In this document: positions 1 to 64,000 of the stretch, piece after piece
How positions within the stretch are numbered: the stretch's first letter is position 1
How the letters are laid out: every line of letters begins with the position of its first letter
IMG/VR virus record: IMGVR_UViG_3300022187_000017
Coordinates: 41,778-105,777 of that record
Length of the DNA stretch: 64,000 nt
Strand: one strand, 5' to 3'
Source of the DNA: a virus
Program-made: the position numbers and the translations under genes
The notes under the pieces: generated by a model
Database searches by the model: none
What the model saw: the letters and a program-made list of their open reading frames with translations, nothing else
Told to the model about the DNA's origin: nothing

Positions 1-507
1 TGCCAATCCTACTGGAGGTGAATTAGACCACCTAACTAATCTCTTTTCAATAGTAGTTCCTTCACCCTTTCCCCAATCTACTACACCATTATCTGCTTCA
101 GCATTCTTTCTATGCTTCTTCTCCATTGAAGAAAATACTCCTCTGAGATCTCTTACCATGCAAATCATCTTAGGATCCTCTGAGTAACTTTTTACAAAGT
201 CATAATAATATCCCCAGCCTCTACATTTATCGACTACTCTAGGCTTATCTGTGAGAGCTCCATACCACCCTTGTAAACTTCCTTGGCAAAATCCCTTCCA
301 TGCCTTCTTCATTTCTTCAGCATCTTGTGCTCTGAATTCTTCTGCTGTGGAATATTGCTTCCTTGCTCCAAATAATAGCTCTGCTACTCCTGATGTTGGA
401 GATACATAAAACTCTGGGTTCTGTCCTATCACATTCTGCAATAAGGTGCTCCCACTTCTTGGTATTGATGACTGGTAGTAAATCTCTATTCTACTATTCT
501 TAGGCAT
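1..507 (-). CDS. Sulfotransferase-family protein (partial, runs off the window start; not in the ORF track)
   Basis: Manual translation from ATG at 507 gives MPKNSRIEIYYQSSIPRSGSTLLQNVIGQNP...VVDKCRGW...KMICMVRDLRGVFSSMEK. PRSGST and VRD...S are the PAPS-binding motifs of P-loop sulfotransferases. The frame is open to position 1. Confidence 0.8.
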   Translation of the reverse strand, partial: MPKNSRIEIYYQSSIPRSGSTLLQNVIGQNPEFYVSPTSGVAELLFGARKQYSTAEEFRAQDAEEMKKAWKGFCQGSLQGWYGALTDKPRVVDKCRGWGYYYDFVKSYSEDPKMICMVRDLRGVFSSMEKKHRKNAEADNGVVDWGKGEGTTIEKRLVRWSNSPPVGLA

Positions 508-514
508 ACTTTGA

Positions 515-1246
515 TTATGTTACAATTGTTAAAACTCCTGCATTACTCCATACAGCTCCTGATGGCAACCCTGCAGCCGAAGTAGGTATTGATGTAATTG
601 ATAAGTTGTTACAGAAAAAAGAATTAGTTCTATTAGTTGTAATGTAGGCTCCTGCAATAAAAGTAGTGGCATGGTTTACAATATTATATCTTCCACCCAT
701 GATCCCTGAATCGCTCATACTTGGATTTATGCTATTGCTATACCCACCACCAATAAATCCATATGCACCATTTATGGTATGGCTATATCCACCAGCTATG
801 ACAGATTTATTTCCAGCTGCATCGATAGTACTATTCTTCCCACCTCCTATGGTAGAGTTTAGTCCTGCAGCTGAATTATTATTTCCTAATGATACTGATT
901 CAATTCCTGTAGCATCATTATCTCCTCCTACTGCAAATGACCTAGCTCCAGTAGCTCCTGATGCTTCATCTGCAAAGGTTTGGGAAGTTAAATCTACTGC
1001 ATTAAGTCCTACAGGGCCAAAATTAGCTGCTGTTCTTCCTAGAATTACTAATCCCTCTCCATTGCCTTCATCAAGTAATTCTGTTCCACCACCACCTGAT
1101 ATTGATGTGTTTTCATCTGCTACTGCTCCTATTGAGCTTTCTAGTGCTGATGATATATCTTCTCTTATAACATCAGTCCCTTGGACATTTGATCCAATTT
1201 TCTCAATAACTCTTATTAGAAGTTCTGTGTTTGAATTTATAGCCAT
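515..1246 (-). CDS. Gly/Asn-rich fibre- or adhesin-like virion protein
   Basis: Has roughly 14-aa repeats (S.A.GG.N.A.G; S.IGGG.SN.I) typical of trimeric beta-roll heads, and a C-terminal IPTSAAGLPSGAVWSNAGVLTIV motif seen at the end of fibre-like proteins. Confidence 0.55.
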   Translation of the reverse strand: MAINSNTELLIRVIEKIGSNVQGTDVIREDISSALESSIGAVADENTSISGGGGTELLDEGNGEGLVILGRTAANFGPVGLNAVDLTSQTFADEASGATGARSFAVGGDNDATGIESVSLGNNNSAAGLNSTIGGGKNSTIDAAGNKSVIAGGYSHTINGAYGFIGGGYSNSINPSMSDSGIMGGRYNIVNHATTFIAGAYITTNRTNSFFCNNLSITSIPTSAAGLPSGAVWSNAGVLTIVT

Positions 1247-1294
1247 TATTTCTTGTATTAATTAATTATACTATCTAATATAATCAATTTTTAT

Positions 1295-2596
1295 TTATAT
1301 ATTCACATCCTCATGTCTTATCTTACCCCTGTGATCCTTGTACAAATGGCACATGCCAGCTGTAGATGAGAATCCCATACTTTCTGACCATAAGTTCCCT
1401 GTAAATAGTGGAGCAATTGTGATCTTCCTGTAGTCTAATGAGTCATGCTGCACCACTATGATATCTTCATAGACAGCAATCTTCTTCTTTAATGTTCTTT
1501 TAGTCTCTCTAGCATGATTGTGGCCTTGCATTACTATATGATACTCTGCCTCACTGAACCCATAATCCTGTACAATCTTCCCTGTATCCTTCTTAGATAG
1601 ACCTAAATGGCCATGCATCCCTAGGTACCCTATACCATCTAGCATCCTTTTAGATACTGATTGGAATACTTCAGACTCTATGCTCTTGTAATCCTTCTGG
1701 AATAAGTACTGGAGAGCATAGGCTACCTCTCCACTCATATCTTCTTTATTACTACTAGTTACTCTGTCATGATTACCCGGAACGAAATCCACCAGCTCCA
1801 GATTGTTGATCTTAGAATATAGGTGTTTACATAGCAGCTCATGTGTCATGATCAATCCATTGATGCCATAAGCATTCTTATCTAATCCCTTCCAGCTATT
1901 GATATGATTCAGGCCTGTAAATGACTCTATAAAGTCTCCTAAGAGGCATAAATACACCTTCTTATATTGCTTATCATTCACTTCATTAGCAATCTCCTCT
2001 AAATATCCTGCTAGGATCCCCAGATTGAAGTCCTGTGATTTTTGTAGATCTGCTGTGAATGCTCCTGCATGGAAGTCCCCTAATGGAATCACTCCCCAGC
2101 CTAACTTTGCATTACCCTTTTTACGTACAGATCTCTTCTTATATTTTATATTCTTCCACAATAGCTCTGGGCATGCCCTAAGCAGCTTGAGAGTGATACC
2201 ATAATTCTGGACAGTCACCACATCAAATCCCATGGCCTTACCCTCTCTCTTTACTTTCATGGAAGTTGACCATGACTTACACTCAAACTTATCTACAGTA
2301 TACTTATCTGTATCTATTTCAAAGTGTTTTATAGCATCCTCCTTACTCTTTAAAGGCTTACCTCCCAAGTAGGTTAATATAACTCCATTACTGGATTCTG
2401 TTATACTCTCCTTCTCTTCTGGCTCTGGTATTTTTGATGATATATTCTCCTTTACTACTACACCTAGTAATTCAGCCTCTTGTTCTGTTAATGCATACCT
2501 AGGTATTCTATTCTCTTCAAATGCATCTCCTCTCATTTCTGCAAGTGCAGATACTTGTTCAGCATCTAAGTGAACCCTTATTGTTTTACTATTCAT
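1295..2596 (-). CDS. Calcineurin-like metallophosphoesterase
   Basis: Motifs GDFHAG, LGDFIES, PGNHDR, MHGH and QGHNH occur in the canonical order. Confidence 0.8.
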   Translation of the reverse strand: MNSKTIRVHLDAEQVSALAEMRGDAFEENRIPRYALTEQEAELLGVVVKENISSKIPEPEEKESITESSNGVILTYLGGKPLKSKEDAIKHFEIDTDKYTVDKFECKSWSTSMKVKREGKAMGFDVVTVQNYGITLKLLRACPELLWKNIKYKKRSVRKKGNAKLGWGVIPLGDFHAGAFTADLQKSQDFNLGILAGYLEEIANEVNDKQYKKVYLCLLGDFIESFTGLNHINSWKGLDKNAYGINGLIMTHELLCKHLYSKINNLELVDFVPGNHDRVTSSNKEDMSGEVAYALQYLFQKDYKSIESEVFQSVSKRMLDGIGYLGMHGHLGLSKKDTGKIVQDYGFSEAEYHIVMQGHNHARETKRTLKKKIAVYEDIIVVQHDSLDYRKITIAPLFTGNLWSESMGFSSTAGMCHLYKDHRGKIRHEDVNI

Positions 2597-2657
2597 AAGT
2601 AAGTATTAAGTTATCAATTGTTACTTCAGTTCCTACCTAAAATAGGAAAATTCCCTA

Positions 2658-2894
2658 TCACAGGAATATGTAAACAAATGTAGCAATGAGGTATGTGTGA
2701 AAAGATACATTCCCTACTATGTAGATCCATTTCTCTAAAATTGGAATCTTTGCGAATATTTGCCTTTCATTGTGGTACTTATAGATCAGATTATCTAGCA
2801 CTCCCAATAGGAGTATTGCTAATGACAATATACCTGCCACCTGAGCTATAAGTTGTACAACTACAGCAAATGTAATTGATAATATTAAATCCAT
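2658..2894 (-). CDS. Small membrane protein
   Basis: Two hydrophobic segments; lies in the minus-strand gene run. Confidence 0.55.
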   Translation of the reverse strand: MDLILSITFAVVVQLIAQVAGILSLAILLLGVLDNLIYKYHNERQIFAKIPILEKWIYIVGNVSFHTYLIATFVYIFL

Positions 2895-2912
2895 TCTTTC
2901 TCTCTTTACTGA

Positions 2913-3041
2913 CTACTTGTTATATGTATTCTCAACTAGGAAATCTGACTTTTCAATACTTCCAGTAGAATATGCTAATGCAGTCATTGTTACTATAAGG
3001 AAGAGAGCTATTGCAACTCCCCACTGTCCACGCTTTTTCAT
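2913..3041 (-). CDS. Small membrane or secreted peptide (42 aa, below the track cutoff)
   Basis: MKKRGQWGVAIALFLIVTMTALAYSTGSIEKSDFLVENTYNK*; lies directly downstream of a promoter-like site at about 3100. Confidence 0.5.
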   Translation of the reverse strand: MKKRGQWGVAIALFLIVTMTALAYSTGSIEKSDFLVENTYNK

Positions 3042-3097
3042 ATAATGTCCAATTAGTTATGCTTCATTTTTACTGGGTTTAGCTTACCCGACATCAG

Positions 3098-3142
3098 CCA
3101 ATATACAAAATTATTGTCACTTTATTGACATTGTGACAATAA
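3098..3142 (-). promoter_or_regulatory. Promoter-like -7 element overlapped upstream by a 10-bp inverted repeat (putative operator)
   Basis: Minus-strand TATATTGG at about 3098-3105. TTATTGTCAC (3111-3120) and GTGACAATAA (3133-3142) form a perfect inverted repeat. Confidence 0.45.
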
Positions 3143-3143
3143 A

Positions 3144-3491
3144 TTATCCTTTCTGCCATTTAGGAGGAAGAGCCTGCTTCTCTGGTTTGACTATATAAAC
3201 CTCAACATCAGCTGGAAGATCTTCTGCTACTCCAAATATTGATGTTGGGTATAGGTAGATCTTACCCGGGCCGACTATTCTCTCAAATCTAACTACAGCT
3301 CCAGCCTGAAGGATCACCCTGAATCCATTCAAGTAAAGAGTATCCCCTATGAACACTCCTCCATCATCAGCTACAAATGTAGTTGGAGTCTCCAATATTA
3401 ATGACTCTAGTTTAAAATTCTCCTGTGCTTGGACACTTGGACATAAAAACTGTCCAACTATGATCAATAGTACTACTAATAATTTCTTCAT
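3144..3491 (-). CDS. Secreted hypothetical protein
   Basis: Signal-peptide-like N-terminus MKKLLVVLLIIVGQFLCPSVQA-Q. Confidence 0.55.
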   Translation of the reverse strand: MKKLLVVLLIIVGQFLCPSVQAQENFKLESLILETPTTFVADDGGVFIGDTLYLNGFRVILQAGAVVRFERIVGPGKIYLYPTSIFGVAEDLPADVEVYIVKPEKQALPPKWQKG

Positions 3492-3697
3492 AACTTGATT
3501 TTAAATTTATCTTCAATTTCCTTCTTAGTCCCAAATTCCACCTTATGCGTATCTATCTGGTATGCATTATCAGATACAACCATATATTTATCTTTAAATC
3601 CTGTCTTAATAACATGCATCACTTCTGGCTCATCTTCTAGCTTGAATGACTTAACTAATGTTATAGCATTGAACTTTACCCACTTATTCCAAGCCAT
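3488..3697 (-). CDS. Hypothetical protein
   Basis: Tightly packed ORF with an ATGA overlap onto the next gene. Confidence 0.55.
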   Translation of the reverse strand: MAWNKWVKFNAITLVKSFKLEDEPEVMHVIKTGFKDKYMVVSDNAYQIDTHKVEFGTKKEIEDKFKIKL

Positions 3698-3701
3698 ATC
3701 T

Positions 3702-4085
3702 TTATCTTTGGCCTATGTCTCTTAGATACTCTCTGGTGTCATCTCTACCCATCATTCTAGCATAAGTCCCAGAAGGGAGCTCTATGATGATCTTACCTGC
3801 AGCTGTAGCATACTTTAGTTCCATAGCTATTCCACCCGGGATTCTTCCATCTGGGAGAGCCTTGAATGCGAATACCTCACACTCTCTCACCTTAGTACCA
3901 AACACCTTATCAAACTTAGCCTCATAGGATCCTGTTTTCTCTGCAGCAAACTCTGCTGATACCTCTGGTGTATTTGGATTCAATACCTCCAGACCTAATG
4001 CCTCCAAAGTTTTGACATCCCTCTCCTCTTGAGGAGTATTGTAAATTCCCATAAAATGGGCATAATAAACCTTTAATTTCTTCAT
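3702..4085 (-). CDS. Nucleoside 2-deoxyribosyltransferase-like protein
   Basis: Pattern KVYYAH, EVLNP, ECEVFAF, GGIAMELKYA...GKII matches the NDT flavodoxin-like fold, including the catalytic Glu position. Confidence 0.55.
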   Translation of the reverse strand: MKKLKVYYAHFMGIYNTPQEERDVKTLEALGLEVLNPNTPEVSAEFAAEKTGSYEAKFDKVFGTKVRECEVFAFKALPDGRIPGGIAMELKYATAAGKIIIELPSGTYARMMGRDDTREYLRDIGQR

Positions 4086-4453
4086 AGTTTTTTTATTAAA
4101 TCGTATTTCTCAAACATTTCAAATTCTAACTCATCACTCCAGATATGGATCTCATGATCTGGTAGGCTTACTATTCCTTTAATGGATCCTGTATCTAGCT
4201 CAACTAAGGAACAGTTGTATACATTACTTTTACCATTCTTATATGTACCCTTCTCCCATCCATTACCTGAATCCCAGATGATCTTAGCTCCTATCTGAGG
4301 AACACTGGCTGCAACCTTCATAGCTGCCATGATCACATTGAAGAGACTTGGATATGTTTTCTTGAACTTATCAACATCCCAGTCCTTCATCAACTTTCTA
4401 GCCTCTCTATTGAGTATCTCTTCCATTAGGTATTGAAGTTTAGATTCTTCCAC
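4082..4453 (-). CDS. Hypothetical protein
   Basis: In the operon-like run. The true start may be the ATG at 4426. Confidence 0.55.
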   Translation of the reverse strand: MEESKLQYLMEEILNREARKLMKDWDVDKFKKTYPSLFNVIMAAMKVAASVPQIGAKIIWDSGNGWEKGTYKNGKSNVYNCSLVELDTGSIKGIVSLPDHEIHIWSDELEFEMFEKYDLIKKL

Positions 4454-4896
4454 TTGATCATGTCTAGATGATCCTTAGATCTTCCATAGCTGGCCTTAGC
4501 ATCGATAACTCCCTGCACTGACTGAACCTTACCTTTTACTCTGCCATCCTCACTCACATACTCTAATAATCCCTTTGGCAAACTAGCATGATCCTCCAGC
4601 AATATGTCCAGACAATACCCATTCTTCTTTAACTTCAGGGATCTCTTCCCTGCAGATCCAAGACAGTCTCCTTCTGATACTGATCTAAGGAGAGATAAGA
4701 TATGTCTCTGCTCTTTAGTTGGCTTATAGATGATAATATCTAGATCATCTGGAGTTTTGTCCAGATTGAGTCCATGAAGGTGTAGTGCATGTGTCCCTCC
4801 TATTACTAAATTACTAAATCTATTCAGCTGTGATAAAATTGTGTAGAATTGAATGATTGTCTCATTCATCTTCTCTGTTACGCTTAATTTTTTCAT
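4426..4896 (-). CDS. Nucleotidyltransferase (Pol-beta superfamily)-like protein
   Basis: VIGGTHAL...PDDLDIII...LDIL...K..YGRSKDHLD matches the GG/DxD signature of minimal NTases. Confidence 0.65.
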   Translation of the reverse strand: MKKLSVTEKMNETIIQFYTILSQLNRFSNLVIGGTHALHLHGLNLDKTPDDLDIIIYKPTKEQRHILSLLRSVSEGDCLGSAGKRSLKLKKNGYCLDILLEDHASLPKGLLEYVSEDGRVKGKVQSVQGVIDAKASYGRSKDHLDMIKWKNLNFNT

Positions 4897-5020
4897 CTCT
4901 TTCTCTTTTTACGTTTTCTCCTGTTCTTTGCTCTGGTGATCATACCCTTCTTTTTAGACTTCAGAGTTTTTCTATCCTCTGGAGTCATATAGACATAATC
5001 ACTTACTCCTGAATACCACA

Positions 5021-5404
5021 TTAGAAATGTTTCTCTTTTTTTAACCAATCTTGCGGTGTTATGTAGCCTTCTCTTTGGCAATGTTCCATATAGTACTGCA
5101 TATTTTGAAACATATCTAACTTACCCTTCGGCTTCGCAACATCGTGTATAGCTAAATTTTTAACTTGGTCTAAGTAAAAATCAACCATCATATATTTTAA
5201 TCCATGTAGTGTAATATTTATTCCTCTGCCATATTCTGAGTTAGAGATGTAATCATTTGCTTTTTTGTTTAATTCACTTCTATTCATTTTTTTTACTTGC
5301 TTCTGTTCACATTCATTCCAAACTTGTTTTAATGCTAACATTACACTTACGCTATCAGGGTAAGCTGTTTCCGCTTGTATTTCTTTAATTCTATCACTTG
5401 TCAT
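5021..5404 (-). CDS. Hypothetical protein with atypical composition
   Basis: ORF track; locally CpG-richer than its flanks. Confidence 0.55.
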   Translation of the reverse strand: MTSDRIKEIQAETAYPDSVSVMLALKQVWNECEQKQVKKMNRSELNKKANDYISNSEYGRGINITLHGLKYMMVDFYLDQVKNLAIHDVAKPKGKLDMFQNMQYYMEHCQREGYITPQDWLKKEKHF

Positions 5405-5464
5405 ATAATTAATTTTAGTGTTTCAAATTTTGCTAGGTCTATGCCCATTATTACTTCACTCATC

Positions 5465-6061
5465 TTAAAACCTCTTCCAGTTAGCTGGATCTGTATCCAG
5501 TATGTTGATCTCAAATCCTACCTGTACTGAGTGCTTAAATGAAGATTTAATGTTATATAGGATCTCAAAATCCTGCCTGTCTACAAATTGTAGTGTAGCT
5601 ATCCCCTTGAACCCATTAAAGAATTCATATCCTAATACAGCTCCAGCTCCAAATCCTCTCTTTGCTAGACCTCTATCAAGTATTCCATAGTCTATGTATA
5701 ATCCAGCCTCTAAGTGCTCTAAGAATAGCTGATTGAATGTGTAGCCTACCTCAACTGCATATCTCTTGTATGCTGGTAGTTCTGGATTAAGTGTAGCATA
5801 TTCAAATGAAGGTGCTACATGCATGTATCCCCACTCCTGTTGATTACCTTGCCATCTTGATTTAACTAGAATATTGGTTAACCCTGAAGGGATCCCATGT
5901 GCATCATCTCCTATTACAGTAATCTTTGGATCTACCTGTACTGATAATGATACTGCTGTCTGTGCTGATCCTACCTGATATATACCCACTAGGAGTACAG
6001 CATACAGTAAGATCTGTAATAATGTTCTGGTAATACTAATTTGTTTTTTCATGATTTTCAA
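5465..6061 (-). CDS. Outer-membrane beta-barrel-like protein
   Basis: Signal peptide ending GSA-Q, followed by alternating amphipathic strands (YAVEVGYTF, LEAGLYIDYG, FGAGAVLGYEF, SVQVGFEINI). Confidence 0.55.
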   Translation of the reverse strand: MKIMKKQISITRTLLQILLYAVLLVGIYQVGSAQTAVSLSVQVDPKITVIGDDAHGIPSGLTNILVKSRWQGNQQEWGYMHVAPSFEYATLNPELPAYKRYAVEVGYTFNQLFLEHLEAGLYIDYGILDRGLAKRGFGAGAVLGYEFFNGFKGIATLQFVDRQDFEILYNIKSSFKHSVQVGFEINILDTDPANWKRF

Positions 6062-6114
6062 TTTATGTTTATTGTTGTTTAAGTTGCGAATATATAACTA
6101 ATATATTTAATATC

Positions 6115-6705
6115 CTAATAAAATTTTATATTGTGCCTTACACTGAAGGCTGTTGGATCATTAGTGATCTGAGGAGTCTCCAGCTCCTGTACAAAGGTTA
6201 TTATCCTCAATCCATCCTCACTACCATCATCATAATAGTAAGTCTCACTGTGGCCTCCTATGATCTCTCTACGTATCTTTGGGAACCTCTTCTGGATCTC
6301 TTTACTTAGATCCATATTGATTCCTTTGGCATGTAAGGCTTTCACTAGATGATATTCCTTCTGCTCAGTTATATCCTTTGACATCTTATCAATGGCTGCC
6401 TGCATATGGATCTGGCCTTCATCAAAGTCTATTGAGAACTTATTTGCTGTTGCTATCCTTCTTGGCTCAAAATAAACCTCTTCCACTCTATACCCTTCAC
6501 ATAAACCCCAGATCATCTTGGTGTCCCTGCATTGAATATATCCTACAGCATGATCAAATAATGCACCACCATACATTGCCTGTATTGGTTTTATACTTGG
6601 CTTTTCTATACATAACCCAACTCTACCATTGGCTCCTTCTGCTCCTGCTCCTCCATTTAATACTTTATAGAGGTACCCTACTTCTAATTGTTTTGTCTCT
6701 CCCAT
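6115..6705 (-). CDS. Hypothetical protein
   Basis: ORF track; minus-strand run. Confidence 0.55.
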   Translation of the reverse strand: MGETKQLEVGYLYKVLNGGAGAEGANGRVGLCIEKPSIKPIQAMYGGALFDHAVGYIQCRDTKMIWGLCEGYRVEEVYFEPRRIATANKFSIDFDEGQIHMQAAIDKMSKDITEQKEYHLVKALHAKGINMDLSKEIQKRFPKIRREIIGGHSETYYYDDGSEDGLRIITFVQELETPQITNDPTAFSVRHNIKFY

Positions 6706-6920
6706 AACTTGCTATTCTTCCCATCTGCTGGGAATAGATTAAAATTCTGTTTTACTGTTCTAAATTCTAGATCTGCTGCTACATGATCCATTGCTGGAAT
6801 GAACTTCTGTGGTATTTTTATATTCTTCTCCCAGAGCCTTCTAAACTCATCCTTATCAATAGATAGCATTGGAGGTACTGTCCCTATTACTATCACCTTA
6901 CCTGTTGATCCTGTACTCAT
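6684..6920 (-). CDS. Hypothetical protein (starts MSTGST)
   Basis: ORF track. Confidence 0.5.
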   Translation of the reverse strand: MSTGSTGKVIVIGTVPPMLSIDKDEFRRLWEKNIKIPQKFIPAMDHVAADLEFRTVKQNFNLFPADGKNSKLWERQNN

Positions 6921-7110
6921 ACTATAACTTGTTATTTTACCAACTACTACCCTTATAATTAGGTCTTTTTCTTGGCCTCATTCCTAATACTGATGGATGA
7001 ACTAACTCAGGATCTCCATTCTCATGTATGATCCATATTAGATCAAACCCTATCCAGTTTATCCTAACCTTCTCTCCAGTAGCTATAATTGTTGATCCTG
7101 TACTCATACT
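6903..7110. repeat. 21-bp direct repeat covering two consecutive gene starts
   Basis: tgttgatcctgtactcatact at 6903-6923 and 7090-7110. Confidence 0.85.
6937..7107 (-). CDS. Hypothetical 56-aa protein (starts MSTGST; below the track cutoff)
   Basis: MSTGSTIIATGEKVRINWIGFDLIWIIHENGDPELVHPSVLGMRPRKRPNYKGSSW*; ATGA overlap with the upstream gene. Confidence 0.55.
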   Translation of the reverse strand: MSTGSTIIATGEKVRINWIGFDLIWIIHENGDPELVHPSVLGMRPRKRPNYKGSSW

Positions 7111-7472
7111 GCTGTCTTGTTTAAGTCAATATATCTTGGCTTATCTGAGATCTTATTGAAGGAAAGACCTTCCTCATACATATCCTCTTGGAAGTATACC
7201 AGTCCAGACTCTACATTCACCTTGATCAATGGAAAGAATCCACCTATTGCAGATGTCTTAGTCTCATATCTGAATAACTTCTCATTAGGCCTCATCTTGA
7301 AGTCTGCATATTGACCTACCTCAAACTCATCCAATGGATATAGGTAGAAGTCTTGACTCACATCTTTAAGTCCAAATGCTCCTACAGACTGTAGGCCATG
7401 GCTCTGTTGGCTCTCCCAGATCTTACACCCCTTGAATGTCTCTAGATCTGTAATTGTTAATCGATTATTCAT
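7104..7472 (-). CDS. Hypothetical early protein
   Basis: First gene after the promoter at about 7500. Confidence 0.6.
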   Translation of the reverse strand: MNNRLTITDLETFKGCKIWESQQSHGLQSVGAFGLKDVSQDFYLYPLDEFEVGQYADFKMRPNEKLFRYETKTSAIGGFFPLIKVNVESGLVYFQEDMYEEGLSFNKISDKPRYIDLNKTAV

Positions 7473-7499
7473 GATGAAATGATTTATTGTTATTAGACT

Positions 7500-7532
7500 G
7501 CTAATATAATCATTATATTTTTAATACGCAAA
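7500..7532 (-). promoter_or_regulatory. Bacteroidota-type early promoter
   Basis: Minus strand TTTGCGTATTAAAAATATAATGATTATATTAGC (-33 TTTG, -7 TATATTAG). Confidence 0.6.
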
Positions 7533-7542
7533 TTTATCTTTA

Positions 7543-8331
7543 TTACATCACCCAATCCTCTACTATATCTGGCTCTACTCCTGCCTCCAGAGCTTCCTGT
7601 ACTGACTTGATAGATTCTCCATTCTTGAATGTATGGCCTATCTGCTCCTCTACAGCTACATACTCAGCTAATAACTCTGGGTTCTCTTTACCTGCTATTA
7701 GGAGTGCATTGAATGGACTGAAGATACAGAAACAACATGACAGCCTTGGCATCCCCAGATCATATGCTTTATGATACTCCAGATTGTTACCCTTGATCAC
7801 ATCCCAGACCTTCTTAGAGCTCCAGTCATGTACAGGTAGATAATCTATCACTGTCCTCTTCTTAGTGGTTAACTGCTTATTTAATGACTCCACCTTTCTC
7901 TTAGATCTGGCTGGAGACTCCTCTGCTCTGAATCCAAATACATACAGGATCTTACAAACTCCCATCTCTTTAGTTAGCTTAGTTACTACTCTAGCACCCG
8001 GGCCACGCTTGAAATCACTGGTACACCATCTCTGTTGGCTACTTGGCCACTTACCTCTCCTCACTGCATACTCCAGAAGATCCTCCTCATAGCCATCCTT
8101 ATCTCTTCTCTTGCTGTAATAGGTCTTTAGTCCCCAGTGATCAGATTGTCTCTTAACTAGCTCCTTTGTGCCTTTCCACTCAACCTTACCTAGATCCTGA
8201 TGTGACACTACTAACTGATCCAGAGGATAGCACTGTTCCAATGCCATCTGAACCATTTGCCAGACAGACACTAGAGAGTCCTTCCCTCCAGATGAATTGA
8301 TGATCACTAGATCATAGTCAGCTAAGATCAT
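7543..8331 (-). CDS. PAPS reductase/DndC-like PP-loop protein
   Basis: NSSGGKDS PP-loop, RWCTSDFK, GFRAEESPARSK, YDLGMPRLSCCFC (Fe-S cysteine pattern). Confidence 0.85.
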   Translation of the reverse strand: MILADYDLVIINSSGGKDSLVSVWQMVQMALEQCYPLDQLVVSHQDLGKVEWKGTKELVKRQSDHWGLKTYYSKRRDKDGYEEDLLEYAVRRGKWPSSQQRWCTSDFKRGPGARVVTKLTKEMGVCKILYVFGFRAEESPARSKRKVESLNKQLTTKKRTVIDYLPVHDWSSKKVWDVIKGNNLEYHKAYDLGMPRLSCCFCIFSPFNALLIAGKENPELLAEYVAVEEQIGHTFKNGESIKSVQEALEAGVEPDIVEDWVM

Positions 8332-8687
8332 AAGTAGACCATTTTAAGGATCTCCTCTTCCCACTCCTTGTAAGAAGGATCTAACTCAAACTTAAAAGTC
8401 TGAGGATTGTACTGTGAAGGATGAATAGCTGAATAATTCACCTCTCTCTTCACCTGATCAGAGGCTTTAAGATAATCAAGTATCTGCTCAATTCCCATCA
8501 TAAACAAAGATGCAGAGAAATACTTATCTACTGTCTCCATTTTAGATGTGTTCTTCTCCCCATTAAAGTAAGTCACTCTAATGATAGGCTTACCAGTATC
8601 AAGACACTTAAATGTGTCAACTGGGAAATCTAGACCTAGACTCTCTAGGCTCTTCTTAATTTCACTAATTGCTTTTTGTGATGTCAT
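8328..8687 (-). CDS. Hypothetical early protein
   Basis: The track ORF starts at 8780, but the in-frame ATG at 8687 (MTSQKA) lies just downstream of the promoter at 8710-8742. Confidence 0.55.
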   Translation of the reverse strand: MTSQKAISEIKKSLESLGLDFPVDTFKCLDTGKPIIRVTYFNGEKNTSKMETVDKYFSASLFMMGIEQILDYLKASDQVKREVNYSAIHPSQYNPQTFKFELDPSYKEWEEEILKMVYL

Positions 8688-8709
8688 AATTGTTGTTTTT
8701 AATTCTGGT

Positions 8710-8742
8710 GTAAATATAGTTACTATATATTTACTGTGCAAA
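8710..8742 (-). promoter_or_regulatory. Bacteroidota-type early promoter
   Basis: Minus strand TTTGCACAGTAAATATATAGTAACTATATTTAC; 30 bp are identical to 36703-36732. Confidence 0.7.
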
Positions 8743-8802
8743 TTTATTTTTAGTGAAATGCCAAAATACCTTGTTAGCACCTATAAACACTAAGAAACTT
8801 TT

Positions 8803-9078
8803 TTAATATTTTATTTTTACATGAATCTCATCAAATAGCATTATGCTTAATGTATCACCATCTGATGTTGACATATTATTGATGTTAATAGCATCTATCA
8901 TAGTCTGGCTGTAGCTGCAGTCTTTCATCTCTTCTCTGGCATTCTCTATCATCCATTCATACCACAGCTTGTGAATAGCATTATAATTTCTACCCCTTGG
9001 AGATAACTTCTTTCTAGGTATTGGAGTTAACTTCCTTCCTGATTTACTTCTGGGATCATCTGCTAACATTATCATCAT
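8803..9078 (-). CDS. Hypothetical protein
   Basis: ORF track. Confidence 0.5.
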   Translation of the reverse strand: MMIMLADDPRSKSGRKLTPIPRKKLSPRGRNYNAIHKLWYEWMIENAREEMKDCSYSQTMIDAININNMSTSDGDTLSIMLFDEIHVKIKY

Positions 9079-9082
9079 ATCT

Positions 9083-9979
9083 CTAATATTTACTCATTAC
9101 ACAATGGCCATGGGACATCTTGTAGTCCACCAGCTCCTGCTCTGTCATATGCCCAAACTTCTCCAGAGCTGTTTTAAGGACTTCTGGGAGAGGATCTTTC
9201 TTACCCCACACACCAAGATTCTTTTCTTCCATGTGCTCATTAGCCTTCATCTTATTGGCCTCCAGCTTCACCCAGAGGTCATATGATGCTCTGTCATATC
9301 TATACAAGTACAATAACTCCTGCAGGCTCATGAATGGACATAAGATGCAATTGGAAGGATAAGGTACCTTCTCACCTACACTGGTGATGTAATCCTGACA
9401 TGCTTGCCGATCCATACCCTCTTCAATCAATGGATACTGCTTATTGATGCAAGTATTAAACCATTTCATCCCACTGGAGCCATTCTCAGAGGCTCTCTTC
9501 TCTTCTCCCTTAGCAATGCCTATAAGTACATTGATCTTCCCGTACTTCTCAGCAAACTCATAGAATGCTGCTTTCCTACCATACTTCTCAGTGTTGTAGT
9601 TGTGATGTACATACAGCTCTAGGAACTTGTAGATAGGCCTGATCTTCAGGTTATCTGTACAAGTCTTAGGGAATGCCTTAGATCCAACTGTATTTTTGCT
9701 CTGGTAGAATTTGATCAATCCACCCTTCCAGCTATTGGATGCCCATAGATCAGGCTCCAGATGAAAGAATGGGATCTTATGCTCATCACATAGCTCTTCT
9801 ACTCTCTCCAGATACTTATCAGTATGATCATGCTCATTTCTGGTATTAGCCATAACCACAATAAGATCACCCTTCACATATTTGGCCTTGAATACTGGAT
9901 CATGTAAACACTTAAAGAGGATGGCAGTTGAATCCTGCCCTCCTCCATAAGATAACATTGTAAGCTCTTTCTTCTCCAT
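9083..9979 (-). CDS. Second PAPS reductase-like (adenine nucleotide alpha-hydrolase) PP-loop protein
   Basis: LSYGGGQDST PP-loop, TCTDNLKIRPI, IGIAKGEEKRA, YPLIE..MDRQAC, PSNCILCPF. Confidence 0.8.
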   Translation of the reverse strand: MEKKELTMLSYGGGQDSTAILFKCLHDPVFKAKYVKGDLIVVMANTRNEHDHTDKYLERVEELCDEHKIPFFHLEPDLWASNSWKGGLIKFYQSKNTVGSKAFPKTCTDNLKIRPIYKFLELYVHHNYNTEKYGRKAAFYEFAEKYGKINVLIGIAKGEEKRASENGSSGMKWFNTCINKQYPLIEEGMDRQACQDYITSVGEKVPYPSNCILCPFMSLQELLYLYRYDRASYDLWVKLEANKMKANEHMEEKNLGVWGKKDPLPEVLKTALEKFGHMTEQELVDYKMSHGHCVMSKY

Positions 9980-10302
9980 TACACTAAGCTATGTGCTGTT
10001 GCTTGAGAGATCACTGGAAGATCCTGTGCCTTCTTAACGATCAATTCTAGATCTGCTTCTGCTCTGTATAAAGATACTAGGTTCCCATCTTCTTTGGCCT
10101 CATCTGCATTCTCCTTGATAAAAGTATCACATAGCTCCATTAAATCATTGTATAAGAATCCATCCTGCAATCCATGAAGGCTATTGATGAAGTTATTAAA
10201 CCCATGCCCATACTGTGAAAAAGTTCTGATTGTGTTACTTAGGAATGATAATTCGATTCTGTTGAAGTTCTCTTGTCTGTTGAAATTTGTGTAATTTGCC
10301 AT
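9979..10302 (-). CDS. Hypothetical early protein
   Basis: First gene after the promoter at about 10332; TAATG coupling to the next gene. Confidence 0.6.
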   Translation of the reverse strand: MANYTNFNRQENFNRIELSFLSNTIRTFSQYGHGFNNFINSLHGLQDGFLYNDLMELCDTFIKENADEAKEDGNLVSLYRAEADLELIVKKAQDLPVISQATAHSLV

Positions 10303-10331
10303 GATTTGATGTTTTTGTTGTTATTAATGAT

Positions 10332-10363
10332 GTAAATATAGTTACTATATCTCATTCCTGCAA
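10332..10363 (-). promoter_or_regulatory. Bacteroidota-type early promoter
   Basis: Minus strand TTGCAGGAATGAGATATAGTAACTATATTTAC. Confidence 0.65.
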
Positions 10364-10516
10364 GACTTTTTTTACTTAAAACATCAAATAATTTATAACT
10401 CACTGATTACCAGTGAGAAAAATATGCATATTTTTTATGCATATCACCCATATATGTATAAAAAAGTGCATAAATGTATACATATATGCTAACAATGCAT
10501 GATCTTTCATACCAAT

Positions 10517-10556
10517 AAAAAAGGGAGGATTTACGATCCATTACTGGATTCCTCCC
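10517..10556 (-). terminator. Intrinsic terminator closing the tmRNA coding piece
   Basis: Minus strand GGGAGGA...TCCTCCC followed by TTTTTT. Confidence 0.75.
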
Positions 10557-10795
10557 ATACGTCTTATGCAGCCATTCTAAATGGTGCAGTAGATTGTTGT
10601 ATAACTTCTGGAGTTATAATTAAAATAGCCTCCTTTATCGCTTCTTTACGCTGTCAAAACCAGTCTACCCCATGTTCCCAGATATAGTGCTGGGATCACT
10701 TCCACTTTTTAAACAACCTCCTTCTGGAGATAGTGGAGTAGATGGGAGTCGAACCCATGTCCAAACATAATCCACAATAATATCAACGAACTACT
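10517..10795 (-). ncRNA. ssrA: Circularly permuted (two-piece) tmRNA gene
   Basis: Minus strand. The acceptor piece comes first: TTATGTT-TGGAC-ATGGG-TTCGACT-CCCAT-CTACTCC-A (10770-10734). An intervening segment with two hairpins follows, then the coding piece GGGGTAG-ACTGGTTTTGAC-AGCGTAA starting at 10671. The acceptor stem GGGGTAG/CTACTCC has G3-U70, and helix 2a AGCGTAA/TTATGTT pairs across the pieces. The tag frame ...PEVIQQSTAPFRMAA* ends at 10564. Confidence 0.85.
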
Positions 10796-10799
10796 TTGC

Positions 10800-10812
10800 T
10801 GTAAAGATAGTA
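10800..10812 (-). promoter_or_regulatory. Putative promoter (-7 element) for the tmRNA
   Basis: Minus strand TACTATCTTTAC (TAtcTTTA), followed by AGCAAAGTAGTTCGTTGATATTATTG. Confidence 0.5.
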
Positions 10813-10872
10813 AATCTATCGCTTTGTATATGATTTCGTTTTAATGAATTATATACTTTGTTGTGTGTAGTT

Positions 10873-10935
10873 TTATACCCGATAAGGTATAATATATGAT
10901 ACATTAACCTATATTATACCCGATAAGGTATAATA
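10873..10935. repeat. Two copies of a 22-bp palindromic element
   Basis: TTATACCCGATAAGGTATAATA at 10873-10894 and 10914-10935. Each copy is TTATACC-N6-GGTATAA. Confidence 0.85.
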
Positions 10936-10948
10936 ACTCACTCATAAA

Positions 10949-11548
10949 TTACACACAACTCTTTATATGATTATCTAGAAGATAAAAACATACATCTGGC
11001 TTTCTGGCCTCATCATCATTATAGTCTATAGGCATCCCTACAGCCTCTTCTACAGTCTTAACCACTATTGTATGCTTCAATCCATATTCCTCTATTAAAT
11101 GATCATCCCTACCTCCATAACTAGCTGTTAGGACTAAATTGGAAGGGATCTCATCTATTCTGGCTACCCAATATCTCAGAGACTTTGTATATGCCCAGAA
11201 TTCAACCTCTGGATGATCTCTACATAACTGCAGCCACATGTCAAAGTATTTCTGGGAGAAGAAGTCTCCAGATGAATGGATCCTTACTGACTCACATTTA
11301 TTGGGAATCACTGGGATCCCTCCAGCTCTTGCAAAATCAAAGTTATCCCATCTATGATCTCTCACTGCTGGGAATCTCTCTGCACTGGCTGCATAACATC
11401 TATATGCATCACTGCTGTTCTCAAACTTACCTGTCTCCCTGTCTACCTTCACTAAGCATTCCTCAGCAAATGGACAGGTATGGCCTGTTGGCATGTTCCA
11501 TTCAAATACTACACCAGTGTAATATTTAGTCTTTCTTGTAAACTTCAT
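10949..11548 (-). CDS. GP88-like phage protein (Cys-cluster, radical-SAM-like)
   Basis: WNMPTGHTCPFA..C...CYA, VRIHSSGDFFS, FWAYTKS, NLVLTAS. Confidence 0.7.
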   Translation of the reverse strand: MKFTRKTKYYTGVVFEWNMPTGHTCPFAEECLVKVDRETGKFENSSDAYRCYAASAERFPAVRDHRWDNFDFARAGGIPVIPNKCESVRIHSSGDFFSQKYFDMWLQLCRDHPEVEFWAYTKSLRYWVARIDEIPSNLVLTASYGGRDDHLIEEYGLKHTIVVKTVEEAVGMPIDYNDDEARKPDVCFYLLDNHIKSCV

Positions 11549-11601
11549 AGTTCATTATTTATTAGTGTTCATGTTACATGAACAGTCCTCTAGACTGAAC
11601 A

Positions 11602-12018
11602 TTATGCTGGAATATACTCTCCAGACTCTTCTCTATCATTCCTGAAGAAGATCCCTCCAGCATAGTGCTCATAAGACCTCTTCACTTTAATGTCTTGCCA
11701 TCCCTTATAATCTGGGATCAATCTATACACTAGCTCTGCATAGCACTTCACATCTATACCATTGGGTACATAGATAGTCATCAACTTAGTTGACTGCTCT
11801 GGATCCTTCTTATCGATCAGCTTTTGAGTCCCCACCTTGAATGGAGCTTTAGTGTAATATAGGAATCCCTTCAATGCATCATACAGAAACATAGCATCCT
11901 GAACTGTCTTACCTTGGATAGAAAGTTTCCATCCATCAGATGTTTCTGAGTCTGTATTGACCATTAGGAAGTATCTGTTACTGTCCTTCAATTCGTTATA
12001 TAGTGCTGGTGTTGCCAT
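11602..12018 (-). CDS. Standalone LanKC/RamC N-terminal (phosphothreonine-lyase/HopA1-like) domain protein
   Basis: DGWKLSI...PFKV...QSTKLMTIYVP...IFFR resembles QGWKIHVS...FK...GKFITIYP...YRY. Confidence 0.45.
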   Translation of the reverse strand: MATPALYNELKDSNRYFLMVNTDSETSDGWKLSIQGKTVQDAMFLYDALKGFLYYTKAPFKVGTQKLIDKKDPEQSTKLMTIYVPNGIDVKCYAELVYRLIPDYKGWQDIKVKRSYEHYAGGIFFRNDREESGEYIPA

Positions 12019-12021
12019 AGT

Positions 12022-12246
12022 CTATCTCTCTTCTATTGTTACTGCAGTGTCATATACTGCCACTGGATACTTCTTCAGCCTACCACTGATATCTCTCTTC
12101 TCTTCAGATCCTGCAGATGTTACTGTCTGCTTCTGAGTCTGCTTCAGAAATGTCATTGCCTTCCCATGAGTTGGAAAATGAACCTCAGACCTCATTAATG
12201 TGAGGCCTGTGATCCTGTCTTTATGTGTTACTGTGATGTGTATCAT
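12022..12246 (-). CDS. Hypothetical protein
   Basis: ORF track. Confidence 0.5.
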   Translation of the reverse strand: MIHITVTHKDRITGLTLMRSEVHFPTHGKAMTFLKQTQKQTVTSAGSEEKRDISGRLKKYPVAVYDTAVTIEER

Positions 12247-12249
12247 AGC

Positions 12250-12381
12250 TTAGTTGCTTAAAGTTTGTATTGCATCCTCATAAGATAGATCTTCTCCTCT
12301 TTCCTCTGCCTGCATCATGGCTAATCTAGCCAAGTGATGTAGATCTAATCCTATTAAAAACTCTCTTTTTTCTGTTGTCAT
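12250..12381 (-). CDS. Hypothetical 43-aa early protein (below the track cutoff)
   Basis: MTTEKREFLIGLDLHHLARLAMMQAEERGEDLSYEDAIQTLSN*; directly after the promoter at about 12409. Confidence 0.55.
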   Translation of the reverse strand: MTTEKREFLIGLDLHHLARLAMMQAEERGEDLSYEDAIQTLSN

Positions 12382-12408
12382 GATATGCTATTTTGCTGTT
12401 ATTCTGGT

Positions 12409-12440
12409 GTAAATATATACTAACTATATTTAATACACAA
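12409..12440 (-). promoter_or_regulatory. Bacteroidota-type early promoter
   Basis: Minus strand TTGTGTATTAAATATAGTTAGTATATATTTAC. Confidence 0.65.
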
Positions 12441-12457
12441 CAAAAAAGTGAAAAACT

Positions 12458-12688
12458 TTATGAACTTTGTCTATTCTTCTTATAGGAATGAGAGTCTATC
12501 TGGTGCTTATAGATCACCCTCAGCAGGCCTGTATATCCATATGGCTTATTCTCTGGACATAGGATCTTCTGTGCTTTCTTCACACTCCCTTTAGTCTTTT
12601 TGAGTGCTGCAATGATCATCCTCTTCTCTCCTGCAAAGAGGTTAAATTCCCCTTTGTACATATTTGGTGTATATAATTTATCAGCCAT
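12458..12688 (-). CDS. Fis-like helix-turn-helix protein
   Basis: NLFAGEKRMIIAALKKTKGSVKKAQKIL resembles the Fis/NtrC C-terminal HTH pattern. Confidence 0.6.
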   Translation of the reverse strand: MADKLYTPNMYKGEFNLFAGEKRMIIAALKKTKGSVKKAQKILCPENKPYGYTGLLRVIYKHQIDSHSYKKNRQSS

Positions 12689-12915
12689 TATCCTAGTATT
12701 TTTAATCTCTCAATATCCTTCTTTGTTGCCATATAAAACATCTCTCTGAGTTGCTTGAATGTTAGATCTCTCAATCTCTTAGTTCCATAATAACTCTGAA
12801 AATCTTCCATGTGCTTATCCTTATACTCCAGCAGGTAGTATTTAATTCTACTAGGTATTTGATCTAATGGATCTGTTTTTTTTGGAGTATTCTCCCCTTC
12901 CCATGTTCCACTCAT
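12688..12915 (-). CDS. Hypothetical protein
   Basis: ORF track; TAATG coupling. Confidence 0.5.
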   Translation of the reverse strand: MSGTWEGENTPKKTDPLDQIPSRIKYYLLEYKDKHMEDFQSYYGTKRLRDLTFKQLREMFYMATKKDIERLKILG

Positions 12916-12934
12916 AACTTCTCTTTTAGTTCTC

Positions 12935-13117
12935 TCATGATTTCTGTTTATTTACCCATTTAATTGCATTCTTATGATCTTTAATCTCTTCTATGAGTCC
13001 TTTGTACTCTGGATCCAGTTCCTCTTCAGGGAGTATTCCATGTCCCATTCCTACCAGTTCTCTTTCATAGTGTTCCATAGTAGTCTTTAGTAACCTTAAT
13101 GCTAATGCTTTACTCAT
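12935..13117 (-). CDS. Hypothetical protein
   Basis: ORF track. Confidence 0.5.
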   Translation of the reverse strand: MSKALALRLLKTTMEHYERELVGMGHGILPEEELDPEYKGLIEEIKDHKNAIKWVNKQKS

Positions 13118-13119
13118 GA

Positions 13120-13302
13120 TTACTTATAATTACGATTAACTAAGTAGCTACTTAGCGTTAATGGCTTAGGGCATTCCTCTAATGGCTTTCTACTGTGTAT
13201 ATGCCCATTGAAACTTTGCTTAGTTACTTCAGTACTAAACCCCAAACTACACCCAAAAGATGTTAAGGCTCTACAGTTGTTACAATTTCTTTTCATTCCC
13301 AT
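13120..13302 (-). CDS. Small Cys-rich hypothetical protein
   Basis: CNNC...CSLG...PLEECPKP. Confidence 0.55.
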   Translation of the reverse strand: MGMKRNCNNCRALTSFGCSLGFSTEVTKQSFNGHIHSRKPLEECPKPLTLSSYLVNRNYK

Positions 13303-13304
13303 CT

Positions 13305-13550
13305 CTATCCTTCTTTTATTTTAAATACACTCCAGCCTTTAGGATTGCCATCTGGATCCACTGTTCTTAGTGTCCCTGCTGCACCCATTAGAAGATACTC
13401 AAATGTACCTCCCATCATGTCTATGAAGATCTGAGTAACTCTACTCCCACCTCTCATGTATGATATCCCTCTGGTATAATCAGAAGGCTCCAGAAAGACA
13501 TTTGGATGTCTCACTGGAGTCTCTTGGTTTAAGTATTGATCTAATGTCAT
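13305..13550 (-). CDS. Hypothetical protein
   Basis: ORF track. Confidence 0.5.
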   Translation of the reverse strand: MTLDQYLNQETPVRHPNVFLEPSDYTRGISYMRGGSRVTQIFIDMMGGTFEYLLMGAAGTLRTVDPDGNPKGWSVFKIKEG

Positions 13551-14206
13551 TACTTGATCTTTCTAGTGGTTACAATGAACCTGTGATGAGGAGCTACTAA
13601 ATGACCATCTACCCAGATGAATCTGCAATGGAACTCTTGAGTCTCCTGTTGGATAAGGATCTCTAATTCGCTCCCTCTAGCTCTTGCTGTTGATAATGTC
13701 ATCTTCTCAGTTGACTTGGCCTCAGATAATACTCTTAATACCAGCTTATCAAATCTCTGGATCCAACCTTTGTTGGCCTCAGTCATAAATTTGAACTTAG
13801 TCAATGACTCTCTTCCAATCATTATTCTAGTTGCATTCAGCTTATCCCACTCTCCCATTATAGTCCACTTGGATACTGGAGTATTTAACCACTCTTCTCT
13901 CTGTCTATCACTAAACTTCTGGTAAGAATTTCCATATCTACCATTGTCATAAGGAGCACTCTGACCTAGATCTCCTCTTGTGATAACATCTGTATACTTC
14001 TCAGCTGCTGCCTCTCTTGATTCAGCATCAACTATCATTAACTCCTCTTCAAGATCTTCTAACTGATCCCAATGGTAGTTAGTATACGCTGTCATAAATT
14101 TGTTCTCAAAGTCTCTTAGCATCTTGGCTAATTTCATCTCTAGATTAGACTTCTGAATTCTTCTTCTTTTTACTTCTGCTTGTGATAATTCCTTAATTAG
14201 TGTCAT
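13550..14206 (-). CDS. Hypothetical early protein
   Basis: First gene after the promoter at about 14240. Confidence 0.6.
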   Translation of the reverse strand: MTLIKELSQAEVKRRRIQKSNLEMKLAKMLRDFENKFMTAYTNYHWDQLEDLEEELMIVDAESREAAAEKYTDVITRGDLGQSAPYDNGRYGNSYQKFSDRQREEWLNTPVSKWTIMGEWDKLNATRIMIGRESLTKFKFMTEANKGWIQRFDKLVLRVLSEAKSTEKMTLSTARARGSELEILIQQETQEFHCRFIWVDGHLVAPHHRFIVTTRKIK

Positions 14207-14237
14207 AATATGATATTTATTTGTTGTTAATATGGTG

Positions 14238-14268
14238 CTAAAATATAGTTAATATATTTACTGTGCAA
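14238..14268 (-). promoter_or_regulatory. Bacteroidota-type early promoter
   Basis: Minus strand TTGCACAGTAAATATATTAACTATATTTTAG. Confidence 0.65.
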
Positions 14269-14509
14269 GAAAAAGATGATTTATTTTCACTTTAAATGAA
14301 TAACACCTCCTTAGAATACCATTATTCAACCTCATCACATAAGAATAGTGACATTTGTCATAGCCTTCATAGTGATCCTTAACATAGGCAATAGCATCAA
14401 AATAGTGATCTGCCATTACTGTCACATAAGTACTTCCAGAGGATCCATAGATCCCCTTATTGAATACTTCCTCGGTTCCTTGATATGGATATGTCCCAGC
14501 AAAATACAT
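14258..14509 (-). CDS. Hypothetical protein
   Basis: ORF track. Confidence 0.5.
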   Translation of the reverse strand: MYFAGTYPYQGTEEVFNKGIYGSSGSTYVTVMADHYFDAIAYVKDHYEGYDKCHYSYVMRLNNGILRRCYSFKVKINHLFLAQ

Positions 14510-14697
14510 TATCTACCTATTGATTTTAATACTGTGTTAACCTCTCCTAGGTCTTGAGCTTCTTCTTTAGTTGAAGAATATCCAGTATTGTAGTCTCTAT
14601 CACTACTGTCTATTAGATGAAACTTCTCTGATCTGGTTCCATAAATGATCTTCTCTTCTGGCTTACAATTTGCTAATGCTTTGATAAATGTATACAT
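14509..14697 (-). CDS. Hypothetical early protein
   Basis: In-frame ATG at 14697 (MYTFIKA) lies downstream of the promoter at 14717-14748. Confidence 0.5.
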   Translation of the reverse strand: MYTFIKALANCKPEEKIIYGTRSEKFHLIDSSDRDYNTGYSSTKEEAQDLGEVNTVLKSIGR

Positions 14698-14716
14698 AAT
14701 TTGTTGTTTTAGGCTA

Positions 14717-14748
14717 CTAAAATATAACAAGTATATTTAATACGCAAA
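14717..14748 (-). promoter_or_regulatory. Bacteroidota-type early promoter
   Basis: Minus strand TTTGCGTATTAAATATACTTGTTATATTTTAG. Confidence 0.6.
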
Positions 14749-14755
14749 TAAAACA

Positions 14756-15589
14756 TCATTTATTTTTATCTACCAGTACCATCCCATAGTCATTTACTCC
14801 CTCTGGGATCTGTAGGCCCTGCTTCTTGATCATCTCATTATTCTTGAATCCACTATAATTCACCTGATGATGCCATCTCTCATACCTCCAGACTACCTTC
14901 ACAACATCAGGATGCTGCCTCTGGAGACTCTCAGCAAACTCTTTCCTGTTATTGGTGTCTTTATATACCTCATCAGTATTGCCTCCCTTCATCTTCATTG
15001 TTGTGGCCTTCTGCTGTATGAATGCATTGAATAGGACTGTTGGATGCCCATCCTTCAGGATCCTAAGACATAGATCTGTATCCTCATTGTACTTACCTCT
15101 CCACCTGTACTCCAGATCATTCTTGATCAATGTGCAGCTGTAGATCCTGTTATTCCTTGAGAATGCTGGCATGACTGTCTTGGCCTTGGCAAAGTGATCA
15201 TACTGGAATCCTGCTAGTGCTATGTTCTCATATCGATCTACAAAGATCTCTGCACACCTGAAGATAGTGCCATCTGTCACCTTCACCTGCAGGTTCCTGT
15301 TGAGTCTATTGAACTGCTCTATATTGTCATCTAATAACCAGTGCCTCTCATGGCCTTCTGCAATAGAATGCTCCCAGACATAGTTTCTAGCTGGAATGGA
15401 TCCCTGCCCTAAATTACTGAATGGGAGCTTTAATATCTTCTCTGGATCAATTACCTCAGCATAGCTATCATACTCCTGTGGCTCCACAACTATACGATAA
15501 GGGACTTTCATCCTCTCCAGAGTCTTAGATGTCATCCTTGACTTCCATCTGCCTTTAGAAATGATATAAACTGGATATTTAGGATTCAT
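14756..15589 (-). CDS. GT-A fold glycosyltransferase of the TAGT/GREB1-like (DNA-base glycosylating) type
   Basis: YPVYIISKGR, VVEPQEY..Y, ARNYVWEH, WLLDDNI, YNEDTDLCLRILKDG, MKGGNT. Confidence 0.75.
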   Translation of the reverse strand: MNPKYPVYIISKGRWKSRMTSKTLERMKVPYRIVVEPQEYDSYAEVIDPEKILKLPFSNLGQGSIPARNYVWEHSIAEGHERHWLLDDNIEQFNRLNRNLQVKVTDGTIFRCAEIFVDRYENIALAGFQYDHFAKAKTVMPAFSRNNRIYSCTLIKNDLEYRWRGKYNEDTDLCLRILKDGHPTVLFNAFIQQKATTMKMKGGNTDEVYKDTNNRKEFAESLQRQHPDVVKVVWRYERWHHQVNYSGFKNNEMIKKQGLQIPEGVNDYGMVLVDKNK

Positions 15590-15812
15590 CTCCTCTATAC
15601 TCTAGATGTGCATATCTCCTAGGTGCCATATATGGATACCATAGTGACTTCTGCTTTGGAGTGATCTTCTGCTTCATGAGCTCTTCAAACTCCTTCACAT
15701 CTTCATCATTCCTGAAGTGAACTACTATCTTTCTCTTGGAAGTGAGATCCTCTTGATGGAATTCTGGCATATCTTTCCAGTCCTCCTTCCATGACTCATC
15801 CTTCTTGGCCAT
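15579..15812 (-). CDS. Small protein coupled to the glycosyltransferase
   Basis: WKDMPEF.QED...IVVHFRNDEDV..F...QKIT...SLWYP; overlaps the glycosyltransferase start. Confidence 0.6.
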   Translation of the reverse strand: MAKKDESWKEDWKDMPEFHQEDLTSKRKIVVHFRNDEDVKEFEELMKQKITPKQKSLWYPYMAPRRYAHLEYRGDES

Positions 15813-15813
15813 C

Positions 15814-16248
15814 CTATTGAGTCTTTCCTAGCTCCTCTACTACAGCCTTATTGGACTGCTTCTGGATCTCAGCCATACCCAATAGACCTCTTACATTGGT
15901 GAAGTCTGCATATATTGTGAACTTACCATTAGTTACCATTGGCTTGAGTACTCCTAACATTATATTATATACATCAGCTGGAACACCATGCACTGGCATG
16001 ACCAATCTCCATGGCTCTACATTCTTCTTCTCCTTCTTACAGTCATCAATATATCCCTTATTGATACTCATTAACTTCTCCTCCCAGTCTCTTACATTAG
16101 ACTTTAGGTAGGCATCCAGCATCTTATTAGCTCTATCTACTCTTCTGAGTGTACCCCTACTGTTCTGTTGTACAAATAATTTTAATTTTTTTGCCATTGT
16201 CTCTATTTTATTATTTATGCTCCCATTTCTCTTTACCACAGTGAACAC
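15814..16248 (-). CDS. Hypothetical protein
   Basis: ORF track; the true start is probably MAKKLK. Confidence 0.5.
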   Translation of the reverse strand: MFTVVKRNGSINNKIETMAKKLKLFVQQNSRGTLRRVDRANKMLDAYLKSNVRDWEEKLMSINKGYIDDCKKEKKNVEPWRLVMPVHGVPADVYNIMLGVLKPMVTNGKFTIYADFTNVRGLLGMAEIQKQSNKAVVEELGKTQ

Positions 16249-16504
16249 AATGAGTTAATGAAGTCCCTCCATAGTCTGGCCAGAAATTACATTTAGCAGT
16301 GTTCTCTACTGTTATATTTACGTTTATACTCTCTACTGGTGCATTTGGATAGAACTTAACTGTATACCCATCATCTCCCAGATCTCCTGTAGCTTTACCT
16401 ATCTCCTCTCCTTCATAATAGGCTATTCCATCTACTACCATATAGTTCTCTGCATTCTCTAGATCATCAAAGATTAATGCTATGAAGATACCACTAACTT
16501 GCAT
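16211..16504 (-). CDS. Hypothetical protein
   Basis: ORF track; C-terminal CxxC. Confidence 0.5.
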   Translation of the reverse strand: MQVSGIFIALIFDDLENAENYMVVDGIAYYEGEEIGKATGDLGDDGYTVKFYPNAPVESINVNITVENTAKCNFWPDYGGTSLTHCVHCGKEKWEHK

Positions 16505-16612
16505 GCTTGAAGTATATAGCGATTATTCCTCCAATGGCTGCCAGTGAGATCAATACCCAGAGAATACTCCATGTATGATACTCCTTCCAGCTGTTGAATC
16601 TCTTTATCCAGC

Positions 16613-16843
16613 TCATGATCTCTGCTTTGTCTGTTCTAGAATGATCTCTGAATTGATAATATCCCTCTTTGATTTATTGTAGGCTCTCATTGCCTGATCA
16701 CCTATCCTGATACCAAATGCTGCTATCTCTCCAGTGATTACTTTGCCTGCATGCTCATTACCATCCAATAGTAATGCTGTTGCTGTTAAAATAACTGATG
16801 CCCAGACTGCTGCCCAGAAATTTGAAATGATTTTATCGTTCAT
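16613..16843 (-). CDS. Small membrane protein
   Basis: Hydrophobic N-terminal segment. Confidence 0.5.
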   Translation of the reverse strand: MNDKIISNFWAAVWASVILTATALLLDGNEHAGKVITGEIAAFGIRIGDQAMRAYNKSKRDIINSEIILEQTKQRS

Positions 16844-16944
16844 GCTATTATTATTATGATTATTATTACTGCAACCATTACAATGAATGGCCAGCTGCAG
16901 CCTATTTTCTTGATCTGTCCATTGGGATATCTCTCTATCTTCAT
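16840..16944 (-). CDS. 34-aa membrane peptide with a poly-Ile tract (below the track cutoff)
   Basis: MKIERYPNGQIKKIGCSWPFIVMVAVIIIIIIIA*; ATGA overlaps at both ends fill the gap exactly. Confidence 0.55.
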   Translation of the reverse strand: MKIERYPNGQIKKIGCSWPFIVMVAVIIIIIIIA

Positions 16945-17150
16945 GACTTCCCTAGTTTCTTCTCAACCCTATCCACAATAGTCTGTAGGTTCTGGATTGC
17001 TTTTGATTCCTCCATCTGATCCTCATAGACATCCATTGCCTTTGAGAGATCTTCATATGTCTCACACTCTTGTAGCTTTCCAACTAACTTAGAATGTGCA
17101 ACCACTGCCTGCTGGATCTGATTCTTCTCTGTCTTACTTAAATTAGTCAT
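16941..17150 (-). CDS. Hypothetical protein
   Basis: ORF track. Confidence 0.55.
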   Translation of the reverse strand: MTNLSKTEKNQIQQAVVAHSKLVGKLQECETYEDLSKAMDVYEDQMEESKAIQNLQTIVDRVEKKLGKS

Positions 17151-17386
17151 GATCTTATCTGTTCTGAATTGTTTAGTAACATCTTAAATTGATTGGATCT
17201 CTGTAGCTTACCATCTTCAACACCTTGACTCACTCCAGTTGCAAATATATTCTCCACTACATCCTTTAAAGTCATATCTCTATGTATGATCATGTGCTCC
17301 TGAGTTATATTACACCAATATCTATGCTTGTGAACTGCAGTTTTATCTGGATATATGTCTATTTTAGCTAACTGATTATCTGTCAT
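17147..17386 (-). CDS. Hypothetical protein
   Basis: ORF track. Confidence 0.5.
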   Translation of the reverse strand: MTDNQLAKIDIYPDKTAVHKHRYWCNITQEHMIIHRDMTLKDVVENIFATGVSQGVEDGKLQRSNQFKMLLNNSEQIRS

Positions 17387-17523
17387 ATTACTTCCATTGA
17401 TGTTATGTCATCTATACTTGATAGAGTATTTTCTTCTATCCATCCTAGAGCTCCTATTAGTGTTTCAGCCTCTACTGAAGAGACTGTATTGCAATTATTG
17501 AATGTGAAATGATACTTCTTCAT
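17383..17523 (-). CDS. Hypothetical 46-aa protein (below the track cutoff)
   Basis: MKKYHFTFNNCNTVSSVEAETLIGALGWIEENTLSSIDDITSMEVI*; translationally coupled at both ends. Confidence 0.55.
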   Translation of the reverse strand: MKKYHFTFNNCNTVSSVEAETLIGALGWIEENTLSSIDDITSMEVI

Positions 17524-17735
17524 TAGAATGTTATTTCTAGTACAGCCTCATAAATGACAGATACTATTGATGTCAATGCTATTGCTGGGATCCACCAGAC
17601 TGCATATGTAAATAGTAAATACCAGTTACCAGTAATGAATGCTACTATCACTGGCACTAACCAGATAGCAAATACTGACACTACTGCTATTAATGTGAAT
17701 AGGCCTAATAACCCAATTTGGAATGATTCTTTCAT
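17523..17735 (-). CDS. Small membrane protein
   Basis: Two hydrophobic segments; first gene after the promoter at about 17755. Confidence 0.55.
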   Translation of the reverse strand: MKESFQIGLLGLFTLIAVVSVFAIWLVPVIVAFITGNWYLLFTYAVWWIPAIALTSIVSVIYEAVLEITF

Positions 17736-17753
17736 GATTCTCTATTTTAAGTT

Positions 17754-17786
17754 GCTAAAGTATAACAAATATATTTAACCTGCAAA
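17754..17786 (-). promoter_or_regulatory. Bacteroidota-type early promoter
   Basis: Minus strand TTTGCAGGTTAAATATATTTGTTATACTTTAGC. Confidence 0.6.
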
Positions 17787-17983
17787 TTTATTATGATCAT
17801 TATCATCATAGTTACCTAATATGATCACCACCATCATAAGTACCAGTATGAACCCTGTTATTCCCTTTGCTGCTCCCTCTATTAGCATATTCATTGACTC
17901 TGTTTCCATGTGCTTTAATTTGTAAGTTATTGACTGCCAATACTCCTCCTACAGTCTTACTTAAAGTGATTGTTTAACTCTTT

Positions 17984-18361
17984 TTACTTCTCAATGTCTT
18001 TCTTTCCACTCCTGTTGATGGAGTTGATCTCTCTCTCAATAGACCTCAGCCTCTCTTGGCCTCCCTCTTTACCTCTGGTATGTTTGTTAGCTCTCTCCCT
18101 GAAATGCTTTAAGGCCTTATCTCTAGTACCCCTGCTCATATCAGTGGGAGCACTGCTTTTAGTGGCTATAATAGTCCAGTCCCCATCCTCTTGATCATCA
18201 AAAGGTATACTAACTAGATTTTTGCCTGTTTTAGGATCCACTATGATGTTCCCCAGTGCATCTGTATTGATAAACTCTTTCCCATTTTGAGAGTATCTAC
18301 CTGAATGTGATGTCACATGGAAGATCTCTCCTGTATCTGGATTCTTAAAGTTGCCCCTCAT
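17984..18361 (-). CDS. Hypothetical protein
   Basis: ORF track. Confidence 0.55.
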   Translation of the reverse strand: MRGNFKNPDTGEIFHVTSHSGRYSQNGKEFINTDALGNIIVDPKTGKNLVSIPFDDQEDGDWTIIATKSSAPTDMSRGTRDKALKHFRERANKHTRGKEGGQERLRSIEREINSINRSGKKDIEK

Positions 18362-18490
18362 CTGTTTATATAATTATAAATGTGTAATGCCATGACTATG
18401 ATTCCAACCCATGATATTAGTCCCATTACCCTGAACCCTGTATCCTTTGATTGAAATAACATGCATTGTACAAAATATGTCTTTCTCATC

Positions 18491-18865
18491 TTAACAGTCC
18501 TGCCCTCCTTCAGCTCCTTTTACCACCTTATCAGCATCTCTCTTCTCTTGGTTATTGATCCTAGCTATTTGCTCTTGCATCCCTAAGAATTTTCTCTCAG
18601 ATAGGGCAGAAATCATCAGTACCCCTTTCTCGTCTTTGGCCTCTAGGTCAGTTATGAACCTTCCAATTTGAGATATTAGGTGTTCATCTGTATCATAGAA
18701 GAACTTTTCTTTATGCACATGGACTGAACCATTACCGATCTCCAGAATGGGATAGGATACTATGTACATGATTACTTCCTTTAACTTCTTTGGTACTCCT
18801 ACCAACTCTGGCATTGGTAATCCATCAAATTCTGGTACTTGTATGTATTCAAGTTTTTTGCTCAT
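18491..18865 (-). CDS. Hypothetical protein
   Basis: ORF track. Confidence 0.55.
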   Translation of the reverse strand: MSKKLEYIQVPEFDGLPMPELVGVPKKLKEVIMYIVSYPILEIGNGSVHVHKEKFFYDTDEHLISQIGRFITDLEAKDEKGVLMISALSERKFLGMQEQIARINNQEKRDADKVVKGAEGGQDC

Positions 18866-18868
18866 TGC

Positions 18869-19270
18869 TTAATATTTTATGATTCTTACTTCTTTACTGT
18901 ATTCCTTCATTGTCTCTATCATATTCTTAGTGCCATTAGATCCATTCCAGAATGCCACCAGATAATCTGCATATTCTGCCATATCTCTATTCCTTGCATG
19001 TCCTGCTCCTTTGAAGTATTTGGATCCATCTGGCCTCTCTCCTATCATAAATGGCATCTTACCCTCTATGTTATCCCAGTCTGCAGGCATTCTGGTGAGC
19101 TTGTATGCTCTTCTCTTGGCATATTGCTCCCCTAACCTATCTGCACCTGCTGCAGTCCCTGAAACGATCTCTAATGTCTCCTTATTGAGTTTTGAGAATA
19201 ATATATCACATACCTGTTCTAACTTTCTCTGATCTTTGAAGTCTCTACCTCCTGCAATTATTACTTTCAT
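18869..19270 (-). CDS. YspA/DUF2493 SLOG-family protein
   Basis: MKVIIAGGRDF, IVSGTAAGAD.LGEQYA, PADW, AGHARNRDMAEYAD.LVAFWNGSNGT.NMI. Confidence 0.85.
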   Translation of the reverse strand: MKVIIAGGRDFKDQRKLEQVCDILFSKLNKETLEIVSGTAAGADRLGEQYAKRRAYKLTRMPADWDNIEGKMPFMIGERPDGSKYFKGAGHARNRDMAEYADYLVAFWNGSNGTKNMIETMKEYSKEVRIIKY

Positions 19271-19456
19271 CCCTTATTTCTCATCCATCTAAAGGGAATT
19301 ATACCATCCCATATATCTAATTTCAAATCCTCCTCATCCATCCATCTTCCCTCAGTAATCCACCATGCATGCATCATAATTAGATCCACTAGATATAATA
19401 TTGCTACAAATATCACTATTACTAATATTATTAACTCTTTCATGATTTTAATCTTT

Positions 19457-19487
19457 AAAAAAAGAGGCTAGGCAACCCCAGCCTCTT
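19457..19487 (-). terminator. Intrinsic terminator
   Basis: Minus strand AAGAGGCTGGGGTTGCCTAGCCTCTTTTTTT, downstream of ORF 19519-19848. Confidence 0.75.
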
Positions 19488-19518
19488 TCATCTTCTTAGT
19501 GGCCATTGGCCTTTTTAT

Positions 19519-19848
19519 TTATGTAGTATATTCAAGTCTAATGTCAGGCAATGGATCTGGAGTTCTCAGTGATTTACCATTGAATACATTTTCGCTTAAA
19601 GTATTAGTAGTTATTAGCTTATGATCTCCTATATCTGGAGGTGCATTCACATGCGAATAACTGGTTTCTAGAATAACCATGCTTGGTGACTCCACTGTGC
19701 TAAGAGTGTAGCTGTCTACTGATACTTGATCAATGGACATGGTTAGTTCATCTTGTACTGGATCATTGGCCAGCTCCTCTGACTGGAATCCAATGAGTGT
19801 GACTGCAAATAGTGCTAGACACATAAATAGTCTGAATACATTCTTCAT
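19519..19848 (-). CDS. Secreted low-complexity hypothetical protein
   Basis: Signal-peptide-like N-terminus; followed by a terminator. Confidence 0.55.
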   Translation of the reverse strand: MKNVFRLFMCLALFAVTLIGFQSEELANDPVQDELTMSIDQVSVDSYTLSTVESPSMVILETSYSHVNAPPDIGDHKLITTNTLSENVFNGKSLRTPDPLPDIRLEYTT

Positions 19849-19884
19849 ACTGTTCTATTTTAATGGTGCTTCATTTCTCAGGTT

Positions 19885-20820
19885 TCAGCTTGCCTGTTTT
19901 GTCTTTGTGAAGATCTCTCCCTTGTGTAAAGATAGGCCTAATAATTTAATATTGGCTATCATATCCTGCTTATTCCAGTATCCTTGACTGGATGCTCCAA
20001 TGATTTTACCATTGGATGCTGTTACTCTCCATCTCCACTTCCATAGCTTTCTATAGATCTCTACTGGATAAGGATGTTGTACTGGCACTTCTGTTTTCAT
20101 TGTTCTATTGTTATTTGTGTTACTATTATACTCAAACCATCTTGATTTGAACAGGAATCTCTTTCTATCTGTTCCTATCATCAGGTTAAAATAGTTTCTC
20201 TTTTTATTGAATATTCTCAATACTCTTCTTAACCAAACTCTATCAAGGGGAAGTGTAAATGAATATCTAAAGTGCTTTGTTCCTCTTAATCGAAATGTAA
20301 TCTTTTGTATCCCGAATATGGTTTTATTTCTCCAGATAAGAGGGTGACCAATTCCTTCTACTTTAAGAACATTGAGATGTTCATTTATCTCTGCACTTGT
20401 GTAGTTAGGAGTGATTAATCTTCCTAATGCTACTTTTGTATTCCATGTCCAGTTACGAAATGCTCCCCATGCATATGAAAGGAAGAATCTCTTGATAGCT
20501 CCATAATCCTCTTCAAATATCTGGTACTTGTCTCGGATGATATTTCCATACGGATCTACCTCATCATCTATCATCTCGTATACCCCATACCAATTATCAA
20601 TATGAGCTCTCTCTGGGTCTCCTCCTCCTTGTTCATCTGAATTAGAAACCCACCATAACAATAGCCACTTCCAAAGTGTTGGGTTCTTGTCAATGGATCT
20701 CCTGAAGATGTATGCTAGCCAATATAATACAAATCCTACTGGCCATAAGATTAATACTTCAACAATAAACTTGAAGAAGAAGAATTTGAAGTACATCCAT
20801 ATGTTTTCTAAATGTCTCAT
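19885..20820 (-). CDS. Membrane-associated protein fused in frame to a C-terminal YegP/DUF1508-like domain
   Basis: C-terminal VEIYR...WRWRVTASNGKIIGASSQGY.NK.D...NI is the DUF1508 pattern. There is an internal ATG at 20100 with an A-rich leader. Confidence 0.55.
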   Translation of the reverse strand: MRHLENIWMYFKFFFFKFIVEVLILWPVGFVLYWLAYIFRRSIDKNPTLWKWLLLWWVSNSDEQGGGDPERAHIDNWYGVYEMIDDEVDPYGNIIRDKYQIFEEDYGAIKRFFLSYAWGAFRNWTWNTKVALGRLITPNYTSAEINEHLNVLKVEGIGHPLIWRNKTIFGIQKITFRLRGTKHFRYSFTLPLDRVWLRRVLRIFNKKRNYFNLMIGTDRKRFLFKSRWFEYNSNTNNNRTMKTEVPVQHPYPVEIYRKLWKWRWRVTASNGKIIGASSQGYWNKQDMIANIKLLGLSLHKGEIFTKTKQAS

Positions 20821-20821
20821 A

Positions 20822-21202
20822 TTACCAATGCTTTTTTAGGTTATACTTGAAGTCTAATACCTCCTGTGATACAGATCCTAACACATTGATGTAGATCACA
20901 TATCTCTCCTCTGGTGTTATCTTAACACATGCAGTTACATACAGTCCTCCTGTAGATATTGGAAGGATGTCCTTATCATCTACCATCAACTTGATCTTAG
21001 ATACTAAATCATCTACAGCTCTCTCTATGATAGGCTCATCATTCTGTGAGTTATCACTTCCATTGACATACTCTACTATCTCCAGATTATATGGATAGTC
21101 TTTCTTTTCAATTGTGCATCCTCTTAATGGGACATCAACTGATACCCAATTCAGTGCCTTACCTATAGGATGATCTTCTAAAAGTATTGTTTTATGTTTC
21201 AT
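20822..21202 (-). CDS. Hypothetical protein
   Basis: ORF track. Confidence 0.5.
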   Translation of the reverse strand: MKHKTILLEDHPIGKALNWVSVDVPLRGCTIEKKDYPYNLEIVEYVNGSDNSQNDEPIIERAVDDLVSKIKLMVDDKDILPISTGGLYVTACVKITPEERYVIYINVLGSVSQEVLDFKYNLKKHW

Positions 21203-21374
21203 CTTCCAGCTTTTACATTGTTATAAGCTAACCTCATCACTATAGCATTGAATAACATCACTACTACTAACAATGGACTATCTATAAAGATACCTACTGC
21301 TATCCCTATGCCATTTAATATCCCTGCTGCTATCAGAGATCTCAGCATCCACTTGATCATTTTCTTTGTTGGTT

Positions 21375-21572
21375 TCATTCTATTGATTTAAGATTAAATG
21401 ATATTTCAAATCCTGTCTTAGCAATAGATTTAGTTTTTCCAAAAAAATCACCTTCGACAGTATCATCTTTTTTTACTTCAATTAATTCAGGGATTTTCAT
21501 AATCCTCATCATTTCAACCATTATAGCAAGAGATGTTACTTCCTGTCCTTTTTTAACGACTAATGTTTTCAT
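21375..21572 (-). CDS. Hypothetical protein
   Basis: ORF track. Confidence 0.5.
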   Translation of the reverse strand: MKTLVVKKGQEVTSLAIMVEMMRIMKIPELIEVKKDDTVEGDFFGKTKSIAKTGFEISFNLKSIE

Positions 21573-22041
21573 AATTCTCTATTGATTTATTGATCTCCTT
21601 CATCATCTGATCATAATTCCCTTTGAACTGCATAGCCTCCATTCTGATCTTCATAGCTATCTTTCTAGCATATCCCTCTGGGATCTCATGTCCCTGTCTT
21701 ATACTCACTCCATTTACAATTGAATACTTCCCCATTATTGAAGAGATTCTGTTGTGAAGTAAGTAGTGCATATCATATGTATCATCTCCTAGTATATTAC
21801 TATGAGCCTGCTTCAGGCTTTTTGGAAGGATGAACATAATTGAATAGAAGTGAGATCCTTTCCTTGGAGGAGTTGCTATTGTGGATACATCGATCCCAAA
21901 ACACTTCTCCTTATCTCTCTTCAATTGATAGTGAGGAAATGGTGTTACCACCTTATCAAATCTTCCAGAGCTCTCTAGCTCCTTCTCTATTGCAAATCCC
22001 ACCATTCTAGTTTTTTGTGTATCAACTGGCCTTTCTAGCAT
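21553..22041 (-). CDS. Hypothetical protein
   Basis: ORF track. Confidence 0.5.
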   Translation of the reverse strand: MLERPVDTQKTRMVGFAIEKELESSGRFDKVVTPFPHYQLKRDKEKCFGIDVSTIATPPRKGSHFYSIMFILPKSLKQAHSNILGDDTYDMHYLLHNRISSIMGKYSIVNGVSIRQGHEIPEGYARKIAMKIRMEAMQFKGNYDQMMKEINKSIENYENISR

Positions 22042-22330
22042 CTTTTCTTTTTTTACTTCTTATTAATCCTATGTAGCATCCTAATAGGGATCCTATTAAT
22101 GAGAATATTATCACTGGGATATATCTCATGTCATGTTCTACCATCACCATCAGTACTCCTTTGGCTCCTATAGCTATTGCAATCAACCATAGAACATGAA
22201 TGAGTCCTCCAGATATAAGAGTCCTCTTGATGTCACCTTCAGCTATAAAATGAATATTCACAGTCCTAGCATATAAAAATGCCAATTGACTGAGGAATAC
22301 CACTGCTGATTCAAATATTATATCACTCAT
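22022..22330 (-). CDS. Small three-TM membrane protein
   Basis: Three hydrophobic helices ending GSLLGCYIG plus a basic tail. Confidence 0.55.
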   Translation of the reverse strand: MSDIIFESAVVFLSQLAFLYARTVNIHFIAEGDIKRTLISGGLIHVLWLIAIAIGAKGVLMVMVEHDMRYIPVIIFSLIGSLLGCYIGLIRSKKRKDARKAS

Positions 22331-22366
22331 AAATTTCTTATTGGATGTCTCCTGCTGCTTTTAATA

Positions 22367-22572
22367 AAGGGAAGGCCATCACACCTTCCCTTCTACTAAA
22401 TAAACAACAAATATAGGCCATCACACCTAATTTGTGATGGGAGGAGACTTGATTCTCCTTAGTAGCTCCCAAATTACTAACCTTTAAAAACTAACTATGA
22501 AACTTAGCTACTAATATTGCCCTTGGCAAATCCCACCTATCAGAACCCCTTCTGATATACTTTCAATGAACT
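22367..22572 (-). ncRNA. Candidate structured ncRNA locus: tRNA-like cloverleaf with a 38-nt loop, plus two repeat hairpins
   Basis: 245-bp ORF-free gap. Stems on the minus strand are TATCAGAA/TTCTGATA, GGTGGGA/TCCCATC, TGCC/GGCA, TTAGTAGCT/AGCTACTAA and GGAGA/TCTCC. The 14-bp repeat AGGTGTGATGGCCT occurs twice. Confidence 0.6.
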
Positions 22573-22575
22573 CTA

Positions 22576-22839
22576 TTATCCCTGCATAGGGATCAATCTT
22601 TTTACTACTTCTCTTGTTAAGTGATCCACTTGAACTATGAATATCCTTCCTGCTCTGATATCCTCTGCCTCTCTTATCACTCTATGGATCCTGCAGTACA
22701 TATGTCTAAACTCTGTATCTGTTTCTCCCTTTAATCTTAACCTATCCAGTAATGTAACCTGAAATAATCCTCTCCCTGTTACTCCTCTGACAGTGTGCTT
22801 CTCACCTATCATCTCACTATAAGGCTTTGTTCTATCCAT
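22576..22839 (-). CDS. Hypothetical protein
   Basis: ORF track. Confidence 0.5.
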   Translation of the reverse strand: MDRTKPYSEMIGEKHTVRGVTGRGLFQVTLLDRLRLKGETDTEFRHMYCRIHRVIREAEDIRAGRIFIVQVDHLTREVVKRLIPMQG

Positions 22840-22841
22840 TC

Positions 22842-23486
22842 CTACAACTGTCTCTCTCTGGTTAATAGTCCGTATGGCTGTGCTATCTTCATCACTTCTA
22901 CTGCAAAGTTACTACCTAGCTCCTGTACTGATCCACTCCATAAAATCCATCCCCAGTAATAGTCTTTCTTAGCTCCTGCTTTCTTAGCCTCTCTCCATTT
23001 CTTTGTAGGAAACTTAACACATACCCAGTTAGCATCTAATCGATTCTGACCATCCCAATTCTTCTTCAGGTCATCTAACTTAGCTATTAACTCTTGATAG
23101 TCTGTAGATGGCTCTGGAGTAGGTTCTGGAGCTGCCTCTATAAGTGCTAGATGTGACTCTCCTATGATTGTATTCATTTTCTCATTTCTGACTACATATC
23201 CATAATGTGAGAAGTTTATTACTTCTTCTTTCCCTCCATAGTCACCATCATTAGCTTGCCATGCATGGATAGTCAATACAGCATCTCCACCTTCTACATC
23301 TTCAATATCCCATTTGATCTCTTCTCTCATTGAAGGAAGATCACTCTCTCTATAGGCAAGATTGCCATCATGGTTATAGAATACTCTCTCTGCTCCCTTT
23401 TCTGAAACTACTGATTCAGTCATTCCATAAAGATCTGCTGGATGTGTCACTTTGTCTCCTGATTTGAATTTTGGTAATGTGTTCAT
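22842..23486 (-). CDS. Hypothetical early protein
   Basis: First gene after the promoter at about 23515. Confidence 0.6.
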   Translation of the reverse strand: MNTLPKFKSGDKVTHPADLYGMTESVVSEKGAERVFYNHDGNLAYRESDLPSMREEIKWDIEDVEGGDAVLTIHAWQANDGDYGGKEEVINFSHYGYVVRNEKMNTIIGESHLALIEAAPEPTPEPSTDYQELIAKLDDLKKNWDGQNRLDANWVCVKFPTKKWREAKKAGAKKDYYWGWILWSGSVQELGSNFAVEVMKIAQPYGLLTRERQL

Positions 23487-23514
23487 GATGTACGATTTTT
23501 GTTGTTATCTGGGT

Positions 23515-23546
23515 GTAAATATATAACCAATATATTTATTGTGCAA
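23515..23546 (-). promoter_or_regulatory. Bacteroidota-type early promoter
   Basis: Minus strand TTGCACAATAAATATATTGGTTATATATTTAC. Confidence 0.65.
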
Positions 23547-23549
23547 CTT

Positions 23550-25643
23550 TTACTTAAAAAACTTTCTTATTTTCTTTGTAATCTTCACCTCAAACTCATG
23601 AGGCCCTACATTATTAGTGGTGTTACAGTCATTACACATATACAAATAGAAATTTAATCCTAGGTGATTTCTTCTAGAACATGGATCCTCTACATCTATA
23701 AATGGATGCTGGCCTGCCTCTGGAGTTCTCTCTGGAATCCTATGGCTTACTCTATAATTCTGGTAATATACTGGTAGTTCCTCTCTGGATACATTAAGTA
23801 CCCACATGAGCTCTCTGTAGTGAGTAATGATCAACTTCTTAACTGATGTTGCTGTATTGGATCCACAGCACATGCATTCCTGATCCCTCTCTATTGTCTT
23901 TCCTATACCTACTCCAGCAGTTTGACTTCTAGCCTTACTGATTGTTACCACTCCTCCAAATGGATAGTATTGGCCACTTACTGCTGGAGCTAAGTCCCCT
24001 AATACTTTGTAAGAATCAACATTATCCATGAATGAGATATTCTTTCCTTCCATTAACCTTGGCATGATCTCATCATATCGACTATTAAACATCTGGTTTA
24101 ACTTATATGTATCAACTTCATACCTATTACCTAGTTCATTAATCTTAGGTAAGATGGATCTAACTACCATATCACCCAATAACCTCTCTGAGAGGAGCTC
24201 ATATTCATCCTGAGAGGCTATTTTGTCTGCCTCATACTCCCTAGACTTGGTTACTAAGCTATATGGATTCAATGTAAATACTCCAGTAAACCCATAAACT
24301 GACTCTATAGATCCTATGATCCCATTGAATATATCCTTCCTGACCTCATCCCATCCATTGAGATGGTTAGTACTCATCAAATTGATAGTTTCCTTCTTGA
24401 CCATCTTATCATGTATGAAGTCTACTCCTGAGACTATCTCCTTCACATCATTCTTCTTAGATTGGATCAATCTCATCAGACTATCTGCCATCAATATCAT
24501 CAATAATCTAGCCTGACCTGATGTATTTCTTGCCAGATCTAAACTCAAAATATTATTGTGATTCTCAGATACTGATAATGTCTTAAACTCTGCATCCCAT
24601 CTGGCCACTATATAACCATCCTTCTTGAACTCTACAGCTATTAGAGATGGATTAGCTCCTCCAGATGTAACATAGTAACATATGTCAAAATCAACATCCA
24701 TATCAGTTACATCCTTCCTAACCAAATCAGTTACATGATTAAAAAACCTCTTAGAGCTTTCAGATGTCCAGCTAGATGAATGACTACTAGAATTAGCCTT
24801 ATTAGCATAATCCATTCCTGTTATAGCATCTATTCTATCTACCATATTATCAAGTAACTGATATGGGAACTCAACTATCCCATCTAATGCAGATAGGTGA
24901 TCTATGAATTCAAACCTCTTGATACTTGTACCATTAAATGACCTCTGATCAGTTACTATCCAAACACTATCTAATTTGTGTAATGCTATGATAAAATTGG
25001 AGTTAGAGATGTCTACTGGATCTAGATTCAAGAATAGTGATACCCAAACCTGTCCATCTATTGCTGGTAATGTCTTATATACCTCAGCTATCCAACTATT
25101 AAGACTCCTACCTAACCCCATCACTGGATGTACTGTCCATCTATCTGCACTCTGGATGTTGGCCACTCCTGACTTGTATTTATATACCTCAAAAGTATTA
25201 TCCTCCACAACCAATTTATTGACCATATCTATGATCTCTGGAGTAACTTCAGGATTTGAATGTGCCATTATTGGATTGTCATAGATAGATTCTATTATTG
25301 GCTGATATGTTGCCTTCTTCCATTGCTCATATATGATTATTAATCTGGATAGAATGTCTATATATTCCTTCAAGAACTTAGTCCTCTTTGGGTTTAGATC
25401 CTTATGACCATATACCTGTACGAAGTTACAGAATCCCCTCTCATAGATCCCTGAAGTAAATGGAATAGCATCATACAATTGATTAATTGCTAATGCATAG
25501 TTTGTATTTAGTAAGTTTTTTGATTGAAATACTTTGATTTTTAGGTGATGCTCTTGATGATCTTGTGCTACCTCATCAGGCTTCCAGCCAAAGTATGCAA
25601 TTAGATCATCACATACTGCATTCAGTTCTTTTATAAAAGACAT
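23550..25643 (-). CDS. Large hypothetical protein with a C-terminal Cys-rich (possible Zn-binding) region
   Basis: 697-aa ORF containing CMCC and CNDC. Confidence 0.7.
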   Translation of the reverse strand: MSFIKELNAVCDDLIAYFGWKPDEVAQDHQEHHLKIKVFQSKNLLNTNYALAINQLYDAIPFTSGIYERGFCNFVQVYGHKDLNPKRTKFLKEYIDILSRLIIIYEQWKKATYQPIIESIYDNPIMAHSNPEVTPEIIDMVNKLVVEDNTFEVYKYKSGVANIQSADRWTVHPVMGLGRSLNSWIAEVYKTLPAIDGQVWVSLFLNLDPVDISNSNFIIALHKLDSVWIVTDQRSFNGTSIKRFEFIDHLSALDGIVEFPYQLLDNMVDRIDAITGMDYANKANSSSHSSSWTSESSKRFFNHVTDLVRKDVTDMDVDFDICYYVTSGGANPSLIAVEFKKDGYIVARWDAEFKTLSVSENHNNILSLDLARNTSGQARLLMILMADSLMRLIQSKKNDVKEIVSGVDFIHDKMVKKETINLMSTNHLNGWDEVRKDIFNGIIGSIESVYGFTGVFTLNPYSLVTKSREYEADKIASQDEYELLSERLLGDMVVRSILPKINELGNRYEVDTYKLNQMFNSRYDEIMPRLMEGKNISFMDNVDSYKVLGDLAPAVSGQYYPFGGVVTISKARSQTAGVGIGKTIERDQECMCCGSNTATSVKKLIITHYRELMWVLNVSREELPVYYQNYRVSHRIPERTPEAGQHPFIDVEDPCSRRNHLGLNFYLYMCNDCNTTNNVGPHEFEVKITKKIRKFFK

Positions 25644-25717
25644 ATATTTTGCGAAATTAATTCAACTCTATTCAAATCCTACCTGCAAAAGTAGTGTAGA
25701 TATATGGTAAATACAAA

Positions 25718-26824
25718 TTATTTAGTCTTTTTATCTACTTTATCCTTCACTTTATCTATAACTACCTTTCTTTCAGCTGCTTTCCTTTTCAATTCTTCTC
25801 TTATCTTATTGATATTTGGGATCTCTTTCTCTGGAATATCTTCAAATTCTGCATATTCACCCTCACCTTCCTTATCCTGATGCTTCTTAGCTATAGCTCT
25901 CCAGTCATACACCATTGTAGAAGGATATTTAACCTCTTCTGACATGAAATCTTGACTAGATGAATTGAACCCTGAAAACTTGGAATAGATAGAATTGTGC
26001 AGCCTATTGATCAATAGTGCAGGATTCACTCCCATTCTAAATGCTGCTCTGGCTATGATGATATCATTAATGGCCAAGGATCCCATGATCTCCCTCTCAA
26101 TATGCTCTGCTACAGTATGCTGGATCTTATGAGTAACCTCACCTTTTATATTGAGTGTATTGATGTGCATCTCATCCTTAACCTGCTTCAGGATCTTCAA
26201 CATCATATCAGCCTCAGCTCTGGATCTTGATACCTCATACTTCTCCCTTCTATCTCCATATAGAAATGAGAGCTCTTCCAACCTCCCTCTCTTATGAGAT
26301 AGCCTCACATTATTTGTGTCCTTCCTGAATGTCTCCTGTAGAGCTGTGATCTTCTCCTTATGATCATCATGGAAGATCTTCAGCTGCCTCTTACTGACAT
26401 CAACACCCCACTCTACATAGAGTATCTTTAAAACATCATCTATGGATAGGTATCTACCAAAGTACTCCAATACCTCTGAAGATCTCTCATCTAAAAACAT
26501 CATCCCAGACTCACCATCTGTTACAGATAGTGCAGGAGATGCCTGCTTACCAAATGCCTCACTCTTATACTTGAATTTCTTCTTATTAAGGATCTTAACA
26601 ACATTTACCCTCTCCAGTATAGCAATTTGCTCATCAGCTGGTAGGTGTTTTATGTAGCTCTTTATGATATCAAGTAGGAATAGAGGATCTATCACCAGTG
26701 AGATATCTGAAGTATATATCATCCTAGTGTCTTGCTTGAGTGCTTTTGAATCCCTTATCTTCAGGTATTTCAAATAAGCCTCTTCATTTATCACATCATC
26801 TGGTATGTTAATTTCCTTAGCCAT
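25718..26824 (-). CDS. Putative terminase small subunit (DUF2280-like)
   Basis: HTH-like segment, then ETFRKD...RLSHKRGRLEELSFLY...LKILKQVKDEM, resembling the DUF2280/TerS pattern. Confidence 0.45.
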   Translation of the reverse strand: MAKEINIPDDVINEEAYLKYLKIRDSKALKQDTRMIYTSDISLVIDPLFLLDIIKSYIKHLPADEQIAILERVNVVKILNKKKFKYKSEAFGKQASPALSVTDGESGMMFLDERSSEVLEYFGRYLSIDDVLKILYVEWGVDVSKRQLKIFHDDHKEKITALQETFRKDTNNVRLSHKRGRLEELSFLYGDRREKYEVSRSRAEADMMLKILKQVKDEMHINTLNIKGEVTHKIQHTVAEHIEREIMGSLAINDIIIARAAFRMGVNPALLINRLHNSIYSKFSGFNSSSQDFMSEEVKYPSTMVYDWRAIAKKHQDKEGEGEYAEFEDIPEKEIPNINKIREELKRKAAERKVVIDKVKDKVDKKTK

Positions 26825-27014
26825 TTAACTTGTACTTTTCTATACTCTTATCCTCTAAATATAGAGTTAATACCCTAGACTTAATCTCTTTTTGAATACT
26901 ATGTTTACATAACTGAATGAGAGTGAGTACATCTGTGGATACTTCTTCTGTAACGAGCTTTCCACTTTGATAATAGATACTCCCTTTCAGTCTATATCTG
27001 AAATGTAATTCCAT
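26817..27014 (-). CDS. Hypothetical protein
   Basis: ORF track. Confidence 0.5.
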   Translation of the reverse strand: MELHFRYRLKGSIYYQSGKLVTEEVSTDVLTLIQLCKHSIQKEIKSRVLTLYLEDKSIEKYKLNG

Positions 27015-27019
27015 TTAAT

Positions 27020-27400
27020 TTATACATCATCTTCCCTGTTATCTCCTGATCCTTTCAGTGTTCCATTACTTTTACGCTTTACCAACTTCTTGAAATTCAT
27101 CTCCATGATCTCATTTAAAGATAGTCCCAACTCATTTGCTAATGCTGTAATATACCAAAGTACATCTCCTAGCTCCTTAGCGATCTCCTGCTTATCTTCC
27201 TCATGAACTATGCCAGTGATATGAAGATCTTTGTCCCTGAATAGCTTCTTGATCTTACCAGCCACTTCTCCAGCCTCATCTGTAAGTCCCAATGTACAAT
27301 AAGCTATACCCATCTCCTTTGGATAGATTGCTGTATGATTAATTATTAATTGATAGTAATCTGTAGTCATCTTTATTCTGTTTTTATTGGAGGATTCCAC
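27020..27400 (-). CDS. mazG: MazG-like nucleotide pyrophosphohydrolase
   Basis: LGLTDEAGEVAGKIKK...KELGDVLWY...N..KL..R...L.GSGDNR. Confidence 0.9.
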   Translation of the reverse strand: MESSNKNRIKMTTDYYQLIINHTAIYPKEMGIAYCTLGLTDEAGEVAGKIKKLFRDKDLHITGIVHEEDKQEIAKELGDVLWYITALANELGLSLNEIMEMNFKKLVKRKSNGTLKGSGDNREDDV

Positions 27401-27422
27401 TCCTCATTAAAGTATATAAATG

Positions 27423-29651
27423 TTATATTTCGCATGATCCACCTGCACATGCCAATGCTCCAAGAGTATTAGCATCTATGTAATTTGGTTTTGTCAATAT
27501 CTCTGTAAAATCAACTGGCTTGAAATTCTTCTGAATCACATTCCATTTATGCCAGAGATGAACATCCTTCATACAATATACAGTATTTTTTATGTTATTC
27601 TTGAAATAATTCCTAGAAAATTTCTTAGCTCTCCTAATCCAATCCTTCCTTAGAAGTACCTGATCTCTGGTACCATCTATAGGTATATTTCTATCCAAGA
27701 CATGATCTAGTGCCTTCCAGAGATCTCCACCAAAGTAGTGAAGTCCATCAACTATGAGTCCTGATGCAAATATAGCAGCATCTCCATATGTATCCACCAA
27801 CTCCTGAGTTGTTAGTACTGATGTGAATGGTGCCTGATTATAATCCTTATCCCCATATTCCCCTAAAAAGGATACAGCAGTGAAATTATCCTGATGCTCA
27901 AAGATGTAATCTATGATCTCCTCTTTATTGTCTACAATAACTGTATTGGATACATTATGCTCAGTATCATACTTGTACCCTAGATCTCTATTGGTGCCTT
28001 CCCTAACCCAATAATTCTGAACTAATTCAATCAATTTTAGATGCTTGATACCCTTCATATCATCTTTATAGATGGTACCTTCTGGATTCTCACATGGAGA
28101 GAATACTACATAGTCTGTATTGGATGCAGAATATACTGACTCCTCCAAGATCTCTGGCCTGTTCTTTAATAACCACTGTGCTGTCTCACTCTCCTTATTG
28201 AGCTGCATTACTCTGAAATACTTCTCAGAATGCTCTGGGTGTATCCCTGATGATGTCTGTAGAATAACAGATGCATTACCTGATGGCTTCACTGTGGTAG
28301 TTCTGGCTGCCTGATTGATCCCAAGAATTGCAGCTACTTCCTTGTTAGTTTCTTTTACTATTCTAGCTCCCTCCTTCAGGATCTCTGGATTGAATAGCTC
28401 TGGCCTTGACATCCAGCCTGTAATCGATATGCCTAATAAGGCCTCTCCTGCCACTATCTCTTCAGTCTGCTTCCCAAGATAAGGGAATGAAGTATATCCA
28501 GCCTGTAGTGTACCTAATATGGATGCTCTCTTGCATAACTGATAGAACTTCTTCTCTGAGAAATTCCCTTTAGAGTCTACACATGCTGATGCTGAGATCT
28601 CATTTAGATTACAGAATTGAAATACTGACTCCTCTCTATTCTTGATCTGCTCCCAGAAGTTGAACCCAATCTCAAAACATGGATTGAACATATCAGCAAA
28701 ATGTGACATGAATACAAATCCTAGATCATTATCTCCCTCATTCTTACTCACCAGCTCATTGAATTGCTTCTTAGTGAATCCATCTCTTATCAGTCCTACT
28801 GAGTTATTTGATCTAGCTCTCCATGGATGTGTCTGTCTCCAGTTTCCTGTCTTGGCATTGATCAGATCATAATCATCCTCATCCATGATGATATTCATAG
28901 CTGATCTTCTTACTCCTCCAGATAATACTGCATCTGATAGATGCATGAATATGTCATATGCTATGATCCCTGTTATTGGAGCTGATCTCTTACCCTCTCC
29001 CATTGAGTTTATGTGATCATTGAGTAGCTTTTCTATTCTCTCCATGGCCAGCTTCAGACCATCTGGCCCGGGTGCTTTGAACCCTCCAGTAATAAATGCT
29101 CCCTTCTCTCTGACTAATGAATAGTCAAACTTGATCTCATATCCATAATACTCTTCCAATAGTGAAGAGTGCTTTATGTAAGAGCTCATAAGAACCTTAC
29201 CAGCATCTGCCCAGCCATCAATGGAATCCTGTACTACAAATATCTTTGCTCCCTTTGTTCTCCTGTGAACAGCTGGAAGGAATTTTGTGAACTCCCTCTT
29301 TAATGATACTCCTAATCCTGTACCTGATAGAAGTACATGAAATCCTCTATGGAATACATCTGGAGAATATGCATAAGTAGTACAACAATTGTACAGCTTT
29401 GCATTGTTTTTAAGGATACGATCTCCCCTGAATTGTAAGTTTCTTTGTGATGCTAGTAATTCTAGGTTCAGGTATGATGGCCTTACCTCATTAATGAGAG
29501 GCCTAGCTACCTCTCCATACCTCATAATATGTGTATCTAATACCTCATCCACAGCCTCTTCCCACTTCTCAAATCTTCCCAGATCATCTTTGAATTTTAA
29601 GTAATCTGTATATAATTTTAGATCTGAAATGAATTGCTTGCCTTTGCCCAT
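27423..29651 (-). CDS. nrdJ: Ribonucleotide reductase, class II (adenosylcobalamin-dependent, monomeric type)
   Basis: YNCC, GGVRRSA, NPCFEI, FCNLNEI, TTVKPSG, C-terminal CAGGSCEI. No beta subunit is present nearby. Confidence 0.85.
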   Translation of the reverse strand: MGKGKQFISDLKLYTDYLKFKDDLGRFEKWEEAVDEVLDTHIMRYGEVARPLINEVRPSYLNLELLASQRNLQFRGDRILKNNAKLYNCCTTYAYSPDVFHRGFHVLLSGTGLGVSLKREFTKFLPAVHRRTKGAKIFVVQDSIDGWADAGKVLMSSYIKHSSLLEEYYGYEIKFDYSLVREKGAFITGGFKAPGPDGLKLAMERIEKLLNDHINSMGEGKRSAPITGIIAYDIFMHLSDAVLSGGVRRSAMNIIMDEDDYDLINAKTGNWRQTHPWRARSNNSVGLIRDGFTKKQFNELVSKNEGDNDLGFVFMSHFADMFNPCFEIGFNFWEQIKNREESVFQFCNLNEISASACVDSKGNFSEKKFYQLCKRASILGTLQAGYTSFPYLGKQTEEIVAGEALLGISITGWMSRPELFNPEILKEGARIVKETNKEVAAILGINQAARTTTVKPSGNASVILQTSSGIHPEHSEKYFRVMQLNKESETAQWLLKNRPEILEESVYSASNTDYVVFSPCENPEGTIYKDDMKGIKHLKLIELVQNYWVREGTNRDLGYKYDTEHNVSNTVIVDNKEEIIDYIFEHQDNFTAVSFLGEYGDKDYNQAPFTSVLTTQELVDTYGDAAIFASGLIVDGLHYFGGDLWKALDHVLDRNIPIDGTRDQVLLRKDWIRRAKKFSRNYFKNNIKNTVYCMKDVHLWHKWNVIQKNFKPVDFTEILTKPNYIDANTLGALACAGGSCEI

Positions 29652-29770
29652 TGTTTATTGAATGTTTTTATTATTGATATAGAAATGAACTACTAAATTT
29701 AGCATTTTTATACCAAATTATTATCATCTACTATTGTTAATTTTTTACTATTACTTAGTGTTAGCTACAA

Positions 29771-29944
29771 TTATTTTAAAACCCATTCTAAAGTCTTAAT
29801 GTCATCTTTTATATCTCGCACAGTTTGTAGCATAACATCTTTATTTTTATCAGTAAACTGATTAGTATTTAATAAGTGTTGAGTTTTCTTAACACCTTCT
29901 TCCAACTGTGCTATTTTATCTAATATTTCTTTTTGTGTTTTCAT
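29771..29944 (-). CDS. Hypothetical 57-aa coiled-coil protein (below the track cutoff)
   Basis: MKTQKEILDKIAQLEEGVKKTQHLLNTNQFTDKNKDVMLQTVRDIKDDIKTLEWVLK*. Confidence 0.6.
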   Translation of the reverse strand: MKTQKEILDKIAQLEEGVKKTQHLLNTNQFTDKNKDVMLQTVRDIKDDIKTLEWVLK

Positions 29945-29950
29945 ATTGTT

Positions 29951-30454
29951 TTAAATTAATGGATCACCATCTGGTATCATATCCACTCTCTTCTTCCTAG
30001 CATTATTGGCTAATAAGTCAGCTCTCTCATTATCAGGATGTCCATCATGACCTTTGATCCAATTTAGCTTCAATTCAATGCCATTTTCATGCATCTCCCT
30101 GAAGTGAATTAGGAACCTCTTCCAGAGATCATGATTCTCTCTCATCTTACCCTTCTTCTTCCACTCAGTTCTCTCCCAATTGAATACCCATCCTTCACTG
30201 AATGCACTGGTGACATATTTGTTATCAGAGAATATTGTTATTGGGATACCTTTGCCTTTATAGATACCCAGAACAGCTATAACTGCCCTGAGCTCCATTC
30301 TAGCAGATGAAGTATTGTAGTATGTACCTATAGATAGCTCTCTCTTGGAGTTATCTGGTAGATTTATAACTGCTCCCCAGCCTCCTTCTCTTGCTCCTAC
30401 TCTGGTTTTATTCAGTGAGTTATCACAAGATCCATCAGTATAAATTTTGATCAT
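29951..30454 (-). CDS. rnhA: Ribonuclease HI
   Basis: IYTDGSC, GGWG, RMELRAVI, SDNKYV, N.DLW, WIKGHDGHPDNERADLLA. Confidence 0.92.
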   Translation of the reverse strand: MIKIYTDGSCDNSLNKTRVGAREGGWGAVINLPDNSKRELSIGTYYNTSSARMELRAVIAVLGIYKGKGIPITIFSDNKYVTSAFSEGWVFNWERTEWKKKGKMRENHDLWKRFLIHFREMHENGIELKLNWIKGHDGHPDNERADLLANNARKKRVDMIPDGDPLI

Positions 30455-31128
30455 TTAATCTTCTTTACAAATTGAGCACATGCCTCAGCTAATTCTAATA
30501 GGGATCCATTGTTATCTATTTCATGAGCAGAATTCATCTCATAACTTTCAGACTCATGCATCATATCTCTACCAGTATTACCCCCTGTCCAAATTGGATC
30601 TTCATCAGGTGCATTTCTAAACACCTCAACTAGATGTACCTCCCAATCTCCAATGAGATAATCTGAGAGTTTTTCTTCATTTGGGAATCTCCAGTCAGAT
30701 ATGATCACAGTAATATCCTCATATCCTTCTGCATACTCATCAACTAGATTATTGATCCTGATGGCCTCTGCTTTCACATGGATATCCTTATCAAAGTTAT
30801 TCCTCATACCTTCAGTAGCTAATAGCTGTAGCATTCTACCAAGAGTCATACCCCAAAGTGTTAGGTATGTTTCTTTTTGCACTTGACTAAAATCTGGTGT
30901 AGGGTTCCTGAATGGATGTCTTAGGTAGTGTTCTTTCTCTGGAGTATTCAGATCTATCATCTTCATTCCAGTTAGGCTCTCAGCTAACTTCTTAACAGTG
31001 TAGGCAAACATTCCCTTCAGGATCAATCTAGGCCTTCCTATATGTAGCTTATTTGCAATAAAAGCAGCAGCTGTGTCCTTACCAGACTTGTAGCCACTGC
31101 CTTTAATTAAAACTATTCTCCTTTTCAT
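30451..31128 (-). CDS. Deoxynucleoside monophosphate kinase
   Basis: GSGYKSGKDT P-loop, R.LQLLATEGMR, ISDWRFPNE, HESE, IDNNGSL. Confidence 0.85.
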   Translation of the reverse strand: MKRRIVLIKGSGYKSGKDTAAAFIANKLHIGRPRLILKGMFAYTVKKLAESLTGMKMIDLNTPEKEHYLRHPFRNPTPDFSQVQKETYLTLWGMTLGRMLQLLATEGMRNNFDKDIHVKAEAIRINNLVDEYAEGYEDITVIISDWRFPNEEKLSDYLIGDWEVHLVEVFRNAPDEDPIWTGGNTGRDMMHESESYEMNSAHEIDNNGSLLELAEACAQFVKKIK

Positions 31129-31134
31129 CTCTCT

Positions 31135-31704
31135 TTAACAGATAAAATCATCAAATTCATAATTGAGTCCAATGGCCAGATCTCTAGCCAATTCCCATCT
31201 GGATGAGAATAGAACTCCTAGCTTGGTAGCTCTGATTCCCTTGCCAGTAGCTGCTCTGTAGTGAGCTGCCATGTCCCATCTGGAGAGCTCTGTTAGATCA
31301 AGTACGTTCAATGGATCTGCTGCATGTAGAGCTGGCTCTAGGAGCTCCTCTATATGCTCATCATACTGCTCTGGAGTTAATCCTAGAGCCTTAGCCTCAT
31401 GATCTGCTACAGTAACTGGATCACAGCATACATTATCAGGTAAATCTCTATGACCTATATATTGAGGCATTTTTGGCTCCTCATCAGTTTTACCACAACA
31501 AACTGCTTGATGTTCATCATAACTAACTAATGCCTGTAGTGCCTTTGTAGCAATACGTTTTCTAGATTTCAGATCAGTAAATTCTAAATCTTCACCAGTT
31601 TCTTTTTTGACATATGCAGCTATCTCTCTAGCTGTCATAGATCCACCCTTTCTTTTTGTCCCTCCAGTATTAAATACCTTCAGATGTTTACTCTGTGTGC
31701 TCAT
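31135..31704 (-). CDS. Hypothetical protein
   Basis: ORF track; two VCC motifs. Confidence 0.55.
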   Translation of the reverse strand: MSTQSKHLKVFNTGGTKRKGGSMTAREIAAYVKKETGEDLEFTDLKSRKRIATKALQALVSYDEHQAVCCGKTDEEPKMPQYIGHRDLPDNVCCDPVTVADHEAKALGLTPEQYDEHIEELLEPALHAADPLNVLDLTELSRWDMAAHYRAATGKGIRATKLGVLFSSRWELARDLAIGLNYEFDDFIC

Positions 31705-31966
31705 TTTCTCTCTTTTTTATTAATGAAAAGTTTAATAGTTCTTCAGGAAGAAATTCCTCTAAATACTCAATGATGTCCTCCTGTTTCATCTTTGAGTCTG
31801 TATAATCTTTTGTCAGTTTGGCCTTGTGCAGCTCATCATCATTAACTAATACAATCATGATCCCATACCTGTAGATTACATGCACATCAAACTCCTCATC
31901 TGTTGAGAGGAGGAGTTGTGTTGGCTTTTCAGCTGATACTAATTTTATTGCGTTTACTGTATACAT
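31688..31966 (-). CDS. Hypothetical protein
   Basis: ORF track. Confidence 0.5.
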   Translation of the reverse strand: MYTVNAIKLVSAEKPTQLLLSTDEEFDVHVIYRYGIMIVLVNDDELHKAKLTKDYTDSKMKQEDIIEYLEEFLPEELLNFSLIKKRENEHTE

Positions 31967-31967
31967 C

Positions 31968-32207
31968 TTAATACATTACGAATCCCCAAGGATTATTCTT
32001 CCCTTCCTTAGAGATGTTATGACCTCTAACCTTTCTCTCTGCCTTGACATAGAGAGCATCTGTTACCTCTTCTGGGATGTCATCATCCTGATCCTCTTGG
32101 AATGGATTTAGATACCTTAGATGAGCCTCTCCTGCCTCATTGACTGTTAATACTCCTACAAATCCTTCTTTCTGTACTGTTAAAACTGTGTTTTTCATGA
32201 TGTTCAA
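31968..32207 (-). CDS. Hypothetical protein
   Basis: ORF track. Confidence 0.5.
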   Translation of the reverse strand: MNIMKNTVLTVQKEGFVGVLTVNEAGEAHLRYLNPFQEDQDDDIPEEVTDALYVKAERKVRGHNISKEGKNNPWGFVMY

Positions 32208-32224
32208 TTTATTGTTTATATTAA

Positions 32225-32959
32225 TTATGCTTTCTCGAATTTAGTAATTGTATAATGATCATCTCCATAATAATCTTTTACCTTTTCAATAGTTACTACA
32301 GCATCACCCTTCATAGATCTCATTCCTGCTAATACTCTGTAATTATAACCATTGTAATATCTCTCAGAAGTTGCCATATAGATATCTTTTGATACCATTA
32401 CTTCAAATCCCCAAGGATAATTACCTAATGCATCTAGTGCCTCTGTAATTATCTTAATCCCTCCATTGTCATTTACATTACTCATAACCTTCACTTGGAT
32501 TCCTTCTCCTATCAATGCCTCTTTTGCATTTTTTATCAACTGTATTGAATCATAATCCTCTTGTGTCATTAAGAACCCATCCATATCAACATACCCATTA
32601 GCTAATAGTTGAGCAGTTGCTGGAGGACAATGGTAATTATTAGAATACCACTCTAGATATTTAAAATCTGTACACTCAGAGATCAATTCTCCTTTATACT
32701 TCCCACACTGGAATTCTGGTAATGAATGATCTCTAGGCTCAAATTTTTGTCCAGAGCTCATAACCCATGAATCTCCTTTTAACCCACTAAAATGAGCTTT
32801 TGGATATAGCTTTTTAGCCTCTTCAAGATCCCTACTGATGTTCTTCCAAAATGATGCTTGCTGCTCTCCCTCTCCATCTGGTGATCCTACTGACCATAAT
32901 GTATAAAATTCTCCTCCGAATCCTATGTGTAATCCTACTTTTGCGTTCTGTACTTTCAT
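32225..32959 (-). CDS. Early protein with an EFYTLW domain and a GKYKG (DUF3820-like) motif
   Basis: EFYTLW...NISRDLEEA; FQCGKYKGELISE...YLEW. Confidence 0.6.
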   Translation of the reverse strand: MKVQNAKVGLHIGFGGEFYTLWSVGSPDGEGEQQASFWKNISRDLEEAKKLYPKAHFSGLKGDSWVMSSGQKFEPRDHSLPEFQCGKYKGELISECTDFKYLEWYSNNYHCPPATAQLLANGYVDMDGFLMTQEDYDSIQLIKNAKEALIGEGIQVKVMSNVNDNGGIKIITEALDALGNYPWGFEVMVSKDIYMATSERYYNGYNYRVLAGMRSMKGDAVVTIEKVKDYYGDDHYTITKFEKA

Positions 32960-32989
32960 GATGTGATGTATTTTAGTTGTTATTATGCA

Positions 32990-33022
32990 GCTAAAGTATA
33001 ATAAATATATTTACCCTGCAAA
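32990..33022 (-). promoter_or_regulatory. Bacteroidota-type early promoter
   Basis: Minus strand TTTGCAGGGTAAATATATTTATTATACTTTAGC. Confidence 0.65.
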
Positions 33023-33042
33023 TATAATACAACCTTTTTTCA

Positions 33043-33471
33043 TCAATTCTTGTTAAGTTCCTGAATACCAGTGAATCTAGTCACAAAAAAGTCTACCCTT
33101 CCTAGCCTACCTGTTGCAGGAACTATCTTAACCATCTTCATAAGCTCTGGCTTAATATGATCAATGAACTTTTCTGCATATCTCTCCTGTAGCTTATTAA
33201 CTGTGAGGCTATTCATGTCTACTATTGAATTGTAATATACAGATGTTTCTGGAGCTAATACTGTTAGTCCCATGGGAAGATCTGAATGTAGATTTAATAG
33301 GAATGCTGACTCTGAATCTTTCAGAGGATACCTCATAGCAAATCTGCCTACTTTATATTCTCCAGATTTTAGGTGCTGAGAAAGATCTTGATCTACTTTT
33401 AGGATCTTCACACTCCAGTTGTACATTCTCTTGGCAATACTTGCTCTTAGGCTTTTTAATAATTTTTTCAT
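33043..33471 (-). CDS. Hypothetical protein
   Basis: ORF track. Confidence 0.5.
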   Translation of the reverse strand: MKKLLKSLRASIAKRMYNWSVKILKVDQDLSQHLKSGEYKVGRFAMRYPLKDSESAFLLNLHSDLPMGLTVLAPETSVYYNSIVDMNSLTVNKLQERYAEKFIDHIKPELMKMVKIVPATGRLGRVDFFVTRFTGIQELNKN

Positions 33472-33892
33472 GATATCTCTCTCTTTTTGTTTTTAAATAT
33501 TTACTCCAATACACTATTGTTGATCTCTTCTTGTATCCTTTTGGCCCACCATTCCAGATCCTTGCATATATCTCCTCTGTAGGATATTGGCCTGTATTCT
33601 TCTGGTACTGCTTACCCCAGAAACTGAGATACTTTATGAACATCTCCTCTGACTTCTGGACTGAGTTACGATCTTGATAAGTGTAGGATGTTTTGTAGAT
33701 CCTATTCACATCATCTACTGTGATCTTCCAGATCTGGAGATGGCCTATTGCCTTCCCTCCATCACCATTGGTTAATAAACCACTCAAACTCTCAACCTCA
33801 GCTATGCCATCTAGCATATTTTGAATGATCTTCTCATCTGCATGCACTAACATGGAAATGAATAATAACGCTGTTAAAAGTACTTTCTGCAT
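33353..33892 (-). CDS. Secreted lysozyme/lytic transglycosylase-like muralytic enzyme
   Basis: Signal peptide; IAEVES catalytic Glu, GDGGKAIGHLQI, ARIWNGGPKG (i-type/destabilase-like motif). Confidence 0.75.
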   Translation of the reverse strand: MQKVLLTALLFISMLVHADEKIIQNMLDGIAEVESLSGLLTNGDGGKAIGHLQIWKITVDDVNRIYKTSYTYQDRNSVQKSEEMFIKYLSFWGKQYQKNTGQYPTEEIYARIWNGGPKGYKKRSTIVYWSKYLKTKRERYHEKIIKKPKSKYCQENVQLECEDPKSRSRSFSAPKIWRI

Positions 33893-33897
33893 GATTT

Positions 33898-34560
33898 CTA
33901 TCTATTTCTGACTCCAGTATACTCAGTGGCTTTCACCTTCTCTACTGCAAACGCAAATCTCCAAACACTCTTGAGATCTAATGAGTCAATTAATTCTACT
34001 TTTCTCCAGTGACATAATCCCCAGAGAGCTATCCTTTCTATGATAGTCTCCATGGAAGGATTCTGCTCACCATAATAACTTGTTAAATGAACCTTAGTGA
34101 TCCCATTGAGGATGTTGACATATGGCTTAGGCATAGTCACAAACATGAATCCCTTCTCAATAAGTAGGAATACATCTGGGAAGAATCTATTAGGGAACCC
34201 ATATGGATCCAGATCAATCACATCAAATGTCTGTTTTTCAGCTATCCTCTTGTGAAAGTCTAGGAATGAATTAGTTCTATTGATGAAGATATTTGGATAT
34301 TCTCTGATCTGCTCCCTCAATTCAGTAAAGACCTTCCCTTTGAATTCATTAGCCTGAACAAATCCATAATCTGTATAGATCTTAGAGCAATTACCTCTCC
34401 CAGCAAATAGATCTAAGGTACTCAGATCACTCTGGCCTTCCAGAACTTGCTTGATCTGGTTAATCTTCTCATCTGGATGATGCAATGTATCACAATAACC
34501 TCTCTGTTTCTTCCTTACAATCTCATGATCAATCACTCTCAATTTTGGCTTATCTCCCAT
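33898..34560 (-). CDS. SAM-dependent methyltransferase-like protein
   Basis: TLDLFAGRG (motif I) and FDVIDLDPYG (motif IV, DPY type). Confidence 0.7.
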   Translation of the reverse strand: MGDKPKLRVIDHEIVRKKQRGYCDTLHHPDEKINQIKQVLEGQSDLSTLDLFAGRGNCSKIYTDYGFVQANEFKGKVFTELREQIREYPNIFINRTNSFLDFHKRIAEKQTFDVIDLDPYGFPNRFFPDVFLLIEKGFMFVTMPKPYVNILNGITKVHLTSYYGEQNPSMETIIERIALWGLCHWRKVELIDSLDLKSVWRFAFAVEKVKATEYTGVRNR

Positions 34561-35462
34561 TACTTTTTGTTTTTCGTTCTCTCTTTATAGTATTCCAGTA
34601 CTCCATCAATATGATCTACAATCCCAGATATAATTGGATCTGGTTCTAGTTCCTGATTTATTAATGCATTTGAATAAGATGATAATCTAACTGATATCGA
34701 TCTTATCTCTGCAGCTGATGTGTTATTAAACATACCAGAATCCATACGATTCCTCAGCTCTGCAGTTATCTCTTGCTGGATAGTCTCCAGATTATCTCCA
34801 GAATACCATTCTGTAAGTTCCCTCCCAATCAATACTAGATCTCCATTTGTAAGCCTAGGAAGAGTCTCATTAAGATCTCCCTTAGTCAACCTATCTATTC
34901 CAAGATCCTTGTAGATCACAAATTGAATTGCTACAGTAAGATCTGATTTGAATAACTTTGGATACATCAGAGATAGGTAAGTAATCACCTCACCAGATGC
35001 AATATTGTATGATCTAGATATGCTCATGATAGCCTCACCAACATCATTCAGAGATTTTCTTACCTCTGGTAGATTACTCAGTGCATCCTTCATAGCATCC
35101 CTATAAGGAGTATCTACTTGAAGAGTCACTGGCATTTGTCTCTGGATAAGAAGAGAGATTGTATACATCAATCCTTCCCAGTTGGTAAAGAACTGTCTTA
35201 CACTAGAGTCAAAGCCATTCCCATACACAATTTCATAGGTATCTCTTAACTCCACCTGCATTGGACTTAAAACAATTCCTGTTGGAGGAGCTGGCTCTGG
35301 TTCTTGATTATTACTATCCAGAACACTTTGTCTGAACTGCTCTTCTAGGATTGCTGATTCTTCATCCTTCTTAGCAAAGTACCTGATCTCTAGGATCCTC
35401 TTTACTGATTCAAAGACACAATAGATAATAACTGCTGAAATAATTGTTGCTTGTATAGTCAT
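34560..35462 (-). CDS. Membrane-anchored hypothetical protein
   Basis: N-terminal hydrophobic helix. Confidence 0.6.
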   Translation of the reverse strand: MTIQATIISAVIIYCVFESVKRILEIRYFAKKDEESAILEEQFRQSVLDSNNQEPEPAPPTGIVLSPMQVELRDTYEIVYGNGFDSSVRQFFTNWEGLMYTISLLIQRQMPVTLQVDTPYRDAMKDALSNLPEVRKSLNDVGEAIMSISRSYNIASGEVITYLSLMYPKLFKSDLTVAIQFVIYKDLGIDRLTKGDLNETLPRLTNGDLVLIGRELTEWYSGDNLETIQQEITAELRNRMDSGMFNNTSAAEIRSISVRLSSYSNALINQELEPDPIISGIVDHIDGVLEYYKERTKNKK

Positions 35463-35510
35463 ATCTAAATTTACGAATTATTTGTGGGATATTCCCATGA
35501 TATTTGCTGT

Positions 35511-35888
35511 TTATGTTGTTAGTGCTATAATTTGACCATTCACCCACTGGCTGAATGTCTTAGGATTCTCCTTCCCTTTGATGAATTTGCAGTATGCAAC
35601 CTTAGTAAGATCACACCACTCTCCAAATGTTCTATTGCCATAGGCATTTCTGGTATGTACAAATAGTGCTTTTAAGTCTCCTAGATCAATTTCTAGACCT
35701 ACCACATAACACTCTGTAGGACTTGGAACCTTCATTCTGAACTTATCATTGAATAGGAATACAAGTGTATGATCTCCATCCTGCTTAGTGATCTTTACTG
35801 GATTGTATACTGTCTTTCCTGAAGTAGTTAATCCCTCCAGTAATACGATTTCATTTACTTTGTGATTTGATAATTTTGATGCTTCCAT
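35511..35888 (-). CDS. Hypothetical protein
   Basis: ORF track. Confidence 0.55.
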   Translation of the reverse strand: MEASKLSNHKVNEIVLLEGLTTSGKTVYNPVKITKQDGDHTLVFLFNDKFRMKVPSPTECYVVGLEIDLGDLKALFVHTRNAYGNRTFGEWCDLTKVAYCKFIKGKENPKTFSQWVNGQIIALTT

Positions 35889-35892
35889 GATG

Positions 35893-36426
35893 TTATTTAT
35901 TGTCTAATTTAGTTGATAAATCTGGTATGTTTAAGAACATATACCATGCTCCCTTTGGACTCTTCCATAATGCCCATCCCATTTCCTTCAAAGTATCCTT
36001 ATCCTCTCTCCATACTTCCCAGAAGGTAGGTGTAGCCTTTGCACTCCATACATCCACTGTGCATTCTAGTCTCCTATCCCATTTTCTCTTATGCTTCATC
36101 TTGGCACCAAATGCTGTAGTAGATGGCTTAGAGTAATTCTTCAAGTTAAATGAAAAGTCCTCCTCAGTTACATCAGCTCCTAATTCCAATGCTTTCTCTA
36201 ATGCTTCTTTAGGATCCTTAGATAGATTCTGGATGAATTTCTGATGTGTATGAAGATACAAATGACCTCCAATTGAGTTAATTACCTCACTTCTCTCCAT
36301 CTTCTTGATAGATCCATCTGCATTTCTAGGTCTTAGATCTACATCTATAGTTCTCCATAGTGTATAAAATTCTGACTTATCCCCTGTTGAGATGTCCCAT
36401 TCTACTTTTGTTGTTTTGTGTTCCAT
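35893..36426 (-). CDS. Early protein with an EFYTLW domain (paralogous to 32225-32959)
   Basis: EFYTLW...FIQNLSKDPKEA. Confidence 0.6.
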   Translation of the reverse strand: MEHKTTKVEWDISTGDKSEFYTLWRTIDVDLRPRNADGSIKKMERSEVINSIGGHLYLHTHQKFIQNLSKDPKEALEKALELGADVTEEDFSFNLKNYSKPSTTAFGAKMKHKRKWDRRLECTVDVWSAKATPTFWEVWREDKDTLKEMGWALWKSPKGAWYMFLNIPDLSTKLDNK

Positions 36427-36437
36427 GATGTGATGTT

Positions 36438-36671
36438 TTATTTTATTGTTATTGAAATTTCTCTCTGACTATTGATTGCAGATCCAAATAATGTATCCCA
36501 TTTGAAGTTATGGTTTTGCTCATTCATGTAAATGTTGATTTCATTTTTGAATTGCTTTAGCTCTGCTATAGGTACATACATACGAAATGTTTTCTTTGCA
36601 CCCCATGCCACCAAAGTTGGTAGGCCTTTCTCTATTGATTTTTTAAACTCTATTGCACTTGAATTTACCAT
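36438..36671 (-). CDS. Hypothetical early protein
   Basis: First gene after the promoter at 36701. Confidence 0.55.
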   Translation of the reverse strand: MVNSSAIEFKKSIEKGLPTLVAWGAKKTFRMYVPIAELKQFKNEINIYMNEQNHNFKWDTLFGSAINSQREISITIK

Positions 36672-36700
36672 TGTGATGTTTTAATTAGATGTTTATAGGA

Positions 36701-36732
36701 GCAAATATAGTTACTATATATTTACTGTGCAA
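36701..36732 (-). promoter_or_regulatory. Bacteroidota-type early promoter
   Basis: Minus strand TTGCACAGTAAATATATAGTAACTATATTTGC; perfect TAnnTTTG. Confidence 0.7.
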
Positions 36733-36842
36733 CTTTTTTAGAACTTTTCTTCTCTTTTTCTTGTTTTTCTCTGTTTAAGCTACTGTAAGTAGCTATTATT
36801 AATAGTTAGCCTGTGAGAAAGAGTATGTTCTTTTATTAAGAG

Positions 36843-37730
36843 TTAAATAATCCCATAGGCATAGTCATATACTTCTTCATTCTTAGTATTAAATCTTCTT
36901 AGATCCAGAAACTCTGGAGACACATCCAGCTTATTAGGTAACTTCCTAAATGCATACCCCTGAATGAAATCATACTTCTCAAAACCAAATTTAATAAGGA
37001 ACTCATGGTATTCAATTTTGTCCCCTACTCTAACCCTCTTATTTCTCCCCACAAGCAAAAATCCTGCTGCTTCCAGCCTCTTTACTAGCTCATGGGTACC
37101 AGAAGTCGATCTGATACCTAAAAGTCTCTGTAAGCCTCTATTTGAGAGTGTAATATTTGGGTTGCAAATCTTGGAAGGTTTCTCACCATCCTCAGCATTT
37201 CTAATCAATTCTATATTCTCCAGACTCCTTTCCACCATATACGCTGTATGAGTAGATGCAAGAGAGTCTAAAAACTCTCTCTTTGTTGCACCTCTGCGAT
37301 TCCTGTAGTTACGTTGGTAGACTCTATCCTTCAAAACAGTCTGACTAGCTGCCTTTCCTTGCTTAATTAAATTCCTTCTTACTTCATGAAATGCTGAGAG
37401 ATCTGTAGCTCTCATATTCTCATCCAGCTTACCTTGATCCCAATGCTTATATCTTAGCTTGAGTTTAGCAAATAAACGATCATATGAGCATAACCTATAT
37501 CCATTCCCTACCTTCTTGATCCATTCTAGGTCAATTAGGGCAGAGATCTTTCTATAGATGGATGCTTCAGATAGGCCTATCCATTTAGTCTGCTCCAGAA
37601 GAGCATTCTTATGAATAAACCCAGTAGAATTGATAGACTTCAATTGATAGTAAAAGTCAACACTATGCCTTATCTTAGGACATTGTATTGACTGATATAA
37701 ACCAATTGGAATTTTTATTTTCTCTCTCAA
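36843..37730 (-). CDS. Tandem winged-HTH DNA-binding protein
   Basis: WIGLSEASIYRKISALIDLEWIKK and LSNRGLQRLLGIRSTSGTHELVKRLEAAGFL. Confidence 0.5.
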   Translation of the reverse strand: MREKIKIPIGLYQSIQCPKIRHSVDFYYQLKSINSTGFIHKNALLEQTKWIGLSEASIYRKISALIDLEWIKKVGNGYRLCSYDRLFAKLKLRYKHWDQGKLDENMRATDLSAFHEVRRNLIKQGKAASQTVLKDRVYQRNYRNRRGATKREFLDSLASTHTAYMVERSLENIELIRNAEDGEKPSKICNPNITLSNRGLQRLLGIRSTSGTHELVKRLEAAGFLLVGRNKRVRVGDKIEYHEFLIKFGFEKYDFIQGYAFRKLPNKLDVSPEFLDLRRFNTKNEEVYDYAYGII

Positions 37731-37745
37731 CTCTCTTCTCTCTGT

Positions 37746-38069
37746 TTAGTGCTTCATGAACTGTACAAAATTAGTATATTTGTTATATCTATAAATTCTC
37801 CTAATAGCTGCATCTAAAAATGTCTGAAATTGCTCCTGCATCTTCCCAGTTACTAAGTAGTTTTTATGATCAATTATGAATGTTGTTACATCCTTAGCTC
37901 CTATATCATGTTGATCAGTAGAATCCATTGCATTAGCGAATGAATACTCTCCATCTATTACCAATATTCTTCCACCTATTACGATCACACTATGACTCCA
38001 ATCTACTATAGCATAAATTGATTCTAGTATATCCTGTGGAATACTGTCTGCTGTTAACTTTATCTCCAT
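37746..38069 (-). CDS. Hypothetical protein
   Basis: ORF track. Confidence 0.5.
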   Translation of the reverse strand: MEIKLTADSIPQDILESIYAIVDWSHSVIVIGGRILVIDGEYSFANAMDSTDQHDIGAKDVTTFIIDHKNYLVTGKMQEQFQTFLDAAIRRIYRYNKYTNFVQFMKH

Positions 38070-38072
38070 ATC

Positions 38073-38597
38073 TTAAAATTTTCTTCTTCCATACTCTGCT
38101 AATAATAATGCATCCACTGCACCATCATGTATCTTCATAGCCTTCTCTGTTTTCCTATTTGGATCCCTTAGATCTACATCAGGAAATAACCTCTTAGCAG
38201 CTATTAAACTCATTGCTTTAGTATCAGTCTTTTTTCTACCAGATGCTGTCTTAGTTGGCTTATATTGCATAGGTACTCCCTGCCACATCTCCTTCTGCCA
38301 TGTCTTGGAATGCACCAGTGTATATGGTATGTCAAAACATGATGCCATCACCTCCAGAATTGTTTTACCTCTGGAGAGACTCCAATTCCCAGCCTTCATT
38401 GCTCCCTGTAGAGCTTTAACATCCTCAATAATTATATGATGATTAAACCTCATTCTCATGAAGATCTTTTTAAACTCCTGCAGATCATATTCCTTCCCTA
38501 TTATAGGGAATCCTAATATCTTTATATTACCATCAGGATACATTATTGTCATGGCTCCTAACTTACCCGGATCCATTCCTACATATACTTTATTCAT
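38073..38597 (-). CDS. RuvC-like Holliday junction resolvase
   Basis: VGMDPGKLG, IIIEDV, WQK, HDGAVDALLLAEYG. Confidence 0.85.
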   Translation of the reverse strand: MNKVYVGMDPGKLGAMTIMYPDGNIKILGFPIIGKEYDLQEFKKIFMRMRFNHHIIIEDVKALQGAMKAGNWSLSRGKTILEVMASCFDIPYTLVHSKTWQKEMWQGVPMQYKPTKTASGRKKTDTKAMSLIAAKRLFPDVDLRDPNRKTEKAMKIHDGAVDALLLAEYGRRKF

Positions 38598-38606
38598 ACT
38601 TTCCTT

Positions 38607-38900
38607 TTAAACTCCCAATTCTAGATCATCTTCATCTAGATCTAAAAGATCTATATCTTTTTTCTCCTCCTTCACCTCATAGAATTTCTTGTGAGTATTC
38701 TTAAATCGATCTATAGACTCTGAAATACCTACCCAGTTCCATAATGACTTCAGAGAATTCATCTCTACAATCTCTCCTGCAGCTCTTCCACCTAATGTAG
38801 ACACATCTGTTATGTGTATGCATTCTGATTCAGGATTCTCCTTCTGGTATTGAAGGAAGTCCATATAATCACTGGCTATGTATACTACAGGCTTTCCCAT
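38607..38900 (-). CDS. Hypothetical protein
   Basis: ORF track. Confidence 0.5.
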   Translation of the reverse strand: MGKPVVYIASDYMDFLQYQKENPESECIHITDVSTLGGRAAGEIVEMNSLKSLWNWVGISESIDRFKNTHKKFYEVKEEKKDIDLLDLDEDDLELGV

Positions 38901-40774
38901 ACTGATACTCCTTTATCTTCTTTTGTTACTCTTACAACCTTATCATGGTTCCCATTGTATACTGAATGGGTAATGATATAAATACACTTCCCTAGGTCAT
39001 CTAATGACTTGAGAATGTTTGTTATTCCTTCCTCATCAATACTCTCTACAATCTCATCTAAGAATAGGAGATTTAACCCTCCAGCTGTAGACTTTGAATT
39101 GATCTGAGACTGTAGTGCTAAGATCCCTGCAATATCTATCCTCCCTCTTTCTCCTTGAGAGAATGGCCCTATTGATCCAATCTCTACACCATTACGATTA
39201 ACTATAGTTGAGATCTTCTCACTGATGCTACCACTTTTAGTTTCCTTATATCCTGAAATAGTTACAGATATTGAAGATTTCATGGCATCTAGGTACTTAT
39301 TTGTGTAGAATTCTATCACACCTACAGTCTTATTGACTAATTGTGTCTTAAATCTATTAAAATGAGTTAGCATGTCATCATTTTTAGTGATATCCTTCTC
39401 AATTGCCTCTATATGTTTATCTATCTCAATGATATTAGCCTCATGCCGCTTGATGACCTTCTGGATCTCTGCTGTTTTGTTGGTTATCTTAGTTTCTTCA
39501 AGATCCTTTATGGATTGAATAGATATCTTTATAGTCTCCTTACTTGTTTTTATGGACTGATCTGCTGCAGGAATTGTTCTCTGGAATCTACTCAATTCAC
39601 TCTCCAGAGTATTTAGATCCTGATTCAAAGTCCTCTTTAGATTAGTTAGAGTAGTCTCCTTCTCATTCAATACTTTAATGTCCTCCTGATCTTCAGCTAA
39701 ATATATATTCTGCTCTTCCAGTGCCTCCTTCAGCATTGGTATTGCATTCTTTACCTTTGTTAGATCCTTAGATGGATCTGATGCATTGAATTCATGCTTA
39801 CATTCTGGACATTCAACCTTACCAATTAGAAGTCTATCTGCCTGAGCTGTCTTATCCTTGATCTGCTTGATCATCTCATTTACCTCATTGATACTCTCTG
39901 TGATCTCCAGCTTAGAGCTACCTACTTGATCAATCAATCCCTGACCTGTGGCAATTCTACTCTTTAGAGTTGTGATCTTCCACCCATACTCCTTAATCTG
40001 ACCTTCTGCCTGAACTTTACTGGCTGTCTGAGTAGTGATATTGAGCTCATGTTCAGCTATTGTAGCCTTTACTCTAGCAATAGCACTTTGTCTCTCTGCA
40101 TTCTGATCCCTATTTTTCTCCTGCTCTAATGTATTAGTGTAGGCATTAATAGATCCTTCCTCTCTAGCTCTACTCTGATCCTCTATAGCTATCAATTTAC
40201 TGAGCTCTGTACTCTTATCCTTCACCTGCTGGACTGCTGGATCTAATAGCTCTATATTTGAGAATCTCCCTATCACTTTCTTTTTGGCTGCATCACCTCC
40301 AGAAAAGAATGACTGGAACCTCATTTTGTCAATAAGGTAGTAGTTCATCAGATCTTCTTTTGGGATGTCTAGGAAGTCTAAGATGACCTGATTTGCATGA
40401 TTAGCATCAGTTACATCTACAGGCTTTGTTCCTTCTGTAATAGTTACCTCTTGAGATTTACTTGATTTTAAGTGGAATACTCTATGAATTATCAATTGGG
40501 TATTAAGCATTGTATTTGAGAGATGTAAAGTTACCTCCATAACCTCTTCTTCCCTTCTGATAAGATCTCTTGGTGTAGTGTCTGGCCTCATTGGTCTACC
40601 AGTGAATGAAAGTACTAATGCTTCCATGATCACTGACTTTCCTGAACCATTCCCATTCTGACCTTCATCAAATTGATTTACTCCATATATTAGAGTAGCT
40701 CCTGTTTGCAAGTCCACCTCAAGATCTTGATAGCTCATGAGGTTTTTAATTTTCAATTTTGTTGGTGTATACAT
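38885..40774 (-). CDS. SbcC/Rad50 (gp46-like) recombination ATPase
   Basis: Walker A NGSGKS, coiled coil with a CPEC zinc hook, FSQGE signature, LFLDE, ITH. Confidence 0.92.
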   Translation of the reverse strand: MYTPTKLKIKNLMSYQDLEVDLQTGATLIYGVNQFDEGQNGNGSGKSVIMEALVLSFTGRPMRPDTTPRDLIRREEEVMEVTLHLSNTMLNTQLIIHRVFHLKSSKSQEVTITEGTKPVDVTDANHANQVILDFLDIPKEDLMNYYLIDKMRFQSFFSGGDAAKKKVIGRFSNIELLDPAVQQVKDKSTELSKLIAIEDQSRAREEGSINAYTNTLEQEKNRDQNAERQSAIARVKATIAEHELNITTQTASKVQAEGQIKEYGWKITTLKSRIATGQGLIDQVGSSKLEITESINEVNEMIKQIKDKTAQADRLLIGKVECPECKHEFNASDPSKDLTKVKNAIPMLKEALEEQNIYLAEDQEDIKVLNEKETTLTNLKRTLNQDLNTLESELSRFQRTIPAADQSIKTSKETIKISIQSIKDLEETKITNKTAEIQKVIKRHEANIIEIDKHIEAIEKDITKNDDMLTHFNRFKTQLVNKTVGVIEFYTNKYLDAMKSSISVTISGYKETKSGSISEKISTIVNRNGVEIGSIGPFSQGERGRIDIAGILALQSQINSKSTAGGLNLLFLDEIVESIDEEGITNILKSLDDLGKCIYIITHSVYNGNHDKVVRVTKEDKGVSVWESL

Positions 40775-40792
40775 TCGATTCTCTTTTTCGGC

Positions 40793-41764
40793 CTATAAAT
40801 TTACTACTTTATTTTTAATTTCTTCTAACAATTCTGGATTATCTCTTAACAATGTCAAAACTGCATCCTGTCCCTGACCTAATTTAGTCTCATCATAACT
40901 GAACCAAGATCCTGCTCTCTTAATAATACCAGCCTCTACCCCTAATTGAAGTACCTCCCAGACAGTATCTATACCTAGTCCATAAGTGATCACAGTCTCA
41001 GACTCTAAGAATGGAGCTGACACTTTGTTCTTAACACATTTTAGAGCTACTATATTGGATAGCTTCTCACCATCTTTATCCTTCTTAGGATTCTTCTTTC
41101 TTACTTCCAGTCTCTGAGATGCAAAGAATTTCAATGCATTTCCTCCTGTAGTAGTTTCTGGATTCCCAAACATCACTCCTATCTTCATTCTCATTTGATT
41201 GATAAAGATGACAGTTGTACCTGTTTTCTGTGCAGAATTTGGGATCTTTCTCATAGCTTGACTCATTAATCTAGCATGCTTACCTACATTTGCATCACCC
41301 ATCTCTCCCTCTAACTCACTCTTTGGTACTAATGCAGCAACTGAGTCTATTACAATAATATCCACCTCTCCAGATAATGCCATTTGATTAACTGTCTCTA
41401 GAGCCTGCTCACCATTATCTGGCTGCATAAACACTAGATTGTCAACATCTACTCCAATAGTGCCTGCCCACTCTGGATCCAATGAATGCTCCATGTCTAT
41501 GAATGCTGCTACTCCTCCTGTTTTCTGAACCTCAGCAATGGTATGAAGAGTTAGTGTAGTTTTACCACTGGACTCCCATCCAAAAATCTCCACTACTCTT
41601 CCTTTTGCCCATCCACCACCTAGAACATAATCTGCCTCTAGGGATCCTGTAGGGATTCTCTCTACATTCCTATCAGCATCTCCTAGCTTTACAATAGCCT
41701 TCTCACCAATGGATTTATTCAAGTTATCCATTAATGTATTTAATCCCTTCTCTGATTTGCTCAT
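40793..41764 (-). CDS. recA: RecA recombinase (bacterial-type)
   Basis: GRVVEIFGWESSGKTT, IDMEHSLD, IDSVAALVPK, ARLMSQAMRK, FINQMR.KIGVMFGNPETTTGGNALKF. Confidence 0.97.
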   Translation of the reverse strand: MSKSEKGLNTLMDNLNKSIGEKAIVKLGDADRNVERIPTGSLEADYVLGGGWAKGRVVEIFGWESSGKTTLTLHTIAEVQKTGGVAAFIDMEHSLDPEWAGTIGVDVDNLVFMQPDNGEQALETVNQMALSGEVDIIVIDSVAALVPKSELEGEMGDANVGKHARLMSQAMRKIPNSAQKTGTTVIFINQMRMKIGVMFGNPETTTGGNALKFFASQRLEVRKKNPKKDKDGEKLSNIVALKCVKNKVSAPFLESETVITYGLGIDTVWEVLQLGVEAGIIKRAGSWFSYDETKLGQGQDAVLTLLRDNPELLEEIKNKVVNL

Positions 41765-42807
41765 AATGTTTCCTCTAGTATTTTTTTACCTTCTTTATGA
41801 AATCCCTTTCTCTCCTCATCCTTCTCACAGTATCCATCCCACTCTTCCAGAATGGATGTCTTGGTGAATGCAGCAAAGCTATCTGCTACCTCAGCATCTA
41901 CAGCTACAGTCTCAACCTTCTCTTCTTTGAAAGTAACCTTGATCCCCTTTGATTCTATTAGAGACTTAGGTACATTCTTGAATTTATCCTTAGATCCTTC
42001 AAATCTAAACCTGATCTTATCCTTCACATCTGCATAGTCCTTAACCAGTTTATTGATCTTGGCCTTGGTAGTATCATTTAGATCTACATCTACAGTCAAA
42101 AATAGGCTCTCTCCCAGACTTTCCTGCTCCATTGACTCATCAGTATAGAAGTAAGTAATACCCTTATTAGTATCCTCTCCAAAGTTGTTCTGGAGTAGAG
42201 ATCCTATATAGGTAATATTACCAAATTCCTGCTTATCATGGTAATGACCAACTAAAACTTTACCAAATTTCTTGAAGGTATCTCTAGGTAGTGTCTCACT
42301 TACCTCAGATCCATCATTATTTCTAACCCCATCAATAGATAAGTGAGTTAATAATACACTCTTCCTTGGAATTCCTATTTTATTTAATTCCTCCAAATAT
42401 GGAAGGAGTGCATCCTTCTCCCTGAAGTATGGTAGTTGGAATACTGTCCATCCTGTATCCAATGTAATCTGACCTATACCTGTCTCTAGATCCATAGCTG
42501 GATGCCATCTGTATATATCTAGGTATGAATTCTTGGATGTGTAATCGATCTTATCATGATTACCCGGGATGCACATCAGAGTAACACTCTTATTATGTGC
42601 ATAGTCCAAGATCCTAGTAAAGGCCTGCATTGTATTGAATGACTGAGTTTTCCTATCTGTAAAGATATCACCTATAACAAATAGTAGAGTAGATCCCTTC
42701 TCAACTGTCTTATCGATACTCAGCCTCATAGCAGCCTCTACCTCAGAGATATTTTTATCTGAGAGGTGAGGATCTGCTACTACTGAGAATGCTAGTTTCT
42801 TCTCCAT
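41761..42807 (-). CDS. SbcD/Mre11 (gp47-like) nuclease
   Basis: ADPH, GDIF, PGNHD, GHYH; lies next to RecA and SbcC. Confidence 0.88.
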   Translation of the reverse strand: MEKKLAFSVVADPHLSDKNISEVEAAMRLSIDKTVEKGSTLLFVIGDIFTDRKTQSFNTMQAFTRILDYAHNKSVTLMCIPGNHDKIDYTSKNSYLDIYRWHPAMDLETGIGQITLDTGWTVFQLPYFREKDALLPYLEELNKIGIPRKSVLLTHLSIDGVRNNDGSEVSETLPRDTFKKFGKVLVGHYHDKQEFGNITYIGSLLQNNFGEDTNKGITYFYTDESMEQESLGESLFLTVDVDLNDTTKAKINKLVKDYADVKDKIRFRFEGSKDKFKNVPKSLIESKGIKVTFKEEKVETVAVDAEVADSFAAFTKTSILEEWDGYCEKDEERKGFHKEGKKILEETL

Positions 42808-44204
42808 TAGAATGCATCTGATATTTTATTCTGTACTCCTCTTCTGGATCTTCTGCTTACTGCAGGAGTCTCATCTACTGGCTGCTCTGCTGCAGGAGTT
42901 TCCTGATCAGGCACTTCCTCAAATGGAGTGTAATCCTCTCCTTTAGCCTCTGCCTTTAATAGATCCTCCTCATTTCTGATGAAGGCTCTGATCATATCAT
43001 CTGTATGATCTGCTGTCACCAATATATTCAAAGAATTAGCCTGAGAATAGGCAAGTAGCTCACTTCTATCCATGAGACTCAGCTTGTCATTATCATCATC
43101 AAAGATAGCTGGATCTACCATAGGTCTTGTTACTTTCTTCTCTTCCACAATTGGAGCTGTAGTAGTTGCAGCAGCTCTTCTTCTTCTATTTGCTGCTGGA
43201 TCTTCTTCTTTAGTCTCTACACCTGCAAATGGATCTGCTGCCTCTACTTTGGCCTTCTCTGCCTTAGATCCTGCTCTTACGATCATTGGCTCATTTACAT
43301 CTGCTGGATAGTATCCAGAAATCTCCTTAACAATTGTCTGGAAGGTAGGATCTGCCATGATACCAAAATTATGCTTTGCATCAAATCTGGTTAATCCTTC
43401 AATGGCCATATTGAAGTCTAATCTTCTGTAGGATCCAACATATCTCTCAGCCAATGGACTCTGATCTTCTAACCATTGAAGATCTTCCTCTGACCATGGG
43501 ATACTAACCTCATTATCCAATGATACTGCATACTTATCATTTGGATCCTTCTTACTATCATACTCCAGAACTAATACAGCTCCTGTATCAATATCTGTAA
43601 AAGGATTAGTAACTGTCACCTTACTTCTACGATCCTGAGCTGCTGCCAGTGAATCCATTTTCTTCCCTACTGAATAAGGGAACTCAAATACTCCCTTCTC
43701 AATACTAGCAGGTGCATCTCCTGCATCATTCCATGTAATAATACCTCCATACCCAGTCCATTTGAACTCTCCAGAGATACCAGTCTTAAAATATCTGATA
43801 GGCTTCATTACTTCCTTCACCTTCTTACCAAAATCCTGCTTAGAGATATCCATCTTCTTGATCTTATCTATCTCTCTTCTCTCATAGAATGCTATATACT
43901 CATCAATTACATCCTTTGGAGTTCCTCCATGAGTTCTTGAGTTGAAAATAGGCTTTCTTTCCTTGATGACCAAATTGCCATCTCTATCCTCTTCCTCAAT
44001 TGGTAGCCTGTGGGTGTGTTTCAATTGGATGAAATTTGATTCTTCATCAATTGAAGGGAATAATCTGAAGTCATTGAATCCCTCTTGGATCTTTAACCAG
44101 TTAATTCCTCCATTTCCATGGCTCATTTTTTCTTCTGCATCTTTTATCTGGCTAGATAGAGGAGATGCTTCCACTCTTTGCGAATACTTGTCTCTTAGAC
44201 TCAT
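42807..44204 (-). CDS. Single-stranded DNA-binding protein (gp32-like)
   Basis: WLKI.EG.N.FRLFP, NPFTDIDTG, long acidic C-terminal tail ending in F; position in the recombination module. Confidence 0.6.
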   Translation of the reverse strand: MSLRDKYSQRVEASPLSSQIKDAEEKMSHGNGGINWLKIQEGFNDFRLFPSIDEESNFIQLKHTHRLPIEEEDRDGNLVIKERKPIFNSRTHGGTPKDVIDEYIAFYERREIDKIKKMDISKQDFGKKVKEVMKPIRYFKTGISGEFKWTGYGGIITWNDAGDAPASIEKGVFEFPYSVGKKMDSLAAAQDRRSKVTVTNPFTDIDTGAVLVLEYDSKKDPNDKYAVSLDNEVSIPWSEEDLQWLEDQSPLAERYVGSYRRLDFNMAIEGLTRFDAKHNFGIMADPTFQTIVKEISGYYPADVNEPMIVRAGSKAEKAKVEAADPFAGVETKEEDPAANRRRRAAATTTAPIVEEKKVTRPMVDPAIFDDDNDKLSLMDRSELLAYSQANSLNILVTADHTDDMIRAFIRNEEDLLKAEAKGEDYTPFEEVPDQETPAAEQPVDETPAVSRRSRRGVQNKISDAF

Positions 44205-44216
44205 TTTTCTCTCTTT

Positions 44217-44792
44217 TTAATTGTTACTTAATATACTTTTACGATTCTCAAACTTTATATAATATCCATTTACTTTACCTTCCATTATATTACTTTCAAA
44301 GTCTACTGGTTTAAGGCTTAAATTTTCGGATAATGCGTTTAGTTTAGTACTTTTATTCTGGACTCCCCAATAGAAGGCATCCAATACAGCATGATATTTC
44401 TTCAATCTGTACATCTTACCCTTGAGAAGTATAGATGTCTTATCAGTGAATGCTGCATTATTCACCTGATCATTTGAAGGATACTTAGTTCTATCATTTA
44501 CTTCAGTTATTAGAGTCTTTCTTAAACTCTCACTAATCTCAGCTAAATGCCTCTGGTAGTTTAGTCTGGCCATGTCATACTGATACTCAGCTTCTGCCTT
44601 CCAGATCCCTACTCTATTGATCAAAGTAGCAATAGTCAGCAACTCTCCATAAATATTGTTATAATCGATTGTAGTATACTCTTCTACATTCAATTCTATG
44701 TCAAACCCTGCAAAGGCTAACCTTACATTCTTGTCTTTAAATGGCACATCAATATGTTCATGCTCACCATCAAACCCTAAATTATATATCAT
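44217..44792 (-). CDS. UvsY-like recombination mediator
   Basis: Helical protein with a YWGVQNKSTKL motif, adjacent to the SSB. Confidence 0.45.
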   Translation of the reverse strand: MIYNLGFDGEHEHIDVPFKDKNVRLAFAGFDIELNVEEYTTIDYNNIYGELLTIATLINRVGIWKAEAEYQYDMARLNYQRHLAEISESLRKTLITEVNDRTKYPSNDQVNNAAFTDKTSILLKGKMYRLKKYHAVLDAFYWGVQNKSTKLNALSENLSLKPVDFESNIMEGKVNGYYIKFENRKSILSNN

Positions 44793-45475
44793 TAGTTATT
44801 TTTATCTCTATTTTTTCTCCTAGTAATGACTCCATAGACATATCCATCTGATACTGTATCATTATGAAGTCTAGAGTAGGCATCCATGATCATCTTTGGT
44901 TTAATCTCAGTGAATAGATCTAATCCATTCTCATCAATTAGAGTATCTATGATCTTATTGATCCTTGGTTCTTTTACCTTTGTAACACCAGAGACCTTAA
45001 CATTAGGCTTCTTTAAGAATGTACTCTTCATTCCTGAAGGAATAACATCTCTGGATTTCTCTCTCTTTGGCAAATTGGAAGGTTTTAATACCTTCACTGA
45101 ATTAGAGATGATAATATCCCTAACTTGGAAATAAACTTCCTTCCTCTTTTCTAGTGAAGGAATTGCTTTAGTCTTAACATGCTTACTCACAAATGTAGTT
45201 ACAGAAGTGTATAGTGCATTTGTAAGCATTTTCTCTGTAAGGTCTACATACTCCGATAAATGCTGAAATAGCAAAAATCTATTAGTATCCTCACTTATTT
45301 TATGTGTATATAATTGATTTGCTATTGCTATCAATCCATCCTTTGAAGTTGGATTCTGGACTCTATAACCAAAGTGGATCTCTAAATAAAGTACAATTTC
45401 TGGAATTTCCTTCTCTGATAATATTGGAGTTAGATCTTTTTTACTCATAGATTCTCTTTTTATTTCTGGAGTCAA
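44792..45475 (-). CDS. Hypothetical protein
   Basis: ORF track. The likely start is ATG 45448, after a TATATTTG element at about 45474-45481. Confidence 0.55.
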   Translation of the reverse strand: MTPEIKRESMSKKDLTPILSEKEIPEIVLYLEIHFGYRVQNPTSKDGLIAIANQLYTHKISEDTNRFLLFQHLSEYVDLTEKMLTNALYTSVTTFVSKHVKTKAIPSLEKRKEVYFQVRDIIISNSVKVLKPSNLPKREKSRDVIPSGMKSTFLKKPNVKVSGVTKVKEPRINKIIDTLIDENGLDLFTEIKPKMIMDAYSRLHNDTVSDGYVYGVITRRKNRDKNN

Positions 45476-45509
45476 ATATAGTGCTTATATCTGATTCCAC
45501 AAAATTAAT

Positions 45510-48500
45510 TTATAAAAACTTTACTAATAACCCTTTCATTCTTGATGAGATCATCAACTCATTGTGTGACTTCCACTGATCAGGCATCTGGACATTACCT
45601 CTCATGATAACCATCCTGCCACTATGCCTCTCAAGCATAGTTTTCATGTCACACTCAATATCCACCCATTCCATCTTATCCTTCTCCTCATTATGAATAT
45701 TCTTCTTGTATGAATATTTGAACCTACTATCTCCTTTCTCATTTACCAGCTCTCCACTCCAGATCCTCACATGAATGATATCTGTATTGTGTAGTAGCTC
45801 CAGCATAGCATATGGATCTCCCTTCTTAGTTGTTCTGATCAGCACATTATTAACAAGGCCTATAACTACAACTGGCCTAGTTTTACTGAGTGTATTGAAC
45901 TGATCACCATCTACATAATCATCCAGATAGGAGTAGAACTGATCATCCTCACTGACTATAGTTTTATAGTTCAAATTGGATAGCTTACATACCTCATACT
46001 GCTTAACTCCCCAGTATGGATTGAATGTACTATTGCTGTGGTATTCCTCTAAGATATCCTCCTTAAATATCTTCTCATAGATATCCTGCATTACTACAGC
46101 TCTCCTACATATAGTATCCTTGATTATGCCATACATCTCATCAAATGCTCCTGCTAATGTTAGCTGAATCATTGTCCTTTTATTTACTGCAGTCACCTTA
46201 CTGCCTACCCTCTCTTTATTGAACTCCTTCATTCTGTCCCAGAATTCCTTTATTGAGAAGAATTGGCCATTCTCATCTCTATCCAGCACAATTGCCTCAA
46301 CTGACATATCTCCAATGAATTTAATCTTACTGAGATCCCAGTATATGGTATTTTTGTCTAGATCATAGGTGAAATGACTGGTAGACTTATTTATGTTTGG
46401 AGGAGATAGTGTGATTTTAGTGCTCTTGGTTAATTCTGATATGAAATTAGCTATCTTCTCATCATCTGAGTACTCAAATGCTGTGATCCAGAATTCTAAT
46501 GGATAATGCACCTTAAACCAGTTGCAGAAATATCCAATTACTGAATATGCTGCAGAGTGACTCTTGTTAAATCCATACCCTGAGAATACCTGTAGTTTCT
46601 CCCAGATGGCTTTGGCCTCATCAGGATCACATCCATTTCTTTCAGCTCCCTTGATGAATTTGGATCCATACTCATCCATCTTCTTCTTGATCTTCTTACC
46701 CATTGCCTTCCTGACACCATTAGCCTCAGCTAAGGTGAATCCTCCTAGTACCTGTACAGCCTTCATAATCTGCTCTTGATACACATAGAGTCCATAAGTC
46801 TCTTCTGTTACCTCCTTGAGTCTATAATCATATTTTGGCTGCTTTTCACCATTTTTGAGTAAGATATACTCAGTATGAGACTTGGAGGCCATGGCACCCG
46901 GTCTGTAAAGTGCAGTAGCTGCAATTAGATCTGACATCTGCTTTGGCTGCATGCTTACTAAATATGCAGTTAATCCTGAAGATCCAAACTGGAATACATC
47001 CTGAGTCAGTCCCCTGCAGAAGGTATTATATACCTCTGGATCATTTAATGGGATCTCTTCAGTCTTAATCTTGATACCATGATTCTTCTCAACCAAATTG
47101 ATCATATTCCCAATCTTGGCCATCTGAATAGTAGATAAGATATCCTCCTTTAGATATCCTGCATCATCTAGCTCCCCACCTTCCCATTCTGACACCAATG
47201 TTCCATCTTCTCCAACCCTTAATGGTATCTGTCTCTTGATTCCCTTCCCTATCTTAGGTGCAATAATAGTAGCACATGCATGTACAGATCTATTCTTTAG
47301 GGATCCTATTAGACTGGATATGTCATTTATTGCTGGATAGTACTTCTTAGTGAATTGAATGAGTCTCTTATCACTGGAGCTCCCTATCTTCTTGAAGATG
47401 TCTATAAAATCTGACTCTGAATCATCAAATATCTTTGTTAAGAAATTGATATGCTCATTAGTTCCTAATCCATAGAATCTAGATAGTTCCTTCAGAGCTG
47501 ACTTTAACTTCAATGTTCCATAGGTACCCACTTGACATACAAATCCTTCTCCATATCTATCTTTGATGTAGTCTATAACTGCCTCTCTTCCATCACTGGC
47601 AAAATCCACATCGATATCAGGAAGGGATGTTGTTACCCTACTCTCATCCAGAAATCTCTCAAATAGCAGCTCATACTCCAATGGATTCACTTTAGTAATC
47701 CCTAGACAGTATGATATTAATGATCCAGCTGCAGATCCCCTACCCGGGCCAACCTGTATCCTATTATCCTCTGCCCATTTGATGATATCCCACAGTATTA
47801 AGAAGTAGTCAATTACTTCACCTTTCTTGATAAGAGCTCCCTCCTTCTTGATCCTTTCAATGACTTCCTCCATAGGATATATATCAAAGTCAATAAGTCT
47901 CTCCAGTCCTGCAGATATTAAATCCTTGAATAGTGCCTCATTGTCTGGGTATGACTCTTTCTCTATCTCTGTCATCTCATACTTTGGGAGGAATCTCTTA
48001 CCTTCCTCTATCTGAAAATCAACTGCCTCATTTATGCTCTTGAATGCAGCTATTGAATTATGCATCACCTCCCTTAATTTTGGCTTCTTATCCTCATCAA
48101 AATACTGAGAGAATTGATGTACTATATCATCATAAGGTAGTAGGCTATGATTCTTAGTCATTGTGCCTCTGCTCCCTCCATGAGTTACCAATATCTCCTG
48201 TAGATGCTCCTGATCCTCCTCTAAACAATAAGAGTCATTCATCAGCACTCCCTTAACCTCTCCATGATAATTATTCATAAACCACTTCATATTCTGCTGC
48301 TCCTTCTCATGATCACCCTTTATGTAATTCTCAGTGGTAGTATATTGATAGTATGCCTGATCTGCCTCTTCATTAATGGAGTTTAATATTACATCATCCA
48401 CTACATGAGATGGCTGTATAAGTGCAATGGTTCCAGCTAATCCTTTTAGTATATCTTCATGCCTCAGCATCTCTGATGATAGGCTAGTATTATGTAGTAG

Positions 48501-49091
48501 TAGATTCTCCCATCCCTCCTGATTTACAGCGAATAATTTTAGATTGTAGTAACCTCCTATTGCCTTAATTGGGAACTGGACTCCTAATATTGGCTTTATT
48601 CCAACATCATTACATGCATGAGAGAACTGGATCACTCCAGCTAATGTCTCCTTCTCACATATCCCTAGAGATGTATATCCTAAGAATTTGGCCTTCTTTG
48701 CCCATTCCTTATACTCATGCATACCACACATGATCTCATGCTTACCATGGATACCTAAATATATTCTAGATTCTTCTGGAATTGGTGACATCCATTGGTA
48801 CTCTCCAAAGTACCTCAATAGAGTCAGCTCTTTGAGTTTAGTCTTATTTACTGGAGTATAGTAATACCATCCTCCAAACTCAAATACGAAGTAGTCAATT
48901 TTATCTTCATCTCTCAGCTTCTTACCATAAGGATCTAAAATAAGTTGAATCTTCCCTCCTTTAAGATCTAGGATCTTATCATTAGTTGGAGGTACCAGAT
49001 AGAATATCTTATCATTTACCCTTAGCCTTCCTGCTGCTAGGTTTTGGTGAACTAATAAGTTGGAGTCCAGCCATTTTTTCAGTCTTTGCAT
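45510..49091 (-). CDS. dnaE: DNA polymerase III alpha subunit (family C)
   Basis: GPGRGSAAGSL, LLFERFL, PDIDVDF, GYLKEDIL, VFQF, LYRPG, YQEQIM, GYGFNKSHSAAYS, C-terminal OB fold. Confidence 0.96.
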   Translation of the reverse strand: MQRLKKWLDSNLLVHQNLAAGRLRVNDKIFYLVPPTNDKILDLKGGKIQLILDPYGKKLRDEDKIDYFVFEFGGWYYYTPVNKTKLKELTLLRYFGEYQWMSPIPEESRIYLGIHGKHEIMCGMHEYKEWAKKAKFLGYTSLGICEKETLAGVIQFSHACNDVGIKPILGVQFPIKAIGGYYNLKLFAVNQEGWENLLLHNTSLSSEMLRHEDILKGLAGTIALIQPSHVVDDVILNSINEEADQAYYQYTTTENYIKGDHEKEQQNMKWFMNNYHGEVKGVLMNDSYCLEEDQEHLQEILVTHGGSRGTMTKNHSLLPYDDIVHQFSQYFDEDKKPKLREVMHNSIAAFKSINEAVDFQIEEGKRFLPKYEMTEIEKESYPDNEALFKDLISAGLERLIDFDIYPMEEVIERIKKEGALIKKGEVIDYFLILWDIIKWAEDNRIQVGPGRGSAAGSLISYCLGITKVNPLEYELLFERFLDESRVTTSLPDIDVDFASDGREAVIDYIKDRYGEGFVCQVGTYGTLKLKSALKELSRFYGLGTNEHINFLTKIFDDSESDFIDIFKKIGSSSDKRLIQFTKKYYPAINDISSLIGSLKNRSVHACATIIAPKIGKGIKRQIPLRVGEDGTLVSEWEGGELDDAGYLKEDILSTIQMAKIGNMINLVEKNHGIKIKTEEIPLNDPEVYNTFCRGLTQDVFQFGSSGLTAYLVSMQPKQMSDLIAATALYRPGAMASKSHTEYILLKNGEKQPKYDYRLKEVTEETYGLYVYQEQIMKAVQVLGGFTLAEANGVRKAMGKKIKKKMDEYGSKFIKGAERNGCDPDEAKAIWEKLQVFSGYGFNKSHSAAYSVIGYFCNWFKVHYPLEFWITAFEYSDDEKIANFISELTKSTKITLSPPNINKSTSHFTYDLDKNTIYWDLSKIKFIGDMSVEAIVLDRDENGQFFSIKEFWDRMKEFNKERVGSKVTAVNKRTMIQLTLAGAFDEMYGIIKDTICRRAVVMQDIYEKIFKEDILEEYHSNSTFNPYWGVKQYEVCKLSNLNYKTIVSEDDQFYSYLDDYVDGDQFNTLSKTRPVVVIGLVNNVLIRTTKKGDPYAMLELLHNTDIIHVRIWSGELVNEKGDSRFKYSYKKNIHNEEKDKMEWVDIECDMKTMLERHSGRMVIMRGNVQMPDQWKSHNELMISSRMKGLLVKFL

Positions 49092-49698
49092 TGTTCTTTA
49101 TTCTCTCAGTTATGTTATCTATAAACTTGTAGACATCTTCAAAGAAGAAGTACCTACCCAATATCTCTTTATGGTTAGTTACACCTCCAGCTCTTGCATG
49201 CCACTCCTTAATCCTATATTCATTTAATCCTAGTAGATCTAAGTGCTCAACTAAATCTTCAAAGGTAGATTCTCTAATTACTATTCTTAGAGACAGCTTC
49301 CCTGAAACTGTATTTCTGAGTCCAGCTATCTTTAAACAAACTTTACCTCCCCTTATTAATGAGTACCATAATTTTCTCTCTTGAAGTATCCATCCTAACT
49401 CTTTACATTTTTTCCCTAGTGCAATTATCTCTGGAAGAAATTGGTATTGATCCACATCAATTAGAAGTCCTGTTCTAAAACTTGGATCTGGAGCAGTGAA
49501 TATACTCTTACCTTCTAATATTGATGTTGTGTCAATAAGAGAAGAAAGGTCATCTAAGTCACTTACCCAGTCATTACCATTATCAATAAGCCTTTGTTGT
49601 AGTTCAAATATAGCCTCCTCTTCTGTCTTTGGAACCTCACCTAATAACTCTCCAGCCTTGATTAATAAATTATCAATGTCACTCATATTATGTTTCAA
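49012..49698 (-). CDS. Hypothetical protein
   Basis: ORF track; TATATTTG element at about 49703-49710. Confidence 0.55.
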   Translation of the reverse strand: MKHNMSDIDNLLIKAGELLGEVPKTEEEAIFELQQRLIDNGNDWVSDLDDLSSLIDTTSILEGKSIFTAPDPSFRTGLLIDVDQYQFLPEIIALGKKCKELGWILQERKLWYSLIRGGKVCLKIAGLRNTVSGKLSLRIVIRESTFEDLVEHLDLLGLNEYRIKEWHARAGGVTNHKEILGRYFFFEDVYKFIDNITERIKNNAKTEKMAGLQLISSPKPSSRKAKGK

Positions 49699-49737
49699 TT
49701 TTCAAATATAGTAATTATACCTAACCCTCACAACTAA

Positions 49738-50241
49738 TTATAGGATTCTTTTCAAATTTTCTATACCAACCTCTATTTCATGGTCTGTGTCTCTTATGAT
49801 AACATAAACCTTTCCTTCCATTATAACAGCATTATTATTTGAGATCTTACATATTGCAATACACCCATTTTCAAGAAGTAAGGCAAATTCTGAATTGACT
49901 GAGTAATAATTTAATTTATCAGACTTAGAGATCCATTTCTTTGACTCCTCATCTCTATAAGTGAATCTAGGAATACCCCAGTCTGGGTGTACCTCCTTAT
50001 AGAATTCCTCATATTTATCTTTAGAGTTGAATATACTTGGCAGATGATTCCTTTCAGATATCTGAAGTATTGATTCTCTCTTCCCTAACATCACTCTATT
50101 TTTGTAATATTTTTTATCTTTAGCTTTAGGGTATATTTTACTTCTTAATTCAGCTACAATATACTCTATTTGTAGTGACTTATAAAAGTCCAATAATGAT
50201 TGATCTCTATTCTTATACTTTTGAGATTTAGTCTCTTCCAT
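49738..50241 (-). CDS. Hypothetical protein in the replication module
   Basis: ORF track. Confidence 0.6.
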   Translation of the reverse strand: MEETKSQKYKNRDQSLLDFYKSLQIEYIVAELRSKIYPKAKDKKYYKNRVMLGKRESILQISERNHLPSIFNSKDKYEEFYKEVHPDWGIPRFTYRDEESKKWISKSDKLNYYSVNSEFALLLENGCIAICKISNNNAVIMEGKVYVIIRDTDHEIEVGIENLKRIL

Positions 50242-50242
50242 T

Positions 50243-51361
50243 TTAACCTTTAAATTTATATTTTTTTCTATCTAATTTATTGCCTACTAATCCTGTGTAG
50301 AATTGAATAAATGACCTCATTGAACTTAGAACTGATTTGAATTCTTGTTGTGACATATCTCCCGGATCCTTGCCCTCCACTGGCATAGCTAACTTCACAT
50401 CACTAAAATTCTTCACTAATTCTGATCCATAATACTTACTGTCCTCTATTGCTTCTGGATCATACATTAAAATAATACTTTTCATCGAATTATTTTGTAT
50501 TTCATCGGTTTTTTCGATTAACTTCATCATTTGGCTATATGAAATTTTCTTACCAAAAGTGCATACACATTTAACCTTTTCGCTCTTATTTAGCTGTAAC
50601 TGTTTGTCTGTGTTTGTTTTATCAAATGGCCCTTCTACAATTATGATAGTTTCAGTATTGCTGGTGACATCATCTATACCCCACAGCATTTTCTCAAAAA
50701 ATACTCCTCCCTGATTTTTGTACTTTGGATGAGTCATCTTTCTATCACCCTTCTCTGCTGTCTTGTTAAATTCTTTAACATGCTCATTATAAGCATTCAT
50801 CCTATCATTATCCCATGTAGATCTTCCTACATACCCCTTGTTCTCACCATCCTGCTCTATTAAGATCACAACATAATCCTTCAATGGATAGTAGATCTCT
50901 GTTATCCCTACTTGATAATGCTGAAATTGCCATGGATCCCATCCTCTGGCCACCAGATATGGATGGTATTCTAACCTACTCCAACCTAGAGGAGGAGGCA
51001 TATTGGCCAACTCATCCTCATTTACTCCCTCACTTACACCTTCATTTAATCCCTCATCTAATTTCTCTCTAGTGGATTTTATGAATTCCCTATTGCCTAC
51101 TAGGTGCTCCTTACCAAATAACTCCAGCAGCTTATACTCTGATCCATGCTCTGCACAAGATCCTGAAAAGCAATTGAATGATACCTGATTGTGATACTTA
51201 CCATCTTTCTGATCATTAAATTTGACACCAAACTTATCCTCCTTCCCACAGAATGGACAATCAGTAATATGCCAGCCTCTAGGAGTTTTCTTTCTTACAT
51301 TCAACCCTAGTGACTCTATGACAGCATTCTGGATATTAGTCCATTTCTTCTTCTGATCCAT
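50243..51361 (-). CDS. DNA primase (Zn finger plus TOPRIM)
   Basis: CPFC...CFSGSC, IIVEGPFD, MYDPEA, KDPGD. Confidence 0.9.
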   Translation of the reverse strand: MDQKKKWTNIQNAVIESLGLNVRKKTPRGWHITDCPFCGKEDKFGVKFNDQKDGKYHNQVSFNCFSGSCAEHGSEYKLLELFGKEHLVGNREFIKSTREKLDEGLNEGVSEGVNEDELANMPPPLGWSRLEYHPYLVARGWDPWQFQHYQVGITEIYYPLKDYVVILIEQDGENKGYVGRSTWDNDRMNAYNEHVKEFNKTAEKGDRKMTHPKYKNQGGVFFEKMLWGIDDVTSNTETIIIVEGPFDKTNTDKQLQLNKSEKVKCVCTFGKKISYSQMMKLIEKTDEIQNNSMKSIILMYDPEAIEDSKYYGSELVKNFSDVKLAMPVEGKDPGDMSQQEFKSVLSSMRSFIQFYTGLVGNKLDRKKYKFKG

Positions 51362-52724
51362 ACTGTCTGATTTTGACTGTTCTTAGGTGATCATAGAATC
51401 TCTCATTCTCCATGTTTGTAGCTATAGGAAATGTAGGTACTGGAGCATTATACTTTCTGAACTTATCCCAGTGTAGCCTCCTCCTATTCTCATCCTTCTC
51501 AGCATCTGTACCATTGATGGTAATAAAGTAGGAGAATGGCTTAATCATCCCTTTGAATTCTGATATATGCTCTCTCCTGTATACAAATGTTGGATCATTC
51601 TGATCATCATGAGATACAGTTGATGATTGAGTAGCTGTGAACCCTGCACAATCAAATTCCATACATAGATTCTTGAATCCCTGTCCTAGCTTTTCTCTTC
51701 TCTTCCTCTCCTGATCATTGCTGGTGCCATAGGTCTTACCATCACCCGGATGTAATAGCTCCAAGTAATCCAATACCAGTGCATCAATAGGCCCATAAAG
51801 ATCTACTATCTCCCTCATATAATTCCTCACATCCAGTAGACTTCCCTCATCAAATGTCTCAAATGCCTTCAGATGGATCTCTCCACCTTTCCTCTGAATA
51901 TCCTTCAGAGCTGCAGAGAGCTCTTCTATGGTATCTTCATCTAACATACCTGTCTCAGCAACTGCAATGCTTATTCCTGCATAAGCAGCATCATAACACT
52001 GCTCTGCTTCATCTCTGGAGCCTTCTGCTTGGACATGAACTATCCTATGTCCTAATTTTGAGTTATAGTAACCTATGAACTTTAGCATCTTAGATTTACC
52101 AGATCCACTAGGCCCCATTAACATCAATGTATCCTTTCTATCAACTCCTCCCTTGAGCTGATCATCACATCCTAATATTATTCCTGTTGGTATTTTTCTG
52201 GCTCTAAACTTTGAAGGATCCACTGAAGTAAACTCATCCTTCCTGTCATCCATCCTATCCTCCATACCTTCTATGATATTGTGATAGTATGTCTCATCCT
52301 TTATCTTGAAGTTAGATAACTTCTCTGCCACTTCTGTCATGAGCTGGAATGCTCCAGCATCATCATTCTTATTATACAGCTCTGCTAGTTCCTTGTGAGC
52401 ACTTATGAAGATCATTTGCTTGATGAATATCTCCAGCTGCTCCAATAGATCCTCTATATTGGGTTCATCAGAATTGGCTATATCACCAATAACTTTCATC
52501 ACATCCTTATCAGCCTCATACTGCTGGCCTAATATCCCAATCGATATAAGCCTGCCTGTAACCTCATAATGATTTACCATGGATCTCCAGATCAGCTTGT
52601 GATCTTCTGAAGGTAGGAAGTGATATTCAATGTGCTCTCTTGCTAATTCAAATACATCAGATTGTCTTAGACATACCTTATACAATTCTGTAATGAAGAA
52701 TTCATTCAGTTGCTTCTTTGCCAT
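51336..52724 (-). CDS. DnaB-like replicative helicase
   Basis: GPSGSGKS, QAEGS, LVLDYLELL, TATQS, DKFR. Confidence 0.9.
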   Translation of the reverse strand: MAKKQLNEFFITELYKVCLRQSDVFELAREHIEYHFLPSEDHKLIWRSMVNHYEVTGRLISIGILGQQYEADKDVMKVIGDIANSDEPNIEDLLEQLEIFIKQMIFISAHKELAELYNKNDDAGAFQLMTEVAEKLSNFKIKDETYYHNIIEGMEDRMDDRKDEFTSVDPSKFRARKIPTGIILGCDDQLKGGVDRKDTLMLMGPSGSGKSKMLKFIGYYNSKLGHRIVHVQAEGSRDEAEQCYDAAYAGISIAVAETGMLDEDTIEELSAALKDIQRKGGEIHLKAFETFDEGSLLDVRNYMREIVDLYGPIDALVLDYLELLHPGDGKTYGTSNDQERKRREKLGQGFKNLCMEFDCAGFTATQSSTVSHDDQNDPTFVYRREHISEFKGMIKPFSYFITINGTDAEKDENRRRLHWDKFRKYNAPVPTFPIATNMENERFYDHLRTVKIRQYGSEEEMD

Positions 52725-52763
52725 TTAGTTTTACAATTTTAATAGTTACAAATATAGTGATAA

Positions 52764-54515
52764 TTATCCTAGGAAATTGAAATCAAATGATTTTAATGAC
52801 CTTTTAAATCCTTTCATCATGATATACAGTGACATACTAGTATCATCATGCTGCCCAACTGACTCCAATTTCCCTTTATCTTGGATAAAAGTCATTGAAT
52901 TCAACTCTGAAAAGTATAGATCTGTTAGATCCTTAGCCTTCTGAGTCCCATATGGGAACTTAATTCCTCCCTGTTCAAATAGGACTGCCAGTGCAGGCAC
53001 TCCCTTGTACATATCTTTCTTCTCTGCTCCAGTGAAATCTCCAACTGCAGGAAGTCCAGCCTCCTCAACTAATTGAAGGAATATCTCCTGCATGCCATTT
53101 GTCTCTAAAACAAAGACATCTGGCCTGAATCTTCTATTGATCATCTTCAGAGCTGCAATCTGGCCTCCATATTTCACACCTCTCTTCCTCCATGTATTGA
53201 GTACATGGATCTTACCTCTGGAATCTACACCTCCAATAGTGAATACTGAGTAATCAGATCCAATACCAGATGATATTGCAAAGTCACACCCTACAACTAT
53301 CATCTCATACTTCTCTTTACATGAATCAATGTTCTCTACTACATCAACCTCATCCTGTCCTATAATCGATTTTCTTAGAATGTCATAAGGGAATAGAGTT
53401 GCTCCATCAGCTAATGGCTGCACCATGATCTCTCTTGAGAATACTATCTCTCCTAGAAGAGCTTTTTTCTCCATGATAGAGTCATATGAGTGCCTTGTTT
53501 CAAATAACAATGTACCATCAGGGAATATTGCTGGATATTCAAATATACCAAACCTCTGAGCTTCTCCCTTTGCTATTGAATCTGCATTGGCTTTCTTCAG
53601 TGTTCCATATAGATCCAATTCAAAGAATGGAGTTCCAATGATGACCATCTGGCCACCCGGAGTCAGTGCTGGGTATATCACCCCAGAGAAGATATTCCAA
53701 TACCTATCTCTCTGCTCTTGGCTGTATAATGAACTATCATTCAGGAAGTCATCTAATACTACCCATTTAGGGTGAAGTCCTCTAATTTTCGAGTTTGCAG
53801 ACCTTACATAGAACTTAGCTCCATTCTTACAGACAATCTTCTCTCTACCCCAGCCATCTCTTTTACTATCTGGCATCAATCTAGCTCTTAATACATCATT
53901 GCTCTCAATCTCATCCCTCACTTTACCCATGAACTCTGTAGATAGCTTATATTCATTTGTCACTAGCATACCTTCACCAGCCATAAACAGCTCTTTAGAT
54001 GCTGCTGGATCCTGTGGAGAGAATTTTCTGTATCTATACAGCTGCCATAGTGGATATGCAAATGACATCTGGTGTGACTTACCATGATCCCTTGCAGCCA
54101 ATATAAGTAGTAACCTATACATCTGGGTGAGATTACCCCACTCAGCATTATGCCATCCCATTATGAAATCTGGGAGTACTGATAGCATGAAGTAATTGAA
54201 TGATCTACATCTTAATGTTTCCTCTACTGACTGGGTAAAATTCTCTAGATATCCTAGAGGAGCTGAATTGATCAGCTTGTTACTAGATGAAATCACAGCT
54301 GCAGTTTCCTGCTGTAGAATGTCAAATATGGTATCCAGATCCTTAGTGGTACCTCCCATCAGCTCCCTTATAGCATGATCATCTAAATTGGTGATGATAT
54401 CATCCATAATGCTATACACATTATCATGCTGCTCTGCTGTTAGGTGCCTCACCCTATCATCCAAAGGAGTTCCTAGCCTTACTAGCTCCTTGTTTCCCAA
54501 TAATGGATCTGTCAT
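52764..54515 (-). CDS. terL: Terminase large subunit
   Basis: AARDHGKS Walker A, RGLHP..VVLDD Walker B, IGTPF, nuclease GCDFA...SDYS, QHDD. Confidence 0.92.
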   Translation of the reverse strand: MTDPLLGNKELVRLGTPLDDRVRHLTAEQHDNVYSIMDDIITNLDDHAIRELMGGTTKDLDTIFDILQQETAAVISSSNKLINSAPLGYLENFTQSVEETLRCRSFNYFMLSVLPDFIMGWHNAEWGNLTQMYRLLLILAARDHGKSHQMSFAYPLWQLYRYRKFSPQDPAASKELFMAGEGMLVTNEYKLSTEFMGKVRDEIESNDVLRARLMPDSKRDGWGREKIVCKNGAKFYVRSANSKIRGLHPKWVVLDDFLNDSSLYSQEQRDRYWNIFSGVIYPALTPGGQMVIIGTPFFELDLYGTLKKANADSIAKGEAQRFGIFEYPAIFPDGTLLFETRHSYDSIMEKKALLGEIVFSREIMVQPLADGATLFPYDILRKSIIGQDEVDVVENIDSCKEKYEMIVVGCDFAISSGIGSDYSVFTIGGVDSRGKIHVLNTWRKRGVKYGGQIAALKMINRRFRPDVFVLETNGMQEIFLQLVEEAGLPAVGDFTGAEKKDMYKGVPALAVLFEQGGIKFPYGTQKAKDLTDLYFSELNSMTFIQDKGKLESVGQHDDTSMSLYIMMKGFKRSLKSFDFNFLG

Positions 54516-54516
54516 A

Positions 54517-55215
54517 TTAAAACTTAAATGGTAGTGAATCTGTTTTGTTTACCATACCTCCTGATACAGTGCTTCCCTCTCCCCTGATTCCTTTTATGAA
54601 TTCAATGAACATCTCAGCATTAGCCTCAGTATCTGCTGCTGCCCTGTGAGCTCCTGTTAAGGATATTCCCATTGCTTTACATATAGATCCTAGCTTATGA
54701 TTGTTATTCTGAGCTAATTCATCTCCCTTATCTTTACTTGAAGGGAATTTGAACATAGAGAGATATAGTGTATCCATCACCTGATCATTTATCTTCTTGA
54801 TAAATGCATCTCTTAGCTTCACCTGATCAAATGACAGTGTTAGGAATGGAAGGTCAAATTTTTTGATGTTATGCCCAACTAATATAGGCTTACCAAATAC
54901 ACCCTTTACACTCCATATCTTGAGTTTTTCTATGATCTCAACTGCTACCTGTTTCAAAGGAATTCCATCCTCTTCCAACTCAGCTATTGTAATCCTATGA
55001 GTATTCATGGCTGCAGAAGTATATTCTAGAGGCTCTCCAGTGATCTCATTTTTATAATATGGCTTCACCAGTGCCTCATACCTATCTATCTCTTTCAAAG
55101 TCTCTCCATCATAACAGATGAAACATACCTCTACTAATGGATTTTTTGCTCCATTAAACCCTCCAGTTTCAATATCGAATACCACAAAGTTAGGAGCTGC
55201 TCTTCCTTCCTTCAT
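54517..55215 (-). CDS. DEDDh 3'-5' exonuclease (DnaQ/epsilon-like)
   Basis: VFDIETGG, VGHNIKKFDL, DTL, AHRAAADT. Confidence 0.9.
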   Translation of the reverse strand: MKEGRAAPNFVVFDIETGGFNGAKNPLVEVCFICYDGETLKEIDRYEALVKPYYKNEITGEPLEYTSAAMNTHRITIAELEEDGIPLKQVAVEIIEKLKIWSVKGVFGKPILVGHNIKKFDLPFLTLSFDQVKLRDAFIKKINDQVMDTLYLSMFKFPSSKDKGDELAQNNNHKLGSICKAMGISLTGAHRAAADTEANAEMFIEFIKGIRGEGSTVSGGMVNKTDSLPFKF

Positions 55216-55217
55216 AG

Positions 55218-55469
55218 TTAGTCTCTAAAAACTGTTAATGTCTTACCTAACACTGTAGTATTTAATTTGATCTTATGGCCACCATATGCCTTTGGTAATG
55301 ATCCTCTCAAATAGTACTGCTGTATATCTTGAAACTTAAATACCTTACCACCTTTCTTATGGCCATATTTATGATTCAACACCTTCACTAAGATAGCTGC
55401 TGTCATCACCTCATCTCTTTTACCTAAACCCTCTGCAAAAGTTTCTAATTGATTTTCTGTTAATTCCAT
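55218..55469 (-). CDS. Hypothetical protein
   Basis: ORF track. Confidence 0.55.
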   Translation of the reverse strand: MELTENQLETFAEGLGKRDEVMTAAILVKVLNHKYGHKKGGKVFKFQDIQQYYLRGSLPKAYGGHKIKLNTTVLGKTLTVFRD

Positions 55470-55475
55470 TTTTCT

Positions 55476-56066
55476 TTACTTTACGAATTTTGTTAATGTA
55501 TTCTTACTTATTAATTTCTTTATTCTTTTCACTTCAGCATCCCTAGATTCTTCTGAATGGAACCTGAACTCCTTATTTATATACCACTCATAACTAGCTG
55601 GAGCATTCTCCTCCTGATTGAGCACTATTGTCCAATAAGGCCTTGTATCATATCCAAATCCATTCTTAATTGAGTAAATATGCTTGATAATTATAGATTC
55701 TCCTTGAATCTCTATAAATGCCATCTTCATTTTATCCAGTAATTTCTTCCAGAAGTTCCCTCCACGCTTATCCATTTCAGCCTCCATCTCATCTGAATTG
55801 AAGTATAACTCCAGATCCTCCAGAACCTGCTCATCATGTGAGAGTTTCCACTGGAATAATATCTTGGTTAATACTTCAAATCCCATCTTCTCAATAATGG
55901 CTCCAAGATTCTCTATAATTGCTGCATCTGTCCCTGATATAGGTTTTATAGGCATCTTATTCTCTGGATCTAGGAAATAATATGTTGATATGTCATCTAA
56001 ATGCTCACTCATTATCAATTCTTTTACCATTACACCCAACCATCCACCCAAATACAATTGGTGCAA
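55476..56066 (-). CDS. Hypothetical protein
   Basis: ORF track; start uncertain. Confidence 0.55.
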   Translation of the reverse strand: MHQLYLGGWLGVMVKELIMSEHLDDISTYYFLDPENKMPIKPISGTDAAIIENLGAIIEKMGFEVLTKILFQWKLSHDEQVLEDLELYFNSDEMEAEMDKRGGNFWKKLLDKMKMAFIEIQGESIIIKHIYSIKNGFGYDTRPYWTIVLNQEENAPASYEWYINKEFRFHSEESRDAEVKRIKKLISKNTLTKFVK

Positions 56067-56116
56067 AGATCCCTAGTGGAGGAATAATCCCTGTCTCAGA
56101 CAGATTCCATATAAAT

Positions 56117-56614
56117 TTACCTATTGCTCTTTTCATCTATTAACTCTTTTACTATTGCTGTTAATTTATCGAATGTTCTCATTGTCTTATCTCCTGCCTC
56201 CCATCTTTCATGGCACCCGATATCACCATCAAATGTCATACAATGGAGTACTATATTTCTTTTGTCTGCTATCAGATCTGGCCTCTTACTTCTAGCAATC
56301 AAATGACTGAATGATAACCTATCTGGCCTACCACATTCATCACATACATTAGGCCTTTCATCCCAGATCTGCTCCTGTACTTTCTTATAGTCCACCTCAA
56401 TCCTCTGCCTCTTCTTAGTGAATTTCTTCAAACCTCCCTTCCCAGCCTTTATAGCTGATCTAGTTTGCAATCCCTTCCTGATCTTCTTCTCTCCTGTATT
56501 CTGATCATCTAACCTCTTCCTGTTACATGAGTTACATAGCCACCTAGTTCTATTGACAATGATATCTACATTATCACATTTACTGCAAATCCCTTTATCC
56601 TGTTTAAAACTCAT
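56117..56614 (-). CDS. HNH-like nuclease with an N-terminal Zn finger
   Basis: CSKC...CNSC; CDECG...SHLIARS...NIVLHC...CHERWE. Confidence 0.65.
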   Translation of the reverse strand: MSFKQDKGICSKCDNVDIIVNRTRWLCNSCNRKRLDDQNTGEKKIRKGLQTRSAIKAGKGGLKKFTKKRQRIEVDYKKVQEQIWDERPNVCDECGRPDRLSFSHLIARSKRPDLIADKRNIVLHCMTFDGDIGCHERWEAGDKTMRTFDKLTAIVKELIDEKSNR

Positions 56615-57207
56615 AAATATCCTCTATCAAATGCTGCTCCAGCATTTATTTGACTTAATAACTTCTTACATACATCCTTCTTCACACATATCTGGCAGTA
56701 TTTGCTCTTATGATTGAATAAGGTAGTAGACTCCAGACATATTGCTAATGCTCCTGCTGTATTCACTACTCTCCTCTTAATGGCCTCCTCAGACTCACTG
56801 AGCTCCTCTATGCTTATTAAAGGGATATTAGCAGGTATTACATCCAATCTACTGATTCCCTTCTCCTGAAGAGCTCTACTGACATAATACTGCCTCCCTT
56901 TAGACCTCTCCTGCCATCTCTTATATGCTGATGGAGAGAATATCTGATTGAATGGTATCCTCCTACTCTGGAGATTAGGCCTCTTGATCAAAATATACTC
57001 AAATGTGAAAGCTATGTAGTTGAATAGATAGTTATCATCTACTGCATGTAACCCTAGATCCTTGTGAACCTCAACTAAGAAATTCACCAAAGACCTCTTA
57101 TGAGGTTCAGTGACTTTTAACTGGAAATATTCATACCCATCCTTATATAAAGACTTGATGAAATACTCATAGAAATTAACTAATGTCAATTTTACACTCA
57201 TATTCAA
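56611..57207 (-). CDS. Hypothetical protein with C-terminal Cys cluster
   Basis: ORF track; C...CQIC...C. Confidence 0.55.
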   Translation of the reverse strand: MNMSVKLTLVNFYEYFIKSLYKDGYEYFQLKVTEPHKRSLVNFLVEVHKDLGLHAVDDNYLFNYIAFTFEYILIKRPNLQSRRIPFNQIFSPSAYKRWQERSKGRQYYVSRALQEKGISRLDVIPANIPLISIEELSESEEAIKRRVVNTAGALAICLESTTLFNHKSKYCQICVKKDVCKKLLSQINAGAAFDRGYL

Positions 57208-57221
57208 CTCTCTTTCAAGTT

Positions 57222-57252
57222 GTAAATATAGGCATTATATTTTAACTGACAA
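57222..57252 (-). promoter_or_regulatory. Bacteroidota-type promoter at the start of the replication block
   Basis: Minus strand TTGTCAGTTAAAATATAATGCCTATATTTAC. Confidence 0.55.
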
Positions 57253-57276
57253 TAAGAAAAGTGTAAAACTTTCGTA

Positions 57277-58089
57277 TTATGATAAAACTACTGTATTTAC
57301 TGCATCCCATGTAAAGGTTAGATTAGCTGCAGTTGGAGCACCAAGACCTAATGGAGTTACCACATACTCTTGACTATTTGGATTATTAATGAAATGGAAG
57401 TAGTCTAATTGAGATCCTGTTGCCTCTCCATTAACAAATACTATTGGAGTTTGTATTCCTATTCCTCCTACTTGAGTGAAGTTCATAGTACCTGACCAAT
57501 TAGCATCTATTCCTCCTGTAATTAAGGTAGACGTATAATAGTATATCTTTACATCAAATGGAAATTCTCTTTTAGCTGCAGGATCTTGGTCATCTTCATG
57601 AGCTAAATATAGATTAGCACATGATAAATATGCATCTGCTGCATCTGGATTGATTGTCCTTTTGATCCATACTCCTATATGCTCATCTGCTGCAAGAGTT
57701 GGTATGGAAATAGCTAGCCCTGTTCCTTTAGCATCTGTAAATGTCACCTCTAGAGGCTCTGCTCTATTATTGGACTCTAGCTCATATATAGAGTCTCCAC
57801 AACTATTCAATGCAGGAGATATTAATCCCATCTCTATGAGATATAGAGCATCATCTGCTTGTTCATAGTATATTTTAACTCCAACTAAATTTACTCCAGT
57901 GGTATTCTTCAATGAAAGTAATATATAATTAACACCACCACTCCTTATCTCAGATTGAGATGGATTTGCAAATATAGAGCCTTCTAATCCTGAAGGAACC
58001 TTAGATCCAGATACAAATCCTCCAATAGATTTTATTGGCTCTGTTTGTGTTGCACCATCTTCTGATGCACCTGTATAAAATAATCTCAT
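57277..58089 (-). CDS. Putative virion (baseplate/tail) protein
   Basis: MRLFYTGA...SIGGFVS...IGVWIKR; last gene of the structural run. Confidence 0.55.
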   Translation of the reverse strand: MRLFYTGASEDGATQTEPIKSIGGFVSGSKVPSGLEGSIFANPSQSEIRSGGVNYILLSLKNTTGVNLVGVKIYYEQADDALYLIEMGLISPALNSCGDSIYELESNNRAEPLEVTFTDAKGTGLAISIPTLAADEHIGVWIKRTINPDAADAYLSCANLYLAHEDDQDPAAKREFPFDVKIYYYTSTLITGGIDANWSGTMNFTQVGGIGIQTPIVFVNGEATGSQLDYFHFINNPNSQEYVVTPLGLGAPTAANLTFTWDAVNTVVLS

Positions 58090-58092
58090 AGT

Positions 58093-58953
58093 TTATGGTA
58101 TTTGGACAAATGGGTAAGGTGATTTCTTGTAAAGATTTAATAATCTCTTATCAACAATAGACAAAACACCTTCATTGTATGTTACTACAGCTAGGAAGAT
58201 TATACCCGGATAATTAACCGATAAATCCTGATTTGTTGATAGTGCGTAATTAGTAGATGATAATGTTATCTTAGCCTGACCTTCTCTAAATGGAAATTTA
58301 CTAGTCTCAGGAATAACTGCTGATGGTGTAAATGTACCAACTATCTGCCATTCCTGATTTGTGTCTGCTTGCAGAACTCCCTCAGCTACGTTCAAAATCA
58401 ATTGAGTATCTGTGACGATTGCCTGCACTAAATACTCCCCAGTGTTCACTGTTGAATTAGGGAACTTTATTACAGAAGGGAATTGGTTTATACCTCTCAA
58501 CCTATCATTAAATGAGGATGCTACTGATTCTGATACCATAGTAACAACACCATCTGACTGAACATTTACTAACTCATCCTCAGTATAGTCCTCCTCATAT
58601 TCAAGAATTACAGTATATGCTGTTGCACTCTCTGTCAAAGTAAATAGATTATTTTGATCAGATGAGTTGATTATCACATTCCCATATTGATCTATAGCTG
58701 TCCCTGCCTTCACAGTTATTGCTGCTCCATTTCCTTGGACTACTTTAAATGCTGTAAATAAGTCATCTGTAGTAGGATTTGTATCTTGCGACTCAAACCC
58801 TGATCCTGTTCCAGATCCATTCATTTGCACTACACCATAAGATTTCATATCTGCTAGTATAAAATTCTTACGATTCTCTTCTATTGAATCAGTTAAGAAT
58901 TTCAATTCTGGATATCCTAATGCTAACTCTGGTGATAAATGTAACTTGCTCAT
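58093..58953 (-). CDS. Putative baseplate/tail-fibre attachment protein
   Basis: ITVKAGTAIDQYG...IFLAVV...IVDKR pattern; structural context. Confidence 0.55.
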   Translation of the reverse strand: MSKLHLSPELALGYPELKFLTDSIEENRKNFILADMKSYGVVQMNGSGTGSGFESQDTNPTTDDLFTAFKVVQGNGAAITVKAGTAIDQYGNVIINSSDQNNLFTLTESATAYTVILEYEEDYTEDELVNVQSDGVVTMVSESVASSFNDRLRGINQFPSVIKFPNSTVNTGEYLVQAIVTDTQLILNVAEGVLQADTNQEWQIVGTFTPSAVIPETSKFPFREGQAKITLSSTNYALSTNQDLSVNYPGIIFLAVVTYNEGVLSIVDKRLLNLYKKSPYPFVQIP

Positions 58954-58957
58954 ATCT

Positions 58958-60931
58958 CTAAGATAAGTAATTATTTTTTAATTTCACGTTATATGGCAGC
59001 AATGATTGCTTCATTGTAGACTCAATTTCATCTGAAGTCTTACCACTATTATTTTTTAAATATGCCTCAACTATATTAACTCCATTTGTTATACCTATAT
59101 CATATGGCCTAACTGCCAATTTGAATGTTATATCCTTGATGTATAGAACTTCATCTCCTGTAGCTGTCTGAGGCTGATTATCTAGTATTGTATAATCTAG
59201 CTCAATATCTTGAGGAGTTGTTCCTACTGCATCTGTATATGTTAATAATCCATTGGCTATATCTGCTGCTGGTATAGTTTGAGGAAGTGTTGCTGTAATA
59301 TCTGTTACATCCCACATTAATGTACCTACTGAACCTCCTCCAGCTGATACTGCTATGGCATCTAATTGAATTGATCCTACTGGATCCCCTTCTGCATCAT
59401 TATAATCTTCTAGAAAGTCTATTAAAGTAAATACATGCACATCTTCATCATTTATATCCACTTGACTATTACTAGCTGTAGGCTCATTATTTGCAGGAGC
59501 TGTTCTATCTATTGCTATCCCAAATCCAAATTTACATGCTACAGCTGGCATCCTTAGATTATACCCTAGGCCTATTGATGTTCTTAAATTCTGATCACTA
59601 CCTTCATTTGGAACACTAGCTGGCAGCAATAATACTCTAACCATATACCACTCAGTTGACTTAGCTAATCTTTGCCTACTTATAGCCTCCCTAGTTTGAG
59701 TTACTGGATTTATAGTATCCAATGCTGCTTCTGTAAAAGATGAAGTGAATCCATACCCTGATACTGTAAATGATGCATCTCCCTTAGCTAGGAAGTTGAT
59801 CTCATATACTAAATTTGGATTTATGCTGGTTAAAAATGCCTTCTCTGCTTCTGTTGGTGCTGTGGGATCTACAAATCCTATCCCCACTAACTCACCTACA
59901 CCTGCTCCACTTAATTTAATAACATTAAGTGCAGCATCTGGAGGATCTGTTGTTCCTAGATTTACTACCTCTGTAGTCCCGTCTGGTAAAACAGGATAGT
60001 CAGTTATAAGTAAGTCTGCATTAAGATCATTCTGATAAGACTTCCTGAAATGATTTATATCAATCCCTCTATATAATGGAGAATGATCATTTAATCTCCA
60101 GATTAATTTAGAGTAATCGAATAGAAACTCATCACATACCTCATCAAATTGTACTAGATTAGGTAGCTCCCCATTAACTGTAGCTCCTCTGCTCTTTAGA
60201 TTGCCTATTGAAGGAGTTCCTCTATGTCTGGCATATGAGTATAGATTAGCCATGATATATTGCATATCATCTATCTCATTAGTCCTATTGACTATAATTG
60301 CCTGATTGGTTAAGTATGCTGCTATCAACCTTTCATCTTCATCGAAGTTTTCAAATCCTCTGGCATATGTAACATGCATTGCAAAGAAACAAGATACTGA
60401 CTTCCAGAATGATATATAATCCTCATCCTCAAAGTTTAGATTCCTTCCCTCTCCTCTGGTTAGGGACTTGGAAACTATACCCGGCTTATACATCTTATTC
60501 AGTACATTTATACACCACTTCTTCACATCCTCATCACAGCAACCATCAAAGAAATAAGAGAATATAGATCCTTGGAAGTATGATCCTCCTGCTACACAAT
60601 CTGAAGTTGTAGTATAGTTTAATTTTAGCCATTGAAATTCTAGATTGCCAGTATCATCAGATCCAGCTCTAGTATACCTGAACTGAGCTTGGAAGTCATG
60701 TGTTGCAGCTATTGGTATGGCTGCTAATGCCACATCAGATAGATCTTCCCAAACTGTCCAATTTATAGCATCCAGAGTGTACCTAAATTCCTTATCAAAA
60801 AATCTAGTTCCAGTTTCACCTACAAGTCCATCATTGAATGTTGAAATAGCAGTTATCCCATTGAGAGGATAATCCATGGTGAAAATGACATTATCATTTA
60901 TCTCTGTTAGTATGTTACCTGTTACTGCCAT
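58958..60931 (-). CDS. Putative baseplate wedge protein with an inserted cadherin/Ig-like domain
   Basis: RHRGT motif downstream of baseplate J; NNEPTAS...DINDED...Y.DAEGD. Confidence 0.55.
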   Translation of the reverse strand: MAVTGNILTEINDNVIFTMDYPLNGITAISTFNDGLVGETGTRFFDKEFRYTLDAINWTVWEDLSDVALAAIPIAATHDFQAQFRYTRAGSDDTGNLEFQWLKLNYTTTSDCVAGGSYFQGSIFSYFFDGCCDEDVKKWCINVLNKMYKPGIVSKSLTRGEGRNLNFEDEDYISFWKSVSCFFAMHVTYARGFENFDEDERLIAAYLTNQAIIVNRTNEIDDMQYIMANLYSYARHRGTPSIGNLKSRGATVNGELPNLVQFDEVCDEFLFDYSKLIWRLNDHSPLYRGIDINHFRKSYQNDLNADLLITDYPVLPDGTTEVVNLGTTDPPDAALNVIKLSGAGVGELVGIGFVDPTAPTEAEKAFLTSINPNLVYEINFLAKGDASFTVSGYGFTSSFTEAALDTINPVTQTREAISRQRLAKSTEWYMVRVLLLPASVPNEGSDQNLRTSIGLGYNLRMPAVACKFGFGIAIDRTAPANNEPTASNSQVDINDEDVHVFTLIDFLEDYNDAEGDPVGSIQLDAIAVSAGGGSVGTLMWDVTDITATLPQTIPAADIANGLLTYTDAVGTTPQDIELDYTILDNQPQTATGDEVLYIKDITFKLAVRPYDIGITNGVNIVEAYLKNNSGKTSDEIESTMKQSLLPYNVKLKNNYLS

Positions 60932-60932
60932 A

Positions 60933-62552
60933 TTATGGTGTTGTTATACTATGCTTTGTAGTTATTACAGAAGGATCAATTATTGTTGATGATGCTGCTA
61001 CTGCTATTGATGTCGATAGATAGAAATCATAGGTACTCCCTGATGGAGGTACTGTCCCAAATACTTCATTTTGAAATGTAAATTCACCTGATCCATCTAG
61101 TGTTACTTGTATTGTTGTAGTTGAAATACCGGGAGATAATAATGTCTCCACACTAGCATGTCCATTTAATACATCTGCTGATGCTTTAGCAACCCCTCCT
61201 CCTTTTGATAGATTAAACTGCAGATCTACTAATTCACCTGCTAATCCACCTCTAACTGCTAGATTATATAGCATATCATCTCCTGATGCCACTTCACTAA
61301 CTGTTTCTAAATATACTCCTGTACTAGAGACTGTAATTGTAGTGGAATCAGATGAACTAACCCCATCAGTAATTACAATAAGTTCAAATACATAGTCCCC
61401 ATCAGTAGCTCCTGCTGGGAACTCTATTGTTGGAGTTAATGTACTACCATTTATTATTGTTGGAAATACTATTGCTCCTGATGGTGATGCTGTTAAATGC
61501 CAAAAATATTCTATATCAACCACACCTGCTGCTGGAGTAGCTGTGCCTGTAAGTCCTACTGAGACTCCTGTTGTAGAGTTCACTGTTCCAGATCCTGTAA
61601 GTCCTGCATCTACAGTAGGTGCATCTACTGGAGCTTCAGAGCTAGTCACTGTTATTGTAGTTCCTTGAGTATCTATTAATCCATCATTATCTGTTACCTT
61701 TAATTGAACTGGGAATATTCCTATTTGATTTATATTTCTTACTTCACAAGTTGCTGCTGTTGGTGTAGATAATGATAATAATCCAACTCCTGCAGGGAAT
61801 GACCAAAGGTACGCTGTAATGGATCCATCTGAATCAGTAGATCCTGATCCTGATAATAGAACTCCTGTTCTTTTGGCCCACATACTGAAAGTAGTTCCTG
61901 CTGCTAGTGTTGGTTCCCACCCTCCTCCAAATGTCAATATCAACTTATTTGTGCCAGTATCCCAGCTAACAATAGTTCCTACTTTTGCAGGATCTCCAGT
62001 GTTATTATCTTGAACCCACACTTTTGTTAAATCACTATCATATGTATCAAAATATGTTGCATCTAGTGAATAAATTAATGCATCAGACAATGTTTCTGTT
62101 ATAACAAAAGTAAACTGATCTGTAATTGTTTCCACTACTACATCTGCATCTAACTGAACTCTATTTGCTAGTATTTTACCAATATTTATAGTACCACCAC
62201 CAGTTATATTTGCTACTGGAGGAACTAATGCAGCTGCATTGACTGTCACTGTTACTGTATCTGTGGCTGTCTGCCCATCATCATCCATTACAGTTGCTTT
62301 AAATACATATACTGTATTCTCTGATAAATTTTCTACTACTGTGGATGCTGCATTTGGACTTACTATGTTTATCCCAGTATCAACTCCTACTAACTGCCAA
62401 TTGTGAGATACTATAACTCCATCAGCATCTGATGCAATCATTGTCAACACTATTGAATCTTGTGGAGGATCCACTGTTACATTTGGCCCTGCATCCACTA
62501 CTGGACTAACTAAGGTCTTTGCTGTTATCTGTATTGTTAATGTATTGCTCAT
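60933..62552 (-). CDS. PKD/Ig-like repeat virion protein
   Basis: P.VDAG, SDADG.IVS..W, LSGSGSTDSDGSITAYLW, LKVTDNDG repeats. Confidence 0.75.
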   Translation of the reverse strand: MSNTLTIQITAKTLVSPVVDAGPNVTVDPPQDSIVLTMIASDADGVIVSHNWQLVGVDTGINIVSPNAASTVVENLSENTVYVFKATVMDDDGQTATDTVTVTVNAAALVPPVANITGGGTINIGKILANRVQLDADVVVETITDQFTFVITETLSDALIYSLDATYFDTYDSDLTKVWVQDNNTGDPAKVGTIVSWDTGTNKLILTFGGGWEPTLAAGTTFSMWAKRTGVLLSGSGSTDSDGSITAYLWSFPAGVGLLSLSTPTAATCEVRNINQIGIFPVQLKVTDNDGLIDTQGTTITVTSSEAPVDAPTVDAGLTGSGTVNSTTGVSVGLTGTATPAAGVVDIEYFWHLTASPSGAIVFPTIINGSTLTPTIEFPAGATDGDYVFELIVITDGVSSSDSTTITVSSTGVYLETVSEVASGDDMLYNLAVRGGLAGELVDLQFNLSKGGGVAKASADVLNGHASVETLLSPGISTTTIQVTLDGSGEFTFQNEVFGTVPPSGSTYDFYLSTSIAVAASSTIIDPSVITTKHSITTP

Positions 62553-62554
62553 AA

Positions 62555-63334
62555 TTATGGTACGTTATCGTAAACTGTAAAATCTAAATCAAATTCCCTT
62601 GCTGTTACAAAGTTACCTGAATCTTGGAATTCTAAATCTCCATTCAATAGCTCTGCTGCAGTTACTGTCTTTGGTATATCTGCCCATGTTAATGCCACTG
62701 ATGAAAATAGTATCTGTCCAATATTTCCTGAAGGTAAACTGTCTATGGTTATATATCCTAGAGGATCTAACTCTGGATCATAGTAATTTTGAGTGAAATA
62801 TTCTGTTGTTAATGTTGTTAATGATCCATGTGCTACTTCAATTGTATGATCACTCACTGTTGGCTCCATATTATCTCCTAATACATGGAATATGATCACT
62901 ACATCATCACTCCAGCATTTAGGATTCTCTCCATCATCTCTGAATTGGAGAGTTAATTTTGTGTAATTATAACCTGACTGCCCTGCAATTGGTGTAAACT
63001 TCAGCAAGTTGTAATTTGCCCAACTTAGAACATCATTATTGATCACATTGGCTAGTACAGGAACTCCATATGTAAGAGATCCTTTACTAATAGTTTCTAT
63101 AACCTTAACCTTATTCAAAAGATCTCCCTCAGTATCTGTCATAGCAGCTGTGATCACTGCTGGATCAAATGTGTAAGTTGTATCAGCATTTACTATTATT
63201 TCAATAGGTGATGTGAATGTAGGAGCATTATTTACAATTACTCCATCATATATACACATCACATGAAATGCAGTAGTTGAGTCATTATCAACTAAGGTAT
63301 TTACTTCACTATCTATAACTATACTTTCTGGCAT
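62555..63334 (-). CDS. Cadherin/Ig-like domain virion protein
   Basis: NNAPTF...D.EGD.L and N.EPTV...YYDPELDPL..ITIDSLP repeats. Confidence 0.65.
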   Translation of the reverse strand: MPESIVIDSEVNTLVDNDSTTAFHVMCIYDGVIVNNAPTFTSPIEIIVNADTTYTFDPAVITAAMTDTEGDLLNKVKVIETISKGSLTYGVPVLANVINNDVLSWANYNLLKFTPIAGQSGYNYTKLTLQFRDDGENPKCWSDDVVIIFHVLGDNMEPTVSDHTIEVAHGSLTTLTTEYFTQNYYDPELDPLGYITIDSLPSGNIGQILFSSVALTWADIPKTVTAAELLNGDLEFQDSGNFVTAREFDLDFTVYDNVP

Positions 63335-63999
63335 TATAAGTCACTTAAAACGGTTTGTTGAAATGAAAAGTCTGCTACTGAAGGATAGAATATAGGATTG
63401 ATATTCCCTGCATTATCCTCCAATATATTTCCATCGAGATCCATTAAAATGAATCCTCTTATCCTTGGTAATTTCCCTATAGGGATTATGATATCCTCAT
63501 TAGGGAAGAATGTTGTATCTGATACATACTTTATGCTCTCATTATCCTTCACTATTTGAAGAATATCATCCCATTCAATTCTGTCTCCTTGCTGCCACAA
63601 CCTCCAGTCTAAATACTTAGCAATGGCTATCTGGATCTCCTGTCTTATTTCATCAATAGGCTTATTCAGATCTACATCAGCTCTGAATGATAAATCTATG
63701 TACTCATAAGTTATATTCTCCAAGATAACATTTGTCACATTACCTGTGATTGAGTTGTAATCTGAGATATTGAAGTAAGATGCAGCATCTACAATGAGAT
63801 CATCTAGCTCTGCAGCTGTCAATGCTATCCCATTCTGAGTTGAAACTGCTAATTTTATCCTTCCTTGAGCATCTGATCCATAAGAATACACATTTAGAAT
63901 ATCACTATTAACCTTCTGGAAGGCCTGAGTGATATAATCCAATGTTCCTCTAGCTGCTAAATTTACCCCTTCCATAATTCTAATCCTGAAGGTATCATC
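63334..63999 (-). CDS. Baseplate J-like protein (partial, 5' end outside the window)
   Basis: The frame stays open upstream of 63975, giving DDTFRIRIMEGVNLAARGT, the DDxFRxRI motif of baseplate J. Confidence 0.75.
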   Translation of the reverse strand, partial: DDTFRIRIMEGVNLAARGTLDYITQAFQKVNSDILNVYSYGSDAQGRIKLAVSTQNGIALTAAELDDLIVDAASYFNISDYNSITGNVTNVILENITYEYIDLSFRADVDLNKPIDEIRQEIQIAIAKYLDWRLWQQGDRIEWDDILQIVKDNESIKYVSDTTFFPNEDIIIPIGKLPRIRGFILMDLDGNILEDNAGNINPIFYPSVADFSFQQTVLSDL

Positions 64000-64000
64000 T

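Follow-up and report, generated by a model that had tools for sequence, protein, structure and literature searches.

tmRNA is the RNA that frees stalled ribosomes, and its two-piece form is a textbook case of gene permutation, known from three bacterial lineages plus organelles. The permuted genes of Alphaproteobacteria, of a betaproteobacterial group, and of Cyanobacteria (the Caulobacter type) are covered in Rfam by RF04321 (tmRNA_permuted), a merged model of RF01849-RF01851. In these systems the 3′ tRNA-like half comes first and an intervening segment is removed, the acceptor stem and helix 2 join the two RNAs, pseudoknots are fewer than in the one-piece form, and the tag ends in Ala-Ala; the D-loop consensus of the model is UGGuUUCGAC. 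The tmRNAs of Bacteroidota belong to the one-piece type (RF00023), on whose model they score 130-150 bits. They are ~395 nt long, with tags of nine residues (GENNYALAA, GEENYALAA).

Two-piece tmRNAs have also been described in phages, namely marine myophages that include the OM43 phage Melnitz, pelagiphages, and cyanophages, and a survey counted 53 two-piece forms among 133 unique phage tmRNAs (PMC9004378). As at the locus described here, these permuted ssrA genes are phage-borne and form their own transcription units, and the same question of purpose attaches to them; they differ in being of alphaproteobacterial or cyanobacterial type, some with a glutamine riboswitch (PMC9004378). A tmRNA database recognizes alpha, beta, and cyanobacterial permuted types, and holds 48 permuted calls in Bacteroidota assemblies on which it does not comment (PMC11915505). 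In GenBank, Chryseobacterium phage MA9V-3 (PV245944), Maribacter phage Panino (PP540027), crAss-like phage cr10_1 (MT774382), and several further crAss-like phages carry genes annotated only as "transfer-messenger RNA SsrA," and the Panino paper treats its tmRNA gene as a possible attachment-site copy (PMC11590407). Our literature search found no paper on a permuted lineage of Bacteroidota phages, the annotated genes being mentioned in passing only.

Here we describe such a gene in a 64-kb stretch of viral DNA (the window) and the family to which it belongs. The family is a recognizable variant of two-piece tmRNA, carried by phages of Bacteroidota that include gut crAss-like phages. As a predicted two-piece RNA, it shares with the RF04321 systems the features listed above and differs from them in its D-loop analogue (CUGGUUUUGAC), its unencoded CCA, the lack of a conserved pseudoknot, and a terminator placed right after the tag; moreover, it is phage-borne, with one copy only in the bacterial genome assemblies scanned. 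With the one-piece Bacteroidota form it has in common the 5′ sequence GGGGnnnACTGGTTTTGACAGC, a 3′ TTGTTTGGAC strand leading into the T arm, the unencoded CCA, and a similar sequence ahead of the resume codon, which is GGC in the one-piece genes, whereas it differs in being split, in a predicted mature RNA of ~220 nt, and in a 15-residue tag of a different family.

Identification of the gene and its phage

The minus strand of the window from 10809 to 10517 is a genuine circularly permuted two-piece tmRNA (ssrA) gene. An earlier note, made from the letters of the window, had claimed a phage-encoded, circularly permuted, two-piece tmRNA here, and this identification is borne out both by Rfam and by more than 30 independent sequences that show the same architecture and differ by compensatory changes. 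RF04321 matches 10779-10564 end to end (model positions 1-213) at 56.1 bits, above its gathering score of 47 (E 3e-8 for the 64-kb window). The one-piece model RF00023 finds the 3′ half only, at 24-29 bits and thus under its cut-off of 47, and the window holds no collinear one-piece arrangement. A pattern describing the permuted architecture has a single match in the window and none in 100 shuffles. The encoded CCA, UGGuUUCGAC-type D-loop, and post-tag pseudoknots by which the alpha, beta, and cyanobacterial lineages are recognized are all absent from the window gene.

ARAGORN, the other check that had been suggested, went against the gene, calling no tmRNA anywhere in the 64-kb window; such a call is a detection rule rather than a biological criterion. 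Among 37 family genes given to the program, 21 were called as permuted and 16 were missed, and the tags reported for the 21 included five that were wrong and one that was truncated. The margin of RF04321 over its cut-off is also only 3-23 bits for the few copies scored.

The virus record is a genome of 105,777 bp with a completeness rating of 98%. Genes lie on a single strand, at a G+C content of ~37%, and have PHROGs matches to terminase, DnaE-type polymerase, DnaB helicase, ribonucleotide reductase, and SbcC; SbcCD genes are also listed for the record. By terminase and polymerase, the nearest isolates are phages of Bacteroides, Chryseobacterium, Cellulophaga, and Tenacibaculum at 30-37% identity, and the host of this ~106-kb phage is most likely a member of Bacteroidota. 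Neither an SmpB gene nor a tRNA gene is found in the phage record, and the window likewise contains no tRNA gene, so the tmRNA must rely on host factors. The phage terminase has no close relative in IMG/VR, a blastn search with the window locus gave no match to isolate phages at E 1e-5, and with relatives as queries isolate-phage matches appeared only at relaxed E. Synteny was also sought through the GP88-like gene upstream, and its seven IMG/VR homologues proved non-syntenic and all without a tmRNA.

Architecture of the locus

The elements listed in the earlier note were all found in place on the minus strand, to which every coordinate below refers. The transcription unit (10517-10809) extends from a promoter box to the T-run of a terminator, and homologous units occur in relatives. 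The box itself, TATCTTTA (10802-10809), has one mismatch to TAnnTTTG, the -7 promoter consensus of Bacteroidota as found in Bacteroides promoters, and predicts a start near 10796; a sigma-70-like promoter match is present too, at 10805-10777. At the homologous upstream place, relatives mostly have TATATTTG, TAAATTTG, TATCTTTG, and similar boxes, which fit TAnnTTTG.

The predicted acceptor piece (10734-10797, ends inferred) amounts to ~64 nt before CCA addition and comprises a leader, the 3′ strands of helix 2, the T arm, the 3′ strand of the acceptor stem, and the discriminator. Within it, the helix 2b strand TTATTGT (10774-10780), whose partner at 10641-10635 comes from duplex prediction, is followed by the helix 2a strand TTATGTT (10764-10770), which pairs with 10652-10646 and shows compensatory changes in five of seven pairs. 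GGAC (10762-10759) then directly precedes the T arm (ATGGG/TTCGACT/CCCAT, 10742-10758), which has a GTTCGAnTC-type loop and three of five pairs that covary in 33 sequences. The acceptor 3′ strand CTACTCC (10735-10741) and the discriminator A10734 stand opposite GGGGTAG (10671-10665), and their complementarity upholds the claimed 7-bp acceptor stem with its G3-U70 pair, U10737 being the U of that pair. The letters after A10734 are CTA rather than CCA, in agreement with the claim that CCA is not encoded.

Between the two pieces lies an intervening segment of 62 nt (10672-10733) that is predicted to be removed. It folds into both of the hairpins that had been proposed for a segment of roughly 60 nt (10731-10716 and 10695-10676; -16.9 kcal/mol, z -2.2), and the second of them (loop ACTATAT) is present in the relatives L167 and L173 as well, on an altered stem. 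A 12-nt repeat linking this segment to the resume region was considered and is at about chance level.

The coding piece begins with the acceptor 5′ strand GGGGTAG (10665-10671), where G10671 is the predicted end of the RNase P product, and continues with the D-loop analogue ACTGGTTTTGAC (10653-10664), identical in one-piece Bacteroidota tmRNAs. The 5′ strands of helix 2 come next, AGCGTAA of helix 2a (10646-10652), identified by duplex prediction and covariation, and GCGATAA of helix 2b (10635-10641), identified by duplex prediction and by a comparison of cognate with non-cognate partners. A hairpin, TATAAC/GTTATA (10600-10618), holds the putative resume codon CCA (10611-10609) in its loop, and the tag frame PEVIQQSTAPFRMAA with its stop TAA (10566-10564) occupies 10564-10611, the tag ending FRMAA. 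Inside the frame is a further hairpin, CCATT-TAG-AATGG (10572-10584), which covaries in relatives (for example CGCT/AGCG and CCAGT/ACTGG). Directly after the tag comes an intrinsic terminator (10517-10556), predicted by folding as a compound hairpin (10556-10523; -17.1 kcal/mol, z -3.2) and followed by T6 (10522-10517), just as the coding piece had been said to run straight into a terminator; a simple terminator scan missed the compound hairpin because its loop is long.

Relatives, conserved structure and tag

A junction-spanning pattern matched 78 metagenome loci, and filters on the GGAC-T arm and a complementary acceptor left 32 distinct permuted genes including that of the window, 33 with one from the genome collection, and 38 once longer-spacer viral copies and isolates were added. 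The 5′ motif GGGGnnnACTGGTTTTGACAGCG is present in 12 other IMG/VR contigs, four of which have an RF04321 match above cut-off while eight have a one-piece tmRNA; half of these eight one-piece genes encode typical Bacteroidota tags (e.g., GENNYALAA) and half a long atypical tag. Contigs of the family encode terminase, portal, head protease, and phage-type polymerase. Many copies are located within tRNA gene arrays, and copies have either their own promoter or a tRNA-array position, together with a terminator; the neighboring genes show no conservation and no synteny among carriers.

Among named carriers, MA9V-3, Panino, and cr10_1 have the same permuted, CCA-less architecture with slightly varied D-loop analogues and different neighboring genes; ARAGORN calls all three as permuted, and RF04321 gives them 50-65 bits. 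The caution in the earlier note that similar phage genes might already be catalogued was well placed, given that GenBank phage records annotate tmRNA at loci that ARAGORN flags as permuted, and with relatives annotated there the window gene is not unique. A scan of one genome per species across ~185,000 bacterial and archaeal species returned the same pattern at 31 loci, nearly all one-piece tmRNAs in records labeled Bacteroidota, and the only permuted copy came from an Aequorivita MAG, where its contig measures 5.8 kb. The claim that Bacteroidota tmRNAs are one-piece agrees with the genes from organism-named records, 23 of 23 being one-piece (22 from records labeled Bacteroidota and one from a short MAG contig labeled Legionellales).

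Pairing was evaluated on an alignment of 33 sequences with the structure specified by hand. Overall, 82% of cells were paired compared with 69% in shuffles, and the covariation score was 0.411 against 0.155 in shuffles (0/500 reached it) and 0.06-0.09 in slid controls. In the acceptor stem, 11 different closing triplets occur among relatives, all complementary across the split. The T arm and acceptor are 100% paired with several compensatory types, a figure to be read with the fact that the search pattern fixed the G-U pair and that acceptor and T-arm pairing were partly imposed by pattern and filters. Helix 2a was not selected for, and has compensatory changes in 5/7 pairs; the hairpin of the tag frame covaries in the same alignment. 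The covariation in relatives for which the earlier note had called is thus present, with the acceptor, T-arm, and helix-2a pairings kept through compensatory changes.

Run on the re-joined alignment, RNAalifold picked up the tag hairpin, the T arm, and the acceptor stem but no other helix, since 2b and 2c are out of register in the MAFFT alignment, and we therefore compared the duplex energy of each gene's own strands with that of mismatched partners by permutation. Cognate strands were preferred for helix 2a (0/3000 permutations) and for the middle segments against the near leader (1/3000, the figure for the helix 2b zone) and the far leader (0/3000). Once multiple testing was taken into account, none of fifteen other region pairs reached significance, so that own-partner preference appeared only in the right order, and a duplex between the acceptor-piece leader and the 3′ tail of the coding piece found no support (536/5000). 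Helix 2 thus has three parts (2a, 2b, 2c) that join the two pieces across the split. Helix 2c forms between the conserved GGAGAAC after helix 2b and a conserved GTTC in the leader of the acceptor piece; this helix is weak in the window by duplex prediction. In their minimum-energy two-strand fold, the window pieces form a non-conserved duplex at the expense of the T arm, and the long leader/resume-region duplex of that dimer is not conserved in relatives.

As far as the comparative evidence goes, the family appears to be without conserved pseudoknots. In the window, GGAG (10633-10630) can pair with CTCC (10613-10610) in the loop of the resume hairpin in a pk1-like manner, and the complement is absent from relatives; GGAGAAC is probably not part of a pseudoknot, given its pairing with the leader GTTC. 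Between tag and terminator there is no room for pk2-pk4, whose absence the earlier note had already claimed. According to a review, the E. coli tmRNA can do without pk2-pk4, and a hairpin can stand in for its pk1 (PMC3968760).

Aligned from the stop codon, the tags form a family of 15 residues with a consensus of about GKVIxLxxAPLRAxA; examples are GKVIQMNTQVLRAVA, VKVIQMNTTPLRMAV, GKVINLFNAPLRAAA, and DNNNVFSIAPLRATA, next to PEVIQQSTAPFRMAA in the window, and the tags of MA9V-3, Panino, and cr10_1 (GNVIDINKYVAKLEVAA, GKVMNVSFAPTVRQFA, and GNNFVTDYTQLAVA) belong to the same family. A tag ending in FRMAA and a stop had been claimed for the window, and the short frame closing on Ala-Ala and TAA is indeed there, with conservation at the peptide level over the 33 sequences. 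The last codon is GCN in 30/33 sequences, with all four third bases used, and over the last eight codons the entropy at third positions (1.47) exceeds that at first (1.12) and second (1.14) positions. For 14 relatives ARAGORN independently gives the exact tag inferred by alignment, with a homologous resume position, and this position in the window corresponds to CCA 10611-10609, which is probably the resume codon. CCA (Pro) would be unusual, since relatives have GGC, GGT, GAC, GTA, or GCA. The resume codon lies in a hairpin loop in the subfamily that includes the window (56% of cells paired).

Proposed function, origin and alternatives

From these sequence comparisons we consider it quite probable that the locus is a working permuted tmRNA of a Bacteroidota phage, dependent on its host for processing, charging, and tagging. 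A single transcript would run from the Bacteroidota-type promoter (start near 10796) to the terminator at 10517. Host RNase P would cleave before G10671, trimming of the 3′ side after A10734 would be followed by CCA addition by the host CCA-adding enzyme, and the 62-nt intervening segment would be thrown away. The acceptor piece (~64 nt plus CCA) and the coding piece (~155 nt) would then be held together by the 7-bp acceptor stem and the three-part helix 2, with no pseudoknot required. Host AlaRS could charge the G3-U70 acceptor, and host SmpB and EF-Tu could deliver the RNA to stalled ribosomes, where translation would resume, probably at CCA 10611-10609, adding Ala plus PEVIQQSTAPFRMAA before stopping at TAA. 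The likely benefit to the phage would be to keep ribosomes free during the breakdown of host mRNA, with a tag of its own.

The earlier note had suggested control of ribosome rescue or capture of host SmpB. Were the two-piece tRNA-like domain a decoy that soaks up host SmpB, and maybe AlaRS or EF-Tu, host trans-translation would be shut down and the tag frame left unused. A phage tmRNA consisting of the tRNA-like domain only, in mycobacteriophage DS6A, and a similar tmRNA-inhibiting molecule have been described (PMC4131195; PMC11915505), the phage record encodes no SmpB, and the resume codon of the window is atypical. We nonetheless regard a decoy as improbable: in 33 divergent genes the tag frame has stayed open and its peptide is conserved, the final Ala codon varying synonymously, which argues for real tagging, and the coding piece with its hairpins and in-frame stop would be superfluous for a pure decoy. 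Less probable still, to the point of being very unlikely, is an inert relic, left by a phage that once integrated in a host ssrA and whose imprecise excision took along pieces of the gene, the 3′ fragment coming to precede the 5′ part in a copy that is now decaying. tmRNA genes are common integration sites, and in a mis-excised, circularized prophage the 3′ fragment would end up immediately ahead of the 5′ end of ssrA; the lack of an ARAGORN call for the window copy and the non-syntenic neighbors among carriers would also suit decay. Against it, four helices are maintained by compensatory changes in more than 30 divergent copies, which makes a decaying relic unlikely, copies come with their own promoter or tRNA-array site and with a terminator, and the tag is under constraint at the peptide level. 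Mis-excision may explain how the family originated, but not its present state.

As to ancestry, all 23 named one-piece genes start with GGGGnnnACTGGTTTTGACAGC; the strand that leads into their T arm is of the GTTTGGAC or GTATGGAC type, in most cases TTGTTTGGAC, and CCA is absent in 22 of them. With these genes the permuted family shares the D-loop analogue, the GACAGC motif, the TTGTTTGGAC motif, and a similar sequence before the resume codon, whereas most of the other permuted tmRNAs from IMG/VR phages encode CCA, with loops of the UGGUUUCGAC type, and some are without CCA. A tree built from the tRNA-like domain groups every family member with the 23 named one-piece genes at a split of 99/96, with most CCA-encoding permuted phage tmRNAs on the other side; seven other permuted sequences lie within the clade of the family, and this large clade is internally unresolved. 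Since the tree has only 70 columns and the D-loop motif played a part in the choice of its sequences, we treat an independent permutation as likely rather than shown.

The competing account of origin, descent from an already permuted tmRNA of another lineage whose tRNA-like domain later came to resemble the Bacteroidota form by convergence, to suit host SmpB, AlaRS, and RNase P, has some footing in the abundance of other permuted tmRNAs on IMG/VR phage contigs, some of them CCA-less, in the frequency of alphaproteobacterial-type phage tmRNAs, and in the short tree itself, with its large unresolved clade and seven other permuted members. We judge it rather unlikely, as the shared GACAGC start of helix 2a, TTGTTTGGAC strand, pre-resume sequence, absent CCA, and Bacteroidota-type promoters go beyond sites of protein contact, and none of these traits was used in the metagenome search pattern. 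An independent, phage-borne permutation of a one-piece tmRNA of Bacteroidota type is accordingly the origin that we think likely. The independent permutation that the earlier note had proposed is therefore favored by the features held in common with one-piece Bacteroidota tmRNAs, and stays an inference. More tentatively, and at somewhat less than even chances, the family could represent a fourth two-piece tmRNA lineage to have arisen independently, pseudoknot-free and, at ~220 nt mature, perhaps among the smallest tag-encoding tmRNAs, maybe derived from capture of ssrA at an attachment site, with a tag that gives proteins a phage-chosen fate.

Given the genes missed by ARAGORN and the thin margins in Rfam, a dedicated covariance model would improve the annotation of phages. 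If the proposed reading is true, a further lineage that lives in phages and derives from the one-piece tmRNA of Bacteroidota would mark permutation as a recurrent event, and the family would show that tmRNA can function with no pseudoknots at all. The conserved 15-residue tag, unlike the host tag GENNYALAA, would give rescued proteins a phage-chosen fate in infection. Carried as it is by crAss-like and other abundant phages of Bacteroidota, the gene may have a bearing on the way these phages deal with host translation.

Repeats and genes in and around the tmRNA unit

The circularly permuted two-piece tmRNA unit (window 10517-10809, minus strand) contains a 12-nt sequence that recurs in direct orientation with a single mismatch: one copy (TAACTCCAGAAG, 10605-10616) lies in the resume region, around the putative resume codon at the start of the tag frame, and the other (TATCTCCAGAAG, 10721-10732) lies in the first hairpin of the segment that separates the acceptor and coding pieces. 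Approximately 0.4 such 12-nt, one-mismatch pairs are expected by chance in the same stretch, and the repeat may therefore be meaningless.

Further repeated elements flank the unit. Between the tmRNA promoter and the GP88-like gene upstream, the 22-nt near-palindrome TTATACCCGATAAGGTATAATA (plus strand) is present twice, at window positions 10873-10894 and 10914-10935, with a spacing of 41 nt. The two copies may act as operators or as hairpin-type terminators. On the other side, the gap separating the tmRNA terminator from the next gene (10302) holds an A+T-rich cluster (10431-10489) of overlapping palindromes based on ATGCATA and TATACAT. Closely downstream of the unit, two genes (7543-8331 and 9083-9979) carry PAPS-reductase / PP-loop ATPase signatures and may be part of a nucleotide or DNA-modification module.

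One-piece tmRNAs and the phi14:2 locus

Four IMG/VR contigs (L128, L130, L136, and L137) encode a Bacteroidota-type one-piece tmRNA of 395 nt, with an unusually long tag frame and a weak Rfam model score (70-77 bits). On L137 the gene adjoins a tRNA gene array with over 20 members, so this one-piece tmRNA appears to be phage-encoded.

In the crAss-like isolate Cellulophaga phage phi14:2 (L253; KC821624), positions ~4472-4549 match L167, a member of the family of permuted, CCA-less tmRNAs of Bacteroidota phages, in the part that comprises its T arm and spacer. This stretch carries a hypothetical protein annotation in KC821624. ARAGORN reported a one-piece tmRNA of 470 nt at the phi14:2 locus, and a search of the locus with Rfam gave no match above the cut-off.

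Spacer length and diversity among permuted tmRNAs

The permuted tmRNAs of two other IMG/VR contigs, L131 and L139, are almost identical and share the tag GKQINVNFAASRKLAA, with intervening segments of 41 nt on one contig and approximately 215 nt on the other. The spacer therefore tolerates insertions. Additional permuted tmRNA genes in which CCA is not encoded were present on the IMG/VR contigs L007, L015, L048, L023/L025/L116, L090, and L107, and these carry other D-loop analogues (e.g., CTTGGAATTGAC and CTTGGTTTCGAC). The diversity of phage two-piece tmRNAs looks far greater than that of the three named bacterial permuted types (alpha, beta, and cyanobacterial).

What the first reader, a model, noticed from the sequence alone, without database searches (positions are those of the whole stretch)
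22432..22537. tRNA-shaped scaffold presenting a 38-nt loop antisense to a translation-initiation region
Seen in the sequence (minus strand): a 7-bp closing stem GGTGGGA/TCCCATC followed by A-CAA, two linker Ts, a D-like arm TGCC-AAG-GGCA, a 9-bp arm TTAGTAGCT/AGCTACTAA, and a T-like arm GGAGA-ATCAAG-TCTCC stacked directly on the closing stem. This is the 7+5 bp geometry recognised by RNase P and RNase Z. In place of an anticodon loop there is a 38-nt U-rich loop. Its reverse complement reads CCCAAATTACTAACCTTTAAAAACTAACT-ATG-AAA-CTT, which looks like an A-rich, SD-less Bacteroidota start region with A at -3. I saw no matching gene start in this window. Inference: this is a natural tRNA-scaffolded antisense RNA that silences a host mRNA (for example a receptor or defence gene) at its start codon. 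It is my best candidate for an undescribed system here.
Basis: inference. Interest (0 to 1): 0.82.

Follow-up and report, generated by a model that had tools for sequence, protein, structure and literature searches.

The report
Conserved tRNA-shaped phage small RNA
A marine phage carries a gene-free stretch that folds into a tRNA-like cloverleaf with a 38-base loop where the anticodon should be; a related phage keeps the shape through matched base changes, so it is a real RNA, but its proposed role of silencing a gene by pairing over the start codon is only weakly supported.

Summary
The minus strand of 22432-22537 folds as described (7-bp closing stem, D-like arm, 9-bp arm with a 38-nt loop, 5-bp T-like arm stacked on the closing stem). 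The only relative I could reach, a 110-kb TARA Oceans contig, keeps all four helices, with 8 of 26 pairs changed on both sides.

It is not a tRNA. ARAGORN, Rfam's tRNA, tmRNA and C4 models all fail, and the T loop (AUCAAG) and D loop lack tRNA consensus.

It lies at the 3' end of an operon, just upstream of a Bacteroidota-type TAnnTTTG promoter box.

The loop can form a 27-bp duplex (-25.9 kcal/mol) over -24..+6 of the phage's own DEDD exonuclease gene, the best of 147 start regions. Significance depends on the null used: 1/243, 13/300 or 23/147. In the TARA phage the loop has diverged while the target region is nearly unchanged at protein level, and pairing falls to rank 11.

My reading is a stable cloverleaf RNA, probably cut out by tRNA-end enzymes, with a possible C4-like antisense role (about 0.3). 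Other agents of this scan noted similar non-decoding cloverleaves in other phages. No expression data could be obtained.

The parts
22531..22537 (-). 5' strand of the closing (acceptor-like) stem, GGUGGGA. It begins with GGU.
   Evidence: All 7 pairs are kept in TARA, one by a G-C to A-U double change; the G2.U pair is kept in both.
22517..22529 (-). D-like arm, UUGCC-AAG-GGCAA.
   Evidence: Remodelled but still paired in TARA, with 3 pairs changed on both sides in the model-fitted alignment.
22506..22514 (-). 5' strand of the 9-bp long arm, UUAGUAGCU.
   Evidence: 2 compensatory pairs, and 8 of 9 pairs kept in TARA.
22468..22505 (-). 38-nt U/G-rich loop (one C only). Contains CAU, the complement of a start codon.
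   Evidence: The TARA homolog has a 43-nt loop: 15 of 38 aligned positions differ, plus a 5-nt insertion. The blocks UUUCAUA, GUUAG and UUUGGG are kept.
22459..22467 (-). 3' strand of the long arm, AGCUACUAA.
22443..22458 (-). T-like arm, GGAGA-AUCAAG-UCUCC. The 6-nt loop is not a tRNA T loop.
   Evidence: The loop AUCAAG is identical in TARA, and 2 stem pairs are swapped compensatorily.
22436..22442 (-). 3' strand of the closing stem, UCCCAUC.
22432..22435 (-). Single-stranded tail ACAA, where a tRNA would have its discriminator base and CCA.
   Evidence: Identical in TARA.
22538..22557 (-). 8-bp hairpin UAUCAGAA-GGGG-UUCUGAUA, flush against the 5' end of the cloverleaf.
   Evidence: The 47 nt from the stop codon of the 87-aa gene to G1 differ at 1 position from TARA.
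22418..22440 (-). Alternative, terminator-like hairpin CCAUCACA/UGUGAUGG. It uses 5 nt of the closing stem's 3' strand plus the tail, and is followed by a U-rich run.
   Evidence: TARA keeps CAUCAC/GUGAUG followed by UUUCUU.
22408..22415 (-). TATATTTG, a Bacteroidota-type -7 promoter box (TAnnTTTG). Probably the promoter of the downstream operon.
   Evidence: Kept in TARA as TAAATTTG. CTATATTTG recurs in at least 7 intergenic sites, and 14 of 79 minus-strand boxes lie in the 6% non-coding DNA.
22367..22392 (-). 9-bp G+C-rich hairpin with loop UGUGAUGG. Either the terminator of the upstream unit or a 5' leader hairpin of the next one.
   Evidence: Two adjacent pairs are swapped compensatorily in TARA and the loop is identical.
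55210..55239 (-). Candidate target: -24 to +6 of the exonuclease start region, including the stop codon of the upstream 83-aa gene and the AUG.
   Evidence: RNAduplex gives 27 bp (21 contiguous, a 3-nt bulge, then 6; 5 G.U pairs), -25.9 kcal/mol, rank 1 of 147 start regions.
54517..55215 (-). 232-aa DEDD 3'-5' exonuclease gene (RNase_T family), the candidate regulated gene.
   Evidence: Pfam PF00929, E = 5e-14. The start codon is confirmed by an alignment of 8 homologs.

Best explanation
The element is a non-decoding, cloverleaf-shaped small RNA. It is encoded at the 3' end of a minus-strand operon of a roughly 106-kb marine myophage whose host is probably a member of Bacteroidota.

**Shown**
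- The fold is real and conserved by compensatory changes.
- It lies on the transcribed strand.
- It sits between the last gene of one unit and a TAnnTTTG promoter box.
- The junction linkers, the T-like loop AUCAAG and the tail ACAA are sequence-conserved, while stems and loop drift.

**Inferred, step 1 (about 0.5)**
The 12-bp acceptor/T stack lets host tRNA-end enzymes cut the RNA out of the operon transcript. RNase P would cut before G1 of GGU, and RNase Z or 3' trimming would act near A103. This would leave a stable RNA of about 103 nt and define the 3' end of the upstream mRNA.

**Inferred, step 2 (about 0.3 for any target, about 0.2 for this one)**
The scaffold displays an unstructured, U/G-rich, C-poor 38-43-nt loop. 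This loop pairs over an A-rich, Shine-Dalgarno-less start region and blocks initiation, as C4 RNA does in phages P1 and P7. The best candidate target is the phage's own DEDD exonuclease gene (-24..+6 of its AUG).

The confidence given is for the whole chain, including antisense action.
For: **Fold**
- The cloverleaf is the MFE structure, z = -3.0; the 250-nt gap has z = -5.2.
- TARA homolog: 65 bits, 98% of pair cells kept, 8 of 26 pairs changed on both sides, 0-1 in slid controls.
- An independent alignment gives 5 compensatory pairs.

**Strand**
- G.U pairs are conserved.
- The minus strand folds at -76.8 against -59.6 for the plus strand.
- 143 of 148 ORFs lie on the minus strand.
- No conserved ORF crosses the element.

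**Conservation pattern**
- 18 of 52 stem bases differ between the two phages.
- 15 of 38 aligned loop bases differ, plus 5 gap columns.
- Only 1 of 18 other unpaired positions differs.

**Loop**
- Both phages keep a long loop (38 and 43 nt) that is U-rich and almost free of C, and both keep UUUCAUA.

**Candidate target**
- 27-bp duplex at -25.9 kcal/mol against -19.5 for the next start region.
- It is also the best ungapped site on the whole transcribed strand (score 45 against 32 for the next).
- Reached by 1 of 243 dinucleotide shuffles of the loop.
- The TARA loop still ranks 11th of 147 on the same start region.

**Precedent**
- C4 RNA is cut from a longer transcript by RNase P at a GGW site, and its loops occlude a ribosome binding site (PMC5320573, read; also listed as an RNase P substrate in PMC11143913).
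Against: **No expression or end data**

**Weak tRNA likeness**
- The T loop and D loop lack tRNA consensus and there is no variable loop.
- The tail is CAA, not CCA.
- ARAGORN rejects the scaffold even after I trimmed the loop to 7 nt. Recognition by RNase P/Z is therefore an assumption.

**Target significance is fragile**
- 13 of 300 random genomic 38-mers reach the same energy.
- 23 of 147 antisense copies of real start regions do so against some other start region.

**Pairing may not be conserved**
- In TARA the target region is nearly unchanged at protein level...KTLTVFKD, stop, 2 nt, MKEGR, against ...KTLTVFRD in the window.
- The loop has changed at 15 of 38 aligned positions plus an insertion.
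- With the window's target nucleotides, the TARA loop gives only -18.4 kcal/mol.
- The TARA loop's best start region in the window genome is another gene and is not significant: 38 of 254 shuffles reach it.

**Sterics**
- A 27-bp duplex cannot form inside a closed 38-nt loop without opening the arm. Cofolding gains only -7.2 kcal/mol net and opens the cloverleaf.

**Sample size**
- Only two sequences are known.
Confidence: 0.3

Rival explanations
1. A processing and stability handle only, like a t-element. The cloverleaf is a cis signal at the operon's end that tRNA-end enzymes cut. This defines and protects the 3' end of the upstream mRNA and separates it from the next unit. The loop has no trans-acting role.
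For: - It sits at the 3' end of a transcription unit, directly before a conserved TAnnTTTG box.
- Shape, junction, T-like loop and tail are conserved, while stem and loop sequences drift.
- Loop length and sequence vary.
- Plant mitochondrial t-elements are non-canonical cloverleaves that direct RNase P/Z cuts at mRNA ends (PMC1920247).
- An unchecked note from this scan, e1-5843159, reached this reading for a similar cloverleaf with a U-rich loop in another phage.
Against: - A handle needs only the acceptor/T minihelix. Here the D-like arm and the 9-bp arm are also kept by compensatory changes.
- A loop of about 40 nt with a strongly skewed composition (about half U, at most 2 C) persists in both phages, in a genome that is 95% coding.
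- t-elements keep the GGTTCRANYCC T-arm motif, which is absent here.
Confidence: 0.3
2. A protein-binding mimic or decoy. The scaffold presents a single-stranded U/G-rich loop, with the invariant AUCAAG loop and tail, to a host or phage protein. Candidates are ribosomal protein S1, an RNA chaperone, a tRNA-modifying or tRNA-cleaving defence enzyme, or a nuclease. The RNA would sequester or redirect that protein.
For: - The invariant AUCAAG loop, linkers and tail (1 of 18 positions changed) contrast with fast-changing stems. This suits recognition of a few bases plus shape.
- Loop composition is conserved, but its sequence is not.
- The phage also carries a tmRNA-like gene, so it does invest in translation-related RNAs.
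Against: - No partner was identified. The neighbouring genes have no known family.
- The genome has no Ro60/TROVE protein and no CCA-adding enzyme.
- This is pure inference from the conservation pattern.
Confidence: 0.17
3. A cis-acting transcription switch. The closing stem of the cloverleaf competes with the hairpin CCAUCACA/UGUGAUGG plus its U-run. Whether the cloverleaf is folded would then decide termination or read-through into the next operon.
For: - The 3' strand of the closing stem plus the tail is complementary to two downstream UGUGAUGG copies.
- The alternative hairpin with its U-rich tail is retained in TARA (CAUCAC/GUGAUG then UUUCUU), and the loop of hairpin 2 is identical.
Against: - The downstream operon appears to have its own promoter box inside this segment.
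- A second strong hairpin follows in any case.
- The MFE fold keeps the cloverleaf in both phages.
- The TARA alternative stem is only 6 bp.
- No ligand or signal can be named.
Confidence: 0.1
4. A decayed or intron-containing tRNA gene, or a chance fold with no function.
For: - The topology is tRNA-like.
- Phages often carry tRNA genes and remnants of them.
Against: - ARAGORN finds nothing by default, with introns allowed, at lowered thresholds, in mitochondrial mode, or on loop-trimmed versions.
- Rfam's tRNA model gives no score at E up to 10 at this site.
- Eight compensatory pairs show that selection keeps the present fold, which a decaying gene or a chance fold would not show.
Confidence: 0.04

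Closest known systems
[quoted passage not shown]
   Same: - A phage-encoded small RNA processed from a longer transcript.
- RNase P creates its 5' end at a GGW site. This element begins with GGU in both phages.
- Its loops pair with the phage's own mRNA and cover a ribosome binding site.
- Loop differences set its specificity (PMC5320573; PMC11143913).
   Different: - There is no sequence or structure homology: RF01695 gives no hit in the genome at E up to 10.
- C4 is about 77 nt with three stem-loops and two short target loops. This RNA is a four-way junction with one loop of 38-43 nt.
- The host phylum differs.
- Neither processing nor repression is shown here.
t-elements of plant mitochondria and the tRNA punctuation of organellar transcripts
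   Same: - Non-decoding cloverleaves placed at mRNA ends.
- They are thought to be cut by RNase P and RNase Z, sometimes leaving a stable small RNA (PMC1920247).
- This element has the same position at the end of a transcription unit.
   Different: - t-elements keep the canonical T-arm motif GGTTCRANYCC and are tRNA-derived. This element has a 6-nt AUCAAG loop and no detectable tRNA ancestry.
- It carries a large loop of conserved composition that a pure cutting signal would not need.
Engineered tRNA scaffolds for recombinant RNA (Ponchon-Dardel type; PMC3753655 appeared in the listing, otherwise from my own knowledge) and RNase P external guide sequences (PMC11143913)
   Same: - A foreign RNA segment replaces the anticodon stem-loop of a cloverleaf, so that the cell treats and stabilises the whole as a tRNA.
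   Different: - Those are artificial constructs that use real tRNA bodies.
- This is a natural element whose body lacks the tRNA tertiary-contact consensus.
Small stable RNAs of phage T4 (species 1 and 2; rnaC, rnaD), and other non-decoding tRNA-shaped phage RNAs noted by this scan
   Same: - Phage-encoded, tRNA-like, non-decoding stable RNAs of unknown function. The T4 comparison rests on my own knowledge.
- Unchecked scan notes e1-5843159, e1-5632718 and e1-5966978 describe similar cloverleaves with large loops in other phages.
   Different: - The T4 RNAs sit inside a tRNA gene cluster. This phage has no tRNA genes at all.
- No sequence relation to any of these was tested or is known.

Membership tests
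tRNA (Rfam RF00005; ARAGORN) | Recognised by tRNA detectors or the tRNA covariance model | tested here: not met
   - ARAGORN finds 0 genes by default, with introns allowed, at thresholds down to 50-60%, and in mitochondrial mode.
- RF00005 gives no hit at this site at E up to 10. Its only weak hit in the genome lies in the tmRNA-like gene.
tRNA (Rfam RF00005; ARAGORN) | 5-bp anticodon stem with a 7-nt loop, or a recognisable intron | tested here: not met
   - The arm is 9 bp (8 bp in TARA) with a 38-nt (43-nt) loop.
- ARAGORN's intron mode does not model it.
tRNA (Rfam RF00005; ARAGORN) | 7-nt T loop of UUCRANY type, G18G19 in the D loop, and a variable loop | tested here: not met
   - The T-like loop is 6 nt (AUCAAG), the D-like loop is 3-4 nt (AAG or AAGU), and no nucleotides lie between the long arm and the T arm.
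- Versions with the loop trimmed to 7 nt are still rejected.
tRNA-like substrate of RNase P / RNase Z | Coaxial acceptor plus T stack of 12 bp with a single-stranded 3' tail | tested here: met
   7 + 5 bp with no nucleotide between them, kept in both phages. The tail ACAA is identical in both.
tRNA-like substrate of RNase P / RNase Z | Actual cleavage at the predicted ends | not testable with these tools
This needs RNA-end mapping or an enzyme assay.
C4 antisense RNA (RF01695) | Match to the family covariance model | tested here: not met
   No hit in the window or the genome at E up to 10.
C4 antisense RNA (RF01695) | Loops complementary to a ribosome-binding region of the same phage | tested here: inconclusive
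   - 27-bp duplex at -25.9 kcal/mol with the exonuclease start region, rank 1 of 147.
- Reached by 1/243, 13/300 or 23/147 controls, depending on the null.
- Not clearly kept in TARA.
tmRNA tRNA-like domain | G3.U70 alanine identity pair, canonical T loop, tag reading frame, match to tmRNA models | tested here: not met
   - The G.U pair is at position 2:71.
- No tmRNA model hits here.
- The phage's tmRNA-like gene lies elsewhere, at 10564-10779.
Bacterial Y RNA (YrlA-type tRNA mimic) | Rfam match, and a Ro60 (TROVE) partner gene | tested here: not met
   - No Rfam hit.
- No TROVE domain in the phage genome.
- The host genome is unknown.
t-element (tRNA-like mRNA processing signal) | Conserved T-arm motif GGTTCRANYCC, with ends coinciding with mRNA ends | tested here: not met
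   The motif is absent; the arm reads GGAGAAUCAAGUCUCC. The motif definition comes from PMC1920247. The mRNA ends could not be tested.

The most novel reading that the evidence does not exclude
This would be one member of an uncatalogued class of natural 'tRNA-scaffolded' antisense RNAs in Bacteroidota phages.

A fast-evolving cloverleaf is released by host tRNA-end enzymes. It displays a G.U-tolerant, U-rich loop that covers the Shine-Dalgarno-less start region of a phage early gene, here the DEDD exonuclease, to time that gene's shut-off. Loop and target would co-vary between phage lineages, as C4 loops do between P1 and P7.
Probability: 0.2. Interest if true: 0.75.

Novelty: new variant of a known kind. 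Interest (0 to 1): 0.55.

Why it matters
If the RNA is made and processed as inferred, it would show that phages of Bacteroidota use the host's tRNA-maturation enzymes to make stable regulatory or structural RNAs from operon transcripts. Translation in these hosts starts on A-rich leaders without Shine-Dalgarno pairing, and small-RNA biology there is poorly known.

A natural counterpart of the engineered tRNA scaffold would also be a useful expression and knock-down tool for Bacteroidota.

Even under the plain reading, the element is a new, covariation-supported RNA motif for marine phage genomes that no current family covers. It also adds to a pattern of non-decoding cloverleaves that this scan keeps meeting in phages.

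Tried and rejected
**Searches for relatives**
- blastn of the 2-kb region against cultured phages found nothing.
- IMG/VR scans with the 102-aa protein, the 697-aa protein, an alignment of exonuclease homologs, and two DNA patterns from the T arm and tail found nothing.
- The capsid protein found only distant phages, 31-54% identical.
- Covariance models R1 and R2 run over 18 and 30 such records gave no true hit.
- The two best R2 hits (27 and 20 bits) lie in unstructured, apparently coding sequence (z = +0.8 and +1.0). I rejected them.
- Homologs of the 102-aa gene in Cellulophaga and Tenacibaculum phages have no similar upstream element.

**Reaching the TARA exonuclease start region**
- I used the protein sequences of the two flanking TARA genes instead.

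**Tools unavailable**

**Ideas tested and dropped**
- That the loop is the complement of a leader tag shared by many phage genes: ACTAAC is not enriched in start regions, and only the exonuclease leader carries it next to its AUG.
- That the element is repeated within the genome: it is not.
- A shared promoter-like 17-mer upstream of the element: only 2 copies exist.
- A host target: 401 sampled Bacteroidota genomes gave 10 weak hits at E <= 0.01 per genome, where about 4 are expected. Exact 17-20-nt matches fall at the starts of three unrelated genes. I read this as generic start-region likeness.
- A small conserved ORF across the element: none.
- 'Faster than neutral' evolution of the element: stems differ at 35% against 12.8% at four-fold sites of the neighbouring genes. 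However, divergence between the two phages is patchy, reaching 51% within 2 kb. I read this as phage mosaicism and not as proof of positive selection.
Full report
**Setting**

The window is bases 41778-105777 of a 105,777-bp virus record, estimated 98% complete.
- 143 of 148 ORFs lie on the minus strand and 95% of the DNA is coding.
- It encodes a portal, a major head protein and a tail sheath, so it is a myophage.
- Its closest capsid relatives among cultured phages are Bacteroides phages (40% identity) and a Chryseobacterium phage (33%).
- The gene just downstream of the element has homologs in Cellulophaga and Tenacibaculum phages.
- Its ribonucleotide reductase is closest to Saprospiraceae and other Bacteroidota genomes.
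- The one close relative found is a TARA Oceans contig.

I therefore treat it as a marine phage of a Bacteroidota host. The host species is unknown.

RNAfold returns the same cloverleaf as the minimum-energy fold: -33.4 kcal/mol, z = -3.04.

The element sits in a 245-nt gene-free gap between an 87-aa ORF (22576-22839) and a 102-aa ORF (22022-22330).
- This gap has the lowest MFE per nucleotide of the ORF-free gaps I folded (-0.31 kcal/mol/nt against -0.26 or weaker; my ORF call cut this gap short, so its value comes).
- It has z = -5.18 as minus-strand RNA and folds 17 kcal/mol better on the minus strand than on the plus strand.
- No ORF across it is conserved.

**The fold is conserved by compensatory change**

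A metagenome scan with the 102-aa protein found one relative, TARA_R110000772_G_C13310332_1 (110 kb). Its copy of that protein is 94% identical. A covariance model built from the window's sequence alone hits L060:2551-2664 at 65.3 bits, E = 4e-15.
- On the model-fitted alignment, 98% of pair cells are standard pairs and 8 of 26 pairs have changed on both sides: 1 in the closing stem, 3 in the D-like arm, 2 in the long arm and 2 in the T-like arm. Sliding the 3' partners by 1-3 columns gives 0-1 such pairs.
- Because that alignment leans towards the model, I repeated the test with MAFFT and RNAalifold. Three helices come back with 5 compensatory pairs; the D arm is lost to an indel.
- The G.U pair at position 2 of the closing stem is kept in both phages. 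This points to RNA on the minus strand.

Two sequences are few, but this amount of double change in every helix is not what a chance fold or a decaying gene would show.

**It is not a tRNA, tmRNA, C4 RNA or Y RNA**

- ARAGORN calls nothing here in any mode: default, introns allowed, thresholds lowered to 50-60%, or mitochondrial. It also rejects versions in which I cut the loop to 7 nt.
- Rfam has no match at gathering scores, only noise at E up to 10.
- The tRNA model's only weak hit in the genome lies in the tmRNA-like gene.
- The C4 model finds nothing.
- The phage has no Ro60/TROVE protein and no CCA-adding enzyme.
- The T-like loop has 6 nt (AUCAAG), the D-like loop 3-4 nt, and there is no variable loop.

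The likeness to tRNA is therefore one of topology: a four-way junction with a 7 + 5 bp stack. It is not a likeness of sequence or of the known tertiary contacts.

**What is conserved and what drifts**

Between the two phages:

| Part | Differences |
|---|---|
| Stem bases | 18 of 52 |
| Aligned loop bases | 15 of 38, plus 5 gap columns |
| Other unpaired positions (linkers, D loop, AUCAAG, tail ACAA) | 1 of 18 |

- The 47 nt upstream, from the stop codon of the 87-aa gene through an 8-bp hairpin that abuts G1, differ at one position.
- Four-fold degenerate sites in four flanking genes differ at 12.8%, so the cloverleaf is a local hot spot of divergence.
- Divergence between these phages is patchy, however: median 11% per 100 nt, 35% here, and up to 51% in a gene 2 kb away. 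I read the hot spot as mosaic exchange of an older allele and not as proof of positive selection.
- Both loops are long (38 and 43 nt), about half U, and nearly free of C. Both keep the blocks UUUCAUA, GUUAG and UUUGGG.

**Context**

- Directly after the cloverleaf comes TATATTTG (22415-22408), which matches the Bacteroidota -7 promoter box TAnnTTTG. This consensus is from my own knowledge.
- TARA keeps it as TAAATTTG.
- CTATATTTG recurs in at least seven intergenic sites of this genome, and 14 of 79 minus-strand boxes fall in the 6% of the genome that is non-coding.

The cloverleaf therefore lies at the very end of one transcription unit, just before the probable promoter of the next.

Two further structures share sequence with it.
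- An 8-bp hairpin, CCAUCACA/UGUGAUGG followed by a U-rich run, uses part of the closing stem's 3' strand. TARA keeps it in weaker form.
- A 9-bp G+C-rich hairpin has a loop that is again UGUGAUGG. Its stem shows two compensatory changes in TARA.

**The antisense idea**

- An ungapped wobble-tolerant scan of the whole genome puts the best complement of the loop at 55210-55239 on the transcribed strand, with a score of 45 against 32 for the next site.
- That site is the start region of a 232-aa DEDD exonuclease gene (PF00929, E = 5e-14). Homologs confirm its start codon.
- RNAduplex gives 27 pairs (21 contiguous, a 3-nt bulge, then 6; 5 G.U pairs) at -25.9 kcal/mol, spanning -24 to +6. The next best of 147 start regions reaches -19.5.

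How surprising this is depends on the null.

| Null | Controls reaching the observed value |
|---|---|
| Dinucleotide shuffles of the loop, duplex energy | 1 of 243 |
| Dinucleotide shuffles of the loop, ungapped score | 2 of 400 |
| Random genomic 38-mers | 13 of 300 |
| Antisense copies of the phage's real start regions against other start regions | 23 of 147 |

So part of the signal is simply that the loop's complement looks like a start region.

The same appears outside the phage. In 401 sampled Bacteroidota genomes the loop's complement has exact 17-20-nt matches at the start codons of three unrelated genes, roughly as often as chance allows. No leader tag shared among phage genes explains the loop.

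**The one comparative test I could make**

Cluster look-ups gave me the TARA phage's exonuclease (positions 64449-65147; it begins MKEGRAAP) and the gene upstream of it (65150-65401; it ends KTLTVFKD).
- The junction has the same geometry as in the window: stop codon, 2 nt, ATG.
- The residues are the same except for one R-to-K change.
- Yet the TARA loop differs from the window's loop across the pairing segment.
- With the window's target nucleotides, the TARA loop gives -18.4 kcal/mol, rank 11 of 147.
- Its best start region in the window genome is a different gene and is not significant: 38 of 254 shuffles reach it.

Unless synonymous and spacer bases co-vary, which I could not read, only the block complementary to the start codon (UUUCAUA, pairing with UAUGAAR) is conserved. 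This lowers my odds for a conserved exonuclease target to about 0.2.

Sterically, a 27-bp duplex would also need the long arm to open. Cofolding gains only -7.2 kcal/mol net and opens the cloverleaf.

**Most likely mechanism**

Shown:
- A conserved, non-decoding cloverleaf RNA at an operon's 3' end.

Inferred, about 0.5:
- Host RNase P and RNase Z or 3' trimming cut at its ends, because the 12-bp stack and single-stranded tail are kept.
- The 5' end begins with GGU, like the RNase P site of C4 RNA (PMC5320573).
- This would release a stable RNA of about 103 nt and set the mRNA's 3' end.

Inferred, about 0.3 for any target:
- The displayed U/G-rich loop pairs over an A-rich start region and blocks initiation.

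Rivals and my odds:
- Pure processing or stability handle of the t-element kind (PMC1920247): 0.3.
- Protein-binding decoy: 0.17.
- Termination switch: 0.1.
- Decayed tRNA or chance fold: 0.04.

**Comparison and novelty**

In concept the closest known system is the C4 antisense RNA of P1/P7, but this element fails that family's model. It also recalls t-elements, engineered tRNA scaffolds and the T4 stable RNAs. Other agents of this scan have described similar non-decoding cloverleaves with large loops in other phages (those notes are unchecked).

I rate it a new variant of a known kind. It is a real RNA motif with no current family, and its function is open.

**Limits**

- Only two sequences are known.
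- The TARA start region was not readable as DNA.

Noticed in passing
window 10564-10779 (-): Rfam tmRNA_permuted match (56.1 bits against a gathering score of 47, full length). ARAGORN does not call it. The tRNA model gives a weak 14.8-bit hit at 10734-10797. A two-piece tmRNA in a phage with no tRNA genes is unusual. First-stage notes e1-5976510 and e1-5976491 flagged it too.
   Followed up: partly
window 22374-22385 and 22416-22427 (-): The 12-mer GGTGTGATGGCC occurs twice, 42 nt apart, flanking the TAnnTTTG box. Each UGUGAUGG is complementary to CCAUCACA, the 3' strand of the closing stem plus the tail. These could be operator sites or parts of an RNA switch. In TARA only the second copy is intact.
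   Followed up: partly
window 52756, 49710, 45480, 36709, 33026, 22415; genome 35675: CTATATTTG (TAnnTTTG type) recurs in intergenic DNA. 14 of 79 minus-strand TAnnTTTG boxes lie in the 6% of the genome that is non-coding. This is probably the phage's set of host-type promoters.
   Followed up: partly
L060:2760-2990: The TARA relative has about 240 extra gene-free bases between the G+C-rich hairpin and the 102-aa gene. The window lacks them. Their content was not analysed.
   Followed up: no
window 19885-20820 (-): The 311-aa gene with a DUF1508 domain is the most diverged stretch between the two phages, at up to 51% per 100 nt with indels. This is a mosaic patch 2 kb from the element.
   Followed up: no
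L085:1501-1520, L088, L083:401-417: The loop's complement TTTAAAAACTAACTATG(AAA) occurs exactly (17-20 nt) at ORF start codons in 3 of 401 sampled Bacteroidota genomes. The ORFs are a 489-aa FAD-oxidoreductase-like gene, a 209-aa gene and a 36-aa gene. In L085 and L083 the match also spans the stop codon of the upstream gene.
   Followed up: partly
genome 1661-1749 (-), outside the window (L004): ARAGORN at a 90% threshold reports an 89-nt low-score tRNA-Gln(UUG) candidate. It was not examined further.
   Followed up: no
window 22578-22593 (+ coordinates): A 6-bp hairpin ATCCCT-ATGC-AGGGAT spans the stop codon of the 87-aa gene. It and the next 18 nt are identical in TARA.
   Followed up: no
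window 22349-22360; genome 14565-14576 and 38446-38457: AGCAGCAGGAGA occurs three times on the minus strand. At least the copy here lies just upstream of a gene start and is kept in TARA. It may be a Shine-Dalgarno-like or other leader motif.
   Followed up: no
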